Assembly (NCBI GenBank): GCA_963650135.1
Contig: CAVJLG010000058.1
Span: 436-64,435, forward strand
DNA from: Barnesiella intestinihominis
Lineage (GTDB): Bacteria; Bacillota; Clostridia; Oscillospirales; Oscillospiraceae
Reading direction: 5' to 3'
Length of the DNA stretch: 64,000 nucleotides
The notes under the pieces are model-generated. The model saw only the letters and a list, made by a program, of their open reading frames with translations, was not told the origin of the DNA and did no database searches. Below, piece by piece: positions 1 through 64,000 of the stretch. How positions within the stretch are numbered: position 1 is the first letter of the stretch; each line of letters opens with the position of its first letter. The translations under genes were made by a program, and so were the position numbers.

Positions 1-548
1 GTGTCCGCCGTCTCAGCCACCACATGGATGGGGCGAATATCCGACAGGGACCGAATGCCCTCCAGAATATACGCCGCTCTGCCCAACGCCTGCTTGCTGG
101 CATGGGGCGTGGCATAGCTGACCTTGGTAAACGCGCCGAATGCCGCCACATAGGTAAAGTAACGGTCATTAAAGCCGCCCATATCCACCGGGAACACTTC
201 GCCCTCTACAATGTTCTGGGCCGCCTCCTTGATGGTTTTGGGAATGTGCAGCGACGTTGCAAAGTCGTTGACCGTGCCCGCAGGGATATAGCCCAGCACC
301 GGGCGGCGATTCAGGGTCATCAGTCCGGAAACTGTCTCGTTGAGGGTGCCGTCTCCGCCGCAGGTGACTACCATATCAAATTCCTCGCCCCGGGCCTCCA
401 AAAACTCCGGAATATCCAAGGGCTTCTGGGTGGGATGACACAATACGTCATAGCCGTTTGCAGTAAAATAGTCGATCACGTCCATGAGCTGGAAGCGCAT
501 CTCCTCCTTACCGGCTGCGGGATTCACAAAAAACAGCATTTTCTTCAT
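1..548 (-). CDS. dagK: Diacylglycerol kinase-family lipid kinase (N-terminal part; gene runs off the left edge)
   Basis: Absent from the ORF track because the window edge truncates it. My reverse-strand translation from the ATG at 548-546 reads MKKMLFFVNPAAGKEEMRFQ...DMVVTCGGDGTLNETVSGL...GYIPAGTVNDFATSL, which carries the GGDGT DAGK catalytic-domain signature. GGAGG lies about 10 nt upstream. The + ORF 24-857 is its antisense shadow. Confidence 0.85.
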   Translation of the reverse strand, partial: MKKMLFFVNPAAGKEEMRFQLMDVIDYFTANGYDVLCHPTQKPLDIPEFLEARGEEFDMVVTCGGDGTLNETVSGLMTLNRRPVLGYIPAGTVNDFATSLHIPKTIKEAAQNIVEGEVFPVDMGGFNDRYFTYVAAFGAFTKVSYATPHASKQALGRAAYILEGIRSLSDIRPIHVVAETAD

Positions 549-624
549 AATTTTGATTCCTCCATAGGAAATAGTGGTTTCAGAAAGATCGCGCAATCAT
601 CAAGTGCAATTACGCGGCGGTGCC

Positions 625-1923
625 TTAGTTCAGGGGCGGTGAAAGGGCAAATCTGGTCAGCTTACAGTCCGTCTCCTCCAGCAGCTCCGAAAAGCGCTGA
701 GAAAGGGCCTGGGTCCGCAGGTCCTCGGTCACCTGATCCTTCCACTGGTAGTTGTCCCGGTAGCCCAGGAAGAAAATCAGGTGGACCCCATAGTCAGAGG
801 ATGCAATGCCGATGTCTCCGTAGCTGTGTCCCTCCGGCTCGAAGCACCAGGCGCTGAAATCTTCCCCCAGCTGCCCCGGTGCAATATTGGTCAGTAGGCC
901 CCCTACATCCCGGCTTCCGCTGTCGGCAGATTGGCGCTGGGCCAGCTCCATAAACGACTGTTCACTGCCACCCTGCTGCAAAAGCCATTGGCGATCCGCT
1001 TCTGCCCGGGCCCACACTGCCGTGCTGTCCTCCCCATCTCCCGGCAAATAGAGCACTTGCCGAATGTCTACATTGGGAAGCTGCGACTGCGGCAGCGCCT
1101 CATAGTCCGCGCCATGTGCCTGATAGTATTCCTCCAGCTGTGCATCCGAAAAATTTCCGGCCCGATAGAGGGCATCGGAATAGGCTTGGGCCATAAACGT
1201 ATCCCGCAGATACTGCCGATAGGTTTCCACGGTCACTGCAGTACCATAGCGTGCCTGGAGATAGGCCGCCATATCACCGGTACCGTCCTTCTGCACATAG
1301 CCCGATGCCGCCGCCATATCCGGGAGCTGCTCCAGCGTTGATTCAAAGGCGCTGATTTTCTCCGGCTCCGGCTGGAAGCCTGCACGCCTGGCACGGGACA
1401 CCAGGCTCTCCGTCAGCGCCGCATCCTCCAGCGCCTGCTGACGGAAATAATCCGCCCAGCTGTAGTCCTCCTCCAGGCTGATATACTGCCGCTCCAGATT
1501 TCCCGACGGGTCAAAGGGCGCCTGGGCATTTTGCTGGGCATATTGACTGTTCGTCTCGGCCACTGCGCTGTAATAGTAGATGGCGAAGGTGCGGTTGTCC
1601 ATAGAAATGCCATCACTCCCCCGCATGGCCACGGCGTCCGGGTCATACTGCCCGCACCCCGCCCAAACCAGCGTCAGCGTCGCCACCAGCAGCGCCAGAG
1701 ACAAGAAAAGCCCCCGCCGCTCCCCGGAGGTAAACCGAGGCTGTCGGGGCAACTGGCGCTCCTGCTCTGCCTCTTCCTGGGATGCCGCCAGATTCTCATA
1801 AAAAATACCGGGCAGCGATTTCGCAGGTTCCGGCGCATCCTGCGCCAGCCAATCCGCTTCTCCGCCGCAGTTGGGGCAATGTCCCGCCTGGTCTAACTCC
1901 TCGCCGCACAGAGGACAATTCAT
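625..1923 (-). CDS. Membrane-anchored parvulin (PpiC)-type peptidyl-prolyl isomerase, PrsA/SurA-like, with N-terminal zinc ribbon
   Basis: The N-terminus has CPLCG...CPNCG (a 4-Cys ribbon). One TM helix follows (GLFLSLALLVATLTLVWAG). The C-terminus has a parvulin-like block: VGGLLTNIAPGQLGEDF...SSDYGVHLIFFLGY. Confidence 0.7.
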   Translation of the reverse strand: MNCPLCGEELDQAGHCPNCGGEADWLAQDAPEPAKSLPGIFYENLAASQEEAEQERQLPRQPRFTSGERRGLFLSLALLVATLTLVWAGCGQYDPDAVAMRGSDGISMDNRTFAIYYYSAVAETNSQYAQQNAQAPFDPSGNLERQYISLEEDYSWADYFRQQALEDAALTESLVSRARRAGFQPEPEKISAFESTLEQLPDMAAASGYVQKDGTGDMAAYLQARYGTAVTVETYRQYLRDTFMAQAYSDALYRAGNFSDAQLEEYYQAHGADYEALPQSQLPNVDIRQVLYLPGDGEDSTAVWARAEADRQWLLQQGGSEQSFMELAQRQSADSGSRDVGGLLTNIAPGQLGEDFSAWCFEPEGHSYGDIGIASSDYGVHLIFFLGYRDNYQWKDQVTEDLRTQALSQRFSELLEETDCKLTRFALSPPLN

Positions 1924-2071
1924 ATTGCTTCAGCTCCCAGGTTCAAAGAATAGCTCCAGTTTACCACAGCCGGGGGAAAAATGCAATGAAACCTGCGAAA
2001 ATCCCCTGTGTACGAACCCGCGCCTTTGTGGTATAATAGCTTCACTACATATGATTTTGGAGGGACCCCCT

Positions 2072-2392
2072 ATGACCCAAGAGATTCAGCTGAAAAACGG
2101 CTCTGTGCTGGTATCCATCAACGGCTACAGCGGCGAAAGCGACTTTTATGCCATGTACGATATTATCAAGGAACTCCTTGCCCCCGAGCAGGCCACCTAC
2201 GGTGTGGACAGTATGTGTGTGGACGGCTCGTTCCAAAAGGACGGCATTCTGGTTCGAATGAGCAGCGAATGTGTCACCGACGACTGCTGCTTCCACTACG
2301 ACCCCACTGCGCTTTCCCCTGAGGAAGTGGAAAAGGTCGAGGGCTGGATTACCGATATTGTCACTGAGCTCCATAAGCGTTTGCCCCGATAA
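2072..2392 (+). CDS. Hypothetical small protein (106 aa)
   Basis: Track ORF 1871-2392 trimmed to the ATG at 2072, which is preceded by GGAGGG (2058-2063). A strong terminator follows. No family recognised. Confidence 0.5.
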   Translation: MTQEIQLKNGSVLVSINGYSGESDFYAMYDIIKELLAPEQATYGVDSMCVDGSFQKDGILVRMSSECVTDDCCFHYDPTALSPEEVEKVEGWITDIVTELHKRLPR

Positions 2393-2400
2393 CAGCAGCG

Positions 2401-2434
2401 GCTCCTGCGATTTGTATTCGCAGGGGCTTTTTTT
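2401..2434 (+). terminator. Rho-independent terminator
   Basis: 10-bp stem gctcctgcga / tcgcaggggc, a 7-nt loop, then T7. Confidence 0.75.
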
Positions 2435-2469
2435 GCGCAGAATTGCTTCTTCTCAAATAGTTATTACAA

Positions 2470-2497
2470 AATTATTAAGTAATTATTGTGAATTATT
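2470..2497 (+). repeat. Three helically phased direct repeats AATTATT (starts 2470, 2481, 2491)
   Basis: Sequence aAATTATTaagtAATTATTgtgAATTATTcc with 11- and 10-nt spacing, immediately upstream of the predicted -35 of the SBP gene. Confidence 0.5.
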
Positions 2498-2502
2498 CCA
2501 GA

Positions 2503-2531
2503 TAGACAAACCAAATGGAAGATTTTATAAT
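2503..2531 (+). promoter_or_regulatory. Predicted sigma-A promoter of the solute-binding protein gene
   Basis: TAGACA (2503-2508), 17-nt spacer, TATAAT (2526-2531). Confidence 0.5.
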
Positions 2532-2579
2532 ATTTCTATCCAAAACTGATTTGGTTTTCCCGAGAAAGGAGAATGAAAC

Positions 2580-4382
2580 ATGCGAAAATCCATCCTTGCC
2601 ATCGTGCTTGCCGCCGCCATGTTGGCCTCTATGCTGGTGGGCTGCGGAAACAACGCCGCATCCTCTGCCGCCCCGGCTGCTTCCTCCGCTGCGGAAGAAA
2701 GTACCCCCTCCCAGGCTCCGGCCCCTGCCCCCGAGGACAGCACCCCTGCCGCTGAGCCCGAAGCCTCTGCCGCAGAAGAAAGCGTGGTAGAAGAAGCCCC
2801 CGTAGAGTACGCCACCATGGCTGAAAAATACGCCGCCATGAGCCACGACACCAACGAGGCCTACAAAGAGCTGGAGGATGGCGTTGGCACCGAAATCTCC
2901 TATCCCCTGGCCGACGGCGACACACTGACCATGTGGCGCGTGTTCTCCGCCTTTATCTGGAGCGGCCTGATGGAGTCCTATGCCGACATGCCCACCCTGC
3001 CCATCATTGAAGAGGCAACGGGCGTCAACATGAAGTTCATCGAGTGCTCTGATTCCGCCGCCTATGAGCAGTTCAACCTGACCATTGCCACCGGCGACTA
3101 TCCCGACCTGATGGCCATGGACTATTATTCCGGCGGCGTTACCGCTGCCTATGAGGATGATATCATCATCGACCTCACCGACCTGGTGGATGAGAACATG
3201 CCCAACTACAAGACCCTCATCGACACCATGGACGACTACACCAAAAAGAGCATCTACACCGACGACAACCGAATTCTGCGCATCTGGACGCTGGCCTCCA
3301 ATGTGGTATCCGAGCAGGGCCTGAGCTACCGCGCCGACTGGGCCCAGGAGTTCGGCATGGACGCACCGGTGACTGTAGACGACATGTTCGACTATCTCAC
3401 CGCTGTAAAGAACCAATATAACTGCACCTATCCCATCTTCATCGACAACTCCGCCACCCTGGAGGGCTTCACCGGCGCATTCGGCACCACCGGCATCAAC
3501 CTGGGCTGGACCGATCTTGGCATGATGATGGACGGCGATACCGTAGTTTCCTCTCTCACCGACGAGCATTTCCGGAACTACATTGAGGGCTTCCATAAGT
3601 TCTATGCCGCGGGCCTGATTAAGGACGATTTCTACTCCGAATCCTATGGCCCCGACTATATCAACAGCTATGTTTCCAACGACCAGTGCGCCGTTACCTC
3701 CATCCGCGGCGATAAGTTCACCACCATGACCGACGCCGCCATCTCCCCCACCTTCGACTTCGAGGCCATGGCGCCTCTGGTGGAAAACGAGGGCGACACC
3801 TATAAGTTCTGCATGAAAACCAGCCATACCGGCAACGGCAACATGTCCATCACCACCGGGTGTGAGAACCCCGAAATGGCTGCAAAGTTTATGAACTGGT
3901 TCTACACCTATGACGGCTATATGGTCACCAACTATGGCGAAGAGGGCGTTTGCTTCGAGTATGACGAAAACGGCGATCCCGTCTACACTGACTTCATTGT
4001 TCATAACCCCGACGGCTACAACGTGATGAACCTGCGGAACATGTACACCAATCCCGTGTTCAACAACTACACCAATGCCACCGCCGTCTTCTACACCTAT
4101 GACGAGGTGGAGCTCTCCGCCTTCGATATCTGGAACAACAACGGCACCGACGAATGCTCGCTGCCCACCCTGTCCCTGACCACCGATGAAAACGCGGAAT
4201 ACGCCAACATTGCCACCACCGTCTATACCTTTGCCACCGAGCAAATTCTCAAGTGGATGATCGGCGAGGCAGAGCTTACCGACGAGAGCTGGGATAGCTA
4301 TGTGCAGCAATGCGAATCTATGAATCTTTCCCGCTGCGTAGAGATCTACCAGGCCGTTTATGACCGGATGTACAAAGCATAG
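2580..4382 (+). CDS. ABC transporter extracellular solute-binding lipoprotein (large family-1 / carbohydrate type), orphan
   Basis: Signal peptide with lipobox MRKSILAIVLAAAMLASMLVGC. An Ala/Ser/Pro/Glu linker follows, then a domain of about 520 aa typical of large sugar SBPs. GGAG RBS present. Confidence 0.8.
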   Translation: MRKSILAIVLAAAMLASMLVGCGNNAASSAAPAASSAAEESTPSQAPAPAPEDSTPAAEPEASAAEESVVEEAPVEYATMAEKYAAMSHDTNEAYKELEDGVGTEISYPLADGDTLTMWRVFSAFIWSGLMESYADMPTLPIIEEATGVNMKFIECSDSAAYEQFNLTIATGDYPDLMAMDYYSGGVTAAYEDDIIIDLTDLVDENMPNYKTLIDTMDDYTKKSIYTDDNRILRIWTLASNVVSEQGLSYRADWAQEFGMDAPVTVDDMFDYLTAVKNQYNCTYPIFIDNSATLEGFTGAFGTTGINLGWTDLGMMMDGDTVVSSLTDEHFRNYIEGFHKFYAAGLIKDDFYSESYGPDYINSYVSNDQCAVTSIRGDKFTTMTDAAISPTFDFEAMAPLVENEGDTYKFCMKTSHTGNGNMSITTGCENPEMAAKFMNWFYTYDGYMVTNYGEEGVCFEYDENGDPVYTDFIVHNPDGYNVMNLRNMYTNPVFNNYTNATAVFYTYDEVELSAFDIWNNNGTDECSLPTLSLTTDENAEYANIATTVYTFATEQILKWMIGEAELTDESWDSYVQQCESMNLSRCVEIYQAVYDRMYKA

Positions 4383-4395
4383 ATTTCCTACCATC

Positions 4396-4428
4396 AGGAG
4401 GGCGGGCTTATCCCGTCCTCCTTTTTTC
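4396..4428 (+). terminator. Rho-independent terminator
   Basis: 11-bp stem aggagggcggg / cccgtcctcct, a 5-nt loop, then T6. Confidence 0.8.
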
Positions 4429-4469
4429 AATCTGCCGAAATGGATTCGTGACAAATCGCCGAAAAAGGA

Positions 4470-4497
4470 TTGCATTTCGTCTATTTTGTGCTACAAT
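4470..4497 (+). promoter_or_regulatory. Predicted promoter of the BKACE gene
   Basis: TTGCAT (4470-4475), 16-nt spacer ending in TGc (extended -10), TACAAT (4492-4497). Confidence 0.5.
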
Positions 4498-4557
4498 AGA
4501 GGAAGAAAAAAGCGTGCTCTTCGGAGGACGCTGAAGTTAAGAAAGGATTGATTTTCC

Positions 4558-5571
4558 ATGGCAAAGACCATCATTACCGCCGCTCTGACCGGCGCTGTAA
4601 CTCCCGCTGGTTATGACATCCCCGAGACTCCCGCTCAGATCGCCGAGTGCGCTTATGAGTGCTGGAAGGCTGGTGCTTCTGTTGTTCACCTGCATATGCG
4701 TGACGACGCTGGCGCTGGCGTTATGGATCCCGTAAAGTTCTACGAGACCATCAAGCTGATCCGTGCTCACAAGGACTGCGACGTTATCGTTAACTGCACC
4801 TCTTCCGGTGACAACCGTGTTTCCGATGACTCCCCCTACGGCAACGCTATGCGTATGCTGCACCACAAGAACGTCCCCGGCATTGAGATGGGCACCTTTG
4901 ATGCTTCCTCCTTCAACTGGGGCATCCCCGGCGGCGTTTTCCACAACTCCCCCAACATGCTGTCCACCCTGGGTACCCTGTACCTGGAGAAGGGCATTAA
5001 GCCCGAGTTCGAGATCTTCGACTTCGGCGCTCTGCGTGCTGTCGGCATCTATTGGAAGAAGGGCTTCGTAGCTGCTCCTCTGCACTTCCAGTTCTGCCTG
5101 GGCGTAGTTGGCGGCATGGACGCTACTCCCCACGATCTGCAGATCCTGCTCGACGAGATGCACAACCTGCAGGCTGCTGGCAAGCTGCCCGCTGAGTGCA
5201 CTTGGTCCGGCTTCGGCATCGGCAAGGGTCATCTGCCTGTTATGTTCTCCTGCATCGCTAACGGCGGCCATGTCCGTGTAGGCATGGAGGATAACGTTGT
5301 TTACGGCAAGGACAAGGACGGCAAGAAGATCCTGGCTACCAACCTGATGCTGGTTCAGCGCGCTGCTCGTGCCATCGAGGCATTCGGCAACGAGGTTGCT
5401 ACCCCCGCTGAGGCTCGTGAGATGCTCGGCCTGAAGCCCCTGGATCATGAGGCTGTTTGCGCTGCGCTCGACGCTGTTAAGGTTGAGGATCTGGAAGCTG
5501 CTAAGCAGGCTGTTGCTGACGAGTTCGGCGGCCCCTACTTCGCTGCTACTTCCATGGGCGGCAAGAAGTAA
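4558..5571 (+). CDS. Beta-keto acid cleavage enzyme family protein (BKACE / DUF849, 3-keto-5-aminohexanoate cleavage enzyme-like)
   Basis: N-terminus MAKTIITAALTGAVTPAGYDIPETPAQIAECAYECWKAGASVVHLHMRDD is the family hallmark. At 337 aa it is longer than the usual length of about 270-310 aa. Confidence 0.8.
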   Translation: MAKTIITAALTGAVTPAGYDIPETPAQIAECAYECWKAGASVVHLHMRDDAGAGVMDPVKFYETIKLIRAHKDCDVIVNCTSSGDNRVSDDSPYGNAMRMLHHKNVPGIEMGTFDASSFNWGIPGGVFHNSPNMLSTLGTLYLEKGIKPEFEIFDFGALRAVGIYWKKGFVAAPLHFQFCLGVVGGMDATPHDLQILLDEMHNLQAAGKLPAECTWSGFGIGKGHLPVMFSCIANGGHVRVGMEDNVVYGKDKDGKKILATNLMLVQRAARAIEAFGNEVATPAEAREMLGLKPLDHEAVCAALDAVKVEDLEAAKQAVADEFGGPYFAATSMGGKK

Positions 5572-5588
5572 TTTACTTCTCATACATC

Positions 5589-5625
5589 AGTTCCGCAGTG
5601 GGAAACCACTGCGGAACTTTTTTCT
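5589..5625 (+). terminator. Rho-independent terminator
   Basis: 13-bp stem agttccgcagtgg / ccactgcggaact, GAAA loop, then a T-run. Confidence 0.8.
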
Positions 5626-5661
5626 TTGGGGCAATCCCATCGTTGATTGCCCCGAAACGTC

Positions 5662-5701
5662 AAAAACCGCTGGATTGCATGAATGCATTCCAGCGGTTTT
5701 T
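5662..5701. terminator. Bidirectional terminator hairpin (serves the XRE gene on the minus strand)
   Basis: Stem ccgctggattgcat / atgcattccagcgg, flanked by A5 on the left and T5 on the right. Confidence 0.7.
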
Positions 5702-5705
5702 ATTG

Positions 5706-6035
5706 TCATTCTTCTGTTTTCTGTAGGTCATTGGAGCCAAACGCCTGCACAACCGTGAGCACGGCCTCCTTTTGCTGGGGCGTTAATGGCCGCCAGCCTT
5801 CGAACAGGGCTTTTAATTCCGGGGTCATCTCCACCATTTCGCCCTCCGCAAAGAATTGGGATAGGGTGATGCCAAAGCCGTGGCAGATGGTTTCCAGCGT
5901 GTAAATGGACGGCAATGCATTTCGCCGATAGATGTTGTGTATCGTTGATTCCGATAGTCCGCTCTCCTTAGCTAAACGATACTCCGTCCAGCCGCGTTCC
6001 TTCAATAATTCCCTTAAACGATCAAGTACATCCAC
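5706..6035 (-). CDS. XRE-family helix-turn-helix transcriptional regulator
   Basis: (GTG)DVLDRLRELLKERGWTEYRLAKESGLSESTIHNIYRRNALPSIYTLETICHGFGITLSQFF is a typical Cro/C1 HTH. Confidence 0.85.
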   Translation of the reverse strand: MDVLDRLRELLKERGWTEYRLAKESGLSESTIHNIYRRNALPSIYTLETICHGFGITLSQFFAEGEMVEMTPELKALFEGWRPLTPQQKEAVLTVVQAFGSNDLQKTEE

Positions 6036-6095
6036 AACATCACCACTTTCTTGTAATTATTTTACCTTCAAAGTGGAATGTTTTATACTTTGTAC

Positions 6096-6124
6096 TTGTC
6101 TGCAATCTCCATTTGTGCTATGAT
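6096..6124 (+). promoter_or_regulatory. Predicted promoter of the 6162 gene
   Basis: TTGTCT (6096-6101), 17-nt spacer ending in TGc, TATGAT (6119-6124). Confidence 0.45.
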
Positions 6125-6161
6125 GTAATTACAAATAAAGGACATTACGGAGGAAAATTAC

Positions 6162-6614
6162 ATGTTTGAAATCGAATCCGCCCGCATCACCGCCGCCGGG
6201 GTATCATTCCAACTCCCCACCGGTTTTCTCCTTCTGGAATCCCAAGAACCTCATGTCAACCCCACACTGGAGCTTCGCGCCCCGGATGGCAGCTACCTGA
6301 TCTCCATCAGCACGGACCGCAGCGCAAAGCCCTCCGGCGATGAGCTGCACAGTATTCTCTCCGAAGGCGGCTACCACGTTCTCTCTCCCATCACCCCCTA
6401 TTCGCAAAACGGACTTTCCGGTCATTCCGCCGCCTATCTCAGCGGTCGGCGGGGCTATTGGGAGCTGCGGATCGACCTCCCCAATTCCGCCCCCGGCTCC
6501 GCCGCCCCCAATACCCTGGTGATCCAGCTGTCCACCCATTGGGGGCGCAGTATTCTCAGCCTGATAGACGCCCTGCCCCTCCAGCTTCTCCTACAAAGTA
6601 TTCGGCCGCAATAA
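6162..6614 (+). CDS. Hypothetical protein (150 aa), divergent from the XRE regulator
   Basis: GGAGG RBS 8 nt upstream of the ATG, and coding-like composition. No family recognised. Confidence 0.5.
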   Translation: MFEIESARITAAGVSFQLPTGFLLLESQEPHVNPTLELRAPDGSYLISISTDRSAKPSGDELHSILSEGGYHVLSPITPYSQNGLSGHSAAYLSGRRGYWELRIDLPNSAPGSAAPNTLVIQLSTHWGRSILSLIDALPLQLLLQSIRPQ

Positions 6615-6615
6615 C

Positions 6616-6662
6616 GCAAAAATGGATGTACCGCTTATTCCGCAGTACATCCATTTTATTTT
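6616..6662. terminator. Bidirectional terminator between convergent genes
   Basis: 10-bp stem atggatgtac / gtacatccat (6622-6631 / 6645-6654), flanked by A5 and a T-rich run. Confidence 0.75.
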
Positions 6663-6671
6663 CCGCGAAGA

Positions 6672-7601
6672 TTACTTGCACTTCTCCAGCAGCTCTTCCC
6701 ATTTCCGGTCCACATACTCCTGGGCATTCTCCAGCATCCACTCGTTGCCCTTCTTGAAGCAGTGCTTGAACCGTCCCTGGAGCCGCATATAGTCCTCGAT
6801 GGGCTTCTTTTTCTTGGGCTCGTAGGTCAGCCGCCATTCGCCGTTTTCCACCTCGTACATGGGCCACAGGCAGGTATCCACCGCCAACTGACAGATGGTG
6901 GGCAGCAGCGCCGTGTCATACTGCCAACCTCTGGGACAGGGAGACAACACATTCAGGAAGCAGGGGCCCTGGGTGTAAATGGCCTTCTTCGCCTTCTCGT
7001 GGAGGTCCCGGAAGTTACCGATGAACGTGGACTGGGCCACATAGGGGATGCCATGGGCCACCATAATGGCAGTCAAATCCTTCTTGTCCTGCTGCTTGCC
7101 CTGAATTTCCGTGCCAACAGGGGCCGTGGTAGCGTCCGCAAAGCGCGGGGTGGAGGACGAACGCTGAATGCCGGTGTTCATATATGCCTCGTTGTCGTAG
7201 CAGACATACACCATGTCATGTCCGCGCTCCATGGCGCCAGACAGGGACTGGAAACCGATGTCATAGGTGCCGCCGTCGCCGCCAAAGGTGATGAATTTGA
7301 AGTTTTCCTGGACTTTTCCCTGCTTTTTCAGCGCCTTATAACATGCCTCCACGCCGGAGCAGGTGGCAGCGGCGTTCTCAAAGGCGGAATGTACATAGCT
7401 CTCGGTCCAGGAGGTGTAGGGATACATAAAGGAGGAAACCTCCAGGCAGCCGGTGGCGTTGGTAATCACCGCACGGTCACCGGGCTCCAGGGCGCGCATC
7501 ACGGCACGGCAGGTAATACCCGCACCGCAGCCTGCGCACAGCCGATGGCCGCCCACAAAACGTTCCGGTTTTTCAAGCTCTTTCTTAAACTGATATGCCA
7601 T
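6672..7601 (-). CDS. 2-oxoacid:ferredoxin oxidoreductase, beta (TPP-binding) subunit (PorB/VorB type)
   Basis: ERFVGGHRLCAGCGAGI...FGGDGGTYDIGFQSLSGAMERGHDMVYVCYDNEAYMNTGIQRS is the TPP/Fe-S motif block. Confidence 0.9.
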   Translation of the reverse strand: MAYQFKKELEKPERFVGGHRLCAGCGAGITCRAVMRALEPGDRAVITNATGCLEVSSFMYPYTSWTESYVHSAFENAAATCSGVEACYKALKKQGKVQENFKFITFGGDGGTYDIGFQSLSGAMERGHDMVYVCYDNEAYMNTGIQRSSSTPRFADATTAPVGTEIQGKQQDKKDLTAIMVAHGIPYVAQSTFIGNFRDLHEKAKKAIYTQGPCFLNVLSPCPRGWQYDTALLPTICQLAVDTCLWPMYEVENGEWRLTYEPKKKKPIEDYMRLQGRFKHCFKKGNEWMLENAQEYVDRKWEELLEKCK

Positions 7602-7604
7602 GAT

Positions 7605-8783
7605 TTATTCCCCCCTAACGCCCATATGGGTGTATACTTCGCCAACCTCGCCGGTTTCGGCAATGTGCTCCAGCCGCTGATACAGAGCCGCAATGTCGCC
7701 GGTGGACACGTCTCTGCCGCCCAAGCCATAGACCACATTGATGAGCTTGGGTCGATGCTCCAGATCATACAGTGCACTGCGGGTTTCCGCAAAAATCGGG
7801 CCGCCGCAAGCGCTAAAGCCCTCGGACTTGTCCATGACTGCCACGGCCTTGCAATGAGACAGGGCCTGTGCCAGTTCCTCTGCCGGGAACGGACGGAATA
7901 CGCGAAGCTTAATGAGGCCCACCTTTTTGCCCTGGGCCCGGAGCTGATCCACTGTGGCCTTGGCAGTACCGGCAGTGGAGCCAATGAGCACCAGCGCTTC
8001 CTCCGCGTCCTCCATGCAGTATTCCTCGAAGAAGCCATAGGTTCTGCCAAACTGCTCGCCAAAGCGCTTGCCCTGCTCGAGAATGGCCTGCTTTGCGTCC
8101 TTCATGGCCTCAGCTTCCTGCTTTTTATGCTCGAAATAGTAATGGGTCACGTCATAGGGGCCCACCGCCATCGTCTCTCCGGCCTTCAAAAGGGAATGCT
8201 CGGGATGATATTCGCCCACAAAGCCCTTGACCTCGCCATCCTCCAGGAGCTCAATGTTCTCCACTGCGTGGGATGTGATAAAGCCGTCCATGCAGATCAT
8301 CACCGGCAGCCGAACCGCCTCGGCAATGGGGAAGGCCTGGACGTAGTTGTCGTAGACCTCCTGGTTGTTCTCCGCATAAATCTGAATCCAGCCCGCATCC
8401 CGTGCGCCCATGGCGTCGGAATGGTCGTTGTTGATGTTGATGGGGCCGGACAGCGCACGGGTAGAAACCGCCAGAACAATGGGAAGGCGGCTGGACGCTG
8501 CCACATATAAAAGCTCATACATCAGTGCCAGGCCGCAGGAGGAGGTAGCGCTGATGGCCCGTCCGCCAGCCGCTGCGGCGCCGATGCAAACAGACATGGA
8601 GCTGTGCTCGGATTCCACCGTTACCAGCTCGGTATGTACCTTGCCGTCCGCCACATACTGGGCAAAATACTGGGGGATCTCCGTGGAGGGAGTGATGGGA
8701 AATGCGCCCATTACGTCCGGGTCAATCTGCCGCATGGCCACGGCTACCGCTTCGTTGCCGGAAAGTCTGTCGAGATGTGCCAT
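7605..8783 (-). CDS. 2-oxoacid:ferredoxin oxidoreductase, alpha subunit (PorA/VorA type)
   Basis: LSGNEAVAVAMRQIDPDVMGAFPITPSTEIPQYF...ESEHSSMSVCIGAAAAGGR. Confidence 0.9.
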   Translation of the reverse strand: MAHLDRLSGNEAVAVAMRQIDPDVMGAFPITPSTEIPQYFAQYVADGKVHTELVTVESEHSSMSVCIGAAAAGGRAISATSSCGLALMYELLYVAASSRLPIVLAVSTRALSGPININNDHSDAMGARDAGWIQIYAENNQEVYDNYVQAFPIAEAVRLPVMICMDGFITSHAVENIELLEDGEVKGFVGEYHPEHSLLKAGETMAVGPYDVTHYYFEHKKQEAEAMKDAKQAILEQGKRFGEQFGRTYGFFEEYCMEDAEEALVLIGSTAGTAKATVDQLRAQGKKVGLIKLRVFRPFPAEELAQALSHCKAVAVMDKSEGFSACGGPIFAETRSALYDLEHRPKLINVVYGLGGRDVSTGDIAALYQRLEHIAETGEVGEVYTHMGVRGE

Positions 8784-9085
8784 TATTCTCCCTCCTCCTG
8801 AAATTGAATCGCGTCAAAGGGACATGCGGTGATGCAGATGCCGCAGCCCTTACAGTGCTGCAAATCAAACTCGCCGCGCCGCCCGTCCTTCACCGGAATG
8901 GCACTGTCGGGACAGTAGGGCACGCACAGAAGACATTGCTTACATTTATCCGCCAGGAATACAGGGGTCTGGGTGCGCCAATCCCCGGTGTTAAATGCCA
9001 GCGACGTGGCAGGCTCATAGATTTCTCCGCCCGGGGTCAGCTGCTGCCAGGGGGAATTTTCGTGAATATCCTTTGCGTAAATCAT
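8783..9085 (-). CDS. 2-oxoacid:ferredoxin oxidoreductase, delta subunit (2x[4Fe-4S] ferredoxin)
   Basis: Two CxxCxxCxxxCP motifs: CKQCLLCVPYCP and CKGCGICITACP. Shares 1 nt with the alpha gene and overlaps the gamma gene by 4 nt. Confidence 0.9.
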   Translation of the reverse strand: MIYAKDIHENSPWQQLTPGGEIYEPATSLAFNTGDWRTQTPVFLADKCKQCLLCVPYCPDSAIPVKDGRRGEFDLQHCKGCGICITACPFDAIQFQEEGE

Positions 9086-9663
9086 CCCTGTACCTCCTCC
9101 ATGGAAATGCTCAAAACCTTCATATTGCCCGCGATGACCTGGGGCTTGGTGGCAAATTTATGGTGGAAGGACTCCTCCATATCCGCCTTAAACTTCTCCG
9201 GCTCTACCACGCCGCTGACCTTTACCGTGGCTGCCAGCATAGGGGTATTGGGGAATACCTTGCCCAGGATCTCTTTGGAAATTCCGTTGGCATCGATGGT
9301 GCAGACCCGGCCCGCATAGCCGCCCAGCAGCGGACGAATTTCCTCCGGGGTCTTCTTTGTATTGATGATAATCGCGCCGGATTCCTTCAGTCCTGCGGTT
9401 ACGTCCACGCAGTCGATAAGGCCCTCGTCAACCACCACCACATAGTCCGGCTCATAGATATTGGAATGAATGCTGCACCGCTGGGTGCTGATTCGGTTAT
9501 AGGCTGTGATGGGGGCGCCGCTGCGCTCCGGGCCGTATTCCGGGAAGCCCTGCACATATTTCCCCGACGAAAACGCCGCATCCGCCAGCAGCAGACATGC
9601 GGTTTTTGCGCCCTGTCCGCCGCGGCCATGCCAGCGAATCTCCACCATATCCTGATTGTTCAC
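9082..9663 (-). CDS. 2-oxoacid:ferredoxin oxidoreductase, gamma subunit
   Basis: EIRWHGRGGQGAKTACLLLADAAF. The start is set at GTG 9663, which has GGGGAGG 7 nt upstream. The alternative ATG is at 9648. The track start at 9756 would run through the leader terminator. Confidence 0.85.
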   Translation of the reverse strand: MNNQDMVEIRWHGRGGQGAKTACLLLADAAFSSGKYVQGFPEYGPERSGAPITAYNRISTQRCSIHSNIYEPDYVVVVDEGLIDCVDVTAGLKESGAIIINTKKTPEEIRPLLGGYAGRVCTIDANGISKEILGKVFPNTPMLAATVKVSGVVEPEKFKADMEESFHHKFATKPQVIAGNMKVLSISMEEVQG

Positions 9664-9701
9664 AAAAATACCTCCCCGTTTTTGATGCAGCCGGAGGATA
9701 C

Positions 9702-9953
9702 AAAAAGCGGCCTCGTCCGTAAAGGGACGAAAGCCGCAAACGCTTCGTATAACCACCCGTTACTGCATACCAACATATGCATCCCCGGATAACGGCAGGG
9801 TACCGGCAGCGCCTACTACGATCTTTTGGGCTGCTGTTCAGAAGTGATGTTCAGGTCGCCGCTACTATCACCGGGCTCTCACCGCCCCCGGCTCGCTTTG
9901 GAGTTTGCCTGCGTCCTACTGTCTTCGTCATTACATTTACAGTGTTTTGAACT
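9702..9953 (-). promoter_or_regulatory. T-box riboswitch leader, predicted Ile (AUC) specifier, with terminator/antiterminator
   Basis: Read in RNA sense. Stem I has a K-turn-like AUGACGAAG, AGUA in the specifier loop, the AG bay AGCGAG, the distal loop GGUGAGAG and GAUAGUAGC. The specifier is AAC-AUC-A before CUUC. The T-box is GGG-UGGUUAU-ACGAAG...CUUUCGU-CCC. It competes with the terminator GCGGCUUUCGUCC/GGACGAGGCCGC + U5 (9702-9737). Confidence 0.75.
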
Positions 9954-9960
9954 TGGGTCT

Positions 9961-9989
9961 ATCATAGTATTCCCGGGGGAATTTGTCAA
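9961..9989 (-). promoter_or_regulatory. Sigma-A promoter of the T-box/oxidoreductase operon
   Basis: On the minus strand: TTGACA (9989-9984), 17-nt spacer, TATGAT (9966-9961). Confidence 0.65.
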
Positions 9990-10192
9990 TATGCAATTCC
10001 CGTTTCACGCAACAACCTTTTTGCCGTTTTTTTCGCGGTTTTTGTACAAGTTGCGCAATCATCTGTGCATGTCCGGTGTACACAAGTGTTCCCTTGGCGC
10101 ATCAGATGAATATCTTTCATGCGTCTCCGTCATTGCAAGTTCTCCGTCTTTTGATCTGCAAAAATAATTTTGCATTTTTCTCACAAAACCCC

Positions 10193-10221
10193 TTGACAGA
10201 TTTTCGTTTCTGTTGTATATT
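10193..10221 (+). promoter_or_regulatory. Sigma-A promoter of the orphan non-coding transcript
   Basis: TTGACA (10193-10198), 17-nt spacer, TATATT (10216-10221). The palindrome TGCAAAA-ATAA-TTTTGCA lies at 10157-10174, just upstream. Confidence 0.6.
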
Positions 10222-10406
10222 GTAGACACAAAGAAGAAAGGAATGATTCCAATGAAGTAACCTAGCACGACAGTTCAGCGAGCGACTCTGTCGGAAGATT
10301 TGCAGGTTTGATATGTGTAATCTTGCATCATTTATTTTCAGATGATTGAAACCCCGCCTAATGTTCTTATCCGGGATTTCCGGTTGAAAATAGATATTCC
10401 AACACT

Positions 10407-10720
10407 GGGAGGTACACTCCGATGTACTAACTGTACTGATCGAAGTTTTGTCCGATCCACCCACCGATGGAGGCAAGGATCCCATGCACAGCTGATATTT
10501 CTTCAGTTCGTCAAATTCGAAATTTTATGACAAGTCCCCGCATGGCAATCGCCGTCCGGGTAATCAAATTGGAGGTAAATTCCCATGTACTGATCCGTCA
10601 ATCGTCCAGACGCCATTTTGTTGGAGGCTCGGGTCCCATGAAAAACTAATGCGGAGATTCCGCACATTTGATCGAATTTTGATCCACAATATTCTGGAGG
10701 ACAGTCCCGTGAACAGATGA
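10407..10720 (+). repeat. Five dispersed modules (U)GGAGG-N5-6-UCC(C)-AUG/GUG followed by 1-2 codons and a stop
   Basis: The five modules are:
- 10407-10430: GGGAGGuacacUCCgAUG UAC UAA.
- 10469-10495: GGAGGcaaggaUCCCAUG CAC AGC UGA.
- 10571-10593: GGAGGuaaauUCCCAUG UAC UGA.
- 10623-10649: GGAGGcucgggUCCCAUG AAA AAC UAA.
- 10696-10720: GGAGGacagUCCCGUG AAC AGA UGA. Confidence 0.7.
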
Positions 10721-10806
10721 TCTGGCAATGACGCCACAGTACCTTTGTAAACAATAATTTCATATGAAAGGATGAGAGGGGTATGAGTGAACCCACTCAG
10801 CAGTAG

Positions 10807-10850
10807 CTGCCGTGTATGGTGAAGAAGGATACCATGCACGGCAGTTTTTT
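10807..10850 (+). terminator. Strong rho-independent terminator of the orphan transcript
   Basis: 14-bp stem ctgccgtgtatggt / accatgcacggcag, a 10-nt loop, then T6. Confidence 0.85.
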
Positions 10851-10864
10851 GCGCCCATTTCATC

Positions 10865-10902
10865 AAAAAGGACCCGGCACAGCTTCGTGCCAGGTCCTTT
10901 TC
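10865..10902. terminator. Terminator of the glycogen/thpR operon (minus strand; also U-rich on the plus strand)
   Basis: Stem aggacccggcac / gtgccaggtcct with one mismatch, flanked by A5 on the left and TTTTC on the right. Confidence 0.7.
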
Positions 10903-11433
10903 TTATAATAGCCCCGCATGAAATACGGGTACATATACGGTGCTGCCCCGAATCCGCCGGGATTCCATAAGCCATAGCCGCTGCACCCGAATGTTCACCG
11001 GCGTCGCAGCTTCCGGAATCGCCCCATCTTTCAGTTGGCACCGGCGTGCCAGCGTGATATGGGGCACAAATTCCCGATGCTCCACCGCAAACCCGTTTTC
11101 CTCCAGCAGTTCCCCCAGCGCACGGGCAATCGCCGCCGCTTCCGGGCTGTTTCCGGTGAGATACCATAACCGTTCCCTGCCCCGCCCGGCAAAGCTTCCA
11201 TAGGCGTCCAATGTGATCGAAAAGGGTGCAGATTTCCGGGCCACGGCAGTTAAAATCCCCTTTAGCGCCTCCACCCGTTCTGGTGGAATCTCTCCAAGGA
11301 ATTGCAGGGTCATGTGGAGATTTTCAGTTGTCGTATCGCGCCCAGACTGTGCCACTGCCCAGAGTTTTGTCTGCTGCGCCTGAATCTGTATTTTCTCCGT
11401 TTCCGCCGGAACCAGCGCATAGAATAGCCTCAC
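10903..11433 (-). CDS. thpR: RNA 2',3'-cyclic phosphodiesterase (2H family, LigT/ThpR)
   Basis: Two HxT motifs: LHMTLQFLG and PHITLAR. The start is set at GTG 11433-11431, which overlaps the upstream stop (GTGA). The track start at 11484 lies inside the upstream gene. Confidence 0.8.
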   Translation of the reverse strand: MRLFYALVPAETEKIQIQAQQTKLWAVAQSGRDTTTENLHMTLQFLGEIPPERVEALKGILTAVARKSAPFSITLDAYGSFAGRGRERLWYLTGNSPEAAAIARALGELLEENGFAVEHREFVPHITLARRCQLKDGAIPEAATPVNIRVQRLWLMESRRIRGSTVYVPVFHAGLL

Positions 11434-14400
11434 AGGATGCCGCCTGTTCTCAGCTGCTCCAATTGCTCCGCCGTCATCTGCCATTTCCAGTTGCCCGTGG
11501 GAACCCCAGGCACGTTAATGCGCGCTTCATCTCCCAGGCCCAGCACATCCTGTACCGGGAAGATTACGGCAGCCGCATGAGATTCCAGCAATTCATTTAT
11601 AATTTGCTCCGGCGCAGTGTCGCTCCCCTGCGTCTCCAAGAAGCCCTTTAGCGTCTGGTTATCGTGGGTGCCGCTGAAGAATACGCGATTTTCCGCTTCC
11701 TCCGGCATCATTTCCGCCATCTCTTGGGCGTTAAACTGCCAGACATTCATGCCCGGCAGGCCCGTATGCCGCAGGAGCACCGTCACCTGACTGTCCAGCG
11801 CGCCCAGGTCCTCCGCGATAATCGGCAATTGGCCCAGCTTTTCCGCCAGCGCCCGGAATAGTGCCACCCCGGGCCCCTTCATCCAATAGCCGCTCTTCGC
11901 CGTTTTCTCCGCCGGAATCGCATAATAGGCTGCAAAGCCCCGGAAATGGTCCATCCGCACGAAGTCGAATTGCGAAAGTGCCTGCTTTACCCGCTTCGTC
12001 CACCAATCATAGTCATCCTGGGCCATCTTCTCCCAATCATAGAGCGGATTGCCCCAATCCTGCCCCTCCGGCGTGAAATAGTCCGGCGGGCAGCCGGCGC
12101 GCAGGGTGGGATAGCCTTTCTCGTCCAGCTGAAACAGCTCACGACGGGCCCAGGTGTCCGCCCCATCCACCGCCGCGTAAATGGGAAGGTCCCCAATCAG
12201 CGCAATGCCCAGGGCTTCGGCCCGTTTTTTCAGCCGGTTCCACTGGTAGAAGAAGCGATATTGCTCCTGCCGCAGGGCCTCCAGCTCTTTTGCATACCGC
12301 TTCCGAAGGGCCGGAAAGTCGGTGCGGTTCCGCTGCTCATCCGGCCAGCACTGCCACGGGCGATTTTCATTCTCCCGGCGCAGTACCGTAAAGAGCACAT
12401 AGTCCTCCAGCCAGAAGGCATTCTCCCGGCAGAATGCCGCATACCCAGCCATATCCACCGGAATTTCCGGCGCAATATACCGAGGATCCCCGGCGAAAAT
12501 ACCGCGGCTGGAGTAGGGCGAATCTCCGTCTCCCACCGGGCACAGGGGCAGCAGCATCCAGTTCTGATAGCCTGCCCGGTGAATCGCCTCCAGGAAATCA
12601 TAAGCGCCCTGGCCCATGGTTCCGCCCGGCAGCGAAAAGATCGGGCACAGGATTCCCTTGCCCTTCGGCTTTTTCACCAGCTCCGGCAAGGGCGAATAGT
12701 CCGGCTGCTCCCCTTCCCGGTAGAGCATAGCTCCGGTGCAAGGCTCCAGTATCAACGTTTCGCCGGCTACCACCGCGCCCGACAGCAAATCCAGCCATTG
12801 GCGATCACCGTCTACATTCACGGTCTGCTGCATCCAGGAGCGGTTGACATAAAGTTCAATTCGAGTATCCTGCCACCGGCGTTCCAGTAGAAAAACCGCA
12901 TCATTCACCGCCGTATACTGCGCCGTACCATAGGTCAGCACCGGATATTCCTTTCGAAGGTTCGACAGCATCCGCACATGGTACTGTAAATCGCCGTTTT
13001 CCCGGCCCCAAGGGAAGGTTCCTCGGTTGAAGGGATCGGCATACCCCTCCAGCCCCGTTTCGTCGCCATAATACACGCAGGGTACCCCCGGGAACGCAAA
13101 CAGCAGCACATCCAGCAGCCGAAGCCGCCGCTCTGCCATGCTCCGCTGTTCCGCAGGCAGCCGATAGCTCTCCCGCTCCGCCTCAGACAGTCCCTCCGGC
13201 GCCTCTCCCAACACCGTAAGGATGCGCGGGGTATCATGGGTGCCCACCAAATTCAGCGCTCCATACAGCGCCGTTCCCGGATAGTTCTCCCGAATGGACT
13301 CCATCTCCTCGGCGAATTCTCTCGCAGACTTTTTCCCGAGCAGGAATGCCACCGCACCGTCCCGGAACGGATAGTGCATGGTGCAGTCCAACTCCCGCCC
13401 CAGCAGATATTCCCGCAGCCGGTCATAGCTGATTTTATGGCTGGCGTCCTCCCAGACCTCTCCCAGCAGCAGCACGTCCTCCGTCTCCGTTTTACAGGCG
13501 TTCCGGATTTCCGCAACAAATGGGTCCGGCAGCTCATCCGCCACGTCCAGCCGCCATCCAGAGGCCCCCAGGCGCAGCCATTTCCGGATCACCCCATGTT
13601 CTCCGCAGATGAGTTCCCGATAGCCCGGGTCCATTTCCTCCACATCCGGCAGGGAATCCACGCCCCACCAGCACTCATACCCGGCGGAATATTGGTCCCC
13701 AAAGCGATACCAGCTGTCATAGGGGCTTGGCTTTTCCCCATAGGCCCCGGGCTGGGGATAGTTGCCCCAGCGGTTAAAATAGATGCTGTCGTCACCGGTA
13801 TGGCTGAACACGCCATCCAGAATCACCCGGATGCCCATGGCTTTCGCCTGTGCGCAGAGATTTCGAAAGTCCTCCTCGGTACCGAAGCCCGGATCAATGG
13901 TCAGATAGTCTGCCGTGTCGTATTTATGGTTGCTGGAGGCCAAGAAAATCGGGTTCAGGTAAATCGCGCCCACCCCAAGGGACTTGAGATAGGGCAGCTT
14001 TTTCTGAATGCCCTGCAAATTTCCCCCGAAAAATGGCCAGCGCGTTACCCGCTGCTTTTCATCCCGGCAATAAAAGGGCGTGTCGTTCCATTCCTGCATT
14101 ACCATACGCCGCGTGCCCTTCCAGCCCGCCGGATGAGCCGCATTCTCCTGGCACCGGAGCCAATCCGCGCCCCGTGCAAACCGATCCGGGAATATCTGAT
14201 AGACCACCGCATCCCGGTACCATTCCGGCAGCCGCTGGGGCTGATAAACGGTAATCTGCCAGGATTCCGGCTGATCGGTACACTTTCCCTGTCCACCGGT
14301 ATCCTTTCCATAGTATATCGCGCCCGCAGGTGTATCAACCCGGAAATAGTACCACACCAGTCCCGGCGTTTCTGTCTGTGTAATTTCCGCCTGATAAAGT

Positions 14401-14576
14401 CCGTCACCGGTTTGCACCATGGGAATCAGCGTTTCCGTTCCGGTCCATAGCCGCAGATAGACCGGCTCCCGGTGTACCTCCGGCGCAGCCAGCCGCACGG
14501 TAACGGTTGTTCCCACCGGCACCGCGCCATAGGGACTGCGATAGATTTGATTTCGGGCGTTATGATAGAGTTCCAT
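11430..14576 (-). CDS. malQ: Bifunctional GH13 alpha-amylase-family (neopullulanase/cyclomaltodextrinase-like) :: GH77 4-alpha-glucanotransferase fusion
   Basis: - N-terminal half has GH13 regions DGVFSHTG, GWRLDVADE, LLGEVWED and LVGTHDTPR.
- C-terminal half has GH77 motifs PIFSLPG, SPYSSRGIFAGDP, PEGQDWGNPLY, VRMDHFRGF, IIAEDLG and GTHDNQT.
- The junction is near 12.67 kb (LVKKPKGKGI).
- The start is the ATG at 14576, with GGAGG 5 nt upstream. Confidence 0.85.
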   Translation of the reverse strand: MELYHNARNQIYRSPYGAVPVGTTVTVRLAAPEVHREPVYLRLWTGTETLIPMVQTGDGLYQAEITQTETPGLVWYYFRVDTPAGAIYYGKDTGGQGKCTDQPESWQITVYQPQRLPEWYRDAVVYQIFPDRFARGADWLRCQENAAHPAGWKGTRRMVMQEWNDTPFYCRDEKQRVTRWPFFGGNLQGIQKKLPYLKSLGVGAIYLNPIFLASSNHKYDTADYLTIDPGFGTEEDFRNLCAQAKAMGIRVILDGVFSHTGDDSIYFNRWGNYPQPGAYGEKPSPYDSWYRFGDQYSAGYECWWGVDSLPDVEEMDPGYRELICGEHGVIRKWLRLGASGWRLDVADELPDPFVAEIRNACKTETEDVLLLGEVWEDASHKISYDRLREYLLGRELDCTMHYPFRDGAVAFLLGKKSAREFAEEMESIRENYPGTALYGALNLVGTHDTPRILTVLGEAPEGLSEAERESYRLPAEQRSMAERRLRLLDVLLFAFPGVPCVYYGDETGLEGYADPFNRGTFPWGRENGDLQYHVRMLSNLRKEYPVLTYGTAQYTAVNDAVFLLERRWQDTRIELYVNRSWMQQTVNVDGDRQWLDLLSGAVVAGETLILEPCTGAMLYREGEQPDYSPLPELVKKPKGKGILCPIFSLPGGTMGQGAYDFLEAIHRAGYQNWMLLPLCPVGDGDSPYSSRGIFAGDPRYIAPEIPVDMAGYAAFCRENAFWLEDYVLFTVLRRENENRPWQCWPDEQRNRTDFPALRKRYAKELEALRQEQYRFFYQWNRLKKRAEALGIALIGDLPIYAAVDGADTWARRELFQLDEKGYPTLRAGCPPDYFTPEGQDWGNPLYDWEKMAQDDYDWWTKRVKQALSQFDFVRMDHFRGFAAYYAIPAEKTAKSGYWMKGPGVALFRALAEKLGQLPIIAEDLGALDSQVTVLLRHTGLPGMNVWQFNAQEMAEMMPEEAENRVFFSGTHDNQTLKGFLETQGSDTAPEQIINELLESHAAAVIFPVQDVLGLGDEARINVPGVPTGNWKWQMTAEQLEQLRTGGIL

Positions 14577-14593
14577 GTAAGCCTCCATGATGA

Positions 14594-14629
14594 AATAAAA
14601 GGAGGGAAGGACGCGCTCACGTCCTTCCC
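14594..14629 (-). terminator. Intra-operon terminator-like hairpin between glgA and the amylase-MalQ fusion
   Basis: Minus-sense stem GGGAAGGACG / CGTCCTTCCC (10 bp, 6-nt loop), followed by UCCUUUUAUUU. Confidence 0.55.
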
Positions 14630-14647
14630 TCATCCGAAAGAGGGAGC

Positions 14648-16090
14648 TTATCCCATCATCTTCTGGTAGATGTCCAAATATTTCTTTGCGCTGATTTTCC
14701 AGCTAAAGTCCTGGGCCATGGCCTGCTGCCGCAGCTTTGCCCAGGCTTCGGGATGATTCCGGTAGAGCTCCACCGCCGAACCGATGCAGTTTTTCAGCTC
14801 TTCTCCGCTGGGATTCCGGAAGGAGAAGCCGGTTCCCTCGCCGGTATACCGGTTGTAGGGAATCACGCTGTCCTTGAGGCCGCCGGTTCCCCGCACCACC
14901 GGCAGCGTACCGTAGCCCATGGCGATCATCTGGCTCAGTCCGCAGGGCTCAAACAGCGACGGCATCAGCAATAGATCCCCCGCTGCATACATCCGGCAGG
15001 ACAGTGGCTCGTCAAAGGTACACCGGAATGCAATTTTCTCCGGGAATGCCGCGCTGTAATTGCCCAGCAGCCGCTGATAGCGCTCGTCGCCGGTGCCTAG
15101 AACCGCCAGCTGCACGTCCTGATGGACCAGAGATTCCAGCGCCCAGGCCAGCAGGTCCATGCCCTTCTGATCCGTCAGCCGGGAAATCAGCACCATCAGG
15201 GGCGTGTCCGGCTTCTGGGGGAGGCCCAATTCCTGTTGCAGTTCCGCCTTGCATAGCGCCTTTCCGTCCATATGCTCTGCCGAGAACGGATGAATCGCCT
15301 TTTCCGGGGAGAATTTCACCGTATCAATGCCGTTGAGAATGCCCGCCAGCCGATCCTTATGCTGACTGAGCACCCCATCGAGGCCCTCGCCGTATTGCCA
15401 GGTGCAGATTTCACCGGCATAGGTGGGGCTGACCGTGGTGATATAGTCCGTGTAATACAGGCCGCCCTGGAGGAAGTTGATGGCATCCTCATGCCACCGC
15501 AGCTGATCCGCTGCATTCTTGCAGGTATGCAGCGCCAGCAAATCGCCCAGTGCAAACTCCCCGCAAATCCCCTGGAATTTCAGGTTGTGGATGGTCAATA
15601 CCGTATGGATATGCCGGTATTCCGCAATGTCCCAATACTGCTCGTGGAGAAACACCGGCACCAGGGCCGTATGCCAATCGTTGCAGTGAATCACATCCGG
15701 GAAGAATCCGTCCAGATGCATCAGGCACTCCAGAATTGCCTTGGAGAAAAACGCCACACGCTCGCAGTCGTCTCCATAACCATAGGCGGCATCCCGGTAG
15801 AAGTAAAATTCGTTGTCCACGAAATAATACTGGATGGTTCCCACCTTTAGGGTTTCAATGCCGCAGTATTGATTTCGCCACCCCAGGGGCACCGTAAACA
15901 CCGCCAGCTTTTTCATTTTATCCCGGTATTCCGCCGGAATCTGACGGAGCTTGGGCAGAATCACACGAATCTCGCAGTTCCTCCCCTTGAGGGCAGCAGG
16001 CAGACTTCCCGCCACATCGCCCAGTCCGCCGGTCTTAATAAAAGGCGACGCCTCAAAGGCGGCAAACAGCACATTGATCTTCTTTGCCAT
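14648..16090 (-). CDS. glgA: Glycogen synthase (ADP-glucose type)
   Basis: MAKKINVLFAAFEASPFIKTGGLGDVAGSLPAAL. 480 aa. GGAGG RBS. Confidence 0.95.
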   Translation of the reverse strand: MAKKINVLFAAFEASPFIKTGGLGDVAGSLPAALKGRNCEIRVILPKLRQIPAEYRDKMKKLAVFTVPLGWRNQYCGIETLKVGTIQYYFVDNEFYFYRDAAYGYGDDCERVAFFSKAILECLMHLDGFFPDVIHCNDWHTALVPVFLHEQYWDIAEYRHIHTVLTIHNLKFQGICGEFALGDLLALHTCKNAADQLRWHEDAINFLQGGLYYTDYITTVSPTYAGEICTWQYGEGLDGVLSQHKDRLAGILNGIDTVKFSPEKAIHPFSAEHMDGKALCKAELQQELGLPQKPDTPLMVLISRLTDQKGMDLLAWALESLVHQDVQLAVLGTGDERYQRLLGNYSAAFPEKIAFRCTFDEPLSCRMYAAGDLLLMPSLFEPCGLSQMIAMGYGTLPVVRGTGGLKDSVIPYNRYTGEGTGFSFRNPSGEELKNCIGSAVELYRNHPEAWAKLRQQAMAQDFSWKISAKKYLDIYQKMMG

Positions 16091-16102
16091 GGGATCGCCT
16101 CC

Positions 16103-17206
16103 TTACAGCTCCTGCTTCTTTCCGATCACAAAGGGCTTCTTCTCGCTGCCGGACAGCTTCACGTCCGGGCTGATTTTTACGTTTTTATCGCAGATCACAT
16201 TCTCCACCACAGCGCCCGCGCCGATGGTGCAGTGCTGCATCAACACGGAATTCCGCACCACTGCGCCCTTACCGATTTCCACGCTCCGGAACAGGATGGA
16301 ATTCTCCACCGTGCCCTCCAGGATGCAGCTGGCCGCCACCAGGGAATTCTTTACGTTGGCGCCGGGCAGGTATTTTGCCGGCGGGGAATCCTGGGTCTTG
16401 GTAAGCACCGGGCGATCCTCGGTAAACAGCTCTGCCTGCACCTCAGGCCGAAGCAGATCCAGGGACACATGCATATAGTCCTCGGCATTGTCCACCGCAT
16501 GCTCATAGCCGCCATAGCACCAGGAGTTCACCTGAATCTGCCCCATGCTGGTGGCCAGAATGTCCATAATGTCGATATAGCCCAAATTCTGATAGCATTC
16601 AATGAAACCCAACACCAGCTTCCGGTTAATCAGCATGCTGTCCAGGAAGCAATTGGCCTCGCCGCTGGCAGAGGCGTGGATGCCCGTTACCGCGCCGGAA
16701 GGGGACAAATCCAAAAACAGTCCGTGGGCCGTATCACCGGAACGAACCTTTTTATAAATCAGCGTCACCGGTGCGCCGGATTTCTCGTGCTGGGCAATGG
16801 CGGGCTGGAAGTCAATGTTATACACCCGATTTGCCGCGCAGAACAGCACAACATCCTCGTCTGCCCGCAGGAAAAACTCCCGATTGAGAATCACATCCCG
16901 CAGGCTGAACCGGGCATGCAGATCCTTGAGACCATGCACCGCCCCGGGCAGCAGAAACATACCGCCCTGCTTTTTGTTCAGGCCCCACTCCCGGCCCATA
17001 TTCAGGTGGTCTGCCAATGACCGATAGTTGGAAGGGGTAATCACGCCCACCGTCCCGATTTCAGAGTTTGCCATGGACGACAGGGTAAAATCAATGAGAC
17101 GATAACGCCCGCCAAAGGGGATGGAAGCCACTGGACGGTCTTCAATGAGCTTTCCATAATGCTCGCCGGTGTAGTTGGTGGAAATGAGTCCGATTACACT
17201 GCTCAT
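16103..17206 (-). CDS. glgD: Glucose-1-phosphate adenylyltransferase, GlgD (regulatory) subunit
   Basis: DRPVASIPFGGRYRLIDFTLSSMANS, with a left-handed beta-helix C-terminus. It follows glgC, as in Firmicutes. Confidence 0.85.
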   Translation of the reverse strand: MSSVIGLISTNYTGEHYGKLIEDRPVASIPFGGRYRLIDFTLSSMANSEIGTVGVITPSNYRSLADHLNMGREWGLNKKQGGMFLLPGAVHGLKDLHARFSLRDVILNREFFLRADEDVVLFCAANRVYNIDFQPAIAQHEKSGAPVTLIYKKVRSGDTAHGLFLDLSPSGAVTGIHASASGEANCFLDSMLINRKLVLGFIECYQNLGYIDIMDILATSMGQIQVNSWCYGGYEHAVDNAEDYMHVSLDLLRPEVQAELFTEDRPVLTKTQDSPPAKYLPGANVKNSLVAASCILEGTVENSILFRSVEIGKGAVVRNSVLMQHCTIGAGAVVENVICDKNVKISPDVKLSGSEKKPFVIGKKQEL

Positions 17207-17219
17207 AGATAATACCTCC

Positions 17220-18353
17220 TTACCCGTTGGTCAGATCATCGCCCAAAAGGGTGATGGGTCCGTCCGATGTATCCTCGCCGAAGGTGGTGCCCTCCAAAAT
17301 GGTGGCCCGCTCCGAGACAATGGCCCGATAGACCTTTGCCCCCGGCTCCACCACTGCGCCGTTGAGCAGAATAGAGTCCTTCACCAGTGCGCCCTCGCCC
17401 ACGGTAACGTTGGAGCCCAGTACGCTGTGATGCACCGCGCCCATAATCTTGCAGCCGTTGCTGACGATGGTTTTCTGCACATCCCCCTGTGGGCCTACAA
17501 AGTGCGGCGGATAGATATTGGAGTTGGAGTAGATTCTCACGCTGCCATAGAGATCCAGAGCCGGATGGTCCTCCAGCAGCTCCATATTGGCGCTGTAATA
17601 GCTGTCGATGGTGCCGACGTCCTTCCAATAGCCCGAGAATTCATAAGCAAACAGCCGCTTCCCTGCCGCCAGCAGCTCGGGAATGATGTTCTTGCCGAAA
17701 TCATGGGCCGAGGTCTTGTCCTCATGGTCGGAAAGCAGCGATGCCCGCAGCACATTCCAAGAGAAGATGTAGATGCCCATGGACGCCAGATTGCTCACAG
17801 GCTTTTCCGGCTTCTCCTGGAAGTTCACAATGCGTCCCTGCTCATCGGTTTCCATAATACCAAACCGGCTGGCCTCTTCCCAGGGAACGGTCATCACCGA
17901 TACCGTAAGGTCCGCCTGATTTTTCTTATGTTCGGCCAGCATTTTGCTGTAGTCCATGGTATAAAGATGGTCGCCGGAGAGAATCAGCACATAGTCCGGG
18001 CTATAGGAATCGATAAAGTCGATGTTGTGATAGATGGCATCTGCGGTTCCCATATACCAAGAGCCGCCCGTCTCCGTCTCATAGGGCGGCAGCACATGAA
18101 CGCCGCCGTTGGAGCAGTCCAGATCCCACGCTTCACCGTTGCCCAGGTAGGCATTGAGCACCGTGGGCTTATACTGGGTCAGTACGCCCACCGTGTCGAT
18201 CCCCGATGAAACGCAGTTGGAAAGGCTAAAGTCAATGATGCGATATTTTCCGCCAAAGGATACGGCTGGTTTTGCATTTTTCTTGGTCAGATCCTTGAGG
18301 CGGCTGCCCTGTCCGCCTGCCAGGAGCATGGCAATACACTTTTTCTTTCGCAT
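17220..18353 (-). CDS. glgC: Glucose-1-phosphate adenylyltransferase
   Basis: [47 protein letters not shown]. The start is trimmed to the ATG at 18353, which has GGAGGG 6 nt upstream. Confidence 0.9.
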
Positions 18354-18420
18354 GAGAACCCTCCTTCTTCGATGTGCCAATATGCTGCGGGGCCTTGCCA
18401 GAAATCAGGCCCCAGGCTAT

Positions 18421-20856
18421 TTACTTCAGTTTATCGCAGTGTGCGTGCCAGATATCCTCGCAATACTGCCGAATGGTGCGGTCAGAGCTGAAATCTCCGG
18501 CCATTGCAATGTTGGTCAGGGACATTTTGCCCCAGCCGGTGGTGTCCTGATATTTCCGGGTCAGCTGCTCCCAGGTCTTGAAATAAGAGTCGAAGTCCTT
18601 CAGCACAAAATACTCGTCGTTGCCCTTGAGCAGCGCATCGTGGATACCATAGAAATTCGTCCCCATAGGCAGGAACGTACCGTCTACCAGCTGATCGCAG
18701 ATTTTCTCCAGCCGCCGATCCCCGTGGCAGGCGTCATAGGCAATGTAGCCGCCGTGGAGATAATAATTCATGACTTCATCCGCGTTCAGTCCGAAAATTG
18801 CAATGTTCTCCGGCCCAACCAGCTGCGAAATCTCCACATTCGCGCCGTCCAGGGTGCCCAATGTCACTGCGCCGTTGAACATAAACTTCATGTTGCCGGT
18901 GCCGCTGGCCTCCTTGCCCGCCGTGGAAATCTGCTCGGAAATATCCGCCGCCGGGTAGATGAGCTGGGCCGAGGAGACGTTGAAGTTCTCCAGAAACACC
19001 ACCTTGATTTTCTTGCTGACCACGGGATCGGAATTGACCAAATCCGCAATGGAGCAAATATACTTGATCGTCTCCTTGGCAAAGGCATAGCCCGCCGCCG
19101 CCTTGCCTGCAAACAGGAACGTATGGGGCACCACATCGGCATTGGGATTCTCCTTCAGGGTGTTGTACAGGTGCATCACCTTAAATGCCGCCAGCAGCTG
19201 CCGCTTATAGGCGTGGATTCGCTTCACCTGCACGTCAAATACGGAGTCGGGATCGATGGCAATGCCCATGGTTTTACCAATATAGTTGCCCAGGCGAACC
19301 TTATTCTCCCGTTTGCTCTCCCGCAGTGCCTGGAGGAATGCCGGGTCGTCCCGATAAGGCAGCAAATCATGAATATGCGCCGCATTGTCCAGCCATTCCG
19401 GCCCGATGGCGTCGGTAATCAGCCGGGATAGGCTGGGATTCGCCTCCGCCAGGAACCGCCGATGGGACACGCCGTTGGTTTTATTGTTGAATTTCTCCGG
19501 TGTCAGGGCATAAAAGTCCCGGAGCACCGAGGTTTTGAGAATTTCCGTGTGCAGCGCCGCCACACCGTTGACGCTGTAAGAGCCGATGATCGACAGGTTT
19601 GCCATATGCACCTGGCCGTCCCAGAGAATGGCGGTGTTCCGCAGACGGTCCTGCCAATCGGGCATCGAGCGGTCAAAGGCAGCACAATACCGGCGGTCAA
19701 TCTCCTCGATGATCTGATACACTCGGGGCAGCAGGGACCGCATCAGCTCAATGGACCACTTCTCCAGGGCTTCGGGCATGATGGTATGGTTGGTGTAGGA
19801 CAGGGTGCGGGTGGTAATGTCCCAGGCTTCGTCCCATTCCAGCCCCTCTTCATCCAGCAACACCCGCATCAGCTCCGGTACGCACAGGGCCGGGTGGGTG
19901 TCGTTGGTGTGAATACTGATTTTGTCCGGGAAGATGGACCAATCCGGCCCATAGTTCTTCTTAAAGTTCTTAACGATGTCCACCACACCGGCAGACACAA
20001 AGAAATACTCCTGCTTCAGCCGCAGCGCCTTACCTGCTTCGGTGCTGTCGTCGGGGTAGAGGATGCAGGTGATGGCCTCGATCTCATTGCGCTCCCGCAT
20101 GGCGCCGGAATAGTCGCCGTGGTTAAAGGCCGCCAAATCCAGTCGGGTGACCACGGGCTCCGCGCTCCAGAGCCGCAGAATATTCACTGTTTTGCCTCCG
20201 TAGCCCACAATGGGAACATCATAGGGCACCGCCAGTACCGTCATAGCATCCCGGGTTACACAGTGGAGCTTGCCGTCCGGGGTAGGAAGCTGCTCTACCC
20301 GGCCGCCGAACTGCACCGGAATGGCGTCCTCCGGGCGCTTGACCTCCCAGGGATAGCCGTTCTCCAGCCAGCTGTCCGGCTCCTCGGTCTGATATCCATT
20401 GACGATCTTCTGCCGGAACAGGCCGAACCGATACCGGATGCCCATGCCCACGCCGGGAACCCCCAGGTGCGCCATGGAATCCAGGAAGCAGGCCGCCAGT
20501 CGTCCCAAGCCGCCGTTACCAAGGCCGGGGTCCTGCTCACAGGCGCACAGGGCGTCGAGATCAATGCCCAGGTCCTTGAGTCCTTCCCGGACAGTATCCT
20601 CCTCCTGGAGGTTGATGAGATAGTTTTTCAGCAGCCGTCCAATGAGGAATTCCATGGAAAAATAGTGAACCTTCTTCTGCTGGAGGCGGATATGCCGCTG
20701 CGAGGTCTGGGTGCGCACCTTGCTCACCGAGCTGGAGAGCAGATAGACCAGCACCTCATACTGCTCAAAGGTGGTGCACTCTTCTATGGGCTTCGCCAGG
20801 GTTTCCAATGCTTTGGCCCCGTAGGCGATCTTAAAATCTTCTTTTCCCGCGAACAT
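18421..20856 (-). CDS. glgP: Glycogen/alpha-glucan phosphorylase (GT35)
   Basis: 811 aa. Contains the PLP-site block EASGTGNMKFMFNGA and GLGNGGLGRLAACFLDS. Confidence 0.9.
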   Translation of the reverse strand: MFAGKEDFKIAYGAKALETLAKPIEECTTFEQYEVLVYLLSSSVSKVRTQTSQRHIRLQQKKVHYFSMEFLIGRLLKNYLINLQEEDTVREGLKDLGIDLDALCACEQDPGLGNGGLGRLAACFLDSMAHLGVPGVGMGIRYRFGLFRQKIVNGYQTEEPDSWLENGYPWEVKRPEDAIPVQFGGRVEQLPTPDGKLHCVTRDAMTVLAVPYDVPIVGYGGKTVNILRLWSAEPVVTRLDLAAFNHGDYSGAMRERNEIEAITCILYPDDSTEAGKALRLKQEYFFVSAGVVDIVKNFKKNYGPDWSIFPDKISIHTNDTHPALCVPELMRVLLDEEGLEWDEAWDITTRTLSYTNHTIMPEALEKWSIELMRSLLPRVYQIIEEIDRRYCAAFDRSMPDWQDRLRNTAILWDGQVHMANLSIIGSYSVNGVAALHTEILKTSVLRDFYALTPEKFNNKTNGVSHRRFLAEANPSLSRLITDAIGPEWLDNAAHIHDLLPYRDDPAFLQALRESKRENKVRLGNYIGKTMGIAIDPDSVFDVQVKRIHAYKRQLLAAFKVMHLYNTLKENPNADVVPHTFLFAGKAAAGYAFAKETIKYICSIADLVNSDPVVSKKIKVVFLENFNVSSAQLIYPAADISEQISTAGKEASGTGNMKFMFNGAVTLGTLDGANVEISQLVGPENIAIFGLNADEVMNYYLHGGYIAYDACHGDRRLEKICDQLVDGTFLPMGTNFYGIHDALLKGNDEYFVLKDFDSYFKTWEQLTRKYQDTTGWGKMSLTNIAMAGDFSSDRTIRQYCEDIWHAHCDKLK

Positions 20857-20872
20857 TTCATCGCTCCTAACG

Positions 20873-22774
20873 TTAGTTCTGTTTTGCGTTCTTTCTGGGC
20901 AGCTTTTGCAGCAGGATTCCGCCGATGGGCGGCACCGTTACCCGAACGGACCATTTTTCACCGTGGCAGGGCACCGGCTCCGCCTTCAGCACCTCGGGAT
21001 TTTCCTTGCCGCTGCCGCCGTACTCTTTTGCATCGGAGCTCAAAAGCTCCCTGTACAGCCCGGGATAGGGTACCCCAATGCGGAAATCGGAATACACCTC
21101 CGGCTGGAAGTTCAGCAGCACTGTCACCGCCTTGGTTTTCTCCTTGCCGGTGCGTCGGAACAGGAGAATCGACTGGGCGCTGTCGTTGGCATCCAGCCAG
21201 TGGAAGCCCTCCCAGCTGTGATCGTCCTGCCACAGGGCCGGGGTGTTTTGATATAATCCATTGAGTGACTTTACATAATCCTGGTGCATTTTATGGGCCG
21301 GGTAGTCCAGCAGGAACCACTCCAGGCTCTCATACTCCCGCCATTCAATAAACGGGCCGTATTCCGTAGACATAAAGCTGAGCTTGCCGCCGGGATGTGT
21401 GATCTGATACAGCGCCAGGAGCCTGAGCCCCGCAAACTGCCGCCAATAATCCCCAGGCATCCGCCCCATCAGGCTGAGCTTCCCATGGACCACCTCGTCA
21501 TGGCTCAGCGGCAGAATAAACCGCTCTGAGAAGCCATAGGCCATGGAGAATGTCAGCTTATTGTGGTGATAAGCGCGGAACGGGAAATCCGTCTTGCAGT
21601 ATTCCAGGGTGTCGTTCATCCAGCCCATATCCCACTTGTAGTCAAAGCCAAGGCCGCCGGAAGCCGTATCTCCGGTGACATGGGGCCAGGCCGAGCTTTC
21701 CTCCGCCACGGTAATCGCGCCGGGGGCATAGGTGTGTACGGCATCGTTCATCTGGCGGATAAATTCCACCGCCGCCTTATTTTCCTCGCCGCCCTGGTCA
21801 TTATATGTTTTCTCCGCCCAGTCCGGCAATCCAAAATTCAGATACAGCATGCTGGTCACGCCGTCCACCCGAATTCCGTCCGCGTGGTAGCAGCCCAGCC
21901 AATACAGAGCCGAGCTAATCAGAAAGCCCCGAACCTCGCTGCGGTTAAAATCAAATTTATAGGTGCCCCATTCCGGGTGATCTGCCCCTTCAAAGAGCAT
22001 CTTCCCGTTGAAACGGCCCAATCCGTGGGCGTCCCGGCAAAAATGCCCCGGCACCCAATCAAGAATCACCCCCAGGCCGTTCTGATGGGCCTGATCGATG
22101 AAATACATAAAGTCCTGCGGTGCTCCATACCGGCTGGTGGGGGCAAAAAAGCCCGTCACCTGATAGCCCCAGGAGCCGTCGAAGGGGTGCTCCATCACCG
22201 GCAGCAGCTCCAGATGGGTATAGCCCATATCCTTGGCATAGGGAATCAGCTCGTCCGCCAGCTGGCGATAGCTGAGGAAGGGATAATCCGGGTCTTCCGG
22301 GTGCTCCTGCTGCTTCCAGGAGCCTAGATGCACCTCATAGATGTTCATGGGCCGGGGAGATTTTGTGCTCCGGCGGATGGCCTGATAGCGCCCGTCGTGC
22401 CAGGTATAGCCGTCCAGCTGTGCAATCCGGGACGCCGTGCCGGGCCGCACCTCCGCCCAGAAGGCATAGGGATCGGCCTTATCAAAGGTTTCCCCTGCCG
22501 CCGAGGTAATCCGGTATTTATACAGGTCGCCGGGCTTCGCATCCGCAATAACGCCGGAATAAACGCCGGTGCTTCCCTGGGGCGTTAAATACTGAGGCGT
22601 CCAGTCGTTAAAGGATCCAACGACCCCCACAGACTGAACATCCGGGCACCATACCGTAAACCGCACGCCCCCCTCTACCGGGTGCGCGCCAAAAATCCGA
22701 TAGCTGTGAAAATACTGCCCCTGATTGAACAGGTACAGCTTTTCCTCTGTGATATTTGCGTCAGTGATGTTCAT
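20873..22774 (-). CDS. glgB: 1,4-alpha-glucan branching enzyme
   Basis: GH13 blocks VILDWVPGHF, GIRVDGVTSMLY, TVAEESSAWP and LPLSHDEVVHGK. 633 aa. Confidence 0.9.
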   Translation of the reverse strand: MNITDANITEEKLYLFNQGQYFHSYRIFGAHPVEGGVRFTVWCPDVQSVGVVGSFNDWTPQYLTPQGSTGVYSGVIADAKPGDLYKYRITSAAGETFDKADPYAFWAEVRPGTASRIAQLDGYTWHDGRYQAIRRSTKSPRPMNIYEVHLGSWKQQEHPEDPDYPFLSYRQLADELIPYAKDMGYTHLELLPVMEHPFDGSWGYQVTGFFAPTSRYGAPQDFMYFIDQAHQNGLGVILDWVPGHFCRDAHGLGRFNGKMLFEGADHPEWGTYKFDFNRSEVRGFLISSALYWLGCYHADGIRVDGVTSMLYLNFGLPDWAEKTYNDQGGEENKAAVEFIRQMNDAVHTYAPGAITVAEESSAWPHVTGDTASGGLGFDYKWDMGWMNDTLEYCKTDFPFRAYHHNKLTFSMAYGFSERFILPLSHDEVVHGKLSLMGRMPGDYWRQFAGLRLLALYQITHPGGKLSFMSTEYGPFIEWREYESLEWFLLDYPAHKMHQDYVKSLNGLYQNTPALWQDDHSWEGFHWLDANDSAQSILLFRRTGKEKTKAVTVLLNFQPEVYSDFRIGVPYPGLYRELLSSDAKEYGGSGKENPEVLKAEPVPCHGEKWSVRVTVPPIGGILLQKLPRKNAKQN

Positions 22775-22873
22775 GTAAAAACCTCATCTTTCCGGGGCCT
22801 GACCCCTGTGCTGCCGCAAAACAAATCGAGCCATACCGTAAAACGTCTTCACGATATAAAAGTATCCGAGTTT

Positions 22874-22902
22874 ATTGTACCGGTCATTTTCCCTCCTGTC
22901 AA
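22874..22902 (-). promoter_or_regulatory. Predicted promoter of the glycogen operon
   Basis: On the minus strand: TTGACA (22902-22897), 17-nt spacer, TACAAT (22879-22874). The -35 lies inside the palindrome CCTGTCAA-gcaa-TTGACAGG (22895-22914). Confidence 0.55.
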
Positions 22903-22958
22903 GCAATTGACAGGAGCTTTATAATACAAATAGAGATCGAAATCGGAGGCAACGAATT

Positions 22959-23357
22959 ATGACATTTTCTCAGCAAATGGAATTTACCAACCGCGAAAAC
23001 CGCTTTATGAACCACTGCGGCATCCGGATTACTAAGCTGGAGCCGGAATGCTGCGAGGCCCAGCTTCCTGTTGCCAATTATTGCAAAAACACCGGCGACA
23101 CCATCCACGGTGGGCTGCTTTATACCATGGCAGACTGCGTGGTATCCGCCTTCGCCCGGGCGCTAGGTGATCGGCCCGTGACCCTCAGCGGCGATTTTCA
23201 CTATCTCTCCAACGTAACCGAGGGCACCCTCACCGCCCTTGCCACGCCCATTCACTCCGGCAGGACCATCAAGACCTTCCAGGTGACCATTTCCGCCGGG
23301 GAAAAGCTGCTGGCCACCGGCACCTTCTCCTGCTTTGATCGCGGGCCTGCCAAATAA
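22959..23357 (+). CDS. PaaI-family hotdog-fold thioesterase
   Basis: FMNHCGIRITKLEPECCEAQLPV...NTGDTIHGGLLYTMADCV...GRTIKTFQVTI. Confidence 0.75.
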   Translation: MTFSQQMEFTNRENRFMNHCGIRITKLEPECCEAQLPVANYCKNTGDTIHGGLLYTMADCVVSAFARALGDRPVTLSGDFHYLSNVTEGTLTALATPIHSGRTIKTFQVTISAGEKLLATGTFSCFDRGPAK

Positions 23358-23364
23358 AGTTTCG

Positions 23365-23399
23365 CCTGCTGCGGTTTTCTCCGCAGCAGGCTGTTTTTA
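23365..23399. terminator. Terminator hairpin between convergent genes
   Basis: 11-bp stem gcctgctgcgg / ccgcagcaggc, then T5. Confidence 0.7.
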
Positions 23400-24290
23400 T
23401 GTCATTTCCTTCTGTTTTCCGGGCAGCTGCACCCAAATAATCGCCGCAAACATCATCAGGCAGCCCAGCAGTTCCACACCGCTCATGGCCTCCTTCAAAA
23501 TGATCCAGCCGAACACCAGGCTAAACACCGATTCCAGGCTCATCAGCAGCGACGCCACCGTGGGCTGGGTGTCCTTCTGGGCCACAATTTGCAGGGTATA
23601 GCCCACGCCGCTGGACAAGATGCCCGCATAGGCAATGGGCATGGCCGCATCGCAAATGCTCTGCCAGCTGGGCGTTTCCAGTGCCAGCATAAAAATCCCC
23701 GCCAGAATGCCGCAGACAAAGAACTGAATACAGCTCATCTTCACCCCGTCTACCTTGGAGGAAAAATGATCGATCACCAGAATATGCCCCGTAAAGCCCA
23801 GGGCGCACAGCAGCTCCAGCACATCGCCATTGCTGAGGCTCTGCATGCCGCTGCCATAGAGGCACAGGAAATACATGCCCACCAGTGCCACCACCACAGC
23901 GCCCCATGTCTTCCCGCTGGGCTTTCTGCCGAAGAACAGCCCGCAGATGGGCACCAGCACCATATACATGGCGGTGATAAATCCAGCCTTTCCGGCAGTG
24001 GTATACTGAATGCCGATCTGCTGAAGGGCGCTTCCAATAAACAGCATGGTGCCGCAGCACAGGCCGCCAATCAGCAGCGCTTTGCGGTTCACCTGCGCTG
24101 CTTCCTGCTTCTTTTTCCCCTTTCCCATCACGGCAATCACCGGCAGCAGCACCACGCCGCCTAAGATAGACCGGGTGCACAGGAACGTAAAGGGACCAAC
24201 ATAATCCATGCTGACACTCTGGGCCACAAAGGCAGCGCCCCAGATCATCGCCGTGAGCAGCAGCAATAGATTCGCGCGAACTTGTTTCAT
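23397..24290 (-). CDS. DMT superfamily (EamA-type) transporter
   Basis: MKQVRANLLLLLTAMIWGAAFVAQS... with about 10 TM segments. The start is trimmed to the ATG at 24290, which overlaps the upstream stop (ATGA). Confidence 0.8.
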   Translation of the reverse strand: MKQVRANLLLLLTAMIWGAAFVAQSVSMDYVGPFTFLCTRSILGGVVLLPVIAVMGKGKKKQEAAQVNRKALLIGGLCCGTMLFIGSALQQIGIQYTTAGKAGFITAMYMVLVPICGLFFGRKPSGKTWGAVVVALVGMYFLCLYGSGMQSLSNGDVLELLCALGFTGHILVIDHFSSKVDGVKMSCIQFFVCGILAGIFMLALETPSWQSICDAAMPIAYAGILSSGVGYTLQIVAQKDTQPTVASLLMSLESVFSLVFGWIILKEAMSGVELLGCLMMFAAIIWVQLPGKQKEMT

Positions 24291-25276
24291 GATTTCCTCC
24301 GGGAAGTTAGTTTTGTAATGATAACGCTGTATAGGCAGCCTGCCGCAATGCCCAAAATCGCCATGACAATCCAGACGCCCCAGCCCTGGAGCCCCAGATA
24401 CAGTGCCACGGAATAGACCATCAGGTGCCATAGATAAATTTCAAAGCTCCTGCCGCCCAGGAATCCAAGGCCCCGGTTAATCAAACGGGTCAGCCCCCAT
24501 TTTTCATGCTTTTCCAGGCACCAGGTGGTGAAATACAGGCAGCCCGGAGTGCTCAGCAGGAAGGGATGCCACCAGAAGCCAAATTTGCTGAGCCAACCCG
24601 GCCGCAGCTTGACCAGGAACGCCAGCCCCACCATGCTCACCACCAGCAGCACACCGGAGCCGATCAAATGCCGCCGGGAGGGCTGACGGCCTTCCATGGC
24701 ATCCTTCCCCAAATACATACCCAGGAAATAGATTGGGAACCGGCTGACGCCAATCATCAGGCTTGAGCCAATGGCCCCCGTCTCGATCAGAAACAACAGC
24801 GGAATCACCCACAGGGATTTCCGCCCATAGGCTTTAATCACATGGTAAAACAGCGGAGAAAACAGATACATCCCGATAATCATGGGAATATACCAGTTAA
24901 ACTGTCCCCCCTGCTGCCCCCACCAGCCGAAGGTGGTGAGATTGCCAAGAGCCTGATATTTGTTCATCCAGCCCACTGCCAGCGAAAAACCGCAGTACAG
25001 CACGATAAACGGCAGATACGACGGCAGCAACCGACTCATGCGCCGCTGGAAAAACCGCAGCGGATTGTCGTTTTTGCTCAGAGAATGGTAGATGCCAAAG
25101 CCGGACAGAAACATAAAAATATCCACCGAGCCCACCGTATACCACATGGTAACATTCAGTTGCGTATAATCCTTGAGGCCGCTGTGATAATAGAAAAAGT
25201 GACCATAGACCACGATCAGAATCGCAATGCCCATCAGCTGGGACTTATAGCGGCTGATCCGCTGATATGCGTTCAT
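24287..25276 (-). CDS. Acyltransferase family 3 membrane protein (O-acyltransferase), paralog A
   Basis: MNAYQRISRYKSQLMGIAILIVVYGHFFYY...FMFLSGFGIYHSL. The start at 25276 has AGGAG upstream. Confidence 0.8.
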   Translation of the reverse strand: MNAYQRISRYKSQLMGIAILIVVYGHFFYYHSGLKDYTQLNVTMWYTVGSVDIFMFLSGFGIYHSLSKNDNPLRFFQRRMSRLLPSYLPFIVLYCGFSLAVGWMNKYQALGNLTTFGWWGQQGGQFNWYIPMIIGMYLFSPLFYHVIKAYGRKSLWVIPLLFLIETGAIGSSLMIGVSRFPIYFLGMYLGKDAMEGRQPSRRHLIGSGVLLVVSMVGLAFLVKLRPGWLSKFGFWWHPFLLSTPGCLYFTTWCLEKHEKWGLTRLINRGLGFLGGRSFEIYLWHLMVYSVALYLGLQGWGVWIVMAILGIAAGCLYSVIITKLTSRRKS

Positions 25277-25397
25277 ACTCTCACTCCTTACATACTGCTT
25301 GTGATTATACCAGATCATGCAGAAAAATCCTATATTTTTATCCGTGAATCATCAAAAAAGGAGAGCCCGCTTCATGCAGACTCTCCAATTTTTGCAC

Positions 25398-26405
25398 TTA
25401 TGCCGCAGCGGTCTTTCTTGCTTTCCACTTTGCCGTTGCCCAATTGACGATTTCATGATATACAATGCCAATGCAGGTGCCAATCACCGCAATGAGAATC
25501 CACTTTGCCCAGCCCTGGACCTTCAGCGCCAGGCACAGCTCATAGAAGACCAGGTGGCAGAGATAGATTTCAAAGGATCGGTTCCCCAAAAACGCCCACG
25601 CACCGTTTACCTTCCGGCCCAGGGCATTTTTCTCTTGCCACTCCATGATCTTTGTCAGTCCGAACGCCGTGGCCGGTGTGGAGAAAAAGAACAGGATCCA
25701 ATACATGCCATAGTTCCAGAGATACCTTCTGCCAATCAGGAAAAAGTACGGCACAATTGCCATGGCAACCAGCGCCACAACGGTCCAAACCCATACCTGA
25801 CGGCGGGTGGGCTTTTTCCCCTCATAGAACCGTGCGCCGAAATACATGCCCAGGAAATAGGTGGGGAACCGGGTCACCGCCATCAGCAGGTTGGAGCCCC
25901 AGCCCGCCATAATCACGATAAACAGCGCCGGAAATACCCATACGCTCTTCTTTCCCATCCGTTCGATGCAGTCGAAAAACAGCGGCGACAGCAGATAGAT
26001 CACCAAAATCGCCGGAACATACCAGTTAAACTGCTGCTTCTGCTGGAACCACCAGCCAAGCCCCGTCAGGTTGCCCAGCGCCTGGCCCACAGTCATGTCA
26101 CGCATCAGCATACCCGCCGCGCACCAGGCGATCATCACCGGCAGGAACGACGGCAGCAGTCTTGACAGCCGCCTGCGATAGAACGTATAGGAATCCCGGT
26201 TTTTCTTCAGCGAATGATAAATGCCGAAGCCCGAGACGAACATAAACATCTCCACAGATCCCAGGGTATACCAAATGGTAAAGTTAAGGTCTTCGTAGTT
26301 TTTCAGCCAGCTATGGTAATACAGCAGATGTCCATAGACAACCACCATCACCGCCATGCCCATCAATTGGGACTTATAATGGCTGATTCTCTGATATCCG
26401 TCCAT
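25398..26405 (-). CDS. Acyltransferase family 3 membrane protein, paralog B
   Basis: MDGYQRISHYKSQLMGMAVMVVVYGHLLYY...FMFVSGFGIYHSL. Collinear and highly similar to paralog A. Confidence 0.8.
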   Translation of the reverse strand: MDGYQRISHYKSQLMGMAVMVVVYGHLLYYHSWLKNYEDLNFTIWYTLGSVEMFMFVSGFGIYHSLKKNRDSYTFYRRRLSRLLPSFLPVMIAWCAAGMLMRDMTVGQALGNLTGLGWWFQQKQQFNWYVPAILVIYLLSPLFFDCIERMGKKSVWVFPALFIVIMAGWGSNLLMAVTRFPTYFLGMYFGARFYEGKKPTRRQVWVWTVVALVAMAIVPYFFLIGRRYLWNYGMYWILFFFSTPATAFGLTKIMEWQEKNALGRKVNGAWAFLGNRSFEIYLCHLVFYELCLALKVQGWAKWILIAVIGTCIGIVYHEIVNWATAKWKARKTAAA

Positions 26406-26499
26406 AAAAATCACCCCTGGATTTCTCTCCAGAGGTGATTATAGCAGGAATATGAAGATTTTGCAATGTAAATGTGTAGGTTTTGTGAAGTTCTCCACA

Positions 26500-27900
26500 T
26501 TATTCTTCGTGATTGTTGCAAAATGCCTTCCGATATGCCGTAGGCGTAATGCCCTCATAGCGCTTGAATACCCGGGCCAGCGTCCAGCCGGAATAATAGC
26601 CCACTTTGGATGCAATCTCCGAAATGCCCAGATCCGTCTCGTTGAGCAGCTTCTTCGCCTCGGTCAGCCGGGTGGTATGGAGATAATCCAACAGGTTCAT
26701 GCCGGTATTTTCCTTGAACATCCGGCTGAGATAGCTTCGGGATTTGCCCAGGCAGTCACAGATCATTTCCACCGACAAATCCGGCTCCATATACTTCTTG
26801 CTGATGAGATGGATCACCTTTCCGGTGGTGCCGGTATAATCGGTGGGGGCAACGTTAAAGTGGCTGTCCAGCTTGGCGAAGATCTGGGTCAGGGATTTCT
26901 CCACTTCCTCAATGGTGTTGCAGTGGTCCAGGTGCATAAAATCATCGCCCAGCTTCTTGCCGTCTTCTCCCAGCCCGTCCATAGGCGCGGCCAGAACATT
27001 GCCGGTGGTATGCAGGCGCATATTGAGGAACATCTTCACCCGATCCAGATCCGGCTTACCGTCCTCCATATACAGGCTATGTACCCGCTCCAGAGTCAGC
27101 TCCAGTGCCGTCTGGAAATCCTGGGTCACCAGCGCATTGAGATACTGTTTTTCAATGGACGGCTCCGGGCGGCGATTTCCGGCAATCTTTCCGCCCTCTG
27201 CTCGGACGCAAACCCCGTCCACATATACGGTGTTCATGTCGCCGGAAACGATATCCGTCTCCCGGAAGCACTCATGCAGAGAGTAAAGCCCCTGACTCAT
27301 GCCGCTGACGCAAACCCGCAGTGCAAGGCAGAAGTTATCCTTAATAAACTTTACCGCGTCCCGACAGATGGCCGCCACCTCGGTGGAAACCTCCAGCTCA
27401 TCGTCTGAGGTAAAGTTCAATAAAAAGGCATAGCGGTCATCGAGATTGGCGGGATAGCAGCCGTACCGCTCGCCCAGCAGCTCCGAGAAAATAGAGGAAA
27501 CAATCAGCCCCACCTGGCCGCCGTCGCGGATGTCGCTGGCATAGTCGGCAAAGCTATGCTCTTCTCCGGCAGGCCGAACCAATACTACCATAAACTGCTC
27601 GCCCTCGAAGTGCAGCTCAAACATATTGAGTTTCCGCTCCAGCGCCTCAGACTGCACCAGATGCCCCCGCAGCAGCTTTTCTACCATGAGCTCCTGGGCC
27701 TGATAGGTCCGGTGACGGTATTTCCGCTCCAGGTCCTGATAGCTGTCTTTCATTGCAGTGGGCGCACCCGGATCCATCTTCGGCGGCGCATCATGCCCCG
27801 GACGGACCGGTGACGGCGCAGCGGTGGCAGCAGCCGGTGCCCCAGCCTTTTCGGTGGGCGCAGAAAATAAAGATTCAAAGCGTACAACATCCTGTGCCAT
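26500..27900 (-). CDS. AraC-family transcriptional regulator with a large N-terminal sensor region
   Basis: C-terminus SRSYLSRMFKENTGMNLLDYLHTTRLTEAKKLLNETDLGISEIASKVGYYSGWTLARVFKRYEGITPTAYRK. Confidence 0.8.
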   Translation of the reverse strand: MAQDVVRFESLFSAPTEKAGAPAAATAAPSPVRPGHDAPPKMDPGAPTAMKDSYQDLERKYRHRTYQAQELMVEKLLRGHLVQSEALERKLNMFELHFEGEQFMVVLVRPAGEEHSFADYASDIRDGGQVGLIVSSIFSELLGERYGCYPANLDDRYAFLLNFTSDDELEVSTEVAAICRDAVKFIKDNFCLALRVCVSGMSQGLYSLHECFRETDIVSGDMNTVYVDGVCVRAEGGKIAGNRRPEPSIEKQYLNALVTQDFQTALELTLERVHSLYMEDGKPDLDRVKMFLNMRLHTTGNVLAAPMDGLGEDGKKLGDDFMHLDHCNTIEEVEKSLTQIFAKLDSHFNVAPTDYTGTTGKVIHLISKKYMEPDLSVEMICDCLGKSRSYLSRMFKENTGMNLLDYLHTTRLTEAKKLLNETDLGISEIASKVGYYSGWTLARVFKRYEGITPTAYRKAFCNNHEE

Positions 27901-28096
27901 AGTGGAACCCTCCTGATCGCAGGAATGGATACTTCATCTCCCGCAACCTACAAAATGTATTGTATTCATTATAGCACAAAAGCGCAAAAAGTAAAGTGTC
28001 GCCCCCATAACATACACAGTTTCTCCATAAAACAGTCGATTTTTCCCTCTTTTCAACCGGGTCGGTTTGATGTACAATATGTTTGGAGGTGTCAAA

Positions 28097-28642
28097 ATGA
28101 AACTATTACTCCACATCTGCTGCGCACCGTGCAGCCTTATGTGCATTGAAACGCTGCGCGGGGACGAACTGAACCCCGACGGCTTTTGGTATAACCCCAA
28201 CATCCACCCCTTTACGGAATATCGCTCCCGCCGGAACTGTCTTCGGGACTATTCTCAGGAAATCGGGCTAAAGCTCATTGAAAAGAACGACTATGCCCTG
28301 CGTCCCTTTATCCGAGAGGTTGCCGCCGACATCGATGGCCGCTGCATGAAGTGCTATGAGATGCGGCTGGGCGAAACGGCAAAATTCGCCAAGGAAAACG
28401 GCTACGACGCCTTTACCTCTTCGCTGTTTATCAGCCCCTACCAGCGCCACGAGGCCATGCGCGAGATTGCCCAGGATGCCGCAAACCGCTTTGGCGTGAA
28501 ATTTCTCTATCGGGACTTCCGCCCCTACTTCAAAGAGGGGCAGGAAAAGGCCCGGGAAAAGGGCTTTTATATGCAAAAATACTGCGGCTGTATCTTCTCC
28601 GAGGAGGAGCGCTACCTGAAAGCGAAGAAAATCATTCGCTGA
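28097..28642 (+). CDS. queH: Epoxyqueuosine reductase QueH (DUF208)
   Basis: MKLLLHICCAPCSLMCIE...CMKCYEMRL...YCGCIFSEEER. The start is trimmed to the ATG at 28097, after GGAGG. Confidence 0.85.
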   Translation: MKLLLHICCAPCSLMCIETLRGDELNPDGFWYNPNIHPFTEYRSRRNCLRDYSQEIGLKLIEKNDYALRPFIREVAADIDGRCMKCYEMRLGETAKFAKENGYDAFTSSLFISPYQRHEAMREIAQDAANRFGVKFLYRDFRPYFKEGQEKAREKGFYMQKYCGCIFSEEERYLKAKKIIR

Positions 28643-28750
28643 CCGCACCATCTGGGCGATGACTATGAAAATTGAACAGTGCGTTTTGTATGCCGCCGTG
28701 GTATAATGCAAGTTGAAAACTGGCGTTTTCCCACAGAAGGAGGCTATTCT

Positions 28751-29380
28751 ATGAAAGACGCAATGATTGTCATCGCAAAGTTTAACCAGCTTCAGAACCA
28801 AAAGCTGCTTGCCCTGCTGGATGGGCTCACCGATGAGCAGCGGAAAAAGGACGTTGGCACCAACTATACCTTCGGCTCCATCCACGGTGCGCTGGATCGT
28901 ATGGCCGGTACCCTGGCTATGAGCCTGAATATGCTCAAGGACAACGGCCCGGGAGGCCCTGGTGGCCCCGGTGGCCCTGGCGGTCCTGGTGGTCCGGGAG
29001 GCCCTGGTGGCCCCGGTGGCCCTGGCGGTCCTGGTGGTCCGGGTGGCCCCGGTGGTCCTGGTGGTCCCGGTGGTCCTGGCGGCCCCGGTGGTCCGGGAGG
29101 TCCTGGTGGTCCCGGTGGTCCGGATGCCGGTTCTGCAAAATATGACATTGAGGATTACGAAGCGCTGAAAGCAAAGATTCTGGAAACCGACGCCGCTTAC
29201 GTTGCCGGCTTTGAAGCCATCAGCGAGGAAAAGTGCGTGGCCGGTCCCGGCGTTCCCCTGTACGACATGGTGATGAAAGGAATGTTCATTGCCAACTTTG
29301 TCCGAGGCGCTGTCTGCCAGACTTTGAAGGCCGAATACGGCATTTCCAGCGACCTGATTTCCGGCGCGCTTCTGTCCTGA
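28751..29380 (+). CDS. DinB-like helical-bundle protein with an internal Gly/Pro repeat insertion
   Basis: [53 protein letters not shown] resembles DinB_2-type N-termini, a weak assignment. The GP(GGP)19 tract occupies 28946-29122. The RBS is AAGGAGG. Confidence 0.6.
28946..29122 (+). repeat. In-frame 9-nt (GGP) tandem repeat, 177 nt, with an exact 45-nt tandem duplication
   Basis: ggaggccctggtggccccggtggccctggcggtcctggtggtccg occurs at 28952-28996 and again at 28997-29041. The whole tract encodes G-P-(G-G-P)x19. Confidence 0.95.
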
Positions 29381-29421
29381 TCTTCACTCTTTCCCGATCT
29401 ACACGTTAGGAGGCTTATCAA

Positions 29422-30057
29422 ATGATTGCTGCGCTTTCTCAGGGCACCCTGCAACGGCTGCCGCAATATCTTATCATGCTGAAATCCGAGGCCCATGAAG
29501 GGCACACTGCCGTATCTGCCGATGACATTGGCCAGGTGGTCAAGGTCAGTCCCAGCCAGGTGCGCCACGATCTCAGCAGCTGCGGGGTCAATCGCGCCCC
29601 GGGAGAAAGCTATGACGTGAAGGAGCTCATGGCCCAAGTAGAGCATGCGCTGGGCTATGACGACATCTCCAACGCCGTCATTGTAGGCGCCGGACAGCTG
29701 GGCAGAGCGCTTTTAAGCTATACCAACTACTCCGAATATGGCGTTGACGTGATTGCAGCTTTTGATTCGGATGAATCTCTGGTCGGGCGTGAAATCGGCG
29801 GACGGCCTATTCTGTCCATCAAGCGGATGAGCAGCCTATGTCGGCGGATGAAGGTTCATATCGGCATCATCACCGTTCCTGCGCCCCACGCCCAGGAGGT
29901 CTGCGACAAGCTGCTGGAGGGCGGCATTCAGGCCATCTGGAACTTTGCGCCGGTACATCTCAAGGTGCCGGACAACATCATCGTGAAAAACGAGATCATC
30001 GCCGTTTCTCTGGGTGAGCTGTCCCGACAGCTCCAGGAAAAGCGAAGCGGAAACTAA
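29422..30057 (+). CDS. rex: Redox-sensing transcriptional repressor Rex
   Basis: TLQRLPQYLIMLK..., a winged helix, the Rossmann motif VIVGAGQLGRALL, and GIQAIWNFAPVHLKVP. Confidence 0.9.
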   Translation: MIAALSQGTLQRLPQYLIMLKSEAHEGHTAVSADDIGQVVKVSPSQVRHDLSSCGVNRAPGESYDVKELMAQVEHALGYDDISNAVIVGAGQLGRALLSYTNYSEYGVDVIAAFDSDESLVGREIGGRPILSIKRMSSLCRRMKVHIGIITVPAPHAQEVCDKLLEGGIQAIWNFAPVHLKVPDNIIVKNEIIAVSLGELSRQLQEKRSGN

Positions 30058-30109
30058 AACAATAAGGCAACACCACACAAATATAGTGTTGCCTCGAGAA
30101 ATCAAACTA

Positions 30110-30147
30110 GGCGCGCTGGATAATATATACCAGCGCGTCCTTTTTTC
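30110..30147 (+). terminator. Rho-independent terminator after rex
   Basis: Stem ggcgcgctgg / ccagcgcgtc, a 11-nt loop, then T6. Confidence 0.75.
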
Positions 30148-30210
30148 GTCCTTTTGTTGCATTTACCGCCGCAATATTGTAGAATAAATACAAAAAATGC
30201 GGAGGATATC

Positions 30211-30684
30211 ATGGAACCAGAACTCTTTTCTCAGGCAGGCATGGAGCGCGCCTGCCAAAGATTCAGTGACCGCCTGAATTCCGAAACGGATCAGCGCGGC
30301 CCCAGCTTTAACGTATTTATGCAGAACCATTTCGAGTCCTGCAACTTCCAGACGAAAACACTGCTGCTGTCCTTCCCGGTGACGGAAGCTATGCGGAACC
30401 CCATGGGCGTGATGCATGGCGGCGCTGTGGCAGGCGCATTGGATATTACCATGGGCAGCCTGACCTTCTACTGCTCCGGCGAATTTGTCACCCCCACCAT
30501 CACCATGAACGTCTCCTATGAGCGGCCCATTGCCACCGGAAAGCGTCTGTTTGTGGAGGCCACCTGCCTGTCCTGCGGCAAGACCATGGCCTATGCCACC
30601 GCCCGGGGCTGGATGGAGGGCACACCGGAGAAAACCGTTTGCAGTGCCACCGGCACCTATTATACCGCCAGCGGAGTCCGCTAA
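30211..30684 (+). CDS. PaaI-family hotdog-fold thioesterase (second copy in window)
   Basis: NPMGVMHGGAVAGALDITMG...GKTMAYATARG. The start is trimmed to the ATG at 30211, after GGAGG. Confidence 0.75.
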   Translation: MEPELFSQAGMERACQRFSDRLNSETDQRGPSFNVFMQNHFESCNFQTKTLLLSFPVTEAMRNPMGVMHGGAVAGALDITMGSLTFYCSGEFVTPTITMNVSYERPIATGKRLFVEATCLSCGKTMAYATARGWMEGTPEKTVCSATGTYYTASGVR

Positions 30685-30739
30685 AAAGCTCCCACAAGAT
30701 AACATCCCGACTGCAATTCTCGTGCAGCCGGGATGTTTG

Positions 30740-31954
30740 CTATCTTCCCTTGACATATCGCTTTGCCGCCTGGAGCTCCTGCTCAGTGACGCTGCCCATG
30801 CCGTATTTTACGCGATTATAAGCGTCAATCACCGCATTGGCGTCGGCGCTGTCCTGTTCTCGCAGCTCATTGGGCGTTTTCGTGCAGGCCATGGGCTCTG
30901 TCTGTTCCCGCCGCCGAAGCAGCTGCTGAAAGGCAAAGCGGACTTTCATGGCTGGGCTCTCAAAGTCCTCAAAGCGCTGCTTACGATTGAACCATTTCCG
31001 TCGCTTTCGGATCGGGCGCTCCAGCTGCTCGATTTCGTCGATGTAGTCCTGGCCCTCTGCTTCCTCCCGGGGCCGCTTCTGCCGACGGAGGAGCACTGTC
31101 CCGGCTCCCGCCGCAACGCTCAATAGCAGTACCGCCGTGGCCGTCACCAGCAATATGGTCATTAGCCAGGAGCCCGGGCCGCCGGAATATTGCTCCGGCA
31201 CATAATCGTCGGGCGGTTCCGCGCTGTCGATTCCCTTTTTGAAGTGAAACAGGCTCCGGAGCCATTTTATAAACGCCAGAATTAGCCCCTGAATCCATGT
31301 GAGCACCTTTAGCAGTCCCGGGGCCGACCTTGCGCCAACTTTCCCCAGCGCGCCGGTCAGCTGATCTCCCAGCAGCATCGCCAGCAGTCCCAGCCCCAGC
31401 ATAACCGGCAATAGAATGCACAACAGCATCACACTGTAGCCCAGGATGCCCGACGGATTGTCCAGGTGCCTGACATATTGGTCCTTGAGCTGGGCCTTTC
31501 GCATGGTGCTGGCCCGAAAACCGTCCAGTGTCAGCACCAATCCCAGCAGCATCGCCCCCAACAGCACGCCGGTATACGCGCCCAGAAGATATGCCAGCAC
31601 CAAAATCGCCAGACACCACCAGCCGGTGGGGCCATAATAGCTGTATCCCCCCATGATCGCTGCCCCAGCCGACAGGGCATAGACAATCGCCAGGAAGACC
31701 ATGGCCATTCCATCCTTCAGGCACAGAATCCCCGCCGCAATCGCCGCAAGCATTCCCCCGCACAGCAGCCCGATCATCCATTTTTGTGATTTTTCCAGGG
31801 TAATGGCCCCGATTCCACTGCCCAGTAATCCCGCCGCCACAAACAGTGCAATGTGATACTCCGGCAGCCCCAACAGCCCCGTCAGGAGGATGCCCGCGCC
31901 AAGGCTCCCCAAGCAGCACAGCAGCGCAGTCCGGATTGGCCCCAGCATTTTCAT
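30740..31954 (-). CDS. Polytopic membrane protein with DUF4129-like C-terminal domain
   Basis: The N-terminal half has about 8 TM helices. The cytoplasmic tail is ...TKTPNELREQDSADANAVIDAYNRVKYGMGSVTEQELQAAKRYV. Confidence 0.55.
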   Translation of the reverse strand: MKMLGPIRTALLCCLGSLGAGILLTGLLGLPEYHIALFVAAGLLGSGIGAITLEKSQKWMIGLLCGGMLAAIAAGILCLKDGMAMVFLAIVYALSAGAAIMGGYSYYGPTGWWCLAILVLAYLLGAYTGVLLGAMLLGLVLTLDGFRASTMRKAQLKDQYVRHLDNPSGILGYSVMLLCILLPVMLGLGLLAMLLGDQLTGALGKVGARSAPGLLKVLTWIQGLILAFIKWLRSLFHFKKGIDSAEPPDDYVPEQYSGGPGSWLMTILLVTATAVLLLSVAAGAGTVLLRRQKRPREEAEGQDYIDEIEQLERPIRKRRKWFNRKQRFEDFESPAMKVRFAFQQLLRRREQTEPMACTKTPNELREQDSADANAVIDAYNRVKYGMGSVTEQELQAAKRYVKGR

Positions 31955-31968
31955 CCTCGTCGCCTCCT

Positions 31969-32178
31969 TTACAGGATACCAGCTCGGAGCAGCAGCATGA
32001 CGCCCAGCACCACGCCCAGCAAAATGGCCGCCGCCTTTACTGCCTGCCCCAGATCAAAGGCTTTCCGCTTGGGCGCTTCGTAGTTGAGGTTCTGCTTTTG
32101 GCTGAGATTTTGAGTGGCGCGCAGCGTTACCAACTCCTGCTGGCGCTTCATTTCATCGATATTGATTCCACTGGACAT
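31969..32178 (-). CDS. Small tail-anchored membrane protein (69 aa), hypothetical
   Basis: Has a C-terminal TM helix (AAAILLGVVLGVMLLL). Tightly spaced between two co-directional genes. Confidence 0.4.
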   Translation of the reverse strand: MSSGINIDEMKRQQELVTLRATQNLSQKQNLNYEAPKRKAFDLGQAVKAAAILLGVVLGVMLLLRAGIL

Positions 32179-32214
32179 ACTGTTTCCTCCTTACTGCATT
32201 GTCTGATTGGCGTT

Positions 32215-32859
32215 TTACCACAGAGTTACATGCGCGGTTTTCAACTGCCGCAAAATGTCCTCGGCCTGGCCTTCCGCCGCAGTATCCCCCGTATCCAAAA
32301 CGCAGCCGTAAAAATCGATGGTGTCCAAGCCGATTTCACTCCAGAACGGCGCATCCGTCAGGGACGCTCTGGAGGGACAGCTGGGGTCCGCCAGGCCCTC
32401 CGGCAGCTCCGCGAAGAACTCTGCCTCGCAGTATACCGTTGCCGCGCCCTTGAAGCCGCCGGAGGGTTCATCGGACAGCAGGAACAGGTTGTATTCGCCG
32501 TTTGCCAAATACATTGCCATCCGGTTGAACGCATCGTCGGAATTCTCCCCGGGATTGGCCAGATCGATATTCCCCGAAACGTCCACCAGCTTGAGGGCCT
32601 GAATTTCCACATTTACCGTGCCGTCGCCGTTCACATCCCCAACAATGCCGCCGATCACCGTCTCCAGATCTTCCACCACGTCTTGGCTGAGGCTTTCGCT
32701 GCAAGCAATCACCGCCCGGTAATCCGGCTCCACGGTATTTTGCTTCTTCAGGTAGCTGGTGAGCAGCATTAGGCCGATGAACACCACCAGCACCGCCGCT
32801 CCAATCAGCGTATATTTCTTAATATCGTCCTTCCGCGTCTTACCGTCATAACGTTCCAT
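32215..32859 (-). CDS. Hypothetical N-terminally anchored protein (214 aa)
   Basis: TM helix YTLIGAAVLVVFIGLMLLTSY followed by an acidic soluble domain. GGAGGG RBS. Confidence 0.5.
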   Translation of the reverse strand: MERYDGKTRKDDIKKYTLIGAAVLVVFIGLMLLTSYLKKQNTVEPDYRAVIACSESLSQDVVEDLETVIGGIVGDVNGDGTVNVEIQALKLVDVSGNIDLANPGENSDDAFNRMAMYLANGEYNLFLLSDEPSGGFKGAATVYCEAEFFAELPEGLADPSCPSRASLTDAPFWSEIGLDTIDFYGCVLDTGDTAAEGQAEDILRQLKTAHVTLW

Positions 32860-32932
32860 TGCATTCCCTCCTTGTGATGGTCCTTCTATTTACAACATAC
32901 CGGGTTCATGTGTCCGCGGTGTGTCCCGAAGC

Positions 32933-32974
32933 AAAAAAATACCGCACAGCCTGAATATACAGACTGTGCGGTAT
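32933..32974 (-). terminator. Rho-independent terminator after jag
   Basis: Minus-sense stem ataccgcacag / ctgtgcggtat (11 bp), then U7. Confidence 0.8.
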
Positions 32975-32981
32975 TTAGAGC

Positions 32982-33791
32982 TTATTCTTCGCTGGTAGGA
33001 ACGCTGCGGTACTTGCTGTAAGCCACCACAATTCTCCGTCCAGGCTCCGTGCCGGTGGAGTAGGTAGTTACATCGGGGTAATCCTGCAGCGCTGCATGGA
33101 TCACATGGCGCTCATAGGCATTCATGGGCTCCAGGGTGATGTTCCGATGAGAGCGGACCACCTTGCCTGCCACCTTGTTTGCCAGCCGGATCAGGGATTC
33201 CTCCCGCTTTTTCCGGTAGTTCTCAGCGTCCACGTTGATGCGGACCCGCTTGCCCTGACCGTGGTTCACCGCATAATTGGTGATGTGCTGAATGGCGTCC
33301 AGGGTATCGCCCCGGCGGCCAATGAGCATGCCCAGAGAGCTACCCTGAAGCTCCACGGAATAGGTGTCGTCGCCGGACTTGGTGGCCACGGGAACTGCAT
33401 CCGAGCCCATATGCTCCAGAAGGCCCTTCATAAACGTTTCAATCCGTGCCTCCACGCTGCCCTCGGGTGCGGGGGTATGGGGCTGAGGCGCGGACTTGGG
33501 TGCCTCGGGCTTGGGCTGAGGCTTCGGCTGGGGTTTGGGCTGGGGTTTGGGCTGAGGCTTTTCCTCGGCCTTGGGTGCCGGAACAGGCTCCGGCTTTTTC
33601 TCCGGAACAGGGTCCGGTACTTCATAGGTGAGCTTTACCTTTGCAGGGGTAGCGCCGATGCCAAAGAAGCCGGAACGAGGCTGCTCCAATACTTCTACAG
33701 AGACGCTGTCCCGGTCCATCTGGAGCTTTGTAAGGCCAGCCTGAATGGCCAGATCCAGGGTCTTGCCGGTAGCTTCAATCGATTTGAACAT
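32982..33791 (-). CDS. jag: RNA-binding protein Jag/KhpB (Jag_N-KH-R3H)
   Basis: MFKSIEATGKTLDLAIQAGL...FFGIG..., a (PQPK)n linker, and R3H ERHVIHAALQDYPDVTTYSTGTEPGRRIVV. The start is at 33791, after AAGGAG. Confidence 0.85.
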   Translation of the reverse strand: MFKSIEATGKTLDLAIQAGLTKLQMDRDSVSVEVLEQPRSGFFGIGATPAKVKLTYEVPDPVPEKKPEPVPAPKAEEKPQPKPQPKPQPKPQPKPEAPKSAPQPHTPAPEGSVEARIETFMKGLLEHMGSDAVPVATKSGDDTYSVELQGSSLGMLIGRRGDTLDAIQHITNYAVNHGQGKRVRINVDAENYRKKREESLIRLANKVAGKVVRSHRNITLEPMNAYERHVIHAALQDYPDVTTYSTGTEPGRRIVVAYSKYRSVPTSEE

Positions 33792-33830
33792 AGATATGCG
33801 CTCCTTTATGTGGGGACTGCCCGCAGGCAA

Positions 33831-35105
33831 TCACTGGGAATCGGTAGAATCGGTGCTCTGCTGGGAATCCTCCTCGGGCTCCTTGGCAGGTTCCTGGGCC
33901 TTCTTCCCATAGCGATTGGGATCGTACGCCCGGCCGCGGCAGTAGGGACGATTGGGATCGCCGGACAGTCCGCCCTTTGCCTGCTCTTTTTCCTGCGCCT
34001 TTTTACGGATTTCTTCCTTCTGCTCTTCGGTGAGCTTTCCGAGGCCGTCAAATTCAGAGCTTTCCGCAGCCTTGAGCTGCTTTTTTACCTTCCGGCGGCT
34101 GGTGTTGGGATTGGCAACGCCATCGGGATTGGCGGCACGGCGTTCTGCACGGCGCGCTTCCTTTTCCGCTTCAATGGCAGCCTCTTCCGCAGCCTTTTCC
34201 CGCTTGATCTCGTCCTCTGCGTCATAGACCTTCTTGTAATGGAGGGTCAGCAGGCCGTCAAACAGCGTGCTGAACACCGCCTGTGCAATCCAGTAGATAC
34301 ACATGGAGGCCGGCATGGAGAAGCCGATCCACAGGGAGAAGATGGGCATGATAATCAGCATGGTCTTCATGCTCTGGTTTACCGCAGCGGCAGCATCGGC
34401 GTCCTTCTCACCCTTGTCGTTGGTGGCAACCGAGCCGTTGAGGGCCTGAGAAATCTTAGAGGACAGGAAGTTGCACAGAGCCGAGAGGATGGGGATAATC
34501 CACAGGCCAAAGCCCACCAGGGTATAGGGTCCCTTGAGGATCCAACGCCAGGAGGGAATCTGTGCCAGGTTGATGCCCAGGAAAGTAAAGTCGATGTCCA
34601 TAATATCGGGAACAATGGCGCGGATAGCGTCGATGTTCTGGTGGACATGCTGGGCCAGGACGATTTCCTGATAAGCCTTATTGGTGGTAGAGAGGTCTAC
34701 GCCCATGGTTCCGGTGAGCAGGTCAGAAATCTGGGAAATCTGATCGGTGGAAAGGCCCATGAGGTAGGTCATCGGCTGACGGATGACATAATACAGAGCC
34801 ATCAGCAGAATCAGCGGCAGCAAAGACCACAGGCAGCCGCCGGTGGGGCTGACGTTTTCCTTTTTATAGAGGTTGGAAACCTCCTGCTGATACTTGAGCT
34901 TGTCGTCCCCGTATTTTTTCTCCAGCTCTTTGAGCTTGGGGCCCAGGCGAGAGGTCTTCATCATGCTCTTTTTGCTCTTGGCGTTAAAGGGCAGAAGGAT
35001 CACCTTGGTAATCAGGGAGAACAGAATCAGCGCAACGCCGTAGTTGCCGAATACCTGATACAGGGTCCGCAGCAGCCAGGCAAAGGGGATGAGGATAATT
35101 TTCAT
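33831..35105 (-). CDS. yidC: Membrane protein insertase YidC with a long basic/acidic C-terminal tail
   Basis: NYGVALILFSLITKVILLPFNAKSKKSMMK. GGAGG RBS. Confidence 0.9.
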   Translation of the reverse strand: MKIILIPFAWLLRTLYQVFGNYGVALILFSLITKVILLPFNAKSKKSMMKTSRLGPKLKELEKKYGDDKLKYQQEVSNLYKKENVSPTGGCLWSLLPLILLMALYYVIRQPMTYLMGLSTDQISQISDLLTGTMGVDLSTTNKAYQEIVLAQHVHQNIDAIRAIVPDIMDIDFTFLGINLAQIPSWRWILKGPYTLVGFGLWIIPILSALCNFLSSKISQALNGSVATNDKGEKDADAAAAVNQSMKTMLIIMPIFSLWIGFSMPASMCIYWIAQAVFSTLFDGLLTLHYKKVYDAEDEIKREKAAEEAAIEAEKEARRAERRAANPDGVANPNTSRRKVKKQLKAAESSEFDGLGKLTEEQKEEIRKKAQEKEQAKGGLSGDPNRPYCRGRAYDPNRYGKKAQEPAKEPEEDSQQSTDSTDSQ

Positions 35106-35138
35106 TCGTTACCTCCGGTCGTAACATGCTTTCCGGCG

Positions 35139-35351
35139 CTAAGGCACCGGGTCAAAGTAGTCCCCTTTGTAAAAAGGGTTACACCGAAGAAGCCGTCTTA
35201 CCGTTAAAAATCCGCCCTTCGCTGCGCCGTATTTTTCAATCGCTTCCATTGCGTAAGCGGAGCAGGTGGGCGTGAATCGGCAGCGGGGCGGAAACATCGG
35301 AGAGATCTTATTCCGGTAAAACCGGATCAGAAACAGCATCAGCCGCTTCAT
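35139..35351 (-). CDS. yidD: Membrane protein insertion efficiency factor YidD
   Basis: [42 protein letters not shown]. Trimmed from track ORF 35139-35549. Confidence 0.85.
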
Positions 35352-35697
35352 GGACCGTCTCCTTTCTAATGAGCCCCAGCTTATCCATCTGTTTTTGAAG
35401 GCACTGGGCAATCTCATGATAGTCAGCATCCACCGCCCGATGCCGCGCCACCACCACGATGTCGTAGCCGGACAAATAGGTCTGCTCCGACAGGCGATAA
35501 GCCTCCCGGATGCGTCGGCGGATGCGATTGCGTACCACGGCATGGCCAAGCTTTGTGCCAGTGGTCAGACCAAGCCGGTTATAGGGAAGCCCGTTTTTCC
35601 GGCAATAGACCACCAGGCAGTGACCGGAAGCGGATTTCCCCTTCTGGTACAGCCGGCGGAACAGGTGATTCTGTTTCAGGGATCGTGTGGAAACCAT
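35308..35697 (-). CDS. rnpA: Ribonuclease P protein component
   Basis: [23 protein letters not shown]...[22 protein letters not shown]. Confidence 0.85.
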
Positions 35698-35806
35698 GGT
35701 ACTGCCCTTCCATCAAAATGAGATCACGCGCCATAAACGTATGGGGCGAATAGATTGCTCCATTCACCCCAAATCTATCGGCATCAACGGTGTAAGGACG
35801 GGCGAA

Positions 35807-35944
35807 TCAGTAGCTGAGTCTGTTTCTGCCCTTGTTGCGGCGACGGGAAAGAACCTTGCGGCCGTTTCTGGTAGCCATTCTCTTTCTGAAGCCATGAACT
35901 TTCTGGCCATGGAGCTTCTTGGGCTGATAGGTACGCTTCGTCAT
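35807..35944 (-). CDS. rpmH: 50S ribosomal protein L34
   Basis: Too short for the ORF track. My translation is [50 protein letters not shown] lies 8 nt upstream. Confidence 0.9.
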
Positions 35945-36032
35945 TTGTATACACCTCCTGAATTATTATGCTCGACAGCAGAAATTGCTGCAGCTTGCCA
36001 TAGTTATGCCGTCCCGTGGACAGGCAACGACT

Positions 36033-36062
36033 ATTATACAGGAAAGACCGCCATTTTGTCAA
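36033..36062 (-). promoter_or_regulatory. Promoter of rpmH-rnpA-yidD-yidC-jag
   Basis: On the minus strand: TTGACA (36062-36057), 18-nt spacer, TATAAT (36038-36033). Confidence 0.6.
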
Positions 36063-36100
36063 CCTTTTGTAACGATTTTTCCTCTGAAATTCTGATTTCC

Positions 36101-36586
36101 TCAGCCGGGCCGGCGGGACTCCTGTGGGGCCAGAATACAGTTGATGGTGAGCAGCACCCCAAGGGCCGACAGCTCGGCCGTCCGGTCATAGAACTCCATG
36201 GCAAACATTTCGCCCCGCTGCCCCTGCACCGGATGGTTCGCCGCCACCACTGAGTTCTGCCAGGTGAGTTCATAGTCGCAGATACCCATGGTGCCGCACA
36301 GCTCCCAGCCCAAATCCGCAACGGAATATTTAGGCCGCAGGAACGTTAAATCCTTCACCACGCTGCCCACCGGCTTGCCATACACTTCAATTTCATAGCT
36401 GGGGAACATGGACGGAATCTTTTGATGGATATAAATGGCCTCCCGCCCTGCCAGATCGTGGACATGCAGCCGCTTTCCCAGCGAATACGCCTCTCCGGTT
36501 ACGGTATAGCGGGTATGTCCGCCTTTATCCCATAAGGGCATCGTCTGCCCCCAGAAAAACCCTTTCTGCTGCATAAATAGTTTCAT
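36101..36586 (-). CDS. LURP-one-related / YxjI (DUF567, tubby-like fold) family protein
   Basis: The pattern MKLFMQQKGFFWG...Y.V.GE.YSLGKRLHVHDLAGREAIYIHQK...TFLRPKY...GWEL matches YxjI-type proteins. Confidence 0.6.
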   Translation of the reverse strand: MKLFMQQKGFFWGQTMPLWDKGGHTRYTVTGEAYSLGKRLHVHDLAGREAIYIHQKIPSMFPSYEIEVYGKPVGSVVKDLTFLRPKYSVADLGWELCGTMGICDYELTWQNSVVAANHPVQGQRGEMFAMEFYDRTAELSALGVLLTINCILAPQESRRPG

Positions 36587-36686
36587 CGCTACACGTCCTT
36601 TCATCTTGCAGTCCCCATAAAAGCGCGAAGAGGCACCTCTGATTCCTCAGAGACACCTCTTTGTGTCGTGATCTATGGTTCAGTTG

Positions 36687-37259
36687 TTAGTCCAAAATTC
36701 GAATGGAGGTAATTTTCGGCTGATTCCACCAGGAAACCGTGCCGTTGCTGTCTTCCACCGGCGTATCCTTGCAGATTTGATCCACAATCTCCATGCCCGA
36801 CGTCACATGACCAAAGCCTGCATACTGTCCATCGAGAAACGTGGAATCGGACTGGACAATAAAGAACTGGCTGCTGGCGCTGTCATAGTCGTTGGACCGG
36901 GCCATGGATACGGTGCCCCGGACATGAGAAATATCATTTTCCACGCCGTTCTGGGAAAACTCACCCTTGATGGTTTCGTCGGTGCCGCCGGAGCCGTCGC
37001 CCTTGGGATCGCCGCCCTGGATCATAAAGCCGTCGATGATCCGATGGAAGGTAAGTCCATCGTAAAAACCATCCTTCGCCAGCTTACAGAAGTTCGACAC
37101 GGTAATGGGCGCGGTATCGGCGTCCAGCTCCATGGTGATGGTGCCATAGTTCTCAATCTGGAGTTCGGCATGGTGGAGGCCCTTGCTGTAGGCATCGCTG
37201 CTGCAGCCGGAAAGCATCAGCAGGGTAATCAGTAAGACAAATCCAATCAGACGCTTCAT
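36687..37259 (-). CDS. Cyclophilin-type peptidyl-prolyl isomerase, lipoprotein
   Basis: Lipobox LLMLSGC. Also TMELDADTAPITVSNFCKLAKDGFYDGLTFHRIIDGFMIQGGDP. Confidence 0.85.
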   Translation of the reverse strand: MKRLIGFVLLITLLMLSGCSSDAYSKGLHHAELQIENYGTITMELDADTAPITVSNFCKLAKDGFYDGLTFHRIIDGFMIQGGDPKGDGSGGTDETIKGEFSQNGVENDISHVRGTVSMARSNDYDSASSQFFIVQSDSTFLDGQYAGFGHVTSGMEIVDQICKDTPVEDSNGTVSWWNQPKITSIRILD

Positions 37260-37397
37260 GTTGCCCCCCATCCGGCACTTTGCCCCATCAAATGAATGAT
37301 AGTATTATACCAGCAAACCCCACTGGTGTCAAACGTCCGGTATCACAAAATTCAGGCTGGTGCAGTTAAATTTTTGCACCAGCCTGACGAACGCATG

Positions 37398-38165
37398 TTA
37401 TGCTTCCCAGTGGAATTCCTCCACCGGACCAATTTCCACCGGCCCGCCCATGAAGCAGCCGATAATGGCTCCGTTTTCCCGGGATACCGTCACGGCAATT
37501 TCGCCGCCGGGTTCCTGAAATTCAAAGCGATTTTGTGCCGTATCTTCTCCTGCCAAATACCAGGCCGCCGCCACACTGCCGGAGCCGCAGGAGGACTCCC
37601 ATACCAGCGAATCTGTACTCCTGACATACACTGCCGGGGTCAGCTGCTGTCCGTTCAGGAACATGATACCCCAAGCTTCCTGTTCCAGCTCGTTTAGAAT
37701 TGGCCGTGCTTCCTCCAAAAAAGTCGGGTCCGGCTTCTGGTCCAGCGCCAACAAATGGCCGATGCCCTGGCACTGAATCAGCGGGTATTTTGTGCCGCGC
37801 AGAGAAATCCAGTCCACCCCCATGGGCAGCGGCATATCCGCAAACGCTGTTCCGGCTGCCGCATCCACGCGCACCGGCACCGGAGCCGTTGCCCCGGAAA
37901 TCTCCACCCGCAGTGTTTCCATCGGGGTAGCCAGCGCTTGGAGACAGCCATAGGACCGGACGGCATTTCCGCAGAACTCGCCGCCCATCATTTCAATGCG
38001 GCAGTCGCCGCCCAATCTGGGCTGTGCCGCAAAGCCCACCTGCTCGGCCCGCCCCTGGGCCATAATTGCCCGGGACAGTACAGGACGTAATTCCGGCGAT
38101 ACGGGACTGAGCACCACAGCAGTGATATTCCCCGCCGGATTCAGATATCGAACCTGAATGCTCAT
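37398..38165 (-). CDS. DapF-fold (diaminopimelate epimerase-like) PLP-independent epimerase/racemase family protein
   Basis: Two Cys motifs in DapF-like context: [15 protein letters not shown] and [13 protein letters not shown]. The ATG overlaps the stop of the ABC ATPase gene (ATGA). Confidence 0.6.
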
Positions 38166-38923
38166 CCCTGCGCAAACCTCGCCAAGAACTGCCGGGTCCG
38201 TTCCTCCTTGGGATGCTCAATGACCTCGTGGGGATCGCCCTGCTCTACAATATAGCCGCCGTCCATGAAAATCACTCGGTCTGCCACATCCCGGGCAAAT
38301 CCCATCTCGTGGGTCACGATTACCATGGTCATCTTTTCCTGGGCCAGCTGCCGGATAACCTTTAAAATCTCGCCGGTGAGCTCCGGGTCCAGCGCCGAGG
38401 TGGGCTCGTCAAAGAACAAAATAGAGGGATTCATAGCCAGCGCCCGGGCAATGGCCACCCGCTGCTGCTGACCGCCGGAGAGCTGGCAGGGATAGCTGTC
38501 TTCCTTGCCGGTGAGGCCCATTTTCGCCAGCAGGCTTTTGGCCGTTTCCAAAGCCTCCTGCTTGGGCTTTTTTTGAACGTGAATGGGCGCGTCCATGATG
38601 TTTTTCAGCACAGAATAATGCGGGAACAGGTTGAAGTTCTGGAACACCAGTCCAAAGCAGCCCTGAATTTCCCGAAGTTCCTTCTTGGAGGCATATTCCG
38701 CATGACCGTTTTCCGATTTGGCCGCAGCCTTTCCCAAATAAACCAGGTTGCCATCGTCCATGGTTTCCAGCAGCGTTGCACAGCGCAAAAGGGTAGATTT
38801 CCCCGAACCGGAAGGGCCGATGATTGCAACGACCTCGCCCTCTTCCACATTCAGAGAAATGTCGTGGAGCACATCCGTTTCGCCGAACGCCTTTTTACAG
38901 TGATTGATTTCAAGCAGTTTCAA
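38162..38923 (-). CDS. Polar amino-acid ABC transporter ATP-binding protein
   Basis: Walker [10 protein letters not shown], signature [15 protein letters not shown], Walker [16 protein letters not shown] start with AAGGGGG 8 nt upstream. Confidence 0.9.
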
Positions 38924-38937
38924 TGGAAGCGCCCCCT

Positions 38938-39633
38938 TTACTGATAATAGTCCATCATTTTTTCAACCTTGCCCATAATTCCGGCTACCACCAGGTTGAA
39001 GATGTAGTAGAAGATGCCCGCAACAAACAGCGGCAGAATATTCGCCTGGGCCGCCGCCACCTGCTTGGCAATGGTAAACATCTCCGTATAGGCCAGTACG
39101 AAGGCCAGCGAGGTATCCTTTACCAGGGTAATGACCTCGTTGGTCACCGGCGGCAGAACCCGCTTGCACATCTGCGGGAAGATGATCTTAAAGAAGGTCT
39201 GGGTCCGGTTATAGCCCAGCACCCGCGCCGCCTCCCGCTGTCCATTGGGAATGCCCTGGATGCCGGAGCGGAAAATCTCGGCAAAATACGCCGCATAGTT
39301 GATGGAGAAGCCCACAATGGTCGCGCCTACACGCCAGGCCGCATTCAGCCGCCAGCCAAAGAGATAATAGGGCCCGTAAAACCACACGATCAGCTGGAGC
39401 ATCAACGGTGTGCCCCGGAGAATGGAAATCAGGAACTTGATAATCAGCTGTACCGGCTTAAACTTTCCCAATACGCCCTCAGGACTAAGGCAGCGAAAGG
39501 GCGCCCAGTTATTCATACGTCCCATTGCCACCAGCAGTCCCAGCGGCAGCGAGAAAATCAGCGTGCTGAAGAAAATCAGCAGGGTGGAGCCTACACCGGA
39601 CAGCACCTGCTGTACCACAGACAAGAATGACAT
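38938..39633 (-). CDS. Polar amino-acid ABC transporter permease (His/Glu/Gln/Arg/opine family)
   Basis: [17 protein letters not shown]...[31 protein letters not shown]. The start is trimmed to the ATG at 39633. Confidence 0.85.
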
Positions 39634-39699
39634 GTCAGATACCTCACTCGTAGAAATCGGGGGGCAGCCTTCGCCGCCCCCCAAAGGCAATGCTTTATG

Positions 39700-40626
39700 T
39701 TACTTTACATATTCGCCCAGGCAAACCATGTCGGGCAGGTTGTAGTCCGCATACTTGGCAGCAATCTCATCAAAGGTGCCGTCTTTGTACATCTCGAAGA
39801 GGGTATCCTGAACCTGATCCTTCAGCTCGTCGTTGCCCTTTTTAAAGCCGATGCCGTACTGCTCGGTGGAAAGGGGCTCGTCCAGCTTCCGGAAGGTATC
39901 GCCCCGGGAAGCCAGCTGATACTGGGCCACGCCGATATCAACAGCGATGGCATCTACCGCGCCGGACTCCAGGTTCATAAATGCAGTGTTATAATCAGCC
40001 ACCTGCTGGAGATCTGCAAAGGAAGCCGCCAGCGCCAGGTTTTCGTCGTTGTCTTCCTCGCTGGTCAGCGCAGTCAGTGCGGAGGAATCCGCCTGGGTTA
40101 CCACAACCTTACCGGCCAAGTCTTCCTTGCTCTGAATATCGGAATCGTTCATGACGACAAATACAATGGAGTTATCCACATAGGGAACGGAGAAGGTGTA
40201 GTCATCCTCGCGTCCGGTCATAGTGAAGCCGTTCCAGATGCAGTCGATGGCGCCGGTGTTCAGCTCCATATCCTTGGAATCCCAGTCGATGGGCTGCTTT
40301 ACCAGGGTCCAGCCGTTGCGGTCACAGACCTCCTGGGCCAGCTCCAGGTCGAAGCCGGTGTATTCGCCGCTCTCGTCCTTGTAGCCATAGGGGGGATACT
40401 CTGCGTCGAAGCCAACGGTAAAGGTACGGCCCTCGCCGGTCGCAGTCTCAGCAGCGGATGCATCGTTGTTCTCAGCCGGAGCCGCAGTGGTTTCTTCTAC
40501 AGCGGCAGTCTCGGCGGGTGCTTCGGATTTTGCAGCGGATGCAGCGGAAGAAGCGGCATCGGAGCCACAGGCAGCCACGGAAAGCATCATTCCGGCGGCC
40601 ATCAGCAGTGCAAGCAGTTTTTTCAT
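39700..40626 (-). CDS. Polar amino-acid ABC transporter substrate-binding lipoprotein
   Basis: Lipobox MLSVAAC, an Ala/Ser/Glu linker, then FTVGFDAEYPPYGY...IDCIWNGFTMT. Confidence 0.85.
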   Translation of the reverse strand: MKKLLALLMAAGMMLSVAACGSDAASSAASAAKSEAPAETAAVEETTAAPAENNDASAAETATGEGRTFTVGFDAEYPPYGYKDESGEYTGFDLELAQEVCDRNGWTLVKQPIDWDSKDMELNTGAIDCIWNGFTMTGREDDYTFSVPYVDNSIVFVVMNDSDIQSKEDLAGKVVVTQADSSALTALTSEEDNDENLALAASFADLQQVADYNTAFMNLESGAVDAIAVDIGVAQYQLASRGDTFRKLDEPLSTEQYGIGFKKGNDELKDQVQDTLFEMYKDGTFDEIAAKYADYNLPDMVCLGEYVK

Positions 40627-40684
40627 CGTAGTCTCTCCTATCGTTTCTGCGGCTGCACTGCCGCAGGGTTTCTAAGTGCTTATT

Positions 40685-40713
40685 ATATTAGCGAATCATT
40701 ACGCTAAAGTCAA
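40685..40713 (-). promoter_or_regulatory. Predicted promoter of the amino-acid ABC operon
   Basis: On the minus strand: TTGACT (40713-40708), 17-nt spacer, TAATAT (40690-40685). Confidence 0.5.
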
Positions 40714-40732
40714 GAGGAACTTGCTCATCTTC

Positions 40733-40770
40733 GAAAAAAGCGGCATTGTGTACAAACAACGCCGCTTTTT
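40733..40770. terminator. Bidirectional terminator hairpin after the PNPOx-family gene
   Basis: Stem gcggcattgt / acaacgccgc, flanked by A6 and T6. Confidence 0.75.
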
Positions 40771-40774
40771 TGCC

Positions 40775-41248
40775 CTATTTATGTTGCTTTCCGGTGAGAT
40801 TCTCAGCCTCCAGCTTTAAAATTGCCACCCGGTTCAGCATCGCCGCAGGAAATTCCATAGGTTCTTCGCTGCCGGAATAATGTTCCATCACCTTCTGAAG
40901 TCCCAGCCGTTTCTCCTCGGAATCCGTGAGCAGGGTAATCTTCCCTTGGCCCATAACGCTCTCATAGCGGAAGGACCAGCTGCACGGGACCTCCCCCGTT
41001 ACCAGCCCATGGCCCGTATCCATGCAGAACGCTGCCTGAGGATGGGCTCCAATCAGCTCCAGCTTCTTTCCCTCCGAAGCCGCGTGCATATAAAATGTAA
41101 ATTGCTCCCCGCTCCGCTCATAGCCGAAGTTCATGGGCACCACATAGGGATATTCCCCGTCCATCAGTCCCAGGTGAATGCAGTCGCACCGGCGAATGAT
41201 CTCCTCCAGCTGTGAAAGCTCTGTGACCTCCCGGTCTTTTCTTCTCAT
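40775..41248 (-). CDS. Pyridoxamine 5'-phosphate oxidase-family (FMN-binding split barrel) protein
   Basis: MRRKDREVTELSQLEEIIRRCDCIHLGLMDGEYPYVVPMNFGYE. Confidence 0.75.
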   Translation of the reverse strand: MRRKDREVTELSQLEEIIRRCDCIHLGLMDGEYPYVVPMNFGYERSGEQFTFYMHAASEGKKLELIGAHPQAAFCMDTGHGLVTGEVPCSWSFRYESVMGQGKITLLTDSEEKRLGLQKVMEHYSGSEEPMEFPAAMLNRVAILKLEAENLTGKQHK

Positions 41249-41313
41249 TGATCTGCGCTCCTAACTATAAATAGGGGGCGGCTGATTTCCAGCCACCCTC
41301 TTTCCTGATAAAC

Positions 41314-41817
41314 TTACTTGAACAGCTCCAGCGCCTTCTTGGCAAACCGAGTGCCATAGGTCTGGAACAGAGGAGCAGCCTCTTCCTCGCCGCCCTTGAG
41401 GCAGATGGGTCCAAGATGGATAAAGGGCAGACCCTGTGCGGTACCGCTGGAATAAACCACGGTGCCCTTCACCAGCAGCTGGGTCAGCACGGACTGAATG
41501 GCAATGTCGCCGCCGCCCTGCAGGAAGTTTGCAGTGGCATATGCGCCGCAGAGCTTATCCGCCAGCTTGCAGGGGCAGTTGTCCAGCCAGGTCTTGAGCT
41601 GGTTTGCCTCGGCAGCATAGTAGTCAGGGGTACCGACGATTACAGCGGCGGAGTCGTTGACAAAGTTCACATTCTCCTCGTGATAGGAAGTGACCTCAGA
41701 GATGGGGAACAGGCCTACCTCGATGGATGCGTCGGCAGCTGCGATGCCCTTTTTGATCTCCTCCGCCATGGAGGCCGTGCGGCCGGTGGATGTAAAGTAA
41801 ACAATAGAGATTTTCAT
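41314..41817 (-). CDS. Flavodoxin-family protein
   Basis: MKISIVYFTSTGRTASMAEEIKKG...VGTPDYY. Confidence 0.75.
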   Translation of the reverse strand: MKISIVYFTSTGRTASMAEEIKKGIAAADASIEVGLFPISEVTSYHEENVNFVNDSAAVIVGTPDYYAAEANQLKTWLDNCPCKLADKLCGAYATANFLQGGGDIAIQSVLTQLLVKGTVVYSSGTAQGLPFIHLGPICLKGGEEEAAPLFQTYGTRFAKKALELFK

Positions 41818-41829
41818 AGATGATCCTCC

Positions 41830-42384
41830 TTATTTATTGCCGATCAGGTTTACGATATAGTCGCCGATCTCGTCGGCAGTAGCCAGCTCGCCGGTGCCCT
41901 TGCCGCCGTAAGCCAGCACGCCCTCATGGGGCTCGATGAACTTATACTGCCCCAGATCCTTGAGCTTCTGCATGTTGCCCTGGACGATGGGGTTGGTATA
42001 CATTGCGTCGTTCATGGCAGGTGCAATGACCACAGGGGCATGGGTTGCCATGACGGTGGTGGTGAGCATATCGTCGGCAATACCGTTGGCAATCTTGCCG
42101 ATGACGTTGGCGGTGCAGGGGGCAATCAGGAAGCAATCCGCCTTCCGCGCCAGAGAGATGTGCTCTACGCTCCACACAGCGGGCTCCTTAAACATATCCC
42201 GGGTGACAATGTTCCGGGACAGGGTGCGGATGGTCTGCTCCGTGATAAAAGTCTCGGAGTTTTTGGTCATGATGACATCCACATTGGCGTGCAGGTCGAT
42301 TACCAGCTTATTGAGAATCAGGCAAGCCTTCCATGCGGCAATACCGCCGGTAACGCCCATTACAATATTTTTACCTTTGAGCAT
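41830..42384 (-). CDS. HFCD-family flavoprotein (stand-alone CoaC/EpiD-like Cys-decarboxylase fold)
   Basis: GVTGGIAAWKACLILNKL...APCTANVIGKIANGIADDMLTT...PAMNDAMY. No CoaB domain is fused. Confidence 0.7.
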   Translation of the reverse strand: MLKGKNIVMGVTGGIAAWKACLILNKLVIDLHANVDVIMTKNSETFITEQTIRTLSRNIVTRDMFKEPAVWSVEHISLARKADCFLIAPCTANVIGKIANGIADDMLTTTVMATHAPVVIAPAMNDAMYTNPIVQGNMQKLKDLGQYKFIEPHEGVLAYGGKGTGELATADEIGDYIVNLIGNK

Positions 42385-42450
42385 TTTGATGCATCCTTCC
42401 TGAATAAATATATCGAGTTCATTATATCACAGAGAACATAAATTGCACAA

Positions 42451-43167
42451 CTATTTTTCCGGAAAATCCGTATACACATTTCCCGGCTCCAGCTCCGTCC
42501 CCCGCAGCGCCGCCAATTCGCTGACCGTTACAAAGCAGTAGCCCTTTTCCTCCAGCATATCCACCAGCCGCAGGGCCGCTTCCACCGAGCTTTTGGAGAG
42601 GTCGTGCATCAAAATCACGTCCCCATCCCCCGCCTCCCGCGCCATGGTATGCAGCACCGCACCGGCATCGTGGGAAGCCCAATCCCTGGGGTCTACCGAC
42701 CAGAGGATCACGCTCATCCCCTCCGCACCGGCTTTCCGGCAGACCGTTTCATCATATGCGCCGCCTGGGGGACGCATCACCACGGGGGAAATCCCCGTAA
42801 GCTCGCGGATTTTCCCGGCTGTCTGGGCCATGTCCTGCTGCACCTCCTGGGCGGTCAGCTTGGTAAGATCCGTATGGACCGTGGAGTGTACCCCCAGCTC
42901 ATGCCCCTCCTCCAAATACCGGCTCAGCGCAGAGGGATACTGGTCCATCCGATAGCCGCAGAGGAAGAAGGTGGCCCGGGCATTTCGCTGGCGCAGTCCG
43001 TCCAACAGCTGCTCCGTCAATGCGCCGGAGGGCCCATCGTCAAATGTCAGGGCAATATACCCCGTTGGCTGCCGCTCCTGGTCAATGGGATTCTCCGCCC
43101 ATACCGTGACCGTCAGCATCGCCGCCAATAGCAGCCCGCCCAGTATCATCCGCTTCCATTTCACCAT
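42451..43167 (-). CDS. Polysaccharide deacetylase (CE4 / NodB homology), secreted
   Basis: IALTFDDGPSG..., HELGVHSTVH, PPGGAY, ILWSVDPRDW and VILMHD. Has a signal peptide. Confidence 0.85.
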   Translation of the reverse strand: MVKWKRMILGGLLLAAMLTVTVWAENPIDQERQPTGYIALTFDDGPSGALTEQLLDGLRQRNARATFFLCGYRMDQYPSALSRYLEEGHELGVHSTVHTDLTKLTAQEVQQDMAQTAGKIRELTGISPVVMRPPGGAYDETVCRKAGAEGMSVILWSVDPRDWASHDAGAVLHTMAREAGDGDVILMHDLSKSSVEAALRLVDMLEEKGYCFVTVSELAALRGTELEPGNVYTDFPEK

Positions 43168-43249
43168 AATTTCCTCCCTGCCGCTGTTTCATTTCGCGCT
43201 CAGTAGTATTTGCGATTTACATAAAATTATGTTTTCCTGGCCGATTCCC

Positions 43250-43278
43250 TTGACAGCACCCCATGTTTCTCCTAAAAT
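43250..43278 (+). promoter_or_regulatory. Predicted promoter of the transglutaminase/SLH gene
   Basis: TTGACA (43250-43255), 17-nt spacer, TAAAAT (43273-43278). Confidence 0.55.
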
Positions 43279-43336
43279 AGCGTTACCCAATTATTCTATT
43301 TTCATTGTTTTACGCATGCATTATTAGGAGGTCTAC

Positions 43337-44893
43337 ATGAAATATTCTAAGCGCCTGATCTGTCTGCTGCTGAGTTTGGCGGTACTGCTGAGTCTCTCTG
43401 CCGTTCCGGTCTATGCAGCGCAGCCCCTGGAGGCAGGCAGCGCCACCTATACAAATCCCCTTTATCCCGACGTTTCGGTGCCCGATCCCATGCCGGAGGA
43501 TGCCGAGTCCGACGACAGCAGCACACTTTCCGCCCCCCGCACCCAAGCCAGCAGCTATCTTTCCATTGAAGATGCCGCCGCGGAACTACGGGATCAAATG
43601 CGAGCCCGCACCACGGTATTTACACTCCCCGTCTATGCCCCTGGCTATACCATCGATAAGCCGTCGGTAACCAAGCTGGTCAACCAGGTGCTGATGCCCA
43701 TGGCCTACAGCGAAGACTTGGCAGTGGACATCAACAGCGGCGACTATCTCCGTTGGAGTTGGGCAAGGGTCCAATACAGCTGGGGCTCCGGCAGCACGGA
43801 CGGCTATCTGGAGCTTACCATGTATTTTAATTACTATACCACCACCAATGAAGAGGCCTGGCTGGTCACCAATGTAAACAGCATTGTAAACGAGCTGGAT
43901 CTGTGGCGGGTCAGTGATTATAAAAAATACTGTGGCATCTACGACTACATTACGGACCATGTCAATTATGATTATGATGGCTTAAATGCCAAGAATCCCT
44001 ATGTCTACAGCGCTTATGCAGCCCTTCACGACGGCAAGGCAGTCTGCCAGGGCTATGCCACGCTGTTCTATGCCATGTGCCGGGCCATGGGTCTGCCCGT
44101 CCGCATCATCACCAGCCGTGACCATGCATGGAATATCGTCAAGCTGGGGGATCTCTGGTACAATATGGACACCACCTGGGACGGCAGCGGCAATGTCAGC
44201 ACCCATACCTATCTGCTCAAGGGCTCGGATTCCTTCCAGGACCACCCTGCATCCGCCGAATATCTTACCGATGCATTCACCAGCGCCTATCCCCAGTCTT
44301 CCACGGATTATGTCCCCACTGACGCCGACGAGCAGCCGGTTTGCCCGTTCCGGGATGTAGTGCCCGGGCAGTATTACTATGACGCTGTGCAGGAAATGGC
44401 AGACCGCGGACTGTTCTATGGCACCACCAACTATACCTTTAGTCCGGACGGCTCCATGACCCGTGCCATGCTGGTAACCGTGCTCTGGCGGCTGGCAGGA
44501 GAGCCAACCCCTGCCCAATCCACCAGCTTTACCGACATCCCCAGCGATTCCTACTATGCCCAGAGCGTTGCCTGGGCCTATGAAACGGGCATCACCCAGG
44601 GCATCACTTCCACCACCTTCGCCCCTGAGCGTTCCCTGACCCGGCAGGAGCTGGCCACCTTCCTCTACCGCTATGCCCAGCAGATGGGCTACAGTACCAC
44701 TGCCTACAATCCCCTATCGAAATTCTCTGACAAGGACGCCGTTGGGGACTTCGCACTTTCTTCCATGCGCTGGGCCGTGGGCGCAAAGATCATCCAGGGT
44801 ATGGATTCCAGCACCTTGCAGCCCGAGGGCACCGCCACCCGCGCGCAGACAGCTACAATGCTTTCCCGTTTCATCGCTTATTACGGCATTTAA
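43337..44893 (+). CDS. Secreted transglutaminase-like cysteine protease domain protein with three C-terminal SLH repeats
   Basis: Has a signal peptide. The core is CQGYATLFYAMCRAMGLPVRIITSRDHAWNIV...NMDTTWD (Cys-His-Asp). The SLH repeats begin FRDVVPGQYYYDAVQEMADRGLF, FTDIPSDSYYAQSV and FSDKDAVGDFA. Confidence 0.75.
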   Translation: MKYSKRLICLLLSLAVLLSLSAVPVYAAQPLEAGSATYTNPLYPDVSVPDPMPEDAESDDSSTLSAPRTQASSYLSIEDAAAELRDQMRARTTVFTLPVYAPGYTIDKPSVTKLVNQVLMPMAYSEDLAVDINSGDYLRWSWARVQYSWGSGSTDGYLELTMYFNYYTTTNEEAWLVTNVNSIVNELDLWRVSDYKKYCGIYDYITDHVNYDYDGLNAKNPYVYSAYAALHDGKAVCQGYATLFYAMCRAMGLPVRIITSRDHAWNIVKLGDLWYNMDTTWDGSGNVSTHTYLLKGSDSFQDHPASAEYLTDAFTSAYPQSSTDYVPTDADEQPVCPFRDVVPGQYYYDAVQEMADRGLFYGTTNYTFSPDGSMTRAMLVTVLWRLAGEPTPAQSTSFTDIPSDSYYAQSVAWAYETGITQGITSTTFAPERSLTRQELATFLYRYAQQMGYSTTAYNPLSKFSDKDAVGDFALSSMRWAVGAKIIQGMDSSTLQPEGTATRAQTATMLSRFIAYYGI

Positions 44894-44902
44894 TTTTCCT
44901 AC

Positions 44903-44953
44903 AAAAATACGCCGGACAGCATACCGCAATGGTACGCTGTCCGGCGCTTTTCT
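44903..44953. terminator. Bidirectional terminator between convergent genes
   Basis: 11-bp stem cgccggacagc / gctgtccggcg, flanked by A5 and a T-rich run. Confidence 0.75.
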
Positions 44954-45928
44954 TTAGTTCTGCATTAAAATCTGCTGTCCGGTGATCAGCGGATAGCGGC
45001 AAAGCGTTTGTCCATCCAGGTTCTCCCGGTGCATGTCCACGCCGGTAATCCGGCTGTTTTCATAGGTGGTGTAGTAGTAAATCCCCCGGTCGATATTGCA
45101 GCAGGAGGTGTAGATGGTGATTTCATACTTTCCATCCCCCATATGCACGCAGCCTCGCTGCTGGGCCACAGAACCGAGAATGTGGAAAAACTGACTGATG
45201 CTCTCGCTTTCCGACGTCCCGGAGATGGAATGGAGCTTTGTAAACGCTGCCCGAACAAAGCGCGACGCCGAAGAGAGGTCCCCGGGCATGCCCAGCATTC
45301 CCATTCCCCGGCTATAAGGGGTTAGATTCAGCTGCTGGGAAAAGTGATTTTCCGGCGGCTCGGTGGACATGCTCATATAGTTGGTCAGGTTCGTCATTTG
45401 ATAGTCGAAGGGCGGATTATTGGTGAGGATGCCCACCGGATTGTCATAAATCCGGATCCCCTCCCGCACCGATTCCACGGTAATGGCTTCTTCCCGATCT
45501 GCAATGATCCAATGCAGCGACGACACCGGAAATTGCGGGCTAAAGGGCGTATCCGCCAGGTTCATGCGCTCCAAATACGCTCTTGCCGCCTGCACCGTTG
45601 CGCACTGCCCCAAAATCCAGGGAATCAGTTCAAAGGTCGCCACATTGTCTTTTCCCTCTGCCAGGGGCTTGTAGTCCGCATTGCCTGGGAAATTCAGCCC
45701 TGCCATGCTCAGTCCCTTTTCGTTGGTGGCGTCATAGTACAGGGGATAATCCCCGGCTACCGTCGCCATGCCGATGATGGCATAATGGCTGGGAAGGCTG
45801 CCCATATGCCGGAACCGGAAGGGGTAATTTCGCGGCGTTACCACCACCTCTTCCCCGTAGGACACCTCATAGTCCAGGGTCCTTCCGAAATAATGATCCT
45901 TCGTATGATACGTTGCCGCAGTACACAT
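44954..45928 (-). CDS. bsh: Choloylglycine hydrolase family (bile salt hydrolase / penicillin V acylase), Ntn hydrolase
   Basis: The start is trimmed to the ATG at 45928 (GGAGG upstream), giving MCTAATYHTKDHYFGRTLDYE with the nucleophilic Cys2. Confidence 0.8.
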   Translation of the reverse strand: MCTAATYHTKDHYFGRTLDYEVSYGEEVVVTPRNYPFRFRHMGSLPSHYAIIGMATVAGDYPLYYDATNEKGLSMAGLNFPGNADYKPLAEGKDNVATFELIPWILGQCATVQAARAYLERMNLADTPFSPQFPVSSLHWIIADREEAITVESVREGIRIYDNPVGILTNNPPFDYQMTNLTNYMSMSTEPPENHFSQQLNLTPYSRGMGMLGMPGDLSSASRFVRAAFTKLHSISGTSESESISQFFHILGSVAQQRGCVHMGDGKYEITIYTSCCNIDRGIYYYTTYENSRITGVDMHRENLDGQTLCRYPLITGQQILMQN

Positions 45929-46079
45929 GCAAAATTCCTCCGTCCAAATTGTTATTCCACAGTATAGCACCATTGATACGGAATTACAAACGAAAAAATC
46001 CCCTCCGCAGCTGATTGATATGTACCCCCAACCGGGGGTCCAGTATTGGGGGTACATATCATGTGCAGAGGGGACAACA

Positions 46080-46532
46080 TTAAGCCTCTTCGATGACCTC
46101 CAGCTGATCGCCGGGCCGAACGATACCAGGGGTGATGATTTTTACGAAAATACCCTCTCTGGGCATCACGCAGTCGCCGGCAGCCTTCCGAATGGCGCAG
46201 TCATAATGGCAGGTCTTGCCGATCTGGGTCACCTCACCCACTGCATCGGGGCCGATTTTCAGCCGCGTTCCCACCGGCAGCTCATACAGGGTGATTCCCT
46301 TTACCAGAATATTCTCTGCAAAATCGCCGGGCTTCAGGGTGACATGGGTAATTTTGCTCTGGAGCTTGTCTACGCTCTCCTGTCCCAGCAGCGACACCTG
46401 CCGGTGCCAGTTGCCTGCATGGGCGTCGCCCACAATGCCCCAGTTCTCTCTCAGCTCAGCCTGGTCAACGGGATGCTTCTGCTCTCCCTTCTTTTCGCTG
46501 ATACATACGGCTAAAATCTCCGCCATCTTCAA
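46080..46532 (-). CDS. MOSC domain-containing protein
   Basis: ILAVCISEKKGEQKHPVDQAELRENWGIVGDAHAGNWHRQVSLL. Confidence 0.8.
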   Translation of the reverse strand: MKMAEILAVCISEKKGEQKHPVDQAELRENWGIVGDAHAGNWHRQVSLLGQESVDKLQSKITHVTLKPGDFAENILVKGITLYELPVGTRLKIGPDAVGEVTQIGKTCHYDCAIRKAAGDCVMPREGIFVKIITPGIVRPGDQLEVIEEA

Positions 46533-46638
46533 ACACTCCTTCTATCCATGGGGCCGTTGCCCCGTCGTTGTCTCCCGGTATTATACGCAGAATGGGCCGC
46601 CTTTGTCAACCTTCGACCCGATTCTTCCCCTTCCGCCC

Positions 46639-46667
46639 TTGATTTCCTACCATTCCTATAGTATATT
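46639..46667 (+). promoter_or_regulatory. Predicted promoter of the Rrf2 regulator gene
   Basis: TTGATT (46639-46644), 17-nt spacer, TATATT (46662-46667). Confidence 0.5.
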
Positions 46668-46696
46668 AGTGTTATTCTATTGGAGGAGGTATTTCC

Positions 46697-47152
46697 TTGA
46701 AGCTTTCCACCCGCGGCCGCTATGCCCTTCGGCTGATGCTGGATTTGGCGCTCCAGCCTGAGGGGGCCTGCACCTCACTCCGGGCTGTTTCCGGACGGCA
46801 GGAGATTTCTCTCAAATATCTGGAGCAGATCGTAACGCCCCTATCCCGGATTGGCTATGTTCGCTCCGTCCGAGGCGCACAGGGCGGCTATACTCTGACC
46901 ATGCCCCCGGAAGATTATACCGTTGGCATGATTCTCCGGACCATTGAAGGAAGCCTTGCCCCCATTGCCTGCCTGACCCGCGACGCGCCGCCCTGTCCCC
47001 GGCAGCCCCTTTGCGTCACCGTGGAGGTTTACCGCCGGATTGACGACGCCATTGACCAGGTGGTGGACAACATCACCCTGGCGGACCTGGTTGCCTGGCA
47101 GCACCAAAAATGGGACGCCGCCAATCTTCCCTATGAATCCAATCAGCCGTGA
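46697..47152 (+). CDS. Rrf2-family transcriptional regulator (IscR/CymR-like; three Cys: C92, C99, C105)
   Basis: (TTG)KLSTRGRYALRLMLDLA...ISLKYLEQIVTPLSRIGYVRSVRGAQGGYTL, and PIACLTRDAPPCPRQPLC. GGAGGAGG RBS. Confidence 0.85.
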   Translation: MKLSTRGRYALRLMLDLALQPEGACTSLRAVSGRQEISLKYLEQIVTPLSRIGYVRSVRGAQGGYTLTMPPEDYTVGMILRTIEGSLAPIACLTRDAPPCPRQPLCVTVEVYRRIDDAIDQVVDNITLADLVAWQHQKWDAANLPYESNQP

Positions 47153-47182
47153 GCACGGAATTCTCCCGCTCACGGCTGACTT

Positions 47183-47752
47183 TTATTGTGCTTCCCGCAC
47201 CATTTTGTTGAACTTCATGAGATAGGAAATAAAGCTCCACAGCAGCAGAACAATGCCAACGCCGATGAGCACGCTGGACAATGCCACCGGAATCCCCGAA
47301 ACCAGCAACAGCAGCGCCATCATGGCATAGAGATAGAACGTGGTCACCTTGCCGCACCACATAGCGCCGTCGTTCTTCCCGGCCTTCTTGACCGCGTATG
47401 CGCCATAGATGCCCTGGGTCATTTCCTTAATGACCAGCACCAGGAACAGCAGCTTCATAGGCCCATAGTGCTTGGCCAAGCAGCAGGCCACCACCGCCTG
47501 GGTCAGCTTATCGGCAATGGGGTCCAGTACCTTGCCCAGCTCCGAAATCATATGGAACCGCCGTGCAATCTTTCCGTCGGCAAAATCCGTCAGCCCGGAC
47601 AGCACCAGAACCCCCACCGCCAAATTATAGTCCTGCTGATCCTTGGCGTTCCAGTAAATATAGGCAAACACCCCTGCCAGCACCAGCCGAAAGGCACTGA
47701 GCAGATTGGGAATGGTCAAAATCTTGTGGCTGCGATCCGAACACAGCTGCAT
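47183..47752 (-). CDS. CDP-alcohol phosphatidyltransferase family protein
   Basis: Motif DFADGKIARRFHMISELGKVLDPIADK. Confidence 0.8.
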   Translation of the reverse strand: MQLCSDRSHKILTIPNLLSAFRLVLAGVFAYIYWNAKDQQDYNLAVGVLVLSGLTDFADGKIARRFHMISELGKVLDPIADKLTQAVVACCLAKHYGPMKLLFLVLVIKEMTQGIYGAYAVKKAGKNDGAMWCGKVTTFYLYAMMALLLLVSGIPVALSSVLIGVGIVLLLWSFISYLMKFNKMVREAQ

Positions 47753-47753
47753 A

Positions 47754-48587
47754 TCAAAGCTCCTCCTCTTTTTGATTCTTTGGGATTCCGATTCCGCCGT
47801 CCAATGCCGGAAGCACCCAGAAGGGCACCAGCTGCAGGCGGCTTCTTCGCACCGGAGCCGTCAGCTCTTTATAGTGGGCATAGAGCTCCGAGCGGGTGTG
47901 GATGGTCCGTGGCAAGGTGATGTGGGTGGTGGACAGGCTTCCCTTTGTCTTCTGATAGAAATAAATGGGCTGGGGCAGCACCGTAACCGTTGCCACATAC
48001 TTGAGATAGGTATAGTTGAAGTAGGTATCCTCGCACCAGCTGAGATCTTCCGGGCACGAGAGCATATGCTTTTCAATCAATGTCCGGCGATAGAGCTTAT
48101 TCCACAGCACACCATAGTAGAAATTCCCTGGAGCATGCATCATATGCTCCACGAACTCGTTTTTTGTCATAATCCCGGATACGCCGATGTACGCATGTTC
48201 ATAAGCCCGCTCTTCCACCACACGGTAGAAGCCTGCGGTAATCAGTTCGCTGCCCGTGGTGATGGCCGCCTGCACCAGCGTTTCTGTTGCGTCCCAGGTC
48301 ATCCAGTCGTCGCTGTCGCAGAACTGGAGATACTGCCCCCTGGCCTGACCCATGGCAAGATTCCGTCCGGCCGCCACCCCCTGATGTTCTTGGCAGAGAA
48401 GATGAAACCGCCCATCTCTCCGGCAGAAATTCCGGCAGATTTCTCTTGTCTCATCGCTGCTGCCATCATCTACAATCAGCACTTCGATATTGGAATAGGT
48501 CTGATTTTGAATCCGTCGCAGACACTTATCAATGGTTTTCGCCCCATTATACACCGGCACGATGATGCTGCCCAGCGGGGTTTGCAT
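47754..48587 (-). CDS. Glycosyltransferase family 2
   Basis: SIIVPVYNGAKTIDKCLRRIQNQTYSNIEVLIVDDGSSDET...FCDSDD. Confidence 0.85.
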   Translation of the reverse strand: MQTPLGSIIVPVYNGAKTIDKCLRRIQNQTYSNIEVLIVDDGSSDETREICRNFCRRDGRFHLLCQEHQGVAAGRNLAMGQARGQYLQFCDSDDWMTWDATETLVQAAITTGSELITAGFYRVVEERAYEHAYIGVSGIMTKNEFVEHMMHAPGNFYYGVLWNKLYRRTLIEKHMLSCPEDLSWCEDTYFNYTYLKYVATVTVLPQPIYFYQKTKGSLSTTHITLPRTIHTRSELYAHYKELTAPVRRSRLQLVPFWVLPALDGGIGIPKNQKEEEL

Positions 48588-48705
48588 ACTTTTTCAGCTC
48601 CCTAACAGTTTCTTTTATCAACATTTTATCCTCATTATAATCAGGTTTGCACGGAATGTCAACGGAGCATTTTTCGGCAAGTTTTCATTCCGCGCTGATT
48701 GGAAC

Positions 48706-48749
48706 AAAACGAGCAGAGCCTCTGCTTTTCAGAGGTTCTGCTCGTTTTA
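48706..48749. terminator. Bidirectional terminator after the MATE gene
   Basis: 15-bp stem cgagcagagcctctg / cagaggttctgctcg, a 5-nt loop, flanked by A4 and T4. Confidence 0.8.
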
Positions 48750-48760
48750 TAATCATGTAC

Positions 48761-50164
48761 TTATCGGTCCTCCAGGACCTTTTTCTCCATCCATTTTCCG
48801 CTGAAGAACCGACTCACATACCAGACGTCCCGGTCAAACCAGTCCACAAACATGGCGATCCAAACGCCCAGCACGCCAAAGCCGAAGCCCCGGATCAGGA
48901 TCATGCACAGCGCCACCCGGAATACCCACATGGACGCCGCAGAGACAATCATGCTGTACTTCACATCGCCAGCTGCCCGCATACCGTTGGGCAGCGTAAA
49001 GGCAAAGGGCCAAATAAAGGGCTTCACCAGGGTAATCATCACCATCATCTGGTGGACAATCTGGGCGCTCTCCGCACTGAGGCCCGACAGCCTCGACACC
49101 GTATCCACCGAGCAGAAAATAAAAATGCCCGTTCCGATCACCAGCAGCTCCGAGATTCCCGTCAGTTCCAGACTGTAGCGCCGGGCCTCATCAGGCCGCC
49201 CGGCCCCCATGCACTGCCCGGCCACGGTCACCAATCCCAATCCAATTGCCATCGACGGCATACTGGTGAAGTATTCCAGGGTGTTAATCACCGCTTGGGC
49301 TGCAATTTGCGAGGTAGACAGGGTTGCAATCGTGCTCTGAATCACCAGCTTGCCAAATTGGAACATGCCGTTTTCCACACCGGTGGGAATGCCAATGCGC
49401 AAAATCGTATGAATCATCTTAAAATCCGGGCGAATGGACGCATAGTGATTCAGCACAATCACCTGCCCCGGCCGATGGTGGAACCAGAGAATCGCCACGC
49501 ACTGGAGCGCTCGAGACAGCATGGTAGACAGCGCCGCACCCATGACGCCCCAATGGAACACAAACATAAACACCGCATTGCCCGCGATATTCAGCAGATT
49601 TCCCACCGCGCTCACCGCCATAGGCAGCCTGGAATTTCCCGTTGCCCGGTACAGGGCCGCGCTGGCGTCGTAAATGCCCATAAACGGGTAAGAAAGCGCC
49701 GTAATCAGGAAATAAATCTGCGCCGCGTCCATAACGTCCGCCTCCACGCTGCCAAATACCAGGTGGAGGATGGGATTCCGCAGCCCCACACAGACCACGC
49801 AGCACAGCAGGGACACCACCGTCACCGCCAGCAATACCTGCCGTGCGGACTGATTCGCCCCCTCTGTATCCCGGGCCCCAAGGTATTGGGCGCAGGCAAT
49901 GGTTCCGCCGGTGGCCAGAGCGGTCATCATCATAAGAACCAGGTTGTTGATGGAATCCACCAAGGACACGCCGGACACTGCCGCATCGCCCACCCGGGCC
50001 ACCATCATGGTATCTGCCGTTCCCATCAGGGCCGTAAACAGCTGTTCCACAATCAAGGGAACCAGCAGCATGGCCAGGTCTTTTTTCGAAAATAGTCTGC
50101 CGTTTTCCCGCAGCACAATGTCATCTTCTTTCCGGCGCATATGCGCCAAATCTGAGTTTTCCAT
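48761..50164 (-). CDS. MATE-family efflux transporter
   Basis: LVPLIVEQLFTALMGTADTMMVARVGDAAVSGVSLVDSINNL with 12 TM segments. The start is uncertain: ATG at 50164 or 50140, neither with a clear RBS. Confidence 0.8.
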   Translation of the reverse strand: MENSDLAHMRRKEDDIVLRENGRLFSKKDLAMLLVPLIVEQLFTALMGTADTMMVARVGDAAVSGVSLVDSINNLVLMMMTALATGGTIACAQYLGARDTEGANQSARQVLLAVTVVSLLCCVVCVGLRNPILHLVFGSVEADVMDAAQIYFLITALSYPFMGIYDASAALYRATGNSRLPMAVSAVGNLLNIAGNAVFMFVFHWGVMGAALSTMLSRALQCVAILWFHHRPGQVIVLNHYASIRPDFKMIHTILRIGIPTGVENGMFQFGKLVIQSTIATLSTSQIAAQAVINTLEYFTSMPSMAIGLGLVTVAGQCMGAGRPDEARRYSLELTGISELLVIGTGIFIFCSVDTVSRLSGLSAESAQIVHQMMVMITLVKPFIWPFAFTLPNGMRAAGDVKYSMIVSAASMWVFRVALCMILIRGFGFGVLGVWIAMFVDWFDRDVWYVSRFFSGKWMEKKVLEDR

Positions 50165-50376
50165 TTCTGTCCAATCGCTTGCGCTGTGACGCAATAGAAA
50201 GACACGCAAACAGGTGACCAGCCCGTCTGCGTGTCTAATCAGGAAGAAGGAGAAATGAAAAAGAATTGTTATGGCTATATAGTACACGATGGATATTACA
50301 GAAACCACCGGATTTTTGTTTCTTTTTCATGAATTTTCAAGAAATATTTGTGTAATATTTCTATTGCATTCTTCCG

Positions 50377-51063
50377 CTAGATGATGCGCTCGGCAATGCT
50401 TCGCAGTAAGGATGACACCGGTCCGCCAAAGGCATTTTGCTCCATGACGCCGCTTTTCACCAGCATCCCCATGAGCACCGTCAGAACCAATGCACAGCTG
50501 AGGCCGCCAATTACTGCGCCGCCTGCATGATTCAGCGTGTGCACCACCGGCAGCCGATCCACCAGATTCACCACCAGGCTCACTCCATGGAGCAGCAGAT
50601 AAATCACCAAAAACGCCGCCAGAAAGACCGCAATTCCCGCTACGGATTCCACAATGGTCTGGCTGATGGTCTTTGCCACGCTCTGCACCAAGGGCTCTGC
50701 CATATCCTGCGCCGCCCCCTGTACCGACTCCTGCACATCCAGTCCGAAGCCGCTGAGAATACCCGCCAGATCTCCCAGGGTAACCCGCTGGCCGCCAATG
50801 GTCAGCCCCACTTCGCCGGTCTGCTCCATGGCGTTTTCGGTGCTGTCTTCCACGCCGTCGCGGATCGCATCTGCCACATAGGCCGTAACCTTTGGCTCCA
50901 TCCACTCCGCAGCCCGGGGCGCCAAAGCCTGCTGCACCGCCGCCGCGCCCAAGCAGCTCAGCGCCAGCATCAGCAGCGTACACAGCGACAGGATCAGTCC
51001 CTTGCGATAGCCAGAGAGCACACAGATGATAAAAATCAAAAGTAAAAGAATATCTATTGCCAT
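50377..51063 (-). CDS. cvpA: CvpA-family membrane protein
   Basis: MAIDILLLLIFIICVLSGYRKGLILSLCTLL. Confidence 0.75.
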   Translation of the reverse strand: MAIDILLLLIFIICVLSGYRKGLILSLCTLLMLALSCLGAAAVQQALAPRAAEWMEPKVTAYVADAIRDGVEDSTENAMEQTGEVGLTIGGQRVTLGDLAGILSGFGLDVQESVQGAAQDMAEPLVQSVAKTISQTIVESVAGIAVFLAAFLVIYLLLHGVSLVVNLVDRLPVVHTLNHAGGAVIGGLSCALVLTVLMGMLVKSGVMEQNAFGGPVSSLLRSIAERII

Positions 51064-52412
51064 TTCGGTTCCTTTCTATCCGCAGCCAAGCGCTTCTGAA
51101 GCCGCTCCAGCAGCGTCTCCCGCTCCGGCGGACAATTTCCGTCCAACACCTCGTCCAGCAGCATCTCCAGATACTGCCCCACCTGCGGCCCCGCAGGCAC
51201 ACCCAGAGCAATCACATCGCCGCCCTTCACCGGAAGGTCCCGGACCGAAAAGCAATGCTCCGTCTCCAGCAGCGAATGAATCAGTCGGGTCATCTCCATA
51301 AGGTTCTCATAGCGGGCGCGGGTTTTGGGAGTGTCCACATGGGCCAGACAATCGCAGCGCTTGACCTCCAGCAAAAGCCGCACTGTTTCTTCTCCATACC
51401 GTGCAATCCACCGCCGGGCATTCTTTGGGTTGGCAGGCGCTTCCCGGTCATGGTCCCGCACCAGCAGGCAAACGGTATCTCGGGTCTTTTTATCCCCATG
51501 GAGCCGGTCAAAGATTCCCTCCGCCAGCTCCATGCTCCGCTGGGAATGCCCATAAAAATGGCCAATCCCCCGCTCATCCACGGTAAAGCAGTCCGGCTTT
51601 CCCAAATCGTGGAGCAGCAGGGCCCAGCGGACAATGGGATTGGGCCCGCTTTTCCCCAATGCCTCCAGGGTATGCTGCCATACGTCCCGATTATGGAAAG
51701 GACTGCGCTGCAAAAAGCCCATAGCGGGCTGGATTTCCGGCAAAACTGCGGTAAGCACGCTGCCATACTGCTCCAGCACCTTCTGGGCATAGGTTCCGGT
51801 TAAAATTCCGGTGAGCTCTTTATCGATGCGCTCACCGCTGACATAGGTAAGGAGCTGCTTTTGCTTTTCCATCGCCGCCGCAGTCTCCGGTGCAATGGAA
51901 AAGCCCAATCGGGACGCAAACCGCAGCCCCCGGAGAATCCGCAAAGCATCCTCAGAGAACCTGGTTTCCGGGTCACCCACGCAGCGGATCACCCCATCTT
52001 TTAAGTCCTGCTGGCCGCCGAAAGGGTCCTGAATCACGCCGTCTAAGCCTGCCGCCATGGCGTTGATGGTAAAATCCCGGCGCAATAAATCCTCCCGCAG
52101 GGTGCGGACAAATGCCACCTGCTGGGGGCGGCGATGGTCCAGATACGTTCCGTCACTGCGGAATGTGGTGATTTCATAGGGAACCCCCTGTGAAATCACC
52201 GTAACCGTTCCATGCTTTAGACCTGTTTCCACCACCCGGAGGTCCGAAAAGCAGGCTTCTGTTTCTTCCGGAAGGGCGGAGGTGCAGATATCCCAGTCAC
52301 CGGGGGGTACCCCCAGCAGACTGTCTCTGACACATCCGCCCACGGCATACGCCTGAAATCCCGCAGCCGTTAGCCGATTGAGAATTTCATCGGGCCCCTG
52401 TGGAATTTTCAT
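51054..52412 (-). CDS. cca: CCA-adding tRNA nucleotidyltransferase (PolyA polymerase family with HD domain)
   Basis: AYAVGGCVRDSLLGVPPGDWDICT...RFSEDALRILRGLRFASRLGF...LLHDLGKP. Confidence 0.85.
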   Translation of the reverse strand: MKIPQGPDEILNRLTAAGFQAYAVGGCVRDSLLGVPPGDWDICTSALPEETEACFSDLRVVETGLKHGTVTVISQGVPYEITTFRSDGTYLDHRRPQQVAFVRTLREDLLRRDFTINAMAAGLDGVIQDPFGGQQDLKDGVIRCVGDPETRFSEDALRILRGLRFASRLGFSIAPETAAAMEKQKQLLTYVSGERIDKELTGILTGTYAQKVLEQYGSVLTAVLPEIQPAMGFLQRSPFHNRDVWQHTLEALGKSGPNPIVRWALLLHDLGKPDCFTVDERGIGHFYGHSQRSMELAEGIFDRLHGDKKTRDTVCLLVRDHDREAPANPKNARRWIARYGEETVRLLLEVKRCDCLAHVDTPKTRARYENLMEMTRLIHSLLETEHCFSVRDLPVKGGDVIALGVPAGPQVGQYLEMLLDEVLDGNCPPERETLLERLQKRLAADRKEPKWQ

Positions 52413-52443
52413 GGCGTATGCCTCCTTTCCGCATAATAATCGA

Positions 52444-53802
52444 TTAGTTTTTCAGGCTGTGCAGGGGTGCAGGAATTCTGCCGCCTCTTGCCACAAACCG
52501 CTCTGCACTCTTATCATGCACCGGCATCACCGGCGCAGAACCGAACAGACCGCCAAACTCCAGCTCATCCCCCACGGTCTTGCCGATGGCGGGAATCACA
52601 CGAACTGCGGTGGTCTTATTATTGACCATGCCAATGGCGGCTTCGTCTGCGATAATGGCCGAAATGGTAGACGCCGAGGTGTCGCCGGGGATCGCAATCA
52701 TGTCCAGGCCCACGGAGCATACGCAGGTCATTGCCTCCAGCTTATCCAGGGTCAATGTGCCGTCCTTCGCCGCAGCGATCATCCCCTCGTCCTCGGATAC
52801 GGGTATAAATGCGCCGGACAGGCCGCCCACATGACCGGAGGCCATCACGCCGCCCTTTTTCACTGCATCGTTGAGCATTGCCAGGGCCGCCGTGGTGCCA
52901 TGGGTGCCGCAGACGTCCACGCCGATTTCCTCGAGAATCCGGGCCACACTGTCGCCCTTGGCAGGCGTAGGCGCCAAGGAAAGATCCACAATACCATAGG
53001 GGACGCCCAGCCGCCGGGCCGCTTCCTGGGCCACCAGCTGACCCATGCGGGTAATGCGGAATGCCGTCTTTTTGATGGTTTCCGCTACCACGTCAAAGGG
53101 CTGGCCCTTGACCTCCTGAAGGGCATGGTATACCACGCCGGGGCCGGAAACGCCCACGTTGATCTCACATTCGGGCTCGCCCACGCCATGGAACGCGCCC
53201 GCCATAAACGGGTTATCCTCCACCGCATTGGCGAAGATCACCAGCTTCATGCAGGCTCTGCCCTCGCCCTCGGGGGAAAGCTCTGCGGTCTGCCGGACAA
53301 TTTTGCCCATCAGAGTCACGGCATCCATATTGATGCCCGCCCGGGTGGTGGCAACATTCACGGAGGAACAAACATTATTGGTTTCTGCCAGGGCTCTGGG
53401 GATGGACTGAATCAGCCGCTGATCGCCAATGGTCATGCCCTTATGCACCAGGGCAGAAAAGCCGCCGATGAGGTTGACGCCGCATTCCGCCGCAGCCTTA
53501 TCCATCGCCACCGCAAAGGGCACATAGTCCTCGGTATCGCAGCTCTCTGCCACCATGGACATGGGGGTCACGGAAATCCGCTTGTTGACAATGGGAATGC
53601 CGAACTCCCGCTCAATGGCCTCGCCGGTGGGCACCAGGTCCTTGGCATAGCGACAAATCTTATCATAAATTTTCTGCGCCGTCATTTTCGGATCGGGGCC
53701 GCAGCAGTCCCGGAGCGAAATGCCCATGGTAATGGTCCGGATATCCAGATGCTGATGATCGATCATATCCAGGGTCTGCATGATTTCATTCTGTCTGAGC
53801 AT
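52444..53802 (-). CDS. UPF0210 (DUF711, PFL-like fold) family protein
   Basis: [33 protein letters not shown]. The start is trimmed to the ATG at 53802, after GAGGGGGA. Confidence 0.8.
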
Positions 53803-53812
53803 AGCGTCCCCC

Positions 53813-54082
53813 TCAAATCCGGTGCATGGCATTGAAGATATCTTCCCGCTGAATGCGGACAGAAAGGCCCATGCTCAGCCCCCGCTGATCCAGTGCGTCC
53901 CGCACCAGCTCATAGGACTTCTCCGTTGTGGATAGGTCCACCAGCATATTCATGGCAAAAAAGCCGTCCATAACGGTCTGGTTGATGTCCAAAATGTTGA
54001 CGCCCAGGCTGGCAAGCTCCTGGCATACGCCCGCGATAATGCCCACGGCGTCCTTGCCGGTGACGGTTACGATTGCTTTCAT
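53813..54082 (-). CDS. ACT domain-containing protein (UPF0237)
   Basis: [44 protein letters not shown]. Confidence 0.8.
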
Positions 54083-54108
54083 AAATGTCGTCCTCCTAGA
54101 ATGGTATG

Positions 54109-54753
54109 CTATTTGAGTTCATCCAGCGTCAGCGTAAAGCTGTCGAGGAAGTTGTCAATAAAGTAGTGCACTTCCGGCATGTTCATATCGTCCAGTGCCT
54201 GCCGGGTCTGCCGCGCCGCCAGAATAAATTCGTGGTTCGAGGCCTTGAGCTCCTCCAGGCACTTGATATGGGCCGAGAGCTTATCCGCCGCCTTTACAAT
54301 GCGCTCCACTTCCGGCGAAATATCCTTTAGCAGCGGCGCATAGCTGTCGCGCAGAGCAGGCGGCAGCATAGAAAGCAGCTGATCCACCGCCACGTCCTCC
54401 ACCTTCTGATAGGCCTGGCGAATCTCCGGAGAATAATACTTCACCGGGGTCGGCATATCGCCGGTAATGATCTCCGGGGCGTCGTGAAACAGCGCCACCG
54501 TGGCACAGGTTTCCGGTGAAATATGGGTATTGCCATAAATCTCCCGGGAAATCAGCCCCAGCGCGTGGGCCAGCACCGCCACCATATGGCTGTGCTCCTG
54601 CACATTTTCCGGGCTGGAATTCCGCATCAGCCCCCACCGGGAGATATAGCGCATTCTGGACAGATAGGCATAGAAGGAGTATCCCCCCTGCTCATCGCTG
54701 AGCTTGGTGCGTTCCTCCGGCAAATCCAGCCGGCTCAAATCTGTATGTTCCAT
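54109..54753 (-). CDS. HD-domain 5'-deoxynucleotidase (YfbR-like)
   Basis: YISRWGLMRNSSPENVQEHSHMVAVLAHAL...FHDAPEIITGDMPTPVK. Confidence 0.8.
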   Translation of the reverse strand: MEHTDLSRLDLPEERTKLSDEQGGYSFYAYLSRMRYISRWGLMRNSSPENVQEHSHMVAVLAHALGLISREIYGNTHISPETCATVALFHDAPEIITGDMPTPVKYYSPEIRQAYQKVEDVAVDQLLSMLPPALRDSYAPLLKDISPEVERIVKAADKLSAHIKCLEELKASNHEFILAARQTRQALDDMNMPEVHYFIDNFLDSFTLTLDELK

Positions 54754-54960
54754 AAAAATCTCCTTTCCGGATCGTTGAAAATGGTGTGCCTTCCAATCCT
54801 TTCTTTGTTTCCTCCAGGCTGCTATTGTACCATGATTTTTTTCGATTGTAAATCAGACTGTCTCCCCTGAGCAAAATAATGTTCCGCCGCACAATCCATA
54901 TTGCAATCCCGGCGAAAATTCGCTACAATAATAACAAATTCTGCATTTGGAGGTGAGGTC

Positions 54961-56265
54961 ATGGCTTCCTCCCGCATGACTGAGGTATACGAAAAGCTCT
55001 ATAAGGCAGTCTGCAACCAAAGCACCAACAACGTGGTCACTGTGGCCCACGATATTTTTGGAAAACCCGTGCTGTTCGTGGACGAATACTTTCATGTGGT
55101 ATCCATGCATCCGTCCGGTCCCATCGGCAACCCCCAATGGGACTCCATTTACAAAAACAAGGCGCTGAACCGCGAGCAGATTCTCCGGACCCTGGACGAA
55201 TTCCTCTCCGGAAAAAAAGCGTTTTACGAGCCCTTCTATGCCGCCACCGGTTCCTGTGAAAAATCCCCCCTTCTGTTTGCGGAAGTGGTGCAGGACAACA
55301 CGGTACACGGGCATATCATCGTGTTCTGGGACGGCGATCCCCCCACCGCCGAGGATTTTGAAATCATAGGTCTGGTGCTGGACGCCATCCGGCTTCGAAT
55401 CTCCAGCCGAATCAAATCCATGGGCACCTGGAACCTGGCGCTGTCCACCAAGCTGATGGACCTGCTGGCCCCCAGCACCCCTGTTCATCTGGAGCGGCTG
55501 GCCTGCGAGGCAATCTCAGGCACTATGCAGCCGGACTACACCATCTGCGTTACCACCATTGGTGCCCTTGCTTCCCAGCGGGCCTTTGCGGAATACGCCG
55601 TTCGGGAGCTTCAGCAGCTCTATCGCAACGTCATCTGCGTAATTTATGACAACAACATCGTCACCCTTTACGGCGGCGCTGCCCCCCACGGTTCCGGCAC
55701 GCCCCTGTCCAAATCCACCATGGCAGATCGGCTGTTTGAGTTCTTTGGCACCCATGATATGGTCTGCGGCCTCTCCGACAGCTTTAAAGACCCCGCCCAG
55801 ACCCGCTCCCACTACCGTCAGGCATTGCTCACCGCCCGTCTTGCTTTGCAGCTGGGCCGGGATAAGTCCACCACGTTTTCGGACCTGATGCCCCTGCCCA
55901 TTTTCCTGTCTGTGCTGGAAAAGGACACCCCGGAGACGTTTATTCATCCCGCCATCTTCCGAATGCGGGACTATGACCGTGAAAACGGCACCGCCTATGA
56001 CGAAACTATGCGGGTCTTCTCCTTCAATATGCACAATAAGGACCGCACCGCCGCCGCTTTGTGCATCCACCGGAACACCCTGCTCTATCGCTTGGGCCGA
56101 ATCAGCGACCTATTTGACCTGCCTTACGAGCATGACCAGGTGGCGCTGAATCTGCTGTGCAGCTATTTGATTCTGGAGCTGGGCCGCTACGGCTCGCCGC
56201 AAACCATGAGTCAGCTCTCCTCCACCGAATCCCCCGCCCCTTCCACAGACAACGCGGAAATTTGA
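54961..56265 (+). CDS. PucR-family transcriptional regulator
   Basis: C-terminal HTH AAALCIHRNTLLYRLGRISDLFDL. The start is trimmed to the ATG at 54961, after GGAGGTGAGG. Confidence 0.75.
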   Translation: MASSRMTEVYEKLYKAVCNQSTNNVVTVAHDIFGKPVLFVDEYFHVVSMHPSGPIGNPQWDSIYKNKALNREQILRTLDEFLSGKKAFYEPFYAATGSCEKSPLLFAEVVQDNTVHGHIIVFWDGDPPTAEDFEIIGLVLDAIRLRISSRIKSMGTWNLALSTKLMDLLAPSTPVHLERLACEAISGTMQPDYTICVTTIGALASQRAFAEYAVRELQQLYRNVICVIYDNNIVTLYGGAAPHGSGTPLSKSTMADRLFEFFGTHDMVCGLSDSFKDPAQTRSHYRQALLTARLALQLGRDKSTTFSDLMPLPIFLSVLEKDTPETFIHPAIFRMRDYDRENGTAYDETMRVFSFNMHNKDRTAAALCIHRNTLLYRLGRISDLFDLPYEHDQVALNLLCSYLILELGRYGSPQTMSQLSSTESPAPSTDNAEI

Positions 56266-56284
56266 TAAAAAGGATCTGATATCA

Positions 56285-57160
56285 TTGTCAAGCCGTGCAA
56301 AGGGCATTGTCAGCATCATTGGCGCCGCCCTTTCCTTCGCCCTTATGGGCACCTTTGTGCATTTGGCCGGAGATGTTCCCTCCATGCAGAAGGCCTTTTT
56401 CCGGAACGTGGTAGCGGCTGTTTTCTCGTTTATTATCATGCTGAAAAACCACGAGCCTTTCCACCCCCCCAAGCCCTCTCACTGGATCTACCTCTTAGCC
56501 CGGGCAGTCTTCGGCACCATCGGGCTAATCTGTAACTTTTACGCTGTGGACCATCTCATGCTGTCCGATGCCTCCATGCTCAACAAAATGTCCCCCTTCT
56601 TCGCCATCATCGTCTCCTATTTCCTCTTAAAGGAGAAGCTGAATTTTGTTCAGGCCGTCAGCGTGGTGCTGGCCTTCTTGGGTAGCCTGCTGATTATCAA
56701 GCCCAATCCCGCCAACATGGCGCTGGTGCCTTCGCTGGTGGGGCTGCTGGGCGGTTTCGGTGCTGGCGTGGCCTACGCCTTTGTGCGGTTTATGAGCAAA
56801 AAGGGCATCCACTCCCCGCTGATTATTTTTGTGTTCTCCGTTTTCTCCTGCCTGGTGTGTCTGCCCTTCTTCCTGACAACCCATGTGTCCATGGCCCCAG
56901 GGCAGCTGGCCTGTCTGCTGATGGCCGGTGTGTTTGCCTGCTCCGGGCAGTTCTGCGTTACCAACGCCTATAAGTTTGCCCCGGCGAAGGAGATTTCCGT
57001 CTACGACTATACCCAGGTTATCTTCTCCGCACTGCTGGGCTGGGCCATTTTCGGGCAGCTGCCGGATGGATGGAGCATTCTGGGCTATGTGATTATCTGC
57101 GGCATGGGCGTGTTCATGTTTCTCTACCAAAAGCGCCACGATCCTGCCCTCCCCGCTTAA
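56285..57160 (+). CDS. DMT superfamily (EamA-type) transporter
   Basis: Ten predicted TM segments, including GIVSIIGAALSFALMGTFVHLAG. Apparent TTG start. Confidence 0.75.
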   Translation: MSSRAKGIVSIIGAALSFALMGTFVHLAGDVPSMQKAFFRNVVAAVFSFIIMLKNHEPFHPPKPSHWIYLLARAVFGTIGLICNFYAVDHLMLSDASMLNKMSPFFAIIVSYFLLKEKLNFVQAVSVVLAFLGSLLIIKPNPANMALVPSLVGLLGGFGAGVAYAFVRFMSKKGIHSPLIIFVFSVFSCLVCLPFFLTTHVSMAPGQLACLLMAGVFACSGQFCVTNAYKFAPAKEISVYDYTQVIFSALLGWAIFGQLPDGWSILGYVIICGMGVFMFLYQKRHDPALPA

Positions 57161-57172
57161 AAATCTGAAAAT

Positions 57173-57208
57173 CTGCCGGAAAATCCGCGAGATTCTCCGG
57201 CAGTTTTC
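57173..57208 (+). terminator. Rho-independent terminator
   Basis: 8-bp stem ctgccgga / tccggcag, then T4. Confidence 0.6.
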
Positions 57209-57340
57209 TATATTTTAATGGTTTTTATGAACAATTCGAAAACATCTGCAAATCAGCCCCAGATGCTTGCATTCATGTGATATAATAATAGCAAAAAGCA
57301 GGGGATTCTTCCCCCAATTCTCAACGGAAGGTGTTTGATA

Positions 57341-58453
57341 ATGACAAAAATTGATATTTTCTCCGGTTTCCTTGGCGCCGGTAAGACCACGCTGATTAAA
57401 AAGCTGATTCAAGAGGTTTATGCCGGTCAGAAAATCGTGCTCATCGAGAACGAGTTCGGCGAAATCGGCATCGACGGCGGCTTCCTTCAGGAGGCCGGCA
57501 TTCAGATTACCGAGATGAACTCCGGCTGCATCTGCTGCTCTCTGGTGGGCGATTTCGGCGAGGCGCTGAAAAAGGTCATGGCGGAGTACCATCCTGACCG
57601 CATCCTCATCGAGCCCTCCGGCGTTGGCAAGCTCAGCGATGTTGCCCAGGCAGTGGAGCGCGCCGAGACTGACGAGATGGAAATCGGCTGCATGGTTGCA
57701 GTTGCCGACGCAACCAAGTGCAAGATCTATATGAAGAACTTCGGCGAATTTTATAACAATCAGATTGAAAATGCGGGAACCATTATCCTCTCCAGAACGT
57801 CTAATATGAAAGAGGACAAGCTACAGGCCGCCGTGGCCATGCTCCGGGAGAAGAACCCCACTGCCGTCATTGTCACCACCCCCTGGGATCAGCTCACCGG
57901 CGCTCAGCTGATGGAGGCCATGGAGCAGAAGGATTCTCTCCAGGCTGCCCTCGATGCACTGGAGGCCCATGGCGAGGACGAGTGCGACGATCCCGAGTGC
58001 TCCTGCCATCATCACGATCATGACCATGACGAACACGAACATCATCACGATCATAACCACGATGCGCACGAGCATCACCACGATCACGACCATGACGAGC
58101 ATGAGCATCATCACGATCATGACCACGATGCGCATGAACATCATCATGACCATGACCATCATCACCATCACCATGCCGACGAGGTGTTCACCTCCTGGGG
58201 CATGGAGACGCCCAAGACCTTTACGCAGGAGAAGATCGCCCAGTGCCTCAGCGCTCTGGAGGATCAGGAAACCTATGGTATCATTCTCCGTGCAAAGGGC
58301 ATTGTTCCCGGCGAAAACGGCCAGTGGATTCACTTCGACTATGTGCCCGGCGAGCCGGATATTCGCACCGGCAGCGCTGGTATCATCGGCAGACTCTGCG
58401 TCATCGGCTCCAAGATCAATGAGGCCGCCATTGCAGAACTGTTCCAGGGCTGA
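57341..58453 (+). CDS. COG0523 (CobW/G3E) metallochaperone GTPase with a His/Asp/Glu-rich insert
   Basis: Walker A GFLGAGKTTL, metal motif GCICCS, ENEFGEIGID, and a 56-aa H/D/E tract. The ATG at 57341 follows GGAAGGTG. Confidence 0.85.
   Translation: MTKIDIFSGFLGAGKTTLIKKLIQEVYAGQKIVLIENEFGEIGIDGGFLQEAGIQITEMNSGCICCSLVGDFGEALKKVMAEYHPDRILIEPSGVGKLSDVAQAVERAETDEMEIGCMVAVADATKCKIYMKNFGEFYNNQIENAGTIILSRTSNMKEDKLQAAVAMLREKNPTAVIVTTPWDQLTGAQLMEAMEQKDSLQAALDALEAHGEDECDDPECSCHHHDHDHDEHEHHHDHNHDAHEHHHDHDHDEHEHHHDHDHDAHEHHHDHDHHHHHHADEVFTSWGMETPKTFTQEKIAQCLSALEDQETYGIILRAKGIVPGENGQWIHFDYVPGEPDIRTGSAGIIGRLCVIGSKINEAAIAELFQG
58007..58174 (+). repeat. Coding low-complexity His/Asp/Glu tract with an internal near-repeat (HEHHHDH-HD)
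   Basis: Encodes HHHDHDHDEHEHHHDHNHDAHEHHHDHDHDEHEHHHDHDHDAHEHHHDHDHHHHHH. Confidence 0.9.
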
Positions 58454-58470
58454 GAAAGGTAGGCGCGTAT

Positions 58471-59409
58471 ATGGCAATTCCCGTATATGTATTCACCGGC
58501 TTTCTCGACAGCGGCAAAACCCGCTTTATGCAGGGCACCCTGGAGGATGACCGGTTCAACGCCGGGGAAAAGACGCTGCTTCTGGTCTGCGAGGAGGGCG
58601 AAGAGGAATACGATCCCTCCGCTTTCTCCGCTCCCAACGTCTATATTGAGGTGATTGAAGACCAGGATGCCCTGGACGACAAGGCCTTGGAGGCGCTCCG
58701 GAAAAAGCACCACGCCGAGCGGGTGTGCGTAGAGCTCAACGGCATGAAGCTGGTCAGTGATTTCTATGCCAAGCTGCCGAAGAACTGGGTGGTTTATCAG
58801 GAGATCATGTTCGCCGACGCCACCACCTTTGTGATGTACAACGCCAATATGCGCTCTCTGGTGGTGGATAAGGTGGGCGGCTGTGAGATGATCGTCTTCA
58901 ACCGCTACAACGATTCCATCGACAAAATGGAGCTGCATAAAATCGTCCGCGGCATCAACCGCCGCTGCGACATCGCCTATGAAGACGAGGACGGCAAGGT
59001 GGAGTATGATGAAATCGAAGATCCCCTGCCCTTTGATTTAAACGCCGATATCATCGACATCAAAGACGACGACTATGGCATCTGGTACCGGGACGTCACC
59101 GAGGATATGCAGAAGTATTCCGGCAAAACCGTCCGGTTTAAGGCCCAGGTTGCCCACACAAAAAAAGTGGAAAAAGGCTGCTTTGTCCCTGGCCGGTTTG
59201 TTATGACCTGCTGCGTAGAGGACATTCAGTTCATGGGCTTTGTATGCCAGTACGACGGCGCCCAGGAGCTGGAGCAGCGCAGTTGGATCACCGTAACCGC
59301 CAAGATTTCTCTGCGGTATCACAAGCTCTATAAGGAGATGGGCCCTGTGCTCACCGCCCTGAGCATTGAGCCCGCAGAAAAGCCCGAGCAGGACGTGGTG
59401 ACCTTCTAA
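58471..59409 (+). CDS. COG0523-related GTP-binding protein paralog lacking the CxCC motif
   Basis: P-loop GFLDSGKTRF. The CxCC position reads LLLVCEEGEEEY, so the motif is absent. The C-terminal domain has MTCCVEDIQFMGFVCQ. It starts 17 nt after the preceding gene. Confidence 0.6.
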   Translation: MAIPVYVFTGFLDSGKTRFMQGTLEDDRFNAGEKTLLLVCEEGEEEYDPSAFSAPNVYIEVIEDQDALDDKALEALRKKHHAERVCVELNGMKLVSDFYAKLPKNWVVYQEIMFADATTFVMYNANMRSLVVDKVGGCEMIVFNRYNDSIDKMELHKIVRGINRRCDIAYEDEDGKVEYDEIEDPLPFDLNADIIDIKDDDYGIWYRDVTEDMQKYSGKTVRFKAQVAHTKKVEKGCFVPGRFVMTCCVEDIQFMGFVCQYDGAQELEQRSWITVTAKISLRYHKLYKEMGPVLTALSIEPAEKPEQDVVTF

Positions 59410-59444
59410 CACTACTGTTTGATTAAAATTTGAAGGAGTTTTCT

Positions 59445-60947
59445 ATGGCAAATCGAAGCAATCCCAATCCGCACCGAGGCGGTGGCTCGCCCGCCGGTGA
59501 TATGGACGAGACGCAGGTCTTCCGTCCGGTCCGCGGCGGCCAGAATTACAGCAATGCCCAAAACGGCGGTTATTCCAACGACGGCGGATATTACGACGGT
59601 TCCTACGACGATTCCTACAACAATGCTTATCAAAGCGGTTATGACGGCTATAGCGACTACAATAGCGGTTATGACAGCGAATTCGACTATGACCAGGGCC
59701 ACGACCAAGGCTATAGCCAGGGCGGCTATGACCAGAATGGCTATAACCAGGACTACAACAACGGCTACGACAATGGTTACTCCGACGGCTATTATGACGA
59801 CGGCTATCAGCAGCCCGCCCGTCCCCGGGAAACCCTGGCCTCCAGAGCTGCCGGACGGTCCAATACCGAGCCCTATCGCCGCCCTTCCGGTCACGCCAAT
59901 TCGTCCCGGAATCAAAAGGCAGCCCGGCGAGAACGCTATGACGACAGTTATCAGCAGCCCGCTCCCCGCCGTCGCCGAAAGAAAAAGCATCATCCCTTCC
60001 GCAATTTCCTGATTTTCCTGCTGATTTTGGCAGCACTGATTGCCGGGGCTTATTTCCTGCTGTTCCGTGCGCCTACCCAATCCCAGGACGGTGTGCATAC
60101 CCGGAAGGATGGCTTCTATAACATTCTCCTGTGCGCCACCGACGAAGAGGGCACCCGCACAGACACCATTATGATCGCCACACTGGATCAGGAAAACGGC
60201 CAAATCTCGCTGACCAGCATCCCCCGTGACACCATTGTGGACAATGGCGAAGCCGTCCCGAAAATCAACGGCGTTTATGCCATTGCAGGCTGCGGCGATG
60301 CGGGTGCCAATGCGCTGATGGATCAAGTGGAAACCATCCTGGGCTTCCGGCCCGACGGCTACGCCATCATCAGCTATGAGATCTTCAAGGATGTGGTGGA
60401 CGCCATGGGCGGCATCACCTTTGACGTTCCCATGGACATGGAGGTGGACGGCACCTATATCTCCGGCGGCGAGCAGGAGCTGGACGGCGATTTGGCCCTG
60501 AAGGTCTGCCGCTTCCGTCACGGCTATGCCATGGCAGACATTCAGCGGGAATACGTTCAGCAGACCTTTATTAAGGCCATGGTGAAGCAGTGCATGTCCC
60601 CCAGTATGCTGCCGAAGTTCCCGGCCATCTATAAAGCCGCAATGTCCAATATCATCACCGATTTGGACGACGCGAATCTCCGGTATCTGGCCCTGCATGT
60701 ACTGTTGGCCGGCACCGGCGACATTCAGCAGAACACACTGCCCGGCGAAGGCGTCAGCTATAACGGCGCTTCCTGCTATGGCCTCTATGGTCAGAGCGTG
60801 GTGGACCTGGTGAATCAGGTGATGAATCCCTATACCGAGGACCTCACCATTGACGATGTGCATATTCTCACCGTCTCCGAGGGTTCCCTGGTGGAGAGCA
60901 CCTGGACCGGCACCGCCTTCGACGCCAGCACCTATCAATACAACTAA
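59445..60947 (+). CDS. LCP (LytR-CpsA-Psr) family cell-wall glycopolymer ligase with a long low-complexity cytoplasmic N-terminus
   Basis: TM helix FLIFLLILAALIAGAYFLLF, then YNILLCATDEEGTRTDTIMIATLDQENGQISLTSIPRDT. The ATG at 59445 follows AAGGAG; the track TTG at 59430 was rejected. Confidence 0.85.
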   Translation: MANRSNPNPHRGGGSPAGDMDETQVFRPVRGGQNYSNAQNGGYSNDGGYYDGSYDDSYNNAYQSGYDGYSDYNSGYDSEFDYDQGHDQGYSQGGYDQNGYNQDYNNGYDNGYSDGYYDDGYQQPARPRETLASRAAGRSNTEPYRRPSGHANSSRNQKAARRERYDDSYQQPAPRRRRKKKHHPFRNFLIFLLILAALIAGAYFLLFRAPTQSQDGVHTRKDGFYNILLCATDEEGTRTDTIMIATLDQENGQISLTSIPRDTIVDNGEAVPKINGVYAIAGCGDAGANALMDQVETILGFRPDGYAIISYEIFKDVVDAMGGITFDVPMDMEVDGTYISGGEQELDGDLALKVCRFRHGYAMADIQREYVQQTFIKAMVKQCMSPSMLPKFPAIYKAAMSNIITDLDDANLRYLALHVLLAGTGDIQQNTLPGEGVSYNGASCYGLYGQSVVDLVNQVMNPYTEDLTIDDVHILTVSEGSLVESTWTGTAFDASTYQYN

Positions 60948-60952
60948 ACACG

Positions 60953-60993
60953 AAAAATGGACGCAGCTCAATTTGAACTGCGTCCTATTTTTA
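60953..60993. terminator. Bidirectional terminator between convergent genes
   Basis: 8-bp stem ggacgcag / ctgcgtcc, flanked by A5 and TATTTTTA. Confidence 0.7.
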
Positions 60994-60999
60994 TACCTT

Positions 61000-62334
61000 T
61001 TATGCGTTCATCCACCGAAGTCCCTTGGGGAAGTGGTTTTTCAGCTGACCGCCGGAGCCTTTGGCCCAGCCCAGCGAAAGCCCATCCACGGTAATCAGCG
61101 TCCAGCCGTTTGCCGTCCCCGGGAGCACCTGTCCCTGGAGATAGGAAAGCACCCGGGAATCCTCAGAGGAAAGATTTTCCGTCACCGCCGCCGTCTCCAG
61201 CCATAGGGCCAGGGCATGGGCCGGTTCAAATCGTCCTTTTTTCGCCTGCCCCAGCTCCAGTCCCGGGCGCAGGACCTTGAGCTCCTTGAGCTCCGGCATC
61301 TCTTTGGGGCAGAGGTAGATGGATGGGCCAAAGGAAATGAGCCGCCCTTCCGGCAGGGTAATGTCCATGCGGTCTAAGAATTCCTTTAACTCTGCGGGCA
61401 TCTTGATTTCCGCAGGCTTTGGCAGCTCTGCGGGAACGGCGTCGCCGTCTTTTTTCAGCAGCGCCGCAAAATGTCCTTCTCCGGAGAGCTGATGGGGCCA
61501 CAGCCGGAAGGTGTTTTGCAGCTCGGGATTGTTCCCTTCGGCCCATTCCGGCCTGCCAGGTGCCAACCAGGGCATATCCGCCTTTTCCACACGAAAATCC
61601 GGATGCCGCTGCAAAAACGCGCCAATGGCTCCCTCGTCCTCTTCCGGTGCAAAGGTACAGGTAGAGTAGCAGAGATAGCCCCCGGGACGAAGCATATTGG
61701 CTGCGGAATCCAGAATTTCGCTCTGCCGGGCCGCGCACATTTTTACCGTCTCCGGGCTCCAATCGGTCACTGCCGCTTCTTCCTTCCGGAACATCCCCTC
61801 CCCGGAACAGGGCGCATCCACCAGAATCCGGTCAAAAAAGCCCGCAAATCGTTGTTCCAAATCTCTGGGATGCATATTGAGCACCAGGGCATTGGCGATT
61901 CCCATCCGTTCGATATTCCGGGACAGGATTTTCGCCCGCTTGGGATTGATCTCATTGGCAACCAGCAGTCCCTGTCCCGCCAGCATATCGCCCAGCTGGG
62001 TGGACTTTCCCCCGGGAGCCGCGCAAAGATCCAGCACCCGCTCCCCGGGCTGAGGCCCCAGCAGCGTGGCCGGGGCCATGGCCGAGGGTTCCTGCAAATA
62101 GTATAGTCCGGCTTCATGATAGGGATGCTTTCCCGGGCGGCTTTCCGGATCATAGGCATAGCCGTTCTTTGCCCAGGGAATCGGTTCCCGCAAGAACGGC
62201 AGGGTTCCATCCAGATGCTTTCTTGCCGACAGCCGCAGCCCCTTTTGCATCGGGCGGTCATAAGCAGCTAAAAAGTCCGCATATTCCGCCCCCAACAGGG
62301 CTTCCATTCGGGTTAAAAATTCAGGTGGGAGCAT
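61000..62334 (-). CDS. rsmF: RsmB/RsmF-family 16S rRNA m5C methyltransferase (NOL1/NOP2/Sun)
   Basis: VLDLCAAPGGKSTQL...ANEINPKRAKIL...DRILVDAPCSGEGMFRK...YSTCTF. The start is trimmed to the ATG at 62334, after AGGAGAG. Confidence 0.8.
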   Translation of the reverse strand: MLPPEFLTRMEALLGAEYADFLAAYDRPMQKGLRLSARKHLDGTLPFLREPIPWAKNGYAYDPESRPGKHPYHEAGLYYLQEPSAMAPATLLGPQPGERVLDLCAAPGGKSTQLGDMLAGQGLLVANEINPKRAKILSRNIERMGIANALVLNMHPRDLEQRFAGFFDRILVDAPCSGEGMFRKEEAAVTDWSPETVKMCAARQSEILDSAANMLRPGGYLCYSTCTFAPEEDEGAIGAFLQRHPDFRVEKADMPWLAPGRPEWAEGNNPELQNTFRLWPHQLSGEGHFAALLKKDGDAVPAELPKPAEIKMPAELKEFLDRMDITLPEGRLISFGPSIYLCPKEMPELKELKVLRPGLELGQAKKGRFEPAHALALWLETAAVTENLSSEDSRVLSYLQGQVLPGTANGWTLITVDGLSLGWAKGSGGQLKNHFPKGLRWMNA

Positions 62335-62353
62335 ATCATCTCTCCTTTTCGGT

Positions 62354-62379
62354 ACAAAAAAGGGGACCAAACGGTCCCC
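62354..62379 (-). terminator. Rho-independent terminator after typA
   Basis: Minus-sense stem GGGGACC / GGTCCCC, then U6. Confidence 0.7.
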
Positions 62380-62402
62380 TTTCGATTTGTGCGTTACGAA
62401 TT

Positions 62403-64000
62403 TTACTTTTTTCCGCCCTTCAGCGCCTTCATGCGGTCTGCATGGTTGAGAATTCTCTTACGCATACGCAGGGTCTTGGGGGTAACCTCCAAAATCTCGT
62501 CGTCTGCCAGATACTCCAGGCACTGCTCCAGGCTCATCTGCTTGGGGGGAATCAGCCGCAGCGCATCATCGGAGCCGGAAGCACGGGTATTGGTCAGGTG
62601 CTTTGCCTTGCAGACGTTGACGGTGATATCCTCCATCCGGGGGTTGGAACCAATCACCATGCCCTCGTATACGGGAACACCTGCGCCGATGAACAGGGTG
62701 CCGCGCTCCTGGGCATTATACAGGCCATAGGTGATAGACTCGCCGGTTTCGAAGGAAATCAGGCTGCCGGTGCGGCGGCGCTGAATGTCGCCCTTATAGG
62801 GCTGATAGCTGTCGAACACGGAGGCCATAATGCCCTCGCCCTTGGTATCGGTGAGGAACTCGTTCCGATAGCCAAACAGGCCCCGGGAAGGAACCAGGAA
62901 GGTGATCTTCATACGGGTGGAGCCCAGAGGGGTCATCTCCAGCAGGTCGCCCTTACGGTTGCCCATCTTCTCAATGACGGCGCCCACACAATCAGAGGGA
63001 ACGTCGCAAACCAGCCGCTCCATAGGCTCGCACTTTACGCCGTCAATCTCCTGATACAGTACGCGGGGAGGAGAAACCTGGAACTCATAGCCCTCCCGGC
63101 GCATGGTCTCGATGAGGATACTCAGGTGCATCTCACCACGGCCTGCCACATAGAAGGCATCGGTGGAACCCTCGGCCTCGGTGACGCGGAGGGATACGTC
63201 CTTCAAAAGCTCCTTCTCCAGGCGCTCGCGGATCTGGCGAGAGGTAACATACTTGCCCTCCTTGCCTGCGAAAGGAGAATCGTTGATGGTAAAGGTCATC
63301 TCCATGGTGGGCTTGGAAATCTTCACAAAGTCCAGGGGCTCCACATTGGAGGGGACGCAGATGGTGTCGCCGATGGTGATGTTACCGATGCCGCTCAGTG
63401 CAACAATGTTGCCGGCGGTTGCCTGGGTAACGGGCACACGGTTCAGGCCGTCGAACTCATAAAGGCTTACGGCCTTGAGCTTTTTGGATACCTGATCGGG
63501 GTCATGGTAGTTACATACCACGATCTCGTCGTTCTGATGGACCACGCCCCGTTCAATTCGGCCAATGGCAATCCGGCCCACAAACTCGTTATAGTCGATG
63601 GAGGAAACCAGCATCTGGAACGGCTGATCCACATCGGCCTCGGGCCCGGGGATATAGTCCAGGATGGTGTCAAACAGGGGCTGAAGATCGGTGCCCACCA
63701 CATCCGGAGAATAGGATGCAGTGCCCTGACGGCCGGAGCAGAACAGCATGGGGCTCTCCAGCTGGTCGTCGGTAGCGTCCAGGTCGATGAGCAGCTCCAG
63801 CACCTCGTCCACAACCTCCAGCACGCGCTGGTCAGGCCGGTCGATCTTGTTGACAACCACGATCACGCGATGGCCCAGCTCCAGTGCCTTGGACAGCACG
63901 AAACGGGTCTGGGGCATGGGGCCCTCTGCTGCGTCCACCAACAGGATAACGCCGTTGACCATCTTGAGGATACGCTCTACCTCGCCGCCGAAGTCCGCAT
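62403..64000 (-). CDS. typA: Translational GTPase TypA/BipA (C-terminal about 530 aa; N-terminus beyond the right edge)
   Basis: The reading frame stays open to the window end: ...ADFGGEVERILKMVNGVILLVDAAEGPMPQTRFVLSKALELGHRVIVVVNKIDR. Confidence 0.9.
   Translation of the reverse strand, partial: ADFGGEVERILKMVNGVILLVDAAEGPMPQTRFVLSKALELGHRVIVVVNKIDRPDQRVLEVVDEVLELLIDLDATDDQLESPMLFCSGRQGTASYSPDVVGTDLQPLFDTILDYIPGPEADVDQPFQMLVSSIDYNEFVGRIAIGRIERGVVHQNDEIVVCNYHDPDQVSKKLKAVSLYEFDGLNRVPVTQATAGNIVALSGIGNITIGDTICVPSNVEPLDFVKISKPTMEMTFTINDSPFAGKEGKYVTSRQIRERLEKELLKDVSLRVTEAEGSTDAFYVAGRGEMHLSILIETMRREGYEFQVSPPRVLYQEIDGVKCEPMERLVCDVPSDCVGAVIEKMGNRKGDLLEMTPLGSTRMKITFLVPSRGLFGYRNEFLTDTKGEGIMASVFDSYQPYKGDIQRRRTGSLISFETGESITYGLYNAQERGTLFIGAGVPVYEGMVIGSNPRMEDITVNVCKAKHLTNTRASGSDDALRLIPPKQMSLEQCLEYLADDEILEVTPKTLRMRKRILNHADRMKALKGGKK

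Follow-up and report, generated by a model that had tools for sequence, protein, structure and literature searches.

An accepted route to 2-ketobutyrate, known from biochemical studies, is the carboxylation of propionyl-CoA with ferredoxin: 2-ketobutyrate synthase activity (Buchanan, 1969; Eikmanns, 1983; Monticello, 1984; as cited in PMC7476758) is found in anaerobes including clostridia, where it serves isoleucine synthesis from propionate, and the review passage that describes it gives neither a gene nor a regulator (PMC7476758). More broadly, isoleucine synthesis by reductive carboxylation, from propionate or from 2-methylbutyrate, has been studied by labelling experiments and enzymology from the 1960s onwards, with no gene assigned in the searchable literature. 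T-box riboswitches, among them those of Bacillus subtilis glyQS and ilv-leu and the Ile T-boxes of ileS, reveal which amino acid's shortage turns a gene on. In the window analysed here, a whole stretch of 64,000 nucleotides, an Ile T-box precedes a four-subunit 2-oxoacid:ferredoxin oxidoreductase (OFOR) operon, an arrangement that is shared with about 70 related anaerobes and in which the T-box marks one enzyme clade with a diagnostic signature. A search of the accessible literature found no paper tying a T-box to an OFOR, although Vitreschak et al. (2008) or RegPrecise may mention one.

The T-box leader occupies positions 9720..9940 of the minus strand, on which all features given below are also located. 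It matches the RF00230 covariance model of Rfam over the full model length (positions 1-219) with 77.6 bits and an E-value of 5e-17. This match is significant, though below the Rfam 15 gathering score of 93, so that a default Rfam scan at that cut-off gives no match and the leader was recovered by an E-value threshold. With model R1, which was built from orthologous leaders including the window's own, it scores 217 bits. An earlier note on this DNA had described a T-box architecture element by element, and every listed element is present at its place. A σ70-type promoter, TTGACA-17-TATGAT (9961..9989), was recovered by a consensus scan with 11 of 12 consensus matches, and TATAAT-like boxes are found in orthologous leaders at an equal position relative to Stem I. 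Stem I (9836..9933) comprises a GA/K-turn region, specifier loop, AG bay and distal loop: its 5' side carries AAUGACGAAG plus AGUA, the AG bay reads AGCGAG (9897-9892), the distal loop reads GGCGGUGAGAG (9886-9876), and the 3' side of the specifier loop reads GAA-C-AUC-A-CUUC. The antiterminator, GGG-UGGUUAU-ACGAAG...CUUUCGU-CCC (9724..9758), contains the 7-nt bulge UGGUUAU, whose UGGU (9755-9752) is predicted to pair with the A73-C-C-A 3' end of the tRNA. A terminator scan located an intrinsic terminator, GCGGCUUUCGUCC/GGACGAGGCCGC followed by U5 (9702..9737). The segment CUUUCGUCC is common to antiterminator and terminator, and the two structures are mutually exclusive.

These features, i.e., a full-length model match, the Stem I elements and a UGGN-bulge antiterminator opposed to a terminator, are those that define a T-box. 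Moreover, AGUA, GAA-C-AUC-A, AGCGAG and GGCGGUGAGAG are conserved across 60 leaders, in which RNAalifold detects compensatory changes at 21 of 38 pairs; both the base helix and the distal helix of Stem I covary. Compensatory changes back the two competing helices as well: they affect 5 of 9 pairs of the terminator, and the outer pair of the antiterminator changes from G-C to A-U in 15 leaders, with 86.8% of antiterminator cells paired as opposed to 50-61% when the partners are slid. Taken by its sequence and covariation, the leader is almost certainly a canonical transcription-attenuating T-box riboswitch with isoleucine specificity.

The specifier codon AUC (9846..9848), followed by the conserved purine A9845, had been read as isoleucine from one sequence, and this reading is borne out by all 66 readable orthologous leaders, where AUC is invariant and the next base is a purine or C. 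In the window's single sequence, GAA-CAU is a possible register as well, which would place a histidine specifier in another frame, and the leader's score below the gathering cut-off could be read as decay to a non-functional T-box. However, any of the four bases can precede AUC in the orthologous leaders, which excludes the CAU frame; AUC is conserved, and the alignment supports no other frame. UGGU complements A73 and not the C73 that tRNA-His carries, and strong covariation together with conservation across several bacterial families speaks against decay. The leader alignment thus effectively refutes this explanation, which retains a negligible probability. The matching tRNA-Ile(GAU) was not found in the window's draft assembly nor in MAGs of the same genus, and BLAST with an E. 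coli ileT probe matched only tRNA-Val in that genus. In a complete genome of the same order (G009), tRNA-Ile(GAU) has the anticodon GAU and A73, matching AUC and UGGU, in agreement with the proposal that UGGU suits an A73 discriminator.

The genome of the window contains 14 T-box matches, 8 of which, including the OFOR leader, score below 93; the present gathering cut-off of Rfam therefore misses more than half of the T-boxes in this genome. Most of the T-boxes below 93 precede cognate genes (pheS, trpE, tyrS, thrS, alaS, cysE), and one reading rule yields the cognate codon for the leaders of valS, ilvB, glyS, leuA, trpB and these six genes. No T-box was detected at ileS of the window's genome. 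In genomes with an OFOR leader, further AUC leaders lie ahead of ileS and, in a single genome, of ilvA; under the OFOR-leader model, the ileS leader of genome G661 reaches 167 bits. Compared to the ileS Ile T-boxes (RF00230, transcriptional class), the OFOR leader is alike in the AGUA/GAA S-turn, AG bay, distal loop, Stem II, the helix after it, Stem III, UGGN bulge and terminator, and identical in the AUC specifier and UGGU, but its target is a ferredoxin-dependent 2-oxoacid oxidoreductase instead of a synthetase. Its T-box sequence is divergent (GGGUGGUUAUACGAAG versus GGGUGGUACCGCGag in the Rfam consensus), and it has Stem II and the subsequent helix, which B. subtilis glyQS does not. Like the T-boxes of B. 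subtilis ilv-leu (Leu specifier) and of the genome's own ilvB and leuA, it would make a biosynthetic operon respond to whether the end-product tRNA is charged. However, those T-boxes control canonical pathway enzymes, whereas the target here is not usually counted in the pathway.

The operon encodes a gamma subunit (9082..9663, 193 aa; TIGR02175 PorC_KorC, 207 bits, cut-off 81) whose homologues align from residue 1, with a GTG start at 9663 and the ribosome-binding site GGGGAGG at 9677-9671; a delta subunit (8783..9085, 100 aa; TIGR02179 PorD_KorD, 95 bits, cut-off 60) with two [4Fe-4S] motifs and Fer4 domains; an alpha subunit (7605..8783, 392 aa; 9BT4_B, E 2e-84) with a YPITP motif and the substrate Arg; and a TPP-binding beta subunit (6672..7601, 309 aa; 9BT4_C, E 4e-83) with a GDG...N motif and cluster cysteines. 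A search beyond the end of the beta gene revealed no terminator-like site. The POR_N, PFOR_II and TPP_enzyme_C domains characterise the product as a four-subunit OFOR of the Por/Vor kind, in which T31, R109, beta N142 and the CxxC motif are conserved. The earlier note had called this enzyme VOR-type, a label that model and structure comparisons do not support. The best models for alpha and beta are PorA_Arch and PorB, and Por models outscore the matching Vor models throughout, at 471 versus 334 bits for alpha, 360 versus 297 for beta and 89 versus 70 for delta. These scores reach none of the NCBIfam equivalog cut-offs, neither for Por (PorA_Arch 471/550, PorB 360/405, PorC 187/270, PorD 89/120) nor for Vor (VorA-type PRK08366 334/646, beta PRK11864 297/405, delta PRK09623 70/166). 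Archaeal VOR (2-ketoisovalerate:ferredoxin oxidoreductase), the established enzyme for branched-chain 2-oxoacids, is alike in four-subunit organisation and superfamily, but its models trail those of Por and stay far under their cut-offs; the nearest solved structure is the four-subunit PFOR 9BT4, which has the same gamma-delta-alpha-beta composition. Judged by these comparisons, the OFOR resembles POR more closely than VOR. The same genome also carries, on C11, a single-chain PFOR-type gene that is separate from this operon.

In a tree of alpha subunits, the T-box-controlled OFORs form one clade (SH-aLRT 98) with the signature V94, N118, Y210 and M217, which separates them from T-box-free relatives; position 217 is M in 63 of 69 clade members and F in the OFOR of the window. 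We infer that, among the POR-like four-subunit 2-oxoacid:ferredoxin oxidoreductases, this enzyme represents a subfamily of its own. Y210 aligns with Ala219 of Desulfovibrio africanus PFOR (DaPFOR), which Yan et al. (2016; PMC5020499) name among the residues that line the pocket for the alkyl part of the substrate. At this position, the OFOR of the window has Tyr, as opposed to Phe in 9BT4, Ala in DaPFOR and Leu in T-box-free relatives, and position 118 is Asn, as opposed to Trp, Phe and His, respectively. Thr31, Arg109(114), beta Val55 (Ile843) and beta Asn142 (Asn996) are conserved with respect to 9BT4 and DaPFOR (1B0P/7PLM). Furthermore, carboxylate-binding and catalytic residues are invariant between the T-box clade and POR-like relatives, and at I115, beta V55 and beta N142 the pocket does not differ from that of T-box-free POR-like relatives. 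The pocket is, as far as aligned residues can tell, only lightly remodelled, and Tyr at 210 and Asn at 118 do not by themselves point to one substrate.

Sampling of 72 other Clostridia genomes yielded 73 OFOR loci with 52-72% identity, none of which has a T-box leader and 70 of which are missing the signature. The nearest T-box-free relatives include the sole OFOR candidates of small genomes, which are therefore probably true PORs. The paralogous OFORs L100-L103 (39-41% identical) have no T-box, and no Val- or Leu-specific T-box was found on paralogous OFORs in the sampled genomes. At locus L104, an AUC T-box lies ahead of ilvB-ilvN-ilvC-gamma-delta-alpha-beta, which joins canonical ilv genes and an OFOR with the clade signature within one operon. 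L104 is a single locus, which the tree places outside the main T-box clade, at the end of a long branch, and it is the only locus behind the ilvBNC linkage on which the preference for 2-oxobutyrate, discussed below, draws. Among 80 related loci, acyl-CoA synthetase, kinase/phosphotransacylase (ptb-buk) and aminotransferase (ilvE) genes are not recurrent neighbours. The T-box OFOR subfamily is often linked to a CbiT-fold protein (neighbour cluster 0), which has no Pfam match and was placed by fold comparison alone; in the window's genome, it is encoded at L095:375-1319.

In the proposed mechanism, transcription would start from the TTGACA-17-TATGAT promoter, and Stem I would bind the anticodon of tRNA-Ile(GAU) via the AUC specifier. 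The free A73-CCA end of uncharged tRNA would pair with the UGGU of the bulge and stabilise the antiterminator, admitting RNA polymerase into the gamma-delta-alpha-beta operon; with charged tRNA, the terminator (9737-9702) would form and transcription would halt. During isoleucine starvation, the OFOR would run reductively, using acyl-CoA, CO2 and reduced ferredoxin to make an isoleucine-specific 2-oxoacid. Induction on isoleucine starvation argues for isoleucine synthesis and not for pyruvate catabolism, and an anabolic role in supplying an isoleucine precursor, which the earlier note had tied to its VOR-type assignment, is likely even without that assignment: the induction logic and the separate PFOR-type gene on C11 both favour it.

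The substrate that we favour is propionyl-CoA, which would be carboxylated to 2-oxobutyrate and passed via AHAS, KARI, DHAD and IlvE to isoleucine, in addition to the genome's threonine dehydratase route; all of these steps are encoded in the window's genome. The proposed reaction is that of 2-ketobutyrate synthase, known as an activity and from labelling. This substrate is favoured because the Ile T-box of L104 drives ilvB-ilvN-ilvC together with the OFOR; given this operon and the lightly remodelled pocket, it seems to fit at least as well as 2-methylbutyryl-CoA. The POR-like rather than VOR-like family, the presence of IlvD in 49 of 50 host genomes and the separate PFOR-type gene point in the same direction. 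Other observations weigh against it. IlvA is present in 38 of the 50 hosts and IlvA or CimA in at least 46, so that an extra source of 2-oxobutyrate looks redundant; salvage from 2-methylbutyrate would bypass more steps; and ilvB sits under a Leu T-box in the window's genome, where isoleucine starvation alone would not induce the steps after 2-oxobutyrate. The near-universal presence of IlvA/CimA and IlvD means that a presence test cannot separate the two substrate hypotheses. The chance that 2-oxobutyrate is the product is put at even or slightly less, and the overall explanation, an Ile T-box on a reductive POR-like OFOR subfamily that would use propionyl-CoA, at even.

The serious rival to the propionyl-CoA route, if a doubtful one, is the substrate named in the earlier note: the OFOR would carboxylate 2-methylbutyryl-CoA to 3-methyl-2-oxopentanoate, from which IlvE would form isoleucine, i.e., a fermentation acid would be salvaged under an Ile T-box. 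The strictly isoleucine-specific T-box in 66 leaders fits such a route, for which IlvE, present in the window's genome, is the sole downstream need, and in hosts that have IlvA or CimA a bypass of the whole pathway would be the more useful gain. The hosts are butyrate producers and fatty-acid oxidisers, organisms with broad-range CoA transferases, and rumen and gut anaerobes reportedly build 2-methylbutyrate into isoleucine, according to classical biochemistry (Robinson and Allison, 1969; Monticello et al., 1984). However, the higher Por scores and a PFOR as nearest structure speak against a branched substrate, as do the unchanged residues I115, beta V55 and beta N142 and position 210, where Tyr is an increase in residue size and not a reduction. 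Across the 80 related loci, genes for acid activation or transamination of the kinds named above do not recur as neighbours, and the sole extended operon adds ilvBNC, which would be superfluous for this route.

An ordinary pyruvate:ferredoxin oxidoreductase or pyruvate synthase, whose supply of pyruvate or acetyl-CoA for branched-chain amino acids is tuned by an Ile T-box, would agree with the top family and structure matches, all POR, and with carboxylate-binding and catalytic residues shared with POR-like relatives. This reading is nevertheless improbable: valine and leucine need pyruvate as much or more, yet all readable leaders are isoleucine-specific, one position of the pocket has a changed residue that is fixed in the T-box clade, the window's genome has its separate PFOR-type gene, and the homologues in the 72 sampled Clostridia genomes do without a T-box. 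Slightly less probable still is an oxidative safety valve, in which isoleucine starvation frees threonine dehydratase from feedback inhibition and the OFOR converts excess toxic 2-oxobutyrate to propionyl-CoA. OFORs are reversible and IlvA is common among the hosts, but destroying a committed precursor during starvation would be counter-productive, the OFOR genes of L104 are predicted to share a transcript with those for AHAS and KARI, through which 2-oxobutyrate is consumed, and Syntrophomonas-type hosts are without IlvA and use CimA.

The OFOR subfamily thus probably makes an isoleucine precursor when starvation induces it, a task for which genes have never before been assigned. More speculatively, and with rather less than even probability, the V94/N118/Y210/M217 subfamily, its Ile T-box and the frequent CbiT-fold partner might jointly be the ferredoxin-dependent 2-oxobutyrate synthase system, so far a gene orphan, by which anaerobes get from propionate to isoleucine. 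The T-box would then label the function from within the operon, and the protein with the degenerate methyltransferase fold would be an accessory factor dedicated to this system, in a role other than methyl transfer. Such genes are now annotated as pyruvate oxidoreductase, and metabolic models of butyrate producers in the gut would gain from an answer to the substrate question. The hosts of the clade are gut, rumen and syntrophic anaerobes, and the cultured carriers, which include Butyricicoccus and several Agathobaculum strains, among them Agathobaculum desmolans ATCC 43058 (locus L043), make this question directly testable.

The T-box leader that an earlier note had described on the minus strand of the window (9702-9989), upstream of a four-gene 2-oxoacid:ferredoxin oxidoreductase (OFOR) operon, agrees exactly with the sequence in its claimed elements. 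Consensus scans place a TTGACA-17-TATGAT promoter at 9989..9961 and, at 9732..9711, a hairpin that resembles a terminator and has a U-run, both on the minus strand. An Rfam scan of the 64-kb window at the curated threshold gave no match anywhere; once an E-value threshold was applied, the T-box model RF00230 matched 9720-9940 on the minus strand (77.6 bits, E 5e-17, all 219 model positions). The leader is missed at the curated threshold because the gathering score of RF00230 in Rfam 15 is high (93). The genome to which the window belongs (3.0 Mb, 55% G+C, 136 contigs) has 14 T-box leaders by this model. Eight of them fall short of 93 bits, six of which stand ahead of pheS, trpE, tyrS, thrS, alaS or cysE. 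With its 93-bit cut-off, Rfam 15 thus overlooks over half of this genome's T-boxes, though they mostly lie ahead of cognate genes.

The specifier was read as the triplet immediately 5' of the conserved purine beside the Stem I base helix, a rule given identically by TBDB (PMC7778990). Within the window's genome, it yields the cognate codons for valS (GUC), ilvB (CUC), glyS (GGC), leuA (CUG), trpB and trpE (UGG), pheS (UUC), tyrS (UAC), thrS (ACC), alaS (GCC) and cysE (UGC). Applied to GAA-C-AUC-A-CUUC in the OFOR leader, the rule returns AUC (plus-strand 9846-9848), the isoleucine codon that had been proposed. The antiterminator bulge reads UGGU and pairs with A73. tRNA-Ile(GAU) was not found in the draft assembly (36 tRNAs found) or in same-genus MAGs; in a complete same-order genome, this tRNA terminates 3' in ...GAGCCC-A-CCA, with discriminator A73. 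The OFOR leader is the only Ile-type T-box detected in the window's genome by the RF00230 search, and no T-box was found for its ileS (contig C50:14258-17050). Two other leaders of this genome deserve mention. A Trp (UGG) T-box at C86:12119-12358 (+) precedes the gene for a 382-aa solute-binding protein of lipoprotein type, which is probably part of an uptake system for tryptophan or a precursor. At C68:6378-6599 (+), upstream of a HisRS-like gene, GAC (Asp) precedes the conserved purine and overlaps CAU (His), and the bulge UGGC would pair with G73; this leader may be of Asp or dual specificity, in a hisS-aspS-type operon.

Orthologous leaders were collected by an alpha-subunit search with one genome per species, which gave 80 loci (70-98% identity) from Oscillospiraceae, Agathobaculum, Butyricicoccus, Lachnospiraceae, Evtepia, Senimuribacter, Syntrophomonadaceae, Peptococcaceae and Desulfitobacteriaceae. 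The gamma gene lies directly upstream of alpha in all 80; the leader is present in 68, absent in eight, and cut by contig ends in four. All 66 leaders with the specifier region on the contig read GAA-N-AUC, followed by A in 62 and C in four. As N is A, C, G or U, the alternative CAU (His) frame is ruled out. An alignment of 60 distinct leaders shows no variation in GAA, AUC or GGUGG. From it, RNAalifold recovered the base and distal helices of Stem I, Stem II and the helix after it, Stem III and the terminator, with compensatory changes at 21 of 38 pairs. Taken as a named structure, the antiterminator has 86.8% of cells paired, versus 50-61% with partners slid, and its outer G-C pair becomes A-U in 15 leaders. 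The conserved AUC and the covarying helices argue that the window leader is a genuine, functional-looking, Ile-specific transcriptional T-box.

The four subunit genes of the operon all lie on the minus strand: gamma at 9082-9663, where a GTG start follows the ribosome-binding site GGGGAGG, then delta at 8783-9085, alpha at 7605-8783 and beta at 6672-7601. Of the models scored for these subunits, two at subfamily level, TIGR02175 and TIGR02179, are alone in exceeding their cut-offs; every substrate-specific model stays below, and Por outscores Vor in all cases (471 against 334 bits for alpha, 360 against 297 for beta). The nearest solved structure is the four-subunit pyruvate:ferredoxin oxidoreductase (PFOR) 9BT4, with E 2e-84 for alpha and E 4e-83 for beta; oxalate oxidoreductase comes next. 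The "VOR-type" label of the earlier note is therefore unsupported, and these comparisons point to a POR-like enzyme. The only other alpha-like gene in this genome is a PFOR-type match on contig C11; in an order-wide survey, matches of comparable identity proved to be single-chain PFORs, about 1,180-1,230 aa long. The operon enzyme is therefore not the genome's sole candidate for pyruvate oxidation.

Orthologues at 60-79% identity occur in only eight of 250 other genomes of the same order, and homologues at 52-72% identity in 72 of 398 other Clostridia genomes scored. Some of these 72 genomes are only 1.1-1.5 Mb in size and have the homologue as their only OFOR candidate, which is therefore presumably a housekeeping POR. 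A covariance model built from the OFOR-operon leaders, together with a motif scan, found the leader in none of the 73 loci of these 72 genomes. In the alpha-subunit tree, T-box loci form one clade (SH-aLRT 98) comprising 69 rows with a T-box, nine without and four undetermined, which suggests about three losses; most T-box-free homologues fall into a separate clade. Ten alpha positions separate the two clades, and these were mapped to Desulfovibrio africanus PFOR (DaPFOR) via phmmer alignments and the residues listed by Yan et al. (2016; PMC5020499). The carboxylate ligands of DaPFOR are Thr31 and Arg114, and its pocket residues include Leu121, Ala219, Ile843 and Asn996 (PMC5020499). Neither clade varies at Thr31, Arg114 (alpha R109), Ile843 (beta V55) or Asn996 (beta N142). 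Alpha 210, which aligns with Ala219, is Tyr in 69 of 69 rows of the T-box clade; among the T-box-free rows, 65 of 66 have Leu, Met or Phe there. At alpha 118, which lies three positions past I115, the counterpart of Leu121, the T-box clade has Asn and the T-box-free clade His; 9BT4 and DaPFOR have Trp and Phe there, respectively. The pocket of the T-box clade thus appears remodelled, though not obviously enlarged. One OFOR without a T-box (L113, G412:C11, 60-8121) carries V94, N118, Y210 and an I at position 217; it adjoins a divergent sigma-54-dependent activator, and a gene for an IleS-like synthetase of type 2 (tRNA-synt_1 + DUF5915) is located about 2.3 kb upstream of it.

A T-box turns genes on while its tRNA is uncharged, and the Ile type is kept here across several families, which argues that the enzyme contributes to isoleucine synthesis. 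The candidate of the earlier note, the conversion of 2-methylbutyryl-CoA to 3-methyl-2-oxopentanoate, is a classical reductive carboxylation. Propionyl-CoA can likewise be converted to 2-oxobutyrate (Buchanan, 1969; Eikmanns, 1983; Monticello, 1984; as cited in PMC7476758). Both reactions fit an Ile T-box. The choice between them is informed by locus L104 (G056:C1, 2-8592, minus strand), where a T-box of 111.9 bits with an AUC specifier stands ahead of ilvB-ilvN-ilvC-gamma-delta-alpha-beta; its enzyme has V94, N118, Y210 and M217, on a long branch outside the main T-box clade. Since AHAS consumes 2-oxobutyrate, this operon is sensible if the OFOR supplies that compound. An AUC T-box directly ahead of ilvA, the usual source of 2-oxobutyrate, in another genome (G694) also bears on the choice, as does the POR-like character of the enzyme with its few pocket changes. 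Genes for an acyl-CoA synthetase, a kinase/phosphotransacylase or an aminotransferase do not recur beside the operon in the 80 loci.

Counted against 2-oxobutyrate as the product are the window genome's own IlvA (C36), IlvC and IlvD (C84) and IlvE (C79), as well as its ilvB, which is under a Leu T-box; citramalate synthase was not found in this genome. IlvA is present in 38 of 50 host genomes and IlvD in 49, and eight of the genomes without IlvA have CimA, so that the OFOR would add to a complete isoleucine pathway rather than replace it, a pattern that fits both hypotheses. On balance, we give 2-oxobutyrate as the product a chance close to even, regard the 2-methylbutyrate route as possible but doubtful, and consider all remaining readings, even together, unlikely. 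Downstream of the L104 operon, two genes on the same strand encode an ECF-transporter S-component-like protein and a group-B [FeFe] hydrogenase, the latter of which could be a source of reduced ferredoxin.

In the literature library that was searched, no paper was found that connects T-boxes with 2-oxoacid:ferredoxin oxidoreductases. The mechanism of the RNA is standard, as is the family of the enzyme; the new elements are a member of the regulon and a hypothesis on the function of an enzyme clade.

Downstream of the operon, the window encodes a BKACE-family beta-keto acid cleavage enzyme (4558-5571, +), whose score of 278 bits falls short of every equivalog cut-off, and an extracellular solute-binding protein of lipoprotein type with 600 aa (2580-4382, +), and no link of either gene to the operon was seen. 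The roughly 900 bases upstream of the promoter (9990-10900) contain no convincing gene; a strong promoter-like site, TTGACA-17-TATATT, lies there on the opposite strand to the operon (10193-10221, +). In one subclade that has lost the T-box (L047, L074, L090), a TTGACA / TATAAT-like promoter lies upstream of gamma, along with a conserved element that includes the near-palindrome UUGUCUGACAAGU and may be a protein operator in place of the riboswitch.

A conserved protein of about 300 aa without a Pfam match adjoins the OFOR operon of the T-box clade in 33 of 80 loci, and was never found beside operons of the T-box-free clade. It occurs in three arrangements: as a fifth gene in Syntrophomonas-type loci, just upstream of the leader in Agathobaculum, and immediately 5' of gamma in three loci of Lachnospiraceae where the T-box has been lost. 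The copy in the window's genome (L095; C60:375-1319, 53% identity) lies on a 2-kb contig; other copies are at L059:6189-7106, L035:1727-2734 and L055:2009-2914. In an AlphaFold model (mean pLDDT 73), the C-terminal half matches CbiT / precorrin-6Y methyltransferase folds (3E05, E 4e-14). The family consensus reads SGESIA at the usual glycine-rich SAM motif, which is degenerate.

Follow-up and report, generated by a model that had tools for sequence, protein, structure and literature searches.

The window analyzed here is the whole stretch of 64,000 nucleotides (64 kb), and within it a predicted noncoding RNA gene lies between two unrelated neighbors, thpR and a T-box/2-oxoacid:ferredoxin oxidoreductase operon (Table 1). 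The convergent neighbor thpR matches Pfam LigT_PEase / 2_5_RNA_ligase2, and the flanking T-box scores 77.6 bits, short of its gathering score (93), with E = 1e-16, in agreement with how the initial annotation had assigned these flanks. That annotation had also described a unit with clean promoter and terminator and with a GC content under that of the flanking genes, and both descriptions stand: the two boundary elements are present and conserved, the terminator with compensatory changes, and the RNA has 44.6% GC, lower than thpR and porG (57%) and lower than the 64-kb window (55.6%).

Every copy of the gene found by pattern has the -35 and -10 hexamers at the same spacing, and the promoter appears to be of a near-consensus, strong housekeeping type from which the RNA is probably transcribed. 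Farther upstream, the pattern CCGTCATTGCA...TC(C/T)(G/T)TC is retained in all relatives with minor variants, in a surrounding spacer that is just 68-90% identical (promoter, 90-100%), and the direct repeats found there are possibly a regulator binding site. The palindrome reported previously next to the promoter is present in the sequence, but its left arm is different in most relatives; the conserved part is the right arm plus the following 25 nt. At the other end, the terminator arms (10807-10820 and 10831-10844) are followed by TTTTTT, and all cells of this stem (100%) are paired across homologs, with a G:C to U:A change in 5 sequences and one-sided G-U changes at four pairs; a deletion in copy L031 leaves a shorter valid hairpin. 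A gap of 52 nt separates the RNA terminator from the thpR stop codon; thpR is convergent, and no plus-strand gene follows, so that a cis-acting leader (riboswitch, T-box, or attenuator) is ruled out. Within the hairpin that ends thpR, the inner 16 nt (10876-10891) are called a plus-strand terminator-like site by the terminator scan. Any functional tie between the RNA and ThpR would be suggested by synteny in one narrow clade only.

Table 1. Features of the RNA locus, with positions counted in the window
Feature	Position	Strand	Description
Conserved upstream element	10124-10151	+	Two CCGTC-containing direct repeats, TCTCCGTCATT / TCTCCGTCTTT, 17 nt apart
18-bp palindrome	10157-10174		TGCAAAA-ATAA-TTTTGCA
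Promoter region	10175-10221	+	Includes conserved A/T-rich stretch TTTTTCTCACAAAACCCC; 90-100% identical in relatives
Promoter	-35, 10193-10198; -10, 10216-10221	+	TTGACA, 17-nt spacer, TATATT; 11/12 consensus matches
Predicted noncoding RNA	10228-10851	+	~620 nt; 5' end inferred from the -10
M0	10240-10260	+	GGAAU-GA-UUCC-A-AUG AAG UAA; invariant in all copies; ~13 nt from predicted 5' end
P1	10240-10253 : 10568-10583	+	M0:M3 long-range helix; mean pairing probability 0.71-0.77 over 12 homologs (GGAG and UUCC of M3 with M0, 0.69-0.77)
P1c	10260-10263 : 10558-10561	+	ACCU : GGGU; 100% of cells paired
P5	10330-10395	+	Long irregular hairpin (inverted repeat); 11-bp stem + GAAA:UUUC + CCCG:CGGG; pairing probability 0.91-0.92
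M1	10408-10430	+	GGAGG-UACAC-UCCG-AUG UAC UAA (MY*)
V1	10438-10460	+	Hairpin GAUCG...CGAUC, then CAC; direct repeat
M2	10469-10495	+	GGAGG-CAAGGA-UCCC-AUG CAC AGC UGA (MHS*)
V2	10496-10536	+	Variable region; clade-specific hairpins
Near-invariant block CCCGCAUGGCAAUCGCCGUCCGGGU	10537-10561	+	3' end is the 3' strand of P1c
M3	10571-10593	+	GGAGG-UAAAU-UCCC-AUG UAC UGA (MY*); junction of P1 and P6
P6	10587-10618 : 10715-10742	+	Long helix enclosing M4 and M5; pairing probability 0.50-0.77
M4	10623-10649	+	GGAGG-CUCGGG-UCCC-AUG AAA AAC UAA (MKN*)
Hairpin GCGG-AGAUU-CCGC	10651-10663	+	Pairing probability 0.90; stem invariant, loop variable
V3	10669-10686	+	Hairpin GAUC...GAUC, then CAC; helix 19, 92.1% of cells paired
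M5	10696-10720	+	GGAGG-ACAG-UCCC-GUG AAC AGA UGA (VNR*)
Near-invariant 3' block	10766-10805	+	GAAAGGAUGAGAGGGG(U/C)AUGAGUGA(N)CCCACUCAGCAGUA
Intrinsic terminator	10805-10851	+	Inverted repeat; 17-bp stem, loop, U6 tract; pairing probability 0.96
Hairpin ending thpR	10866-10901	-	Inverted repeat; convergent, outside the RNA

We found 19 further distinct copies (11 full-length) in gut metagenomes, all at the same synteny; samples with this clade include those behind ERZ15610583, ERZ28639190, and SRR17643987. Across the 11 relatives the RNA is 79-97% identical, compared with 60-88% for the thpR coding sequence and 74-92% for GH77. A scan of the genome collection with ThpR returned one locus, and a metagenome scan with the M1/M3 pattern returned 21, of which 11 are true copies, all within the same three subclades, and 10 are chance matches in coding sequence. 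Three more distant relatives picked via the oxidoreductase gamma subunit (84% and 80% identical), a set that includes Intestinibacillus massiliensis, have neither the synteny nor the RNA, and the 64-kb window holds no second copy. A mobile or phage origin was rejected, with no blastn match in phage and plasmid collections and three empty pattern scans of viral contigs. From these sequence comparisons we conclude that the RNA is a real gene under selection, restricted to a narrow clade of uncultured gut Oscillospirales.

The longest open reading frames (ORFs) at the locus are 122, 100, and 97 aa on the minus strand and 62 and 60 aa on the plus strand, and the former are longer than the initial annotation allowed when it saw only short ORFs; its remark that they have no ribosome-binding site does hold, since none is preceded by a Shine-Dalgarno (SD) sequence. 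These lengths, together with the preservation of the 62-aa ORF in copy L001 through an in-frame 9-nt difference, could speak for a protein gene in decay or for a locus that carries genuine small proteins. However, the 62-aa ORF loses its start or its frame in most other copies, no ORF on either strand keeps its frame or extent in the 12 full-length copies, indels of 1 and 2 nt (many not multiples of three) are scattered through the RNA, and the five longest ORFs have no Pfam match. A protein-coding origin is therefore largely refuted, and we regard it as very improbable. Searches for a known RNA family were likewise negative: a scan of the whole window against Rfam 15 gives no match at gathering score, and at E <= 10 none falls within 10200-10860, the weak matches lying on terminators. 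The OLE, ROOL, GOLLD, raiA, and HEARO covariance models do not match even at E <= 10, the diverged homolog L012 has a single chance-level Rfam match (12.7 bits, E = 7.2), ARAGORN finds no tRNA or tmRNA, and a literature search turned up no account of an RNA like this one. By these sequence criteria, the RNA is noncoding and belongs to no described family.

Inside the RNA, the most conspicuous features are modules resembling translation start sites. The pattern GGAGG-N3-7-TCCNRTG has 7 matches in 64 kb versus 0.47 expected (0/100 shuffles reach 7), and five of the seven lie within 300 nt on one strand, at 10408, 10469, 10571, 10623, and 10696. These are the five SD-start-stop modules of the initial annotation, M1 to M5, encoding the short peptides that it listed, spaced 52-102 nt apart with unique sequence between them. 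Of two weaker flanking units that it had mentioned, the upstream MK* unit never varies and shares the GGA...UCC-N-AUG layout, making it a sixth module (M0); the downstream MKG* unit is lost in one clade. The small hairpin plus CAC that it had placed before M2 and M5 is present at both (V1 and V3). Tandem Repeats Finder detects no tandem repeats in the RNA, and a ToxI-like (type III toxin-antitoxin) or CRISPR-like array was rejected, because tandem repeats are lacking and the RNA is followed by a terminator and a convergent gene instead of a same-strand toxin gene. We also rejected the idea that the modules mimic the start of a neighboring gene: M5 and porG share GGAGG-N7/8-GUGAACA, but the two do not covary in the distant clade.

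GGAGG upstream of the start codon is the ribosome-binding signal of the organism's own genes. From M1 to M5 the distance from GGAGG to the start codon is 9, 10, 9, 10, and 8 nt, in line with the 8-10 nt first noted, but this is the long end of the organism's own range and exceeds that of most real genes in the window (mostly 5-8 nt).

Conservation within the modules is concentrated on the start-site features. Core columns (GGAGG, UCCN, RUG, and the second codon) vary at 3 of 75 positions versus 182 of 520 elsewhere (Fisher p = 1e-9), and GGAGG, RUG, and the second codon show zero variation in every module of every copy. The module spacers, by contrast with this core, vary in 11 of 26 columns and keep their length. 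M0, M1, M3, and M5 have an in-frame stop 2-3 codons after the start in 12/12 full-length copies, M2 has one after 3-5 codons, and M4 mostly has one after 3 codons; per site, a stop this early has a background chance of ~0.16-0.25. The other reading frames at the modules are mostly open for 6-54 codons, with the exception of UGA within AUGA/GUGA (trivial) and of short +2 frames at M0, M3, and M4 in some copies. Differences between copies are few: M1 reads AUG UAC UGA in the relatives and has a 9-nt insertion in the window's species, the M2 stop lies 6 nt further on and still in frame in the most distant clade, M3 is invariant save one spacer base, and the M5 stop is retained in all copies (UGA to UAA in L011). 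In M4, two offsetting 1-nt changes in L011 and L016 keep the UAA in frame, and in three lineages the stop is lost, giving ORFs of 10, 12, and 24 codons behind an invariant GGAGG and AUG. In the assembled copy L029, M3 is apparently fused to a nitroreductase gene; if genuine, this fusion would be a natural reporter of M3 acting as a ribosome-binding site. The module array is not due to chance, and selection on it is centered on start-site features; the modules are conserved at the same synteny in orthologous loci of all three subclades, which the initial annotation had set as a check on its proposal. Judging from the M4 stop losses, an immediate stop is not an absolute rule.

Ensemble folding over the 12 homologs predicts a fold in which long-range helices join the modules. 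P1c, which adjoins the M0:M3 pairing, carries an A:U to G:C change in 6 sequences as well as U:G, C:G, and U:A variants, all compatible with pairing. P6 has an A:U to C:G change in 5 sequences, and L014 carries two double changes in it; per segment, 84-100% of cells are paired. All P5 cells (100%) are paired; its apical loop is variable in sequence and length, and the hairpin holds the longest invariant block of the RNA. Among the variable hairpins, the V1 stem is retained in 2/3 clades (88.9% of cells paired), V2 helix 11 has two pairs altered on both sides (71.6% of cells paired), and in V3 2/4 pairs are altered on both sides between clades. The hairpin predicted at 10784-10799 in the 3' block is 96.5% paired and is disrupted in L031 and L032. 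The CCCGCAUGGCAAUCGCCGUCCGGGU block has two alternative pairings: it is complementary to M2 (GGAGGC:GCCGUCC and CCAUGC:GCAUGG), or it can form a local hairpin at 10537-10560. The region 10528-10541 likewise has two alternative partners, 10297-10302 or 10278-10293. Apparent pairing of the M4 spacer with distal segments, checked by eye, was rejected, as the matches are out of register between clades.

The start-site elements themselves are predicted to be largely paired. The five GGAGG elements have an unpaired probability of 0.20-0.37 versus a mean of 0.39 for the RNA (0.08-0.37 when the M0 GGAAU is included; ensemble folds, hence predictions), and the UCC(C) elements one of 0.18-0.47, with the neighboring GGA as main partner. 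The GGAG and UUCC of M3 have their predicted partners in M0, and the G of its AUG pairs with C10742 (0.72); the UCC of M4 pairs with the GGA of M5 (0.42-0.43; M4:M5 overall, 0.27-0.43). GGA:UCC pairing inside each module, as first proposed, is possible, but for M3, M4, and M5 the ensemble folds favor pairing between modules. Local self-hairpins were rejected as the mask, as isolated modules fold weakly and inconsistently (-6 to -11 kcal/mol). Modules locked in helices, M3 most strongly, would be expected to impede 30S binding unless loading is cotranscriptional.

In the curated structure 96.5% of cells are paired, and 39 cells show changes on both sides versus 13.6 +/- 3.2 in shuffles (0/500 reach it; slid controls, at most 12), in a structure built from the same sequences as were used for this covariation test. 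G-U pairs are compatible with the plus strand only. Covariation gives the fold partial support, and it is limited because the copies come from three subclades only, with an identity of at least 79%.

These results could be explained by a large RNA that functions through its structure, for example as a ribonucleoprotein scaffold, self-assembling RNA, or ribozyme of the OLE, ROOL, or GOLLD kind; RNA-only assemblies of natural large RNAs are known (PMC12286853). On this reading GGAGG and UCC are helix strands, and their start-and-stop appearance is a by-product or an insulation against stray ribosomes. The prediction of P1 and P6 in 12/12 homologs (probability 0.5-0.77) fits it, as do the covariation counts. 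With OLE, ROOL, GOLLD, raiA, and HEARO (PMC12286853, PMC9723947) the RNA shares a length of ~600 nt (within the OLE/ROOL range), its own promoter and terminator, long-range helices, invariant blocks interspersed with variable hairpins, and the lack of a known function. However, helix strands usually allow compensatory change and GGAGG and RUG never vary, the early in-frame stops and constant spacer length are not explained by helices alone, and the minimum free energy z-score of the RNA is just -2.6. Moreover, those RNAs do not have repeated start-site mimics, and the RNA described here occurs in a single clade, a distribution far narrower than that of known ornate RNAs. We consider a purely structural RNA somewhat unlikely, yet a serious rival to the reading that we prefer. 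Early stops could simply be an insulation that spares a structural RNA from unwinding by accidental ribosomes.

The reading that we prefer, tentatively, is that on a structured noncoding RNA the start-site mimics are real landing sites, used by 30S subunits or by ribosomes at initiation. These would bind the modules, make at most a di- or tripeptide, and depart. Access would be gated by pairing of each GGA with the UCC of its own or another module, namely, M0 with M3, M4 with M5, and the UCC upstream of M1 with M2, and the gating pairings would double as long-range helices of the fold. The output might be that the initiation machinery or particular tRNAs are titrated; alternatively, it might be ribosome-dependent protection and remodeling of the RNA, whose real job would then lie in its other conserved blocks. 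Transcription of the RNA, ribosome binding, gating, and a cellular effect are all steps that we infer. The more specific version, in which the RNA is a dedicated and abundant start-site decoy whose six gated modules capture 30S subunits or ribosomes or drain tRNAs and so tune global initiation, we regard as quite unlikely. The invariant GGAGG, RUG, and second codon, the constant spacer length, and the early stops speak for a translation-type reading; the predicted locking of modules by pairing, the M4 stop losses, and the long spacing speak against the initial term "ribosome-ready." Both functions first proposed, a minigene array and an SD/GGA-mimic sponge, are still candidates. Ribosome binding needs neither an invariant UCC nor an invariant second codon, and both features are equally compatible with recognition by a protein or with multiple alternative pairings.

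Recognition by a protein is the basis of another explanation, in which the RNA is a sponge of the CsrB/RsmZ type and its five or six GGA modules titrate an abundant RNA-binding protein, CsrA or another translational repressor of GGAGG-AUG regions. CsrB-type RNAs carry many GGA sites, and Bacillus subtilis CsrA binds the SD region of the hag mRNA. Both CsrB/RsmZ and the present RNA are stand-alone RNAs with a strong-looking promoter (conserved, in the present case) and many GGA-containing SD-like repeats that mimic start regions, here those of the organism itself, and the invariance of the repeated modules with a spacer free in sequence and constant in length would suit a protein-binding site. 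However, the RNA has no sequence or Rfam relation to CsrB or RsmZ, its GGA elements are predicted mostly in stems and not in hairpin loops, and its modules have start codons and early in-frame stops, the latter not needed by a sponge. Firmicutes are not known to have a CsrB/RsmZ-type RNA or any RNA that antagonizes CsrA; there, this role belongs to a protein, FliW. Neither the 64-kb window nor the fetched loci contain a match to a CsrA-like gene, but they cover a small part of the genome and are uninformative on this point. A protein sponge is in our judgment unlikely, yet likewise a serious rival.

A further explanation is that the RNA acts on other RNAs, either as a regulator whose UCCC seeds mask target SD sequences or as a sponge in which GGAGG elements capture a C-rich small RNA. 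Firmicutes have long regulatory RNAs in the 400-1100 nt range, and RNAIII, the Rsa RNAs, and LhrC use C-rich seeds against SD sequences. The UCCC motif is a hallmark of Staphylococcus aureus regulatory RNAs (PMC2790875), and RosA of B. subtilis is a G-rich sponge for the C-rich small RNA RoxS (PMC8216469). The present RNA likewise has five invariant UCC(C) elements, able to pair with SD sequences, and five invariant GGAGG elements, able to pair with C-rich RNAs; it has no homology to RNAIII/Rsa or RosA, and both kinds of motif are in one molecule and predicted to be mutually paired. The C-rich elements adjoin complementary GGAGG and are predicted to be largely paired, whereas seeds are normally in loops, and the invariant RUG, second codon, and in-frame stops are left unexplained. 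We judge a base-pairing function decidedly improbable.

Few bacterial RNAs are long, strongly conserved, served by a promoter of their own, and without a known job, and every one found so far began a new line of research. The present RNA is unusual in that its strictest conservation falls on ribosome-start look-alikes, closed by an early stop and partly masked by predicted pairing. If ribosomes bind, it would be the first natural RNA built as a decoy for the translation start machinery or built to enlist ribosomes as protective or remodeling partners of a noncoding RNA. Should the decoy reading be true, it would be a ribosome-directed counterpart, undescribed in nature, of protein sponges such as CsrB. 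If ribosomes do not bind, it would still be a new large structured RNA of an abundant uncultured group of gut bacteria. This claim is limited for now because of the narrow distribution of the RNA.

For the preferred reading of ribosome landing sites, two known systems offer comparisons. Minigenes of two to eight codons sequester tRNA as peptidyl-tRNA (PMC2490762), and in all full-length copies M0, M1, M3, and M5 have the sequence features of a minigene, that is, an SD, a start, few sense codons, and an in-frame stop. The modules resemble minigenes of the lambda bar type and others with toxic or regulatory action (PMC2490762, PMC8708949) in these features and in the predicted di- or tripeptide, and ribosome loading with peptidyl-tRNA drop-off would be a possible shared outcome. 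The likeness is at the level of sequence, and known minigenes are single units in phage genomes or mRNAs, whereas six are present here on a dedicated, conserved, structured RNA, with an extra invariant UCC and second codon and with several predicted to be masked by pairing. Likewise, the STAB-SD elements of Bacillus, as in the hbs mRNA, are strong SD-like elements that do not make protein, bind ribosomes, and shield RNA from RNase J1; a strong SD with initiating ribosomes gives this protection in B. subtilis (PMC5737220). STAB-SD elements are single and 5' proximal on mRNAs, compared with six modules across a noncoding RNA here, and M0 is similarly 5' proximal, ~13 nt from the predicted 5' end.

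The unit has the boundaries that the initial annotation proposed. A promoter scan recovered TTGACA-17-TATATT (11/12 positions match) and a repeat finder recovered the terminator, with six T after its second arm; the 18-bp palindrome, the two small hairpins each followed by CAC, the mini-ORFs, and the flanking T-box and convergent thpR are likewise present as described. The GC content is indeed lower than that of the surroundings, at 44.6% compared with 57% in each of the two neighbouring genes. Since no gene lies downstream on the same strand, a leader RNA is ruled out.

Feature coordinates, pairing probabilities averaged across 12 full-length homologs, and nucleotide identity of relatives to the window
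Feature	Window position	Pairing probability	Identity
Spacer upstream of promoter			68-90%
Oxidoreductase genes porG and porD			87-96%
T-box leader	9720-9940 (-)		89-98%
CCGTC-containing direct repeats	10124-10151		
Promoter (identity for promoter block)	10193-10221		90-100%
RNA	10228-10851 (+)		79-97%
M0	10240-10260		
P1, GGAAU:AUUCC (5' end with M3)	10240-10244 : 10579-10583		
P1, UUCCAAU:AUUGGAG	10247-10253 : 10568-10574	0.71-0.76	
P1 extension, ACCU:GGGU	10260-10263 : 10558-10561		
Long hairpin	10330-10395	0.91-0.92	
M1 pattern match	10408 (+)		
9-nt insertion after M1 start	10425-10433		
M2 pattern match	10469 (+)		
M3 pattern match	10571 (+)		
P6 (encloses M4 and M5)	10587-10618 : 10715-10742		
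M4 pattern match	10623 (+)		
GCGG hairpin	10651-10663	0.90	
M5 pattern match	10696 (+)		
Terminator arms	10807-10820 : 10831-10844	0.96	
thpR coding sequence			60-88%
GH77 gene			74-92%
thpR/GH77-fusion overlap	11430-11484		
Sixth pattern match	16088-16102 (-)		
Seventh pattern match	20314-20332 (-)		

Among the 12 full-length copies, no ORF is conserved in frame or extent on either strand, 1- and 2-base indels are dispersed through the alignment, and the five longest ORFs of the region have no Pfam match. A decayed protein gene, which the annotation had named as a result that would refute it, was not found, and we regard a coding remnant as exceedingly improbable. A 62-aa ORF seemed kept in the first relative, and its start or frame is gone in most other copies. 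The unit matches no known RNA family: Rfam gave no match to it at curated thresholds, applied to the whole window, or at E <= 10, applied to the unit; a diverged copy gave one chance-level match of 12.7 bits at the latter threshold. ARAGORN found no match in the unit, Tandem Repeats Finder found no tandem repeats, phage, plasmid and viral collections held no match to the RNA, and we found no such RNA described in the literature. The T-box, ahead of a four-subunit 2-oxoacid:ferredoxin oxidoreductase operon, was missed at curated thresholds, since its 77.6 bits (E = 1e-16) fall under the cut-off of 93. Its specifier loop (GAA-C-AUC-A), read from the alignment, suggests an isoleucine (AUC) specifier, which would suit a branched-chain 2-oxoacid enzyme.

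Relatives were recovered by three routes. A ThpR scan with one genome per species gave one locus, in an uncultured Oscillospiraceae MAG from human gut; a search with the protein turned up relatives of ThpR at 93% down to 45% identity, whose contigs share the order GH77/amylase fusion, thpR, a gap of ~1.3 kb and oxidoreductase; and a metagenome scan with the pattern common to M1 and M3 gave eleven more copies and ten chance matches. The resulting 12 full-length and 8 partial distinct sequences fall into three subclades, and these orthologous loci keep the modules, a check that the annotation had proposed. The RNA is single-copy within the window, and every copy recovered by the promoter pattern has the two hexamers at the same distance from each other. 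The next-nearest relatives, traced through an oxidoreductase gamma subunit that is 84% and 80% identical and including Intestinibacillus massiliensis, show no such synteny and carry no copy of the RNA. We conclude, with firm support, that the unit is a genuine non-coding RNA gene with boundaries of its own, that it is under purifying selection and belongs to no described family, and that, within reach of the searches made, it is confined to one narrow clade of gut Oscillospirales.

ThpR carries LigT/2',5'-RNA-ligase domains, and its link to the RNA is only a shared position, in a clade whose gene order had no time to change. The 1067-aa alpha-amylase/GH77 fusion gene shares the 55 nt at its 3' end with the longest thpR ORF (4 nt between the called genes of relatives); therefore thpR is probably co-transcribed with a glycogen or maltodextrin gene cluster rather than linked to the RNA. 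Upstream, ~45-70 nt from the -35, two CCGTC-containing direct repeats 17 nt apart are kept in all relatives, unlike the surrounding spacer, and may bind a regulator or belong to a longer transcript; CGTCATTGC in this region is complementary to GGCAATGACG within the RNA (inverted repeat I2, 10719-10733).

Seven sites in the 64-kb window match GGAGG-N3-7-TCCNRTG, where 0.47 would be expected, and 0/100 shuffles reach seven. Five of these matches, all on the + strand within 300 nt, are the modules first annotated (M1-M5); of the only two others, the sixth serves a 480-aa gene as its real ribosome-binding site (GGAGGCGATCCCATG) and the seventh is internal to an 811-aa ORF. The MK* unit upstream exists as annotated, and its description as weaker did not hold up: with the layout GGAAU-GA-UUCC-A-AUG AAG UAA it is invariant, and we count it as a sixth module, M0. 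In M1-M5 no copy varies in GGAGG, start codon or second codon, and UCCN varies in three columns. Overall, 3/75 columns of the module cores are variable compared with 182/520 elsewhere in the molecule (Fisher p = 1e-9), while the spacers from GGAGG to UCC are constant in length and vary in 11/26 columns, about as the rest of the RNA does. This pattern of selection is unlike that expected for ordinary helix strands, because those tolerate compensatory change.

The first in-frame stop lies 2-3 codons past the start in M0, M1, M3 and M5 in 12/12 full-length copies, and 3-5 codons past it in M2. The remaining two frames are mostly open for 6-54 codons; they close sooner only at the trivial UGA within AUGA/GUGA and where, in some copies, M0, M3 and M4 have a short +2 frame. 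For a position picked at random in the RNA, the chance of an equally early stop is ~0.16-0.25. Early in-frame stops appear to be kept, since the M2 stop of the distant clade is shifted 6 nt downstream in the same frame, UGA has become UAA in M5 of locus L011, and the M4 stop of L011 and L016 stays in frame through a one-base loss and a one-base gain. Against a strict rule stand the loss of the M4 stop in three lineages (giving 10, 12 and 24 codons), the predicted pairing, and the distance from GGAGG, the organism's own ribosome-binding signal, to the start, which is 8-10 nt in the modules and mostly 5-8 nt in real genes of the window.

The alignment is a patchwork of invariant blocks and variable hairpins, and the averaged fold over 12 homologs consistently includes the long-range helices P1 and P6. 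In the P1 extension, G:C replaces A:U in six sequences and the remaining variants all still pair; in P6, five sequences have C:G in place of one A:U pair and L014 carries two further double changes, although part of its cells are unpaired. Over a curated set of 129 pairs in the 19-sequence alignment, 96.5% of cells are paired and 39 show two-sided changes, compared with 13.6 +/- 3.2 in shuffles (0/500 reach 39) and at most 12 when partners are slid 1-3 columns; G-U pairs fit the + strand only. This covariation gives the predicted fold moderate support rather than proof, because the fold came from the same closely related sequences. A large RNA with a purely structural role, its stops only insulating against stray ribosomes, is possible if unlikely; in size and conservation pattern the RNA is like OLE and ROOL, but it fails their models.

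In ensemble folds the GGAGG elements are unpaired with probability 0.20-0.37, so that the modules are predicted to be paired rather than free: M3 to M0, M4 through its UCC to the M5 GGA (0.42-0.43), and M2 through its GGA to a UCC that lies upstream of M1 (0.23-0.25). Folded in isolation, the modules form weak structure. A CsrB-like protein sponge is doubtful. The logic of CsrB/RsmZ is similar, but the RNA has no homology to them and no known partner, and its predicted GGA display is different. A base-pairing regulator or RNA sponge seems more doubtful still.

Our tentative reading is that the modules are start-site mimics engaging 30S subunits or initiating ribosomes, because Shine-Dalgarno elements and starts that never vary, spacers fixed in length but not in sequence, and early in-frame stops would suit sites for the translation start machinery. 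Subunits or ribosomes would land on these starts, and GGA:UCC pairing, inside a module or from one module to another, would gate their access. The RNA could titrate ribosomes or tRNAs, as toxic minigenes do (PMC2490762), or bound ribosomes could shield and remodel it, as strong Shine-Dalgarno elements block RNase J1 in Bacillus subtilis (PMC5737220); at the module spacing of 52-102 nt, bound ribosomes would leave little RNA naked in between. Minigenes are closest in form, but here the array lies on a dedicated structured RNA. The RNA family is new and the finding real: a stand-alone bacterial non-coding RNA is of a known kind, and an array of putatively gated start/stop modules is an unusual variant, its significance tempered by narrow distribution, shallow covariation and a role proposed from sequence.

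Several features of individual modules and copies were also observed. Of the eight sense codons that follow the starts, five are NAC (UAC, CAC, UAC, AAC, AAC at 10425, 10487, 10588, 10644, 10712), and M2 of the distant clade has extra CAC/UAC and Ile codons. Queuosine-modified tRNAs for Tyr, His and Asn decode these triplets; the bias is a post hoc observation and may have a structural cause (GUAC, UGCA palindromes). In the window's species, the 9-nt insertion duplicates GTACT and turns AUG UAC UGA into AUG UAC UAA CUG UAC UGA; it is absent from every other clade. M5 (10696-10720 (+), GGAGG-N8-GUG AAC AGA) resembles the start of the oxidoreductase gamma subunit (9640-9675 (-), GGGAGG-N7-GUG AAC AAU), probably by coincidence, as the distant clade has AUG AAC GAU at the gene start and an unchanged M5. 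On the low-coverage metagenome contig of L029 (8089-8466; RNA copy 7905-8255), the copy ends directly after M3 GGAGGTAAATT and continues through TGCA-ATG into a nitroreductase-like ORF (MEILELMKQRHSVRQYKD...) that is absent from the window and the other loci, which would put the M3 Shine-Dalgarno element in front of a real gene. An assembly chimera or a genuine rearrangement may account for the junction, which lies 215 nt from the end of the contig. Finally, the copy in L031 has lost the upper half of its terminator hairpin (~1737-1760) and kept CUGCCG-UACA-CGGCAG with the U tract; therefore, the RNA can dispense with the module-like sequence of its terminator loop and 3' arm.
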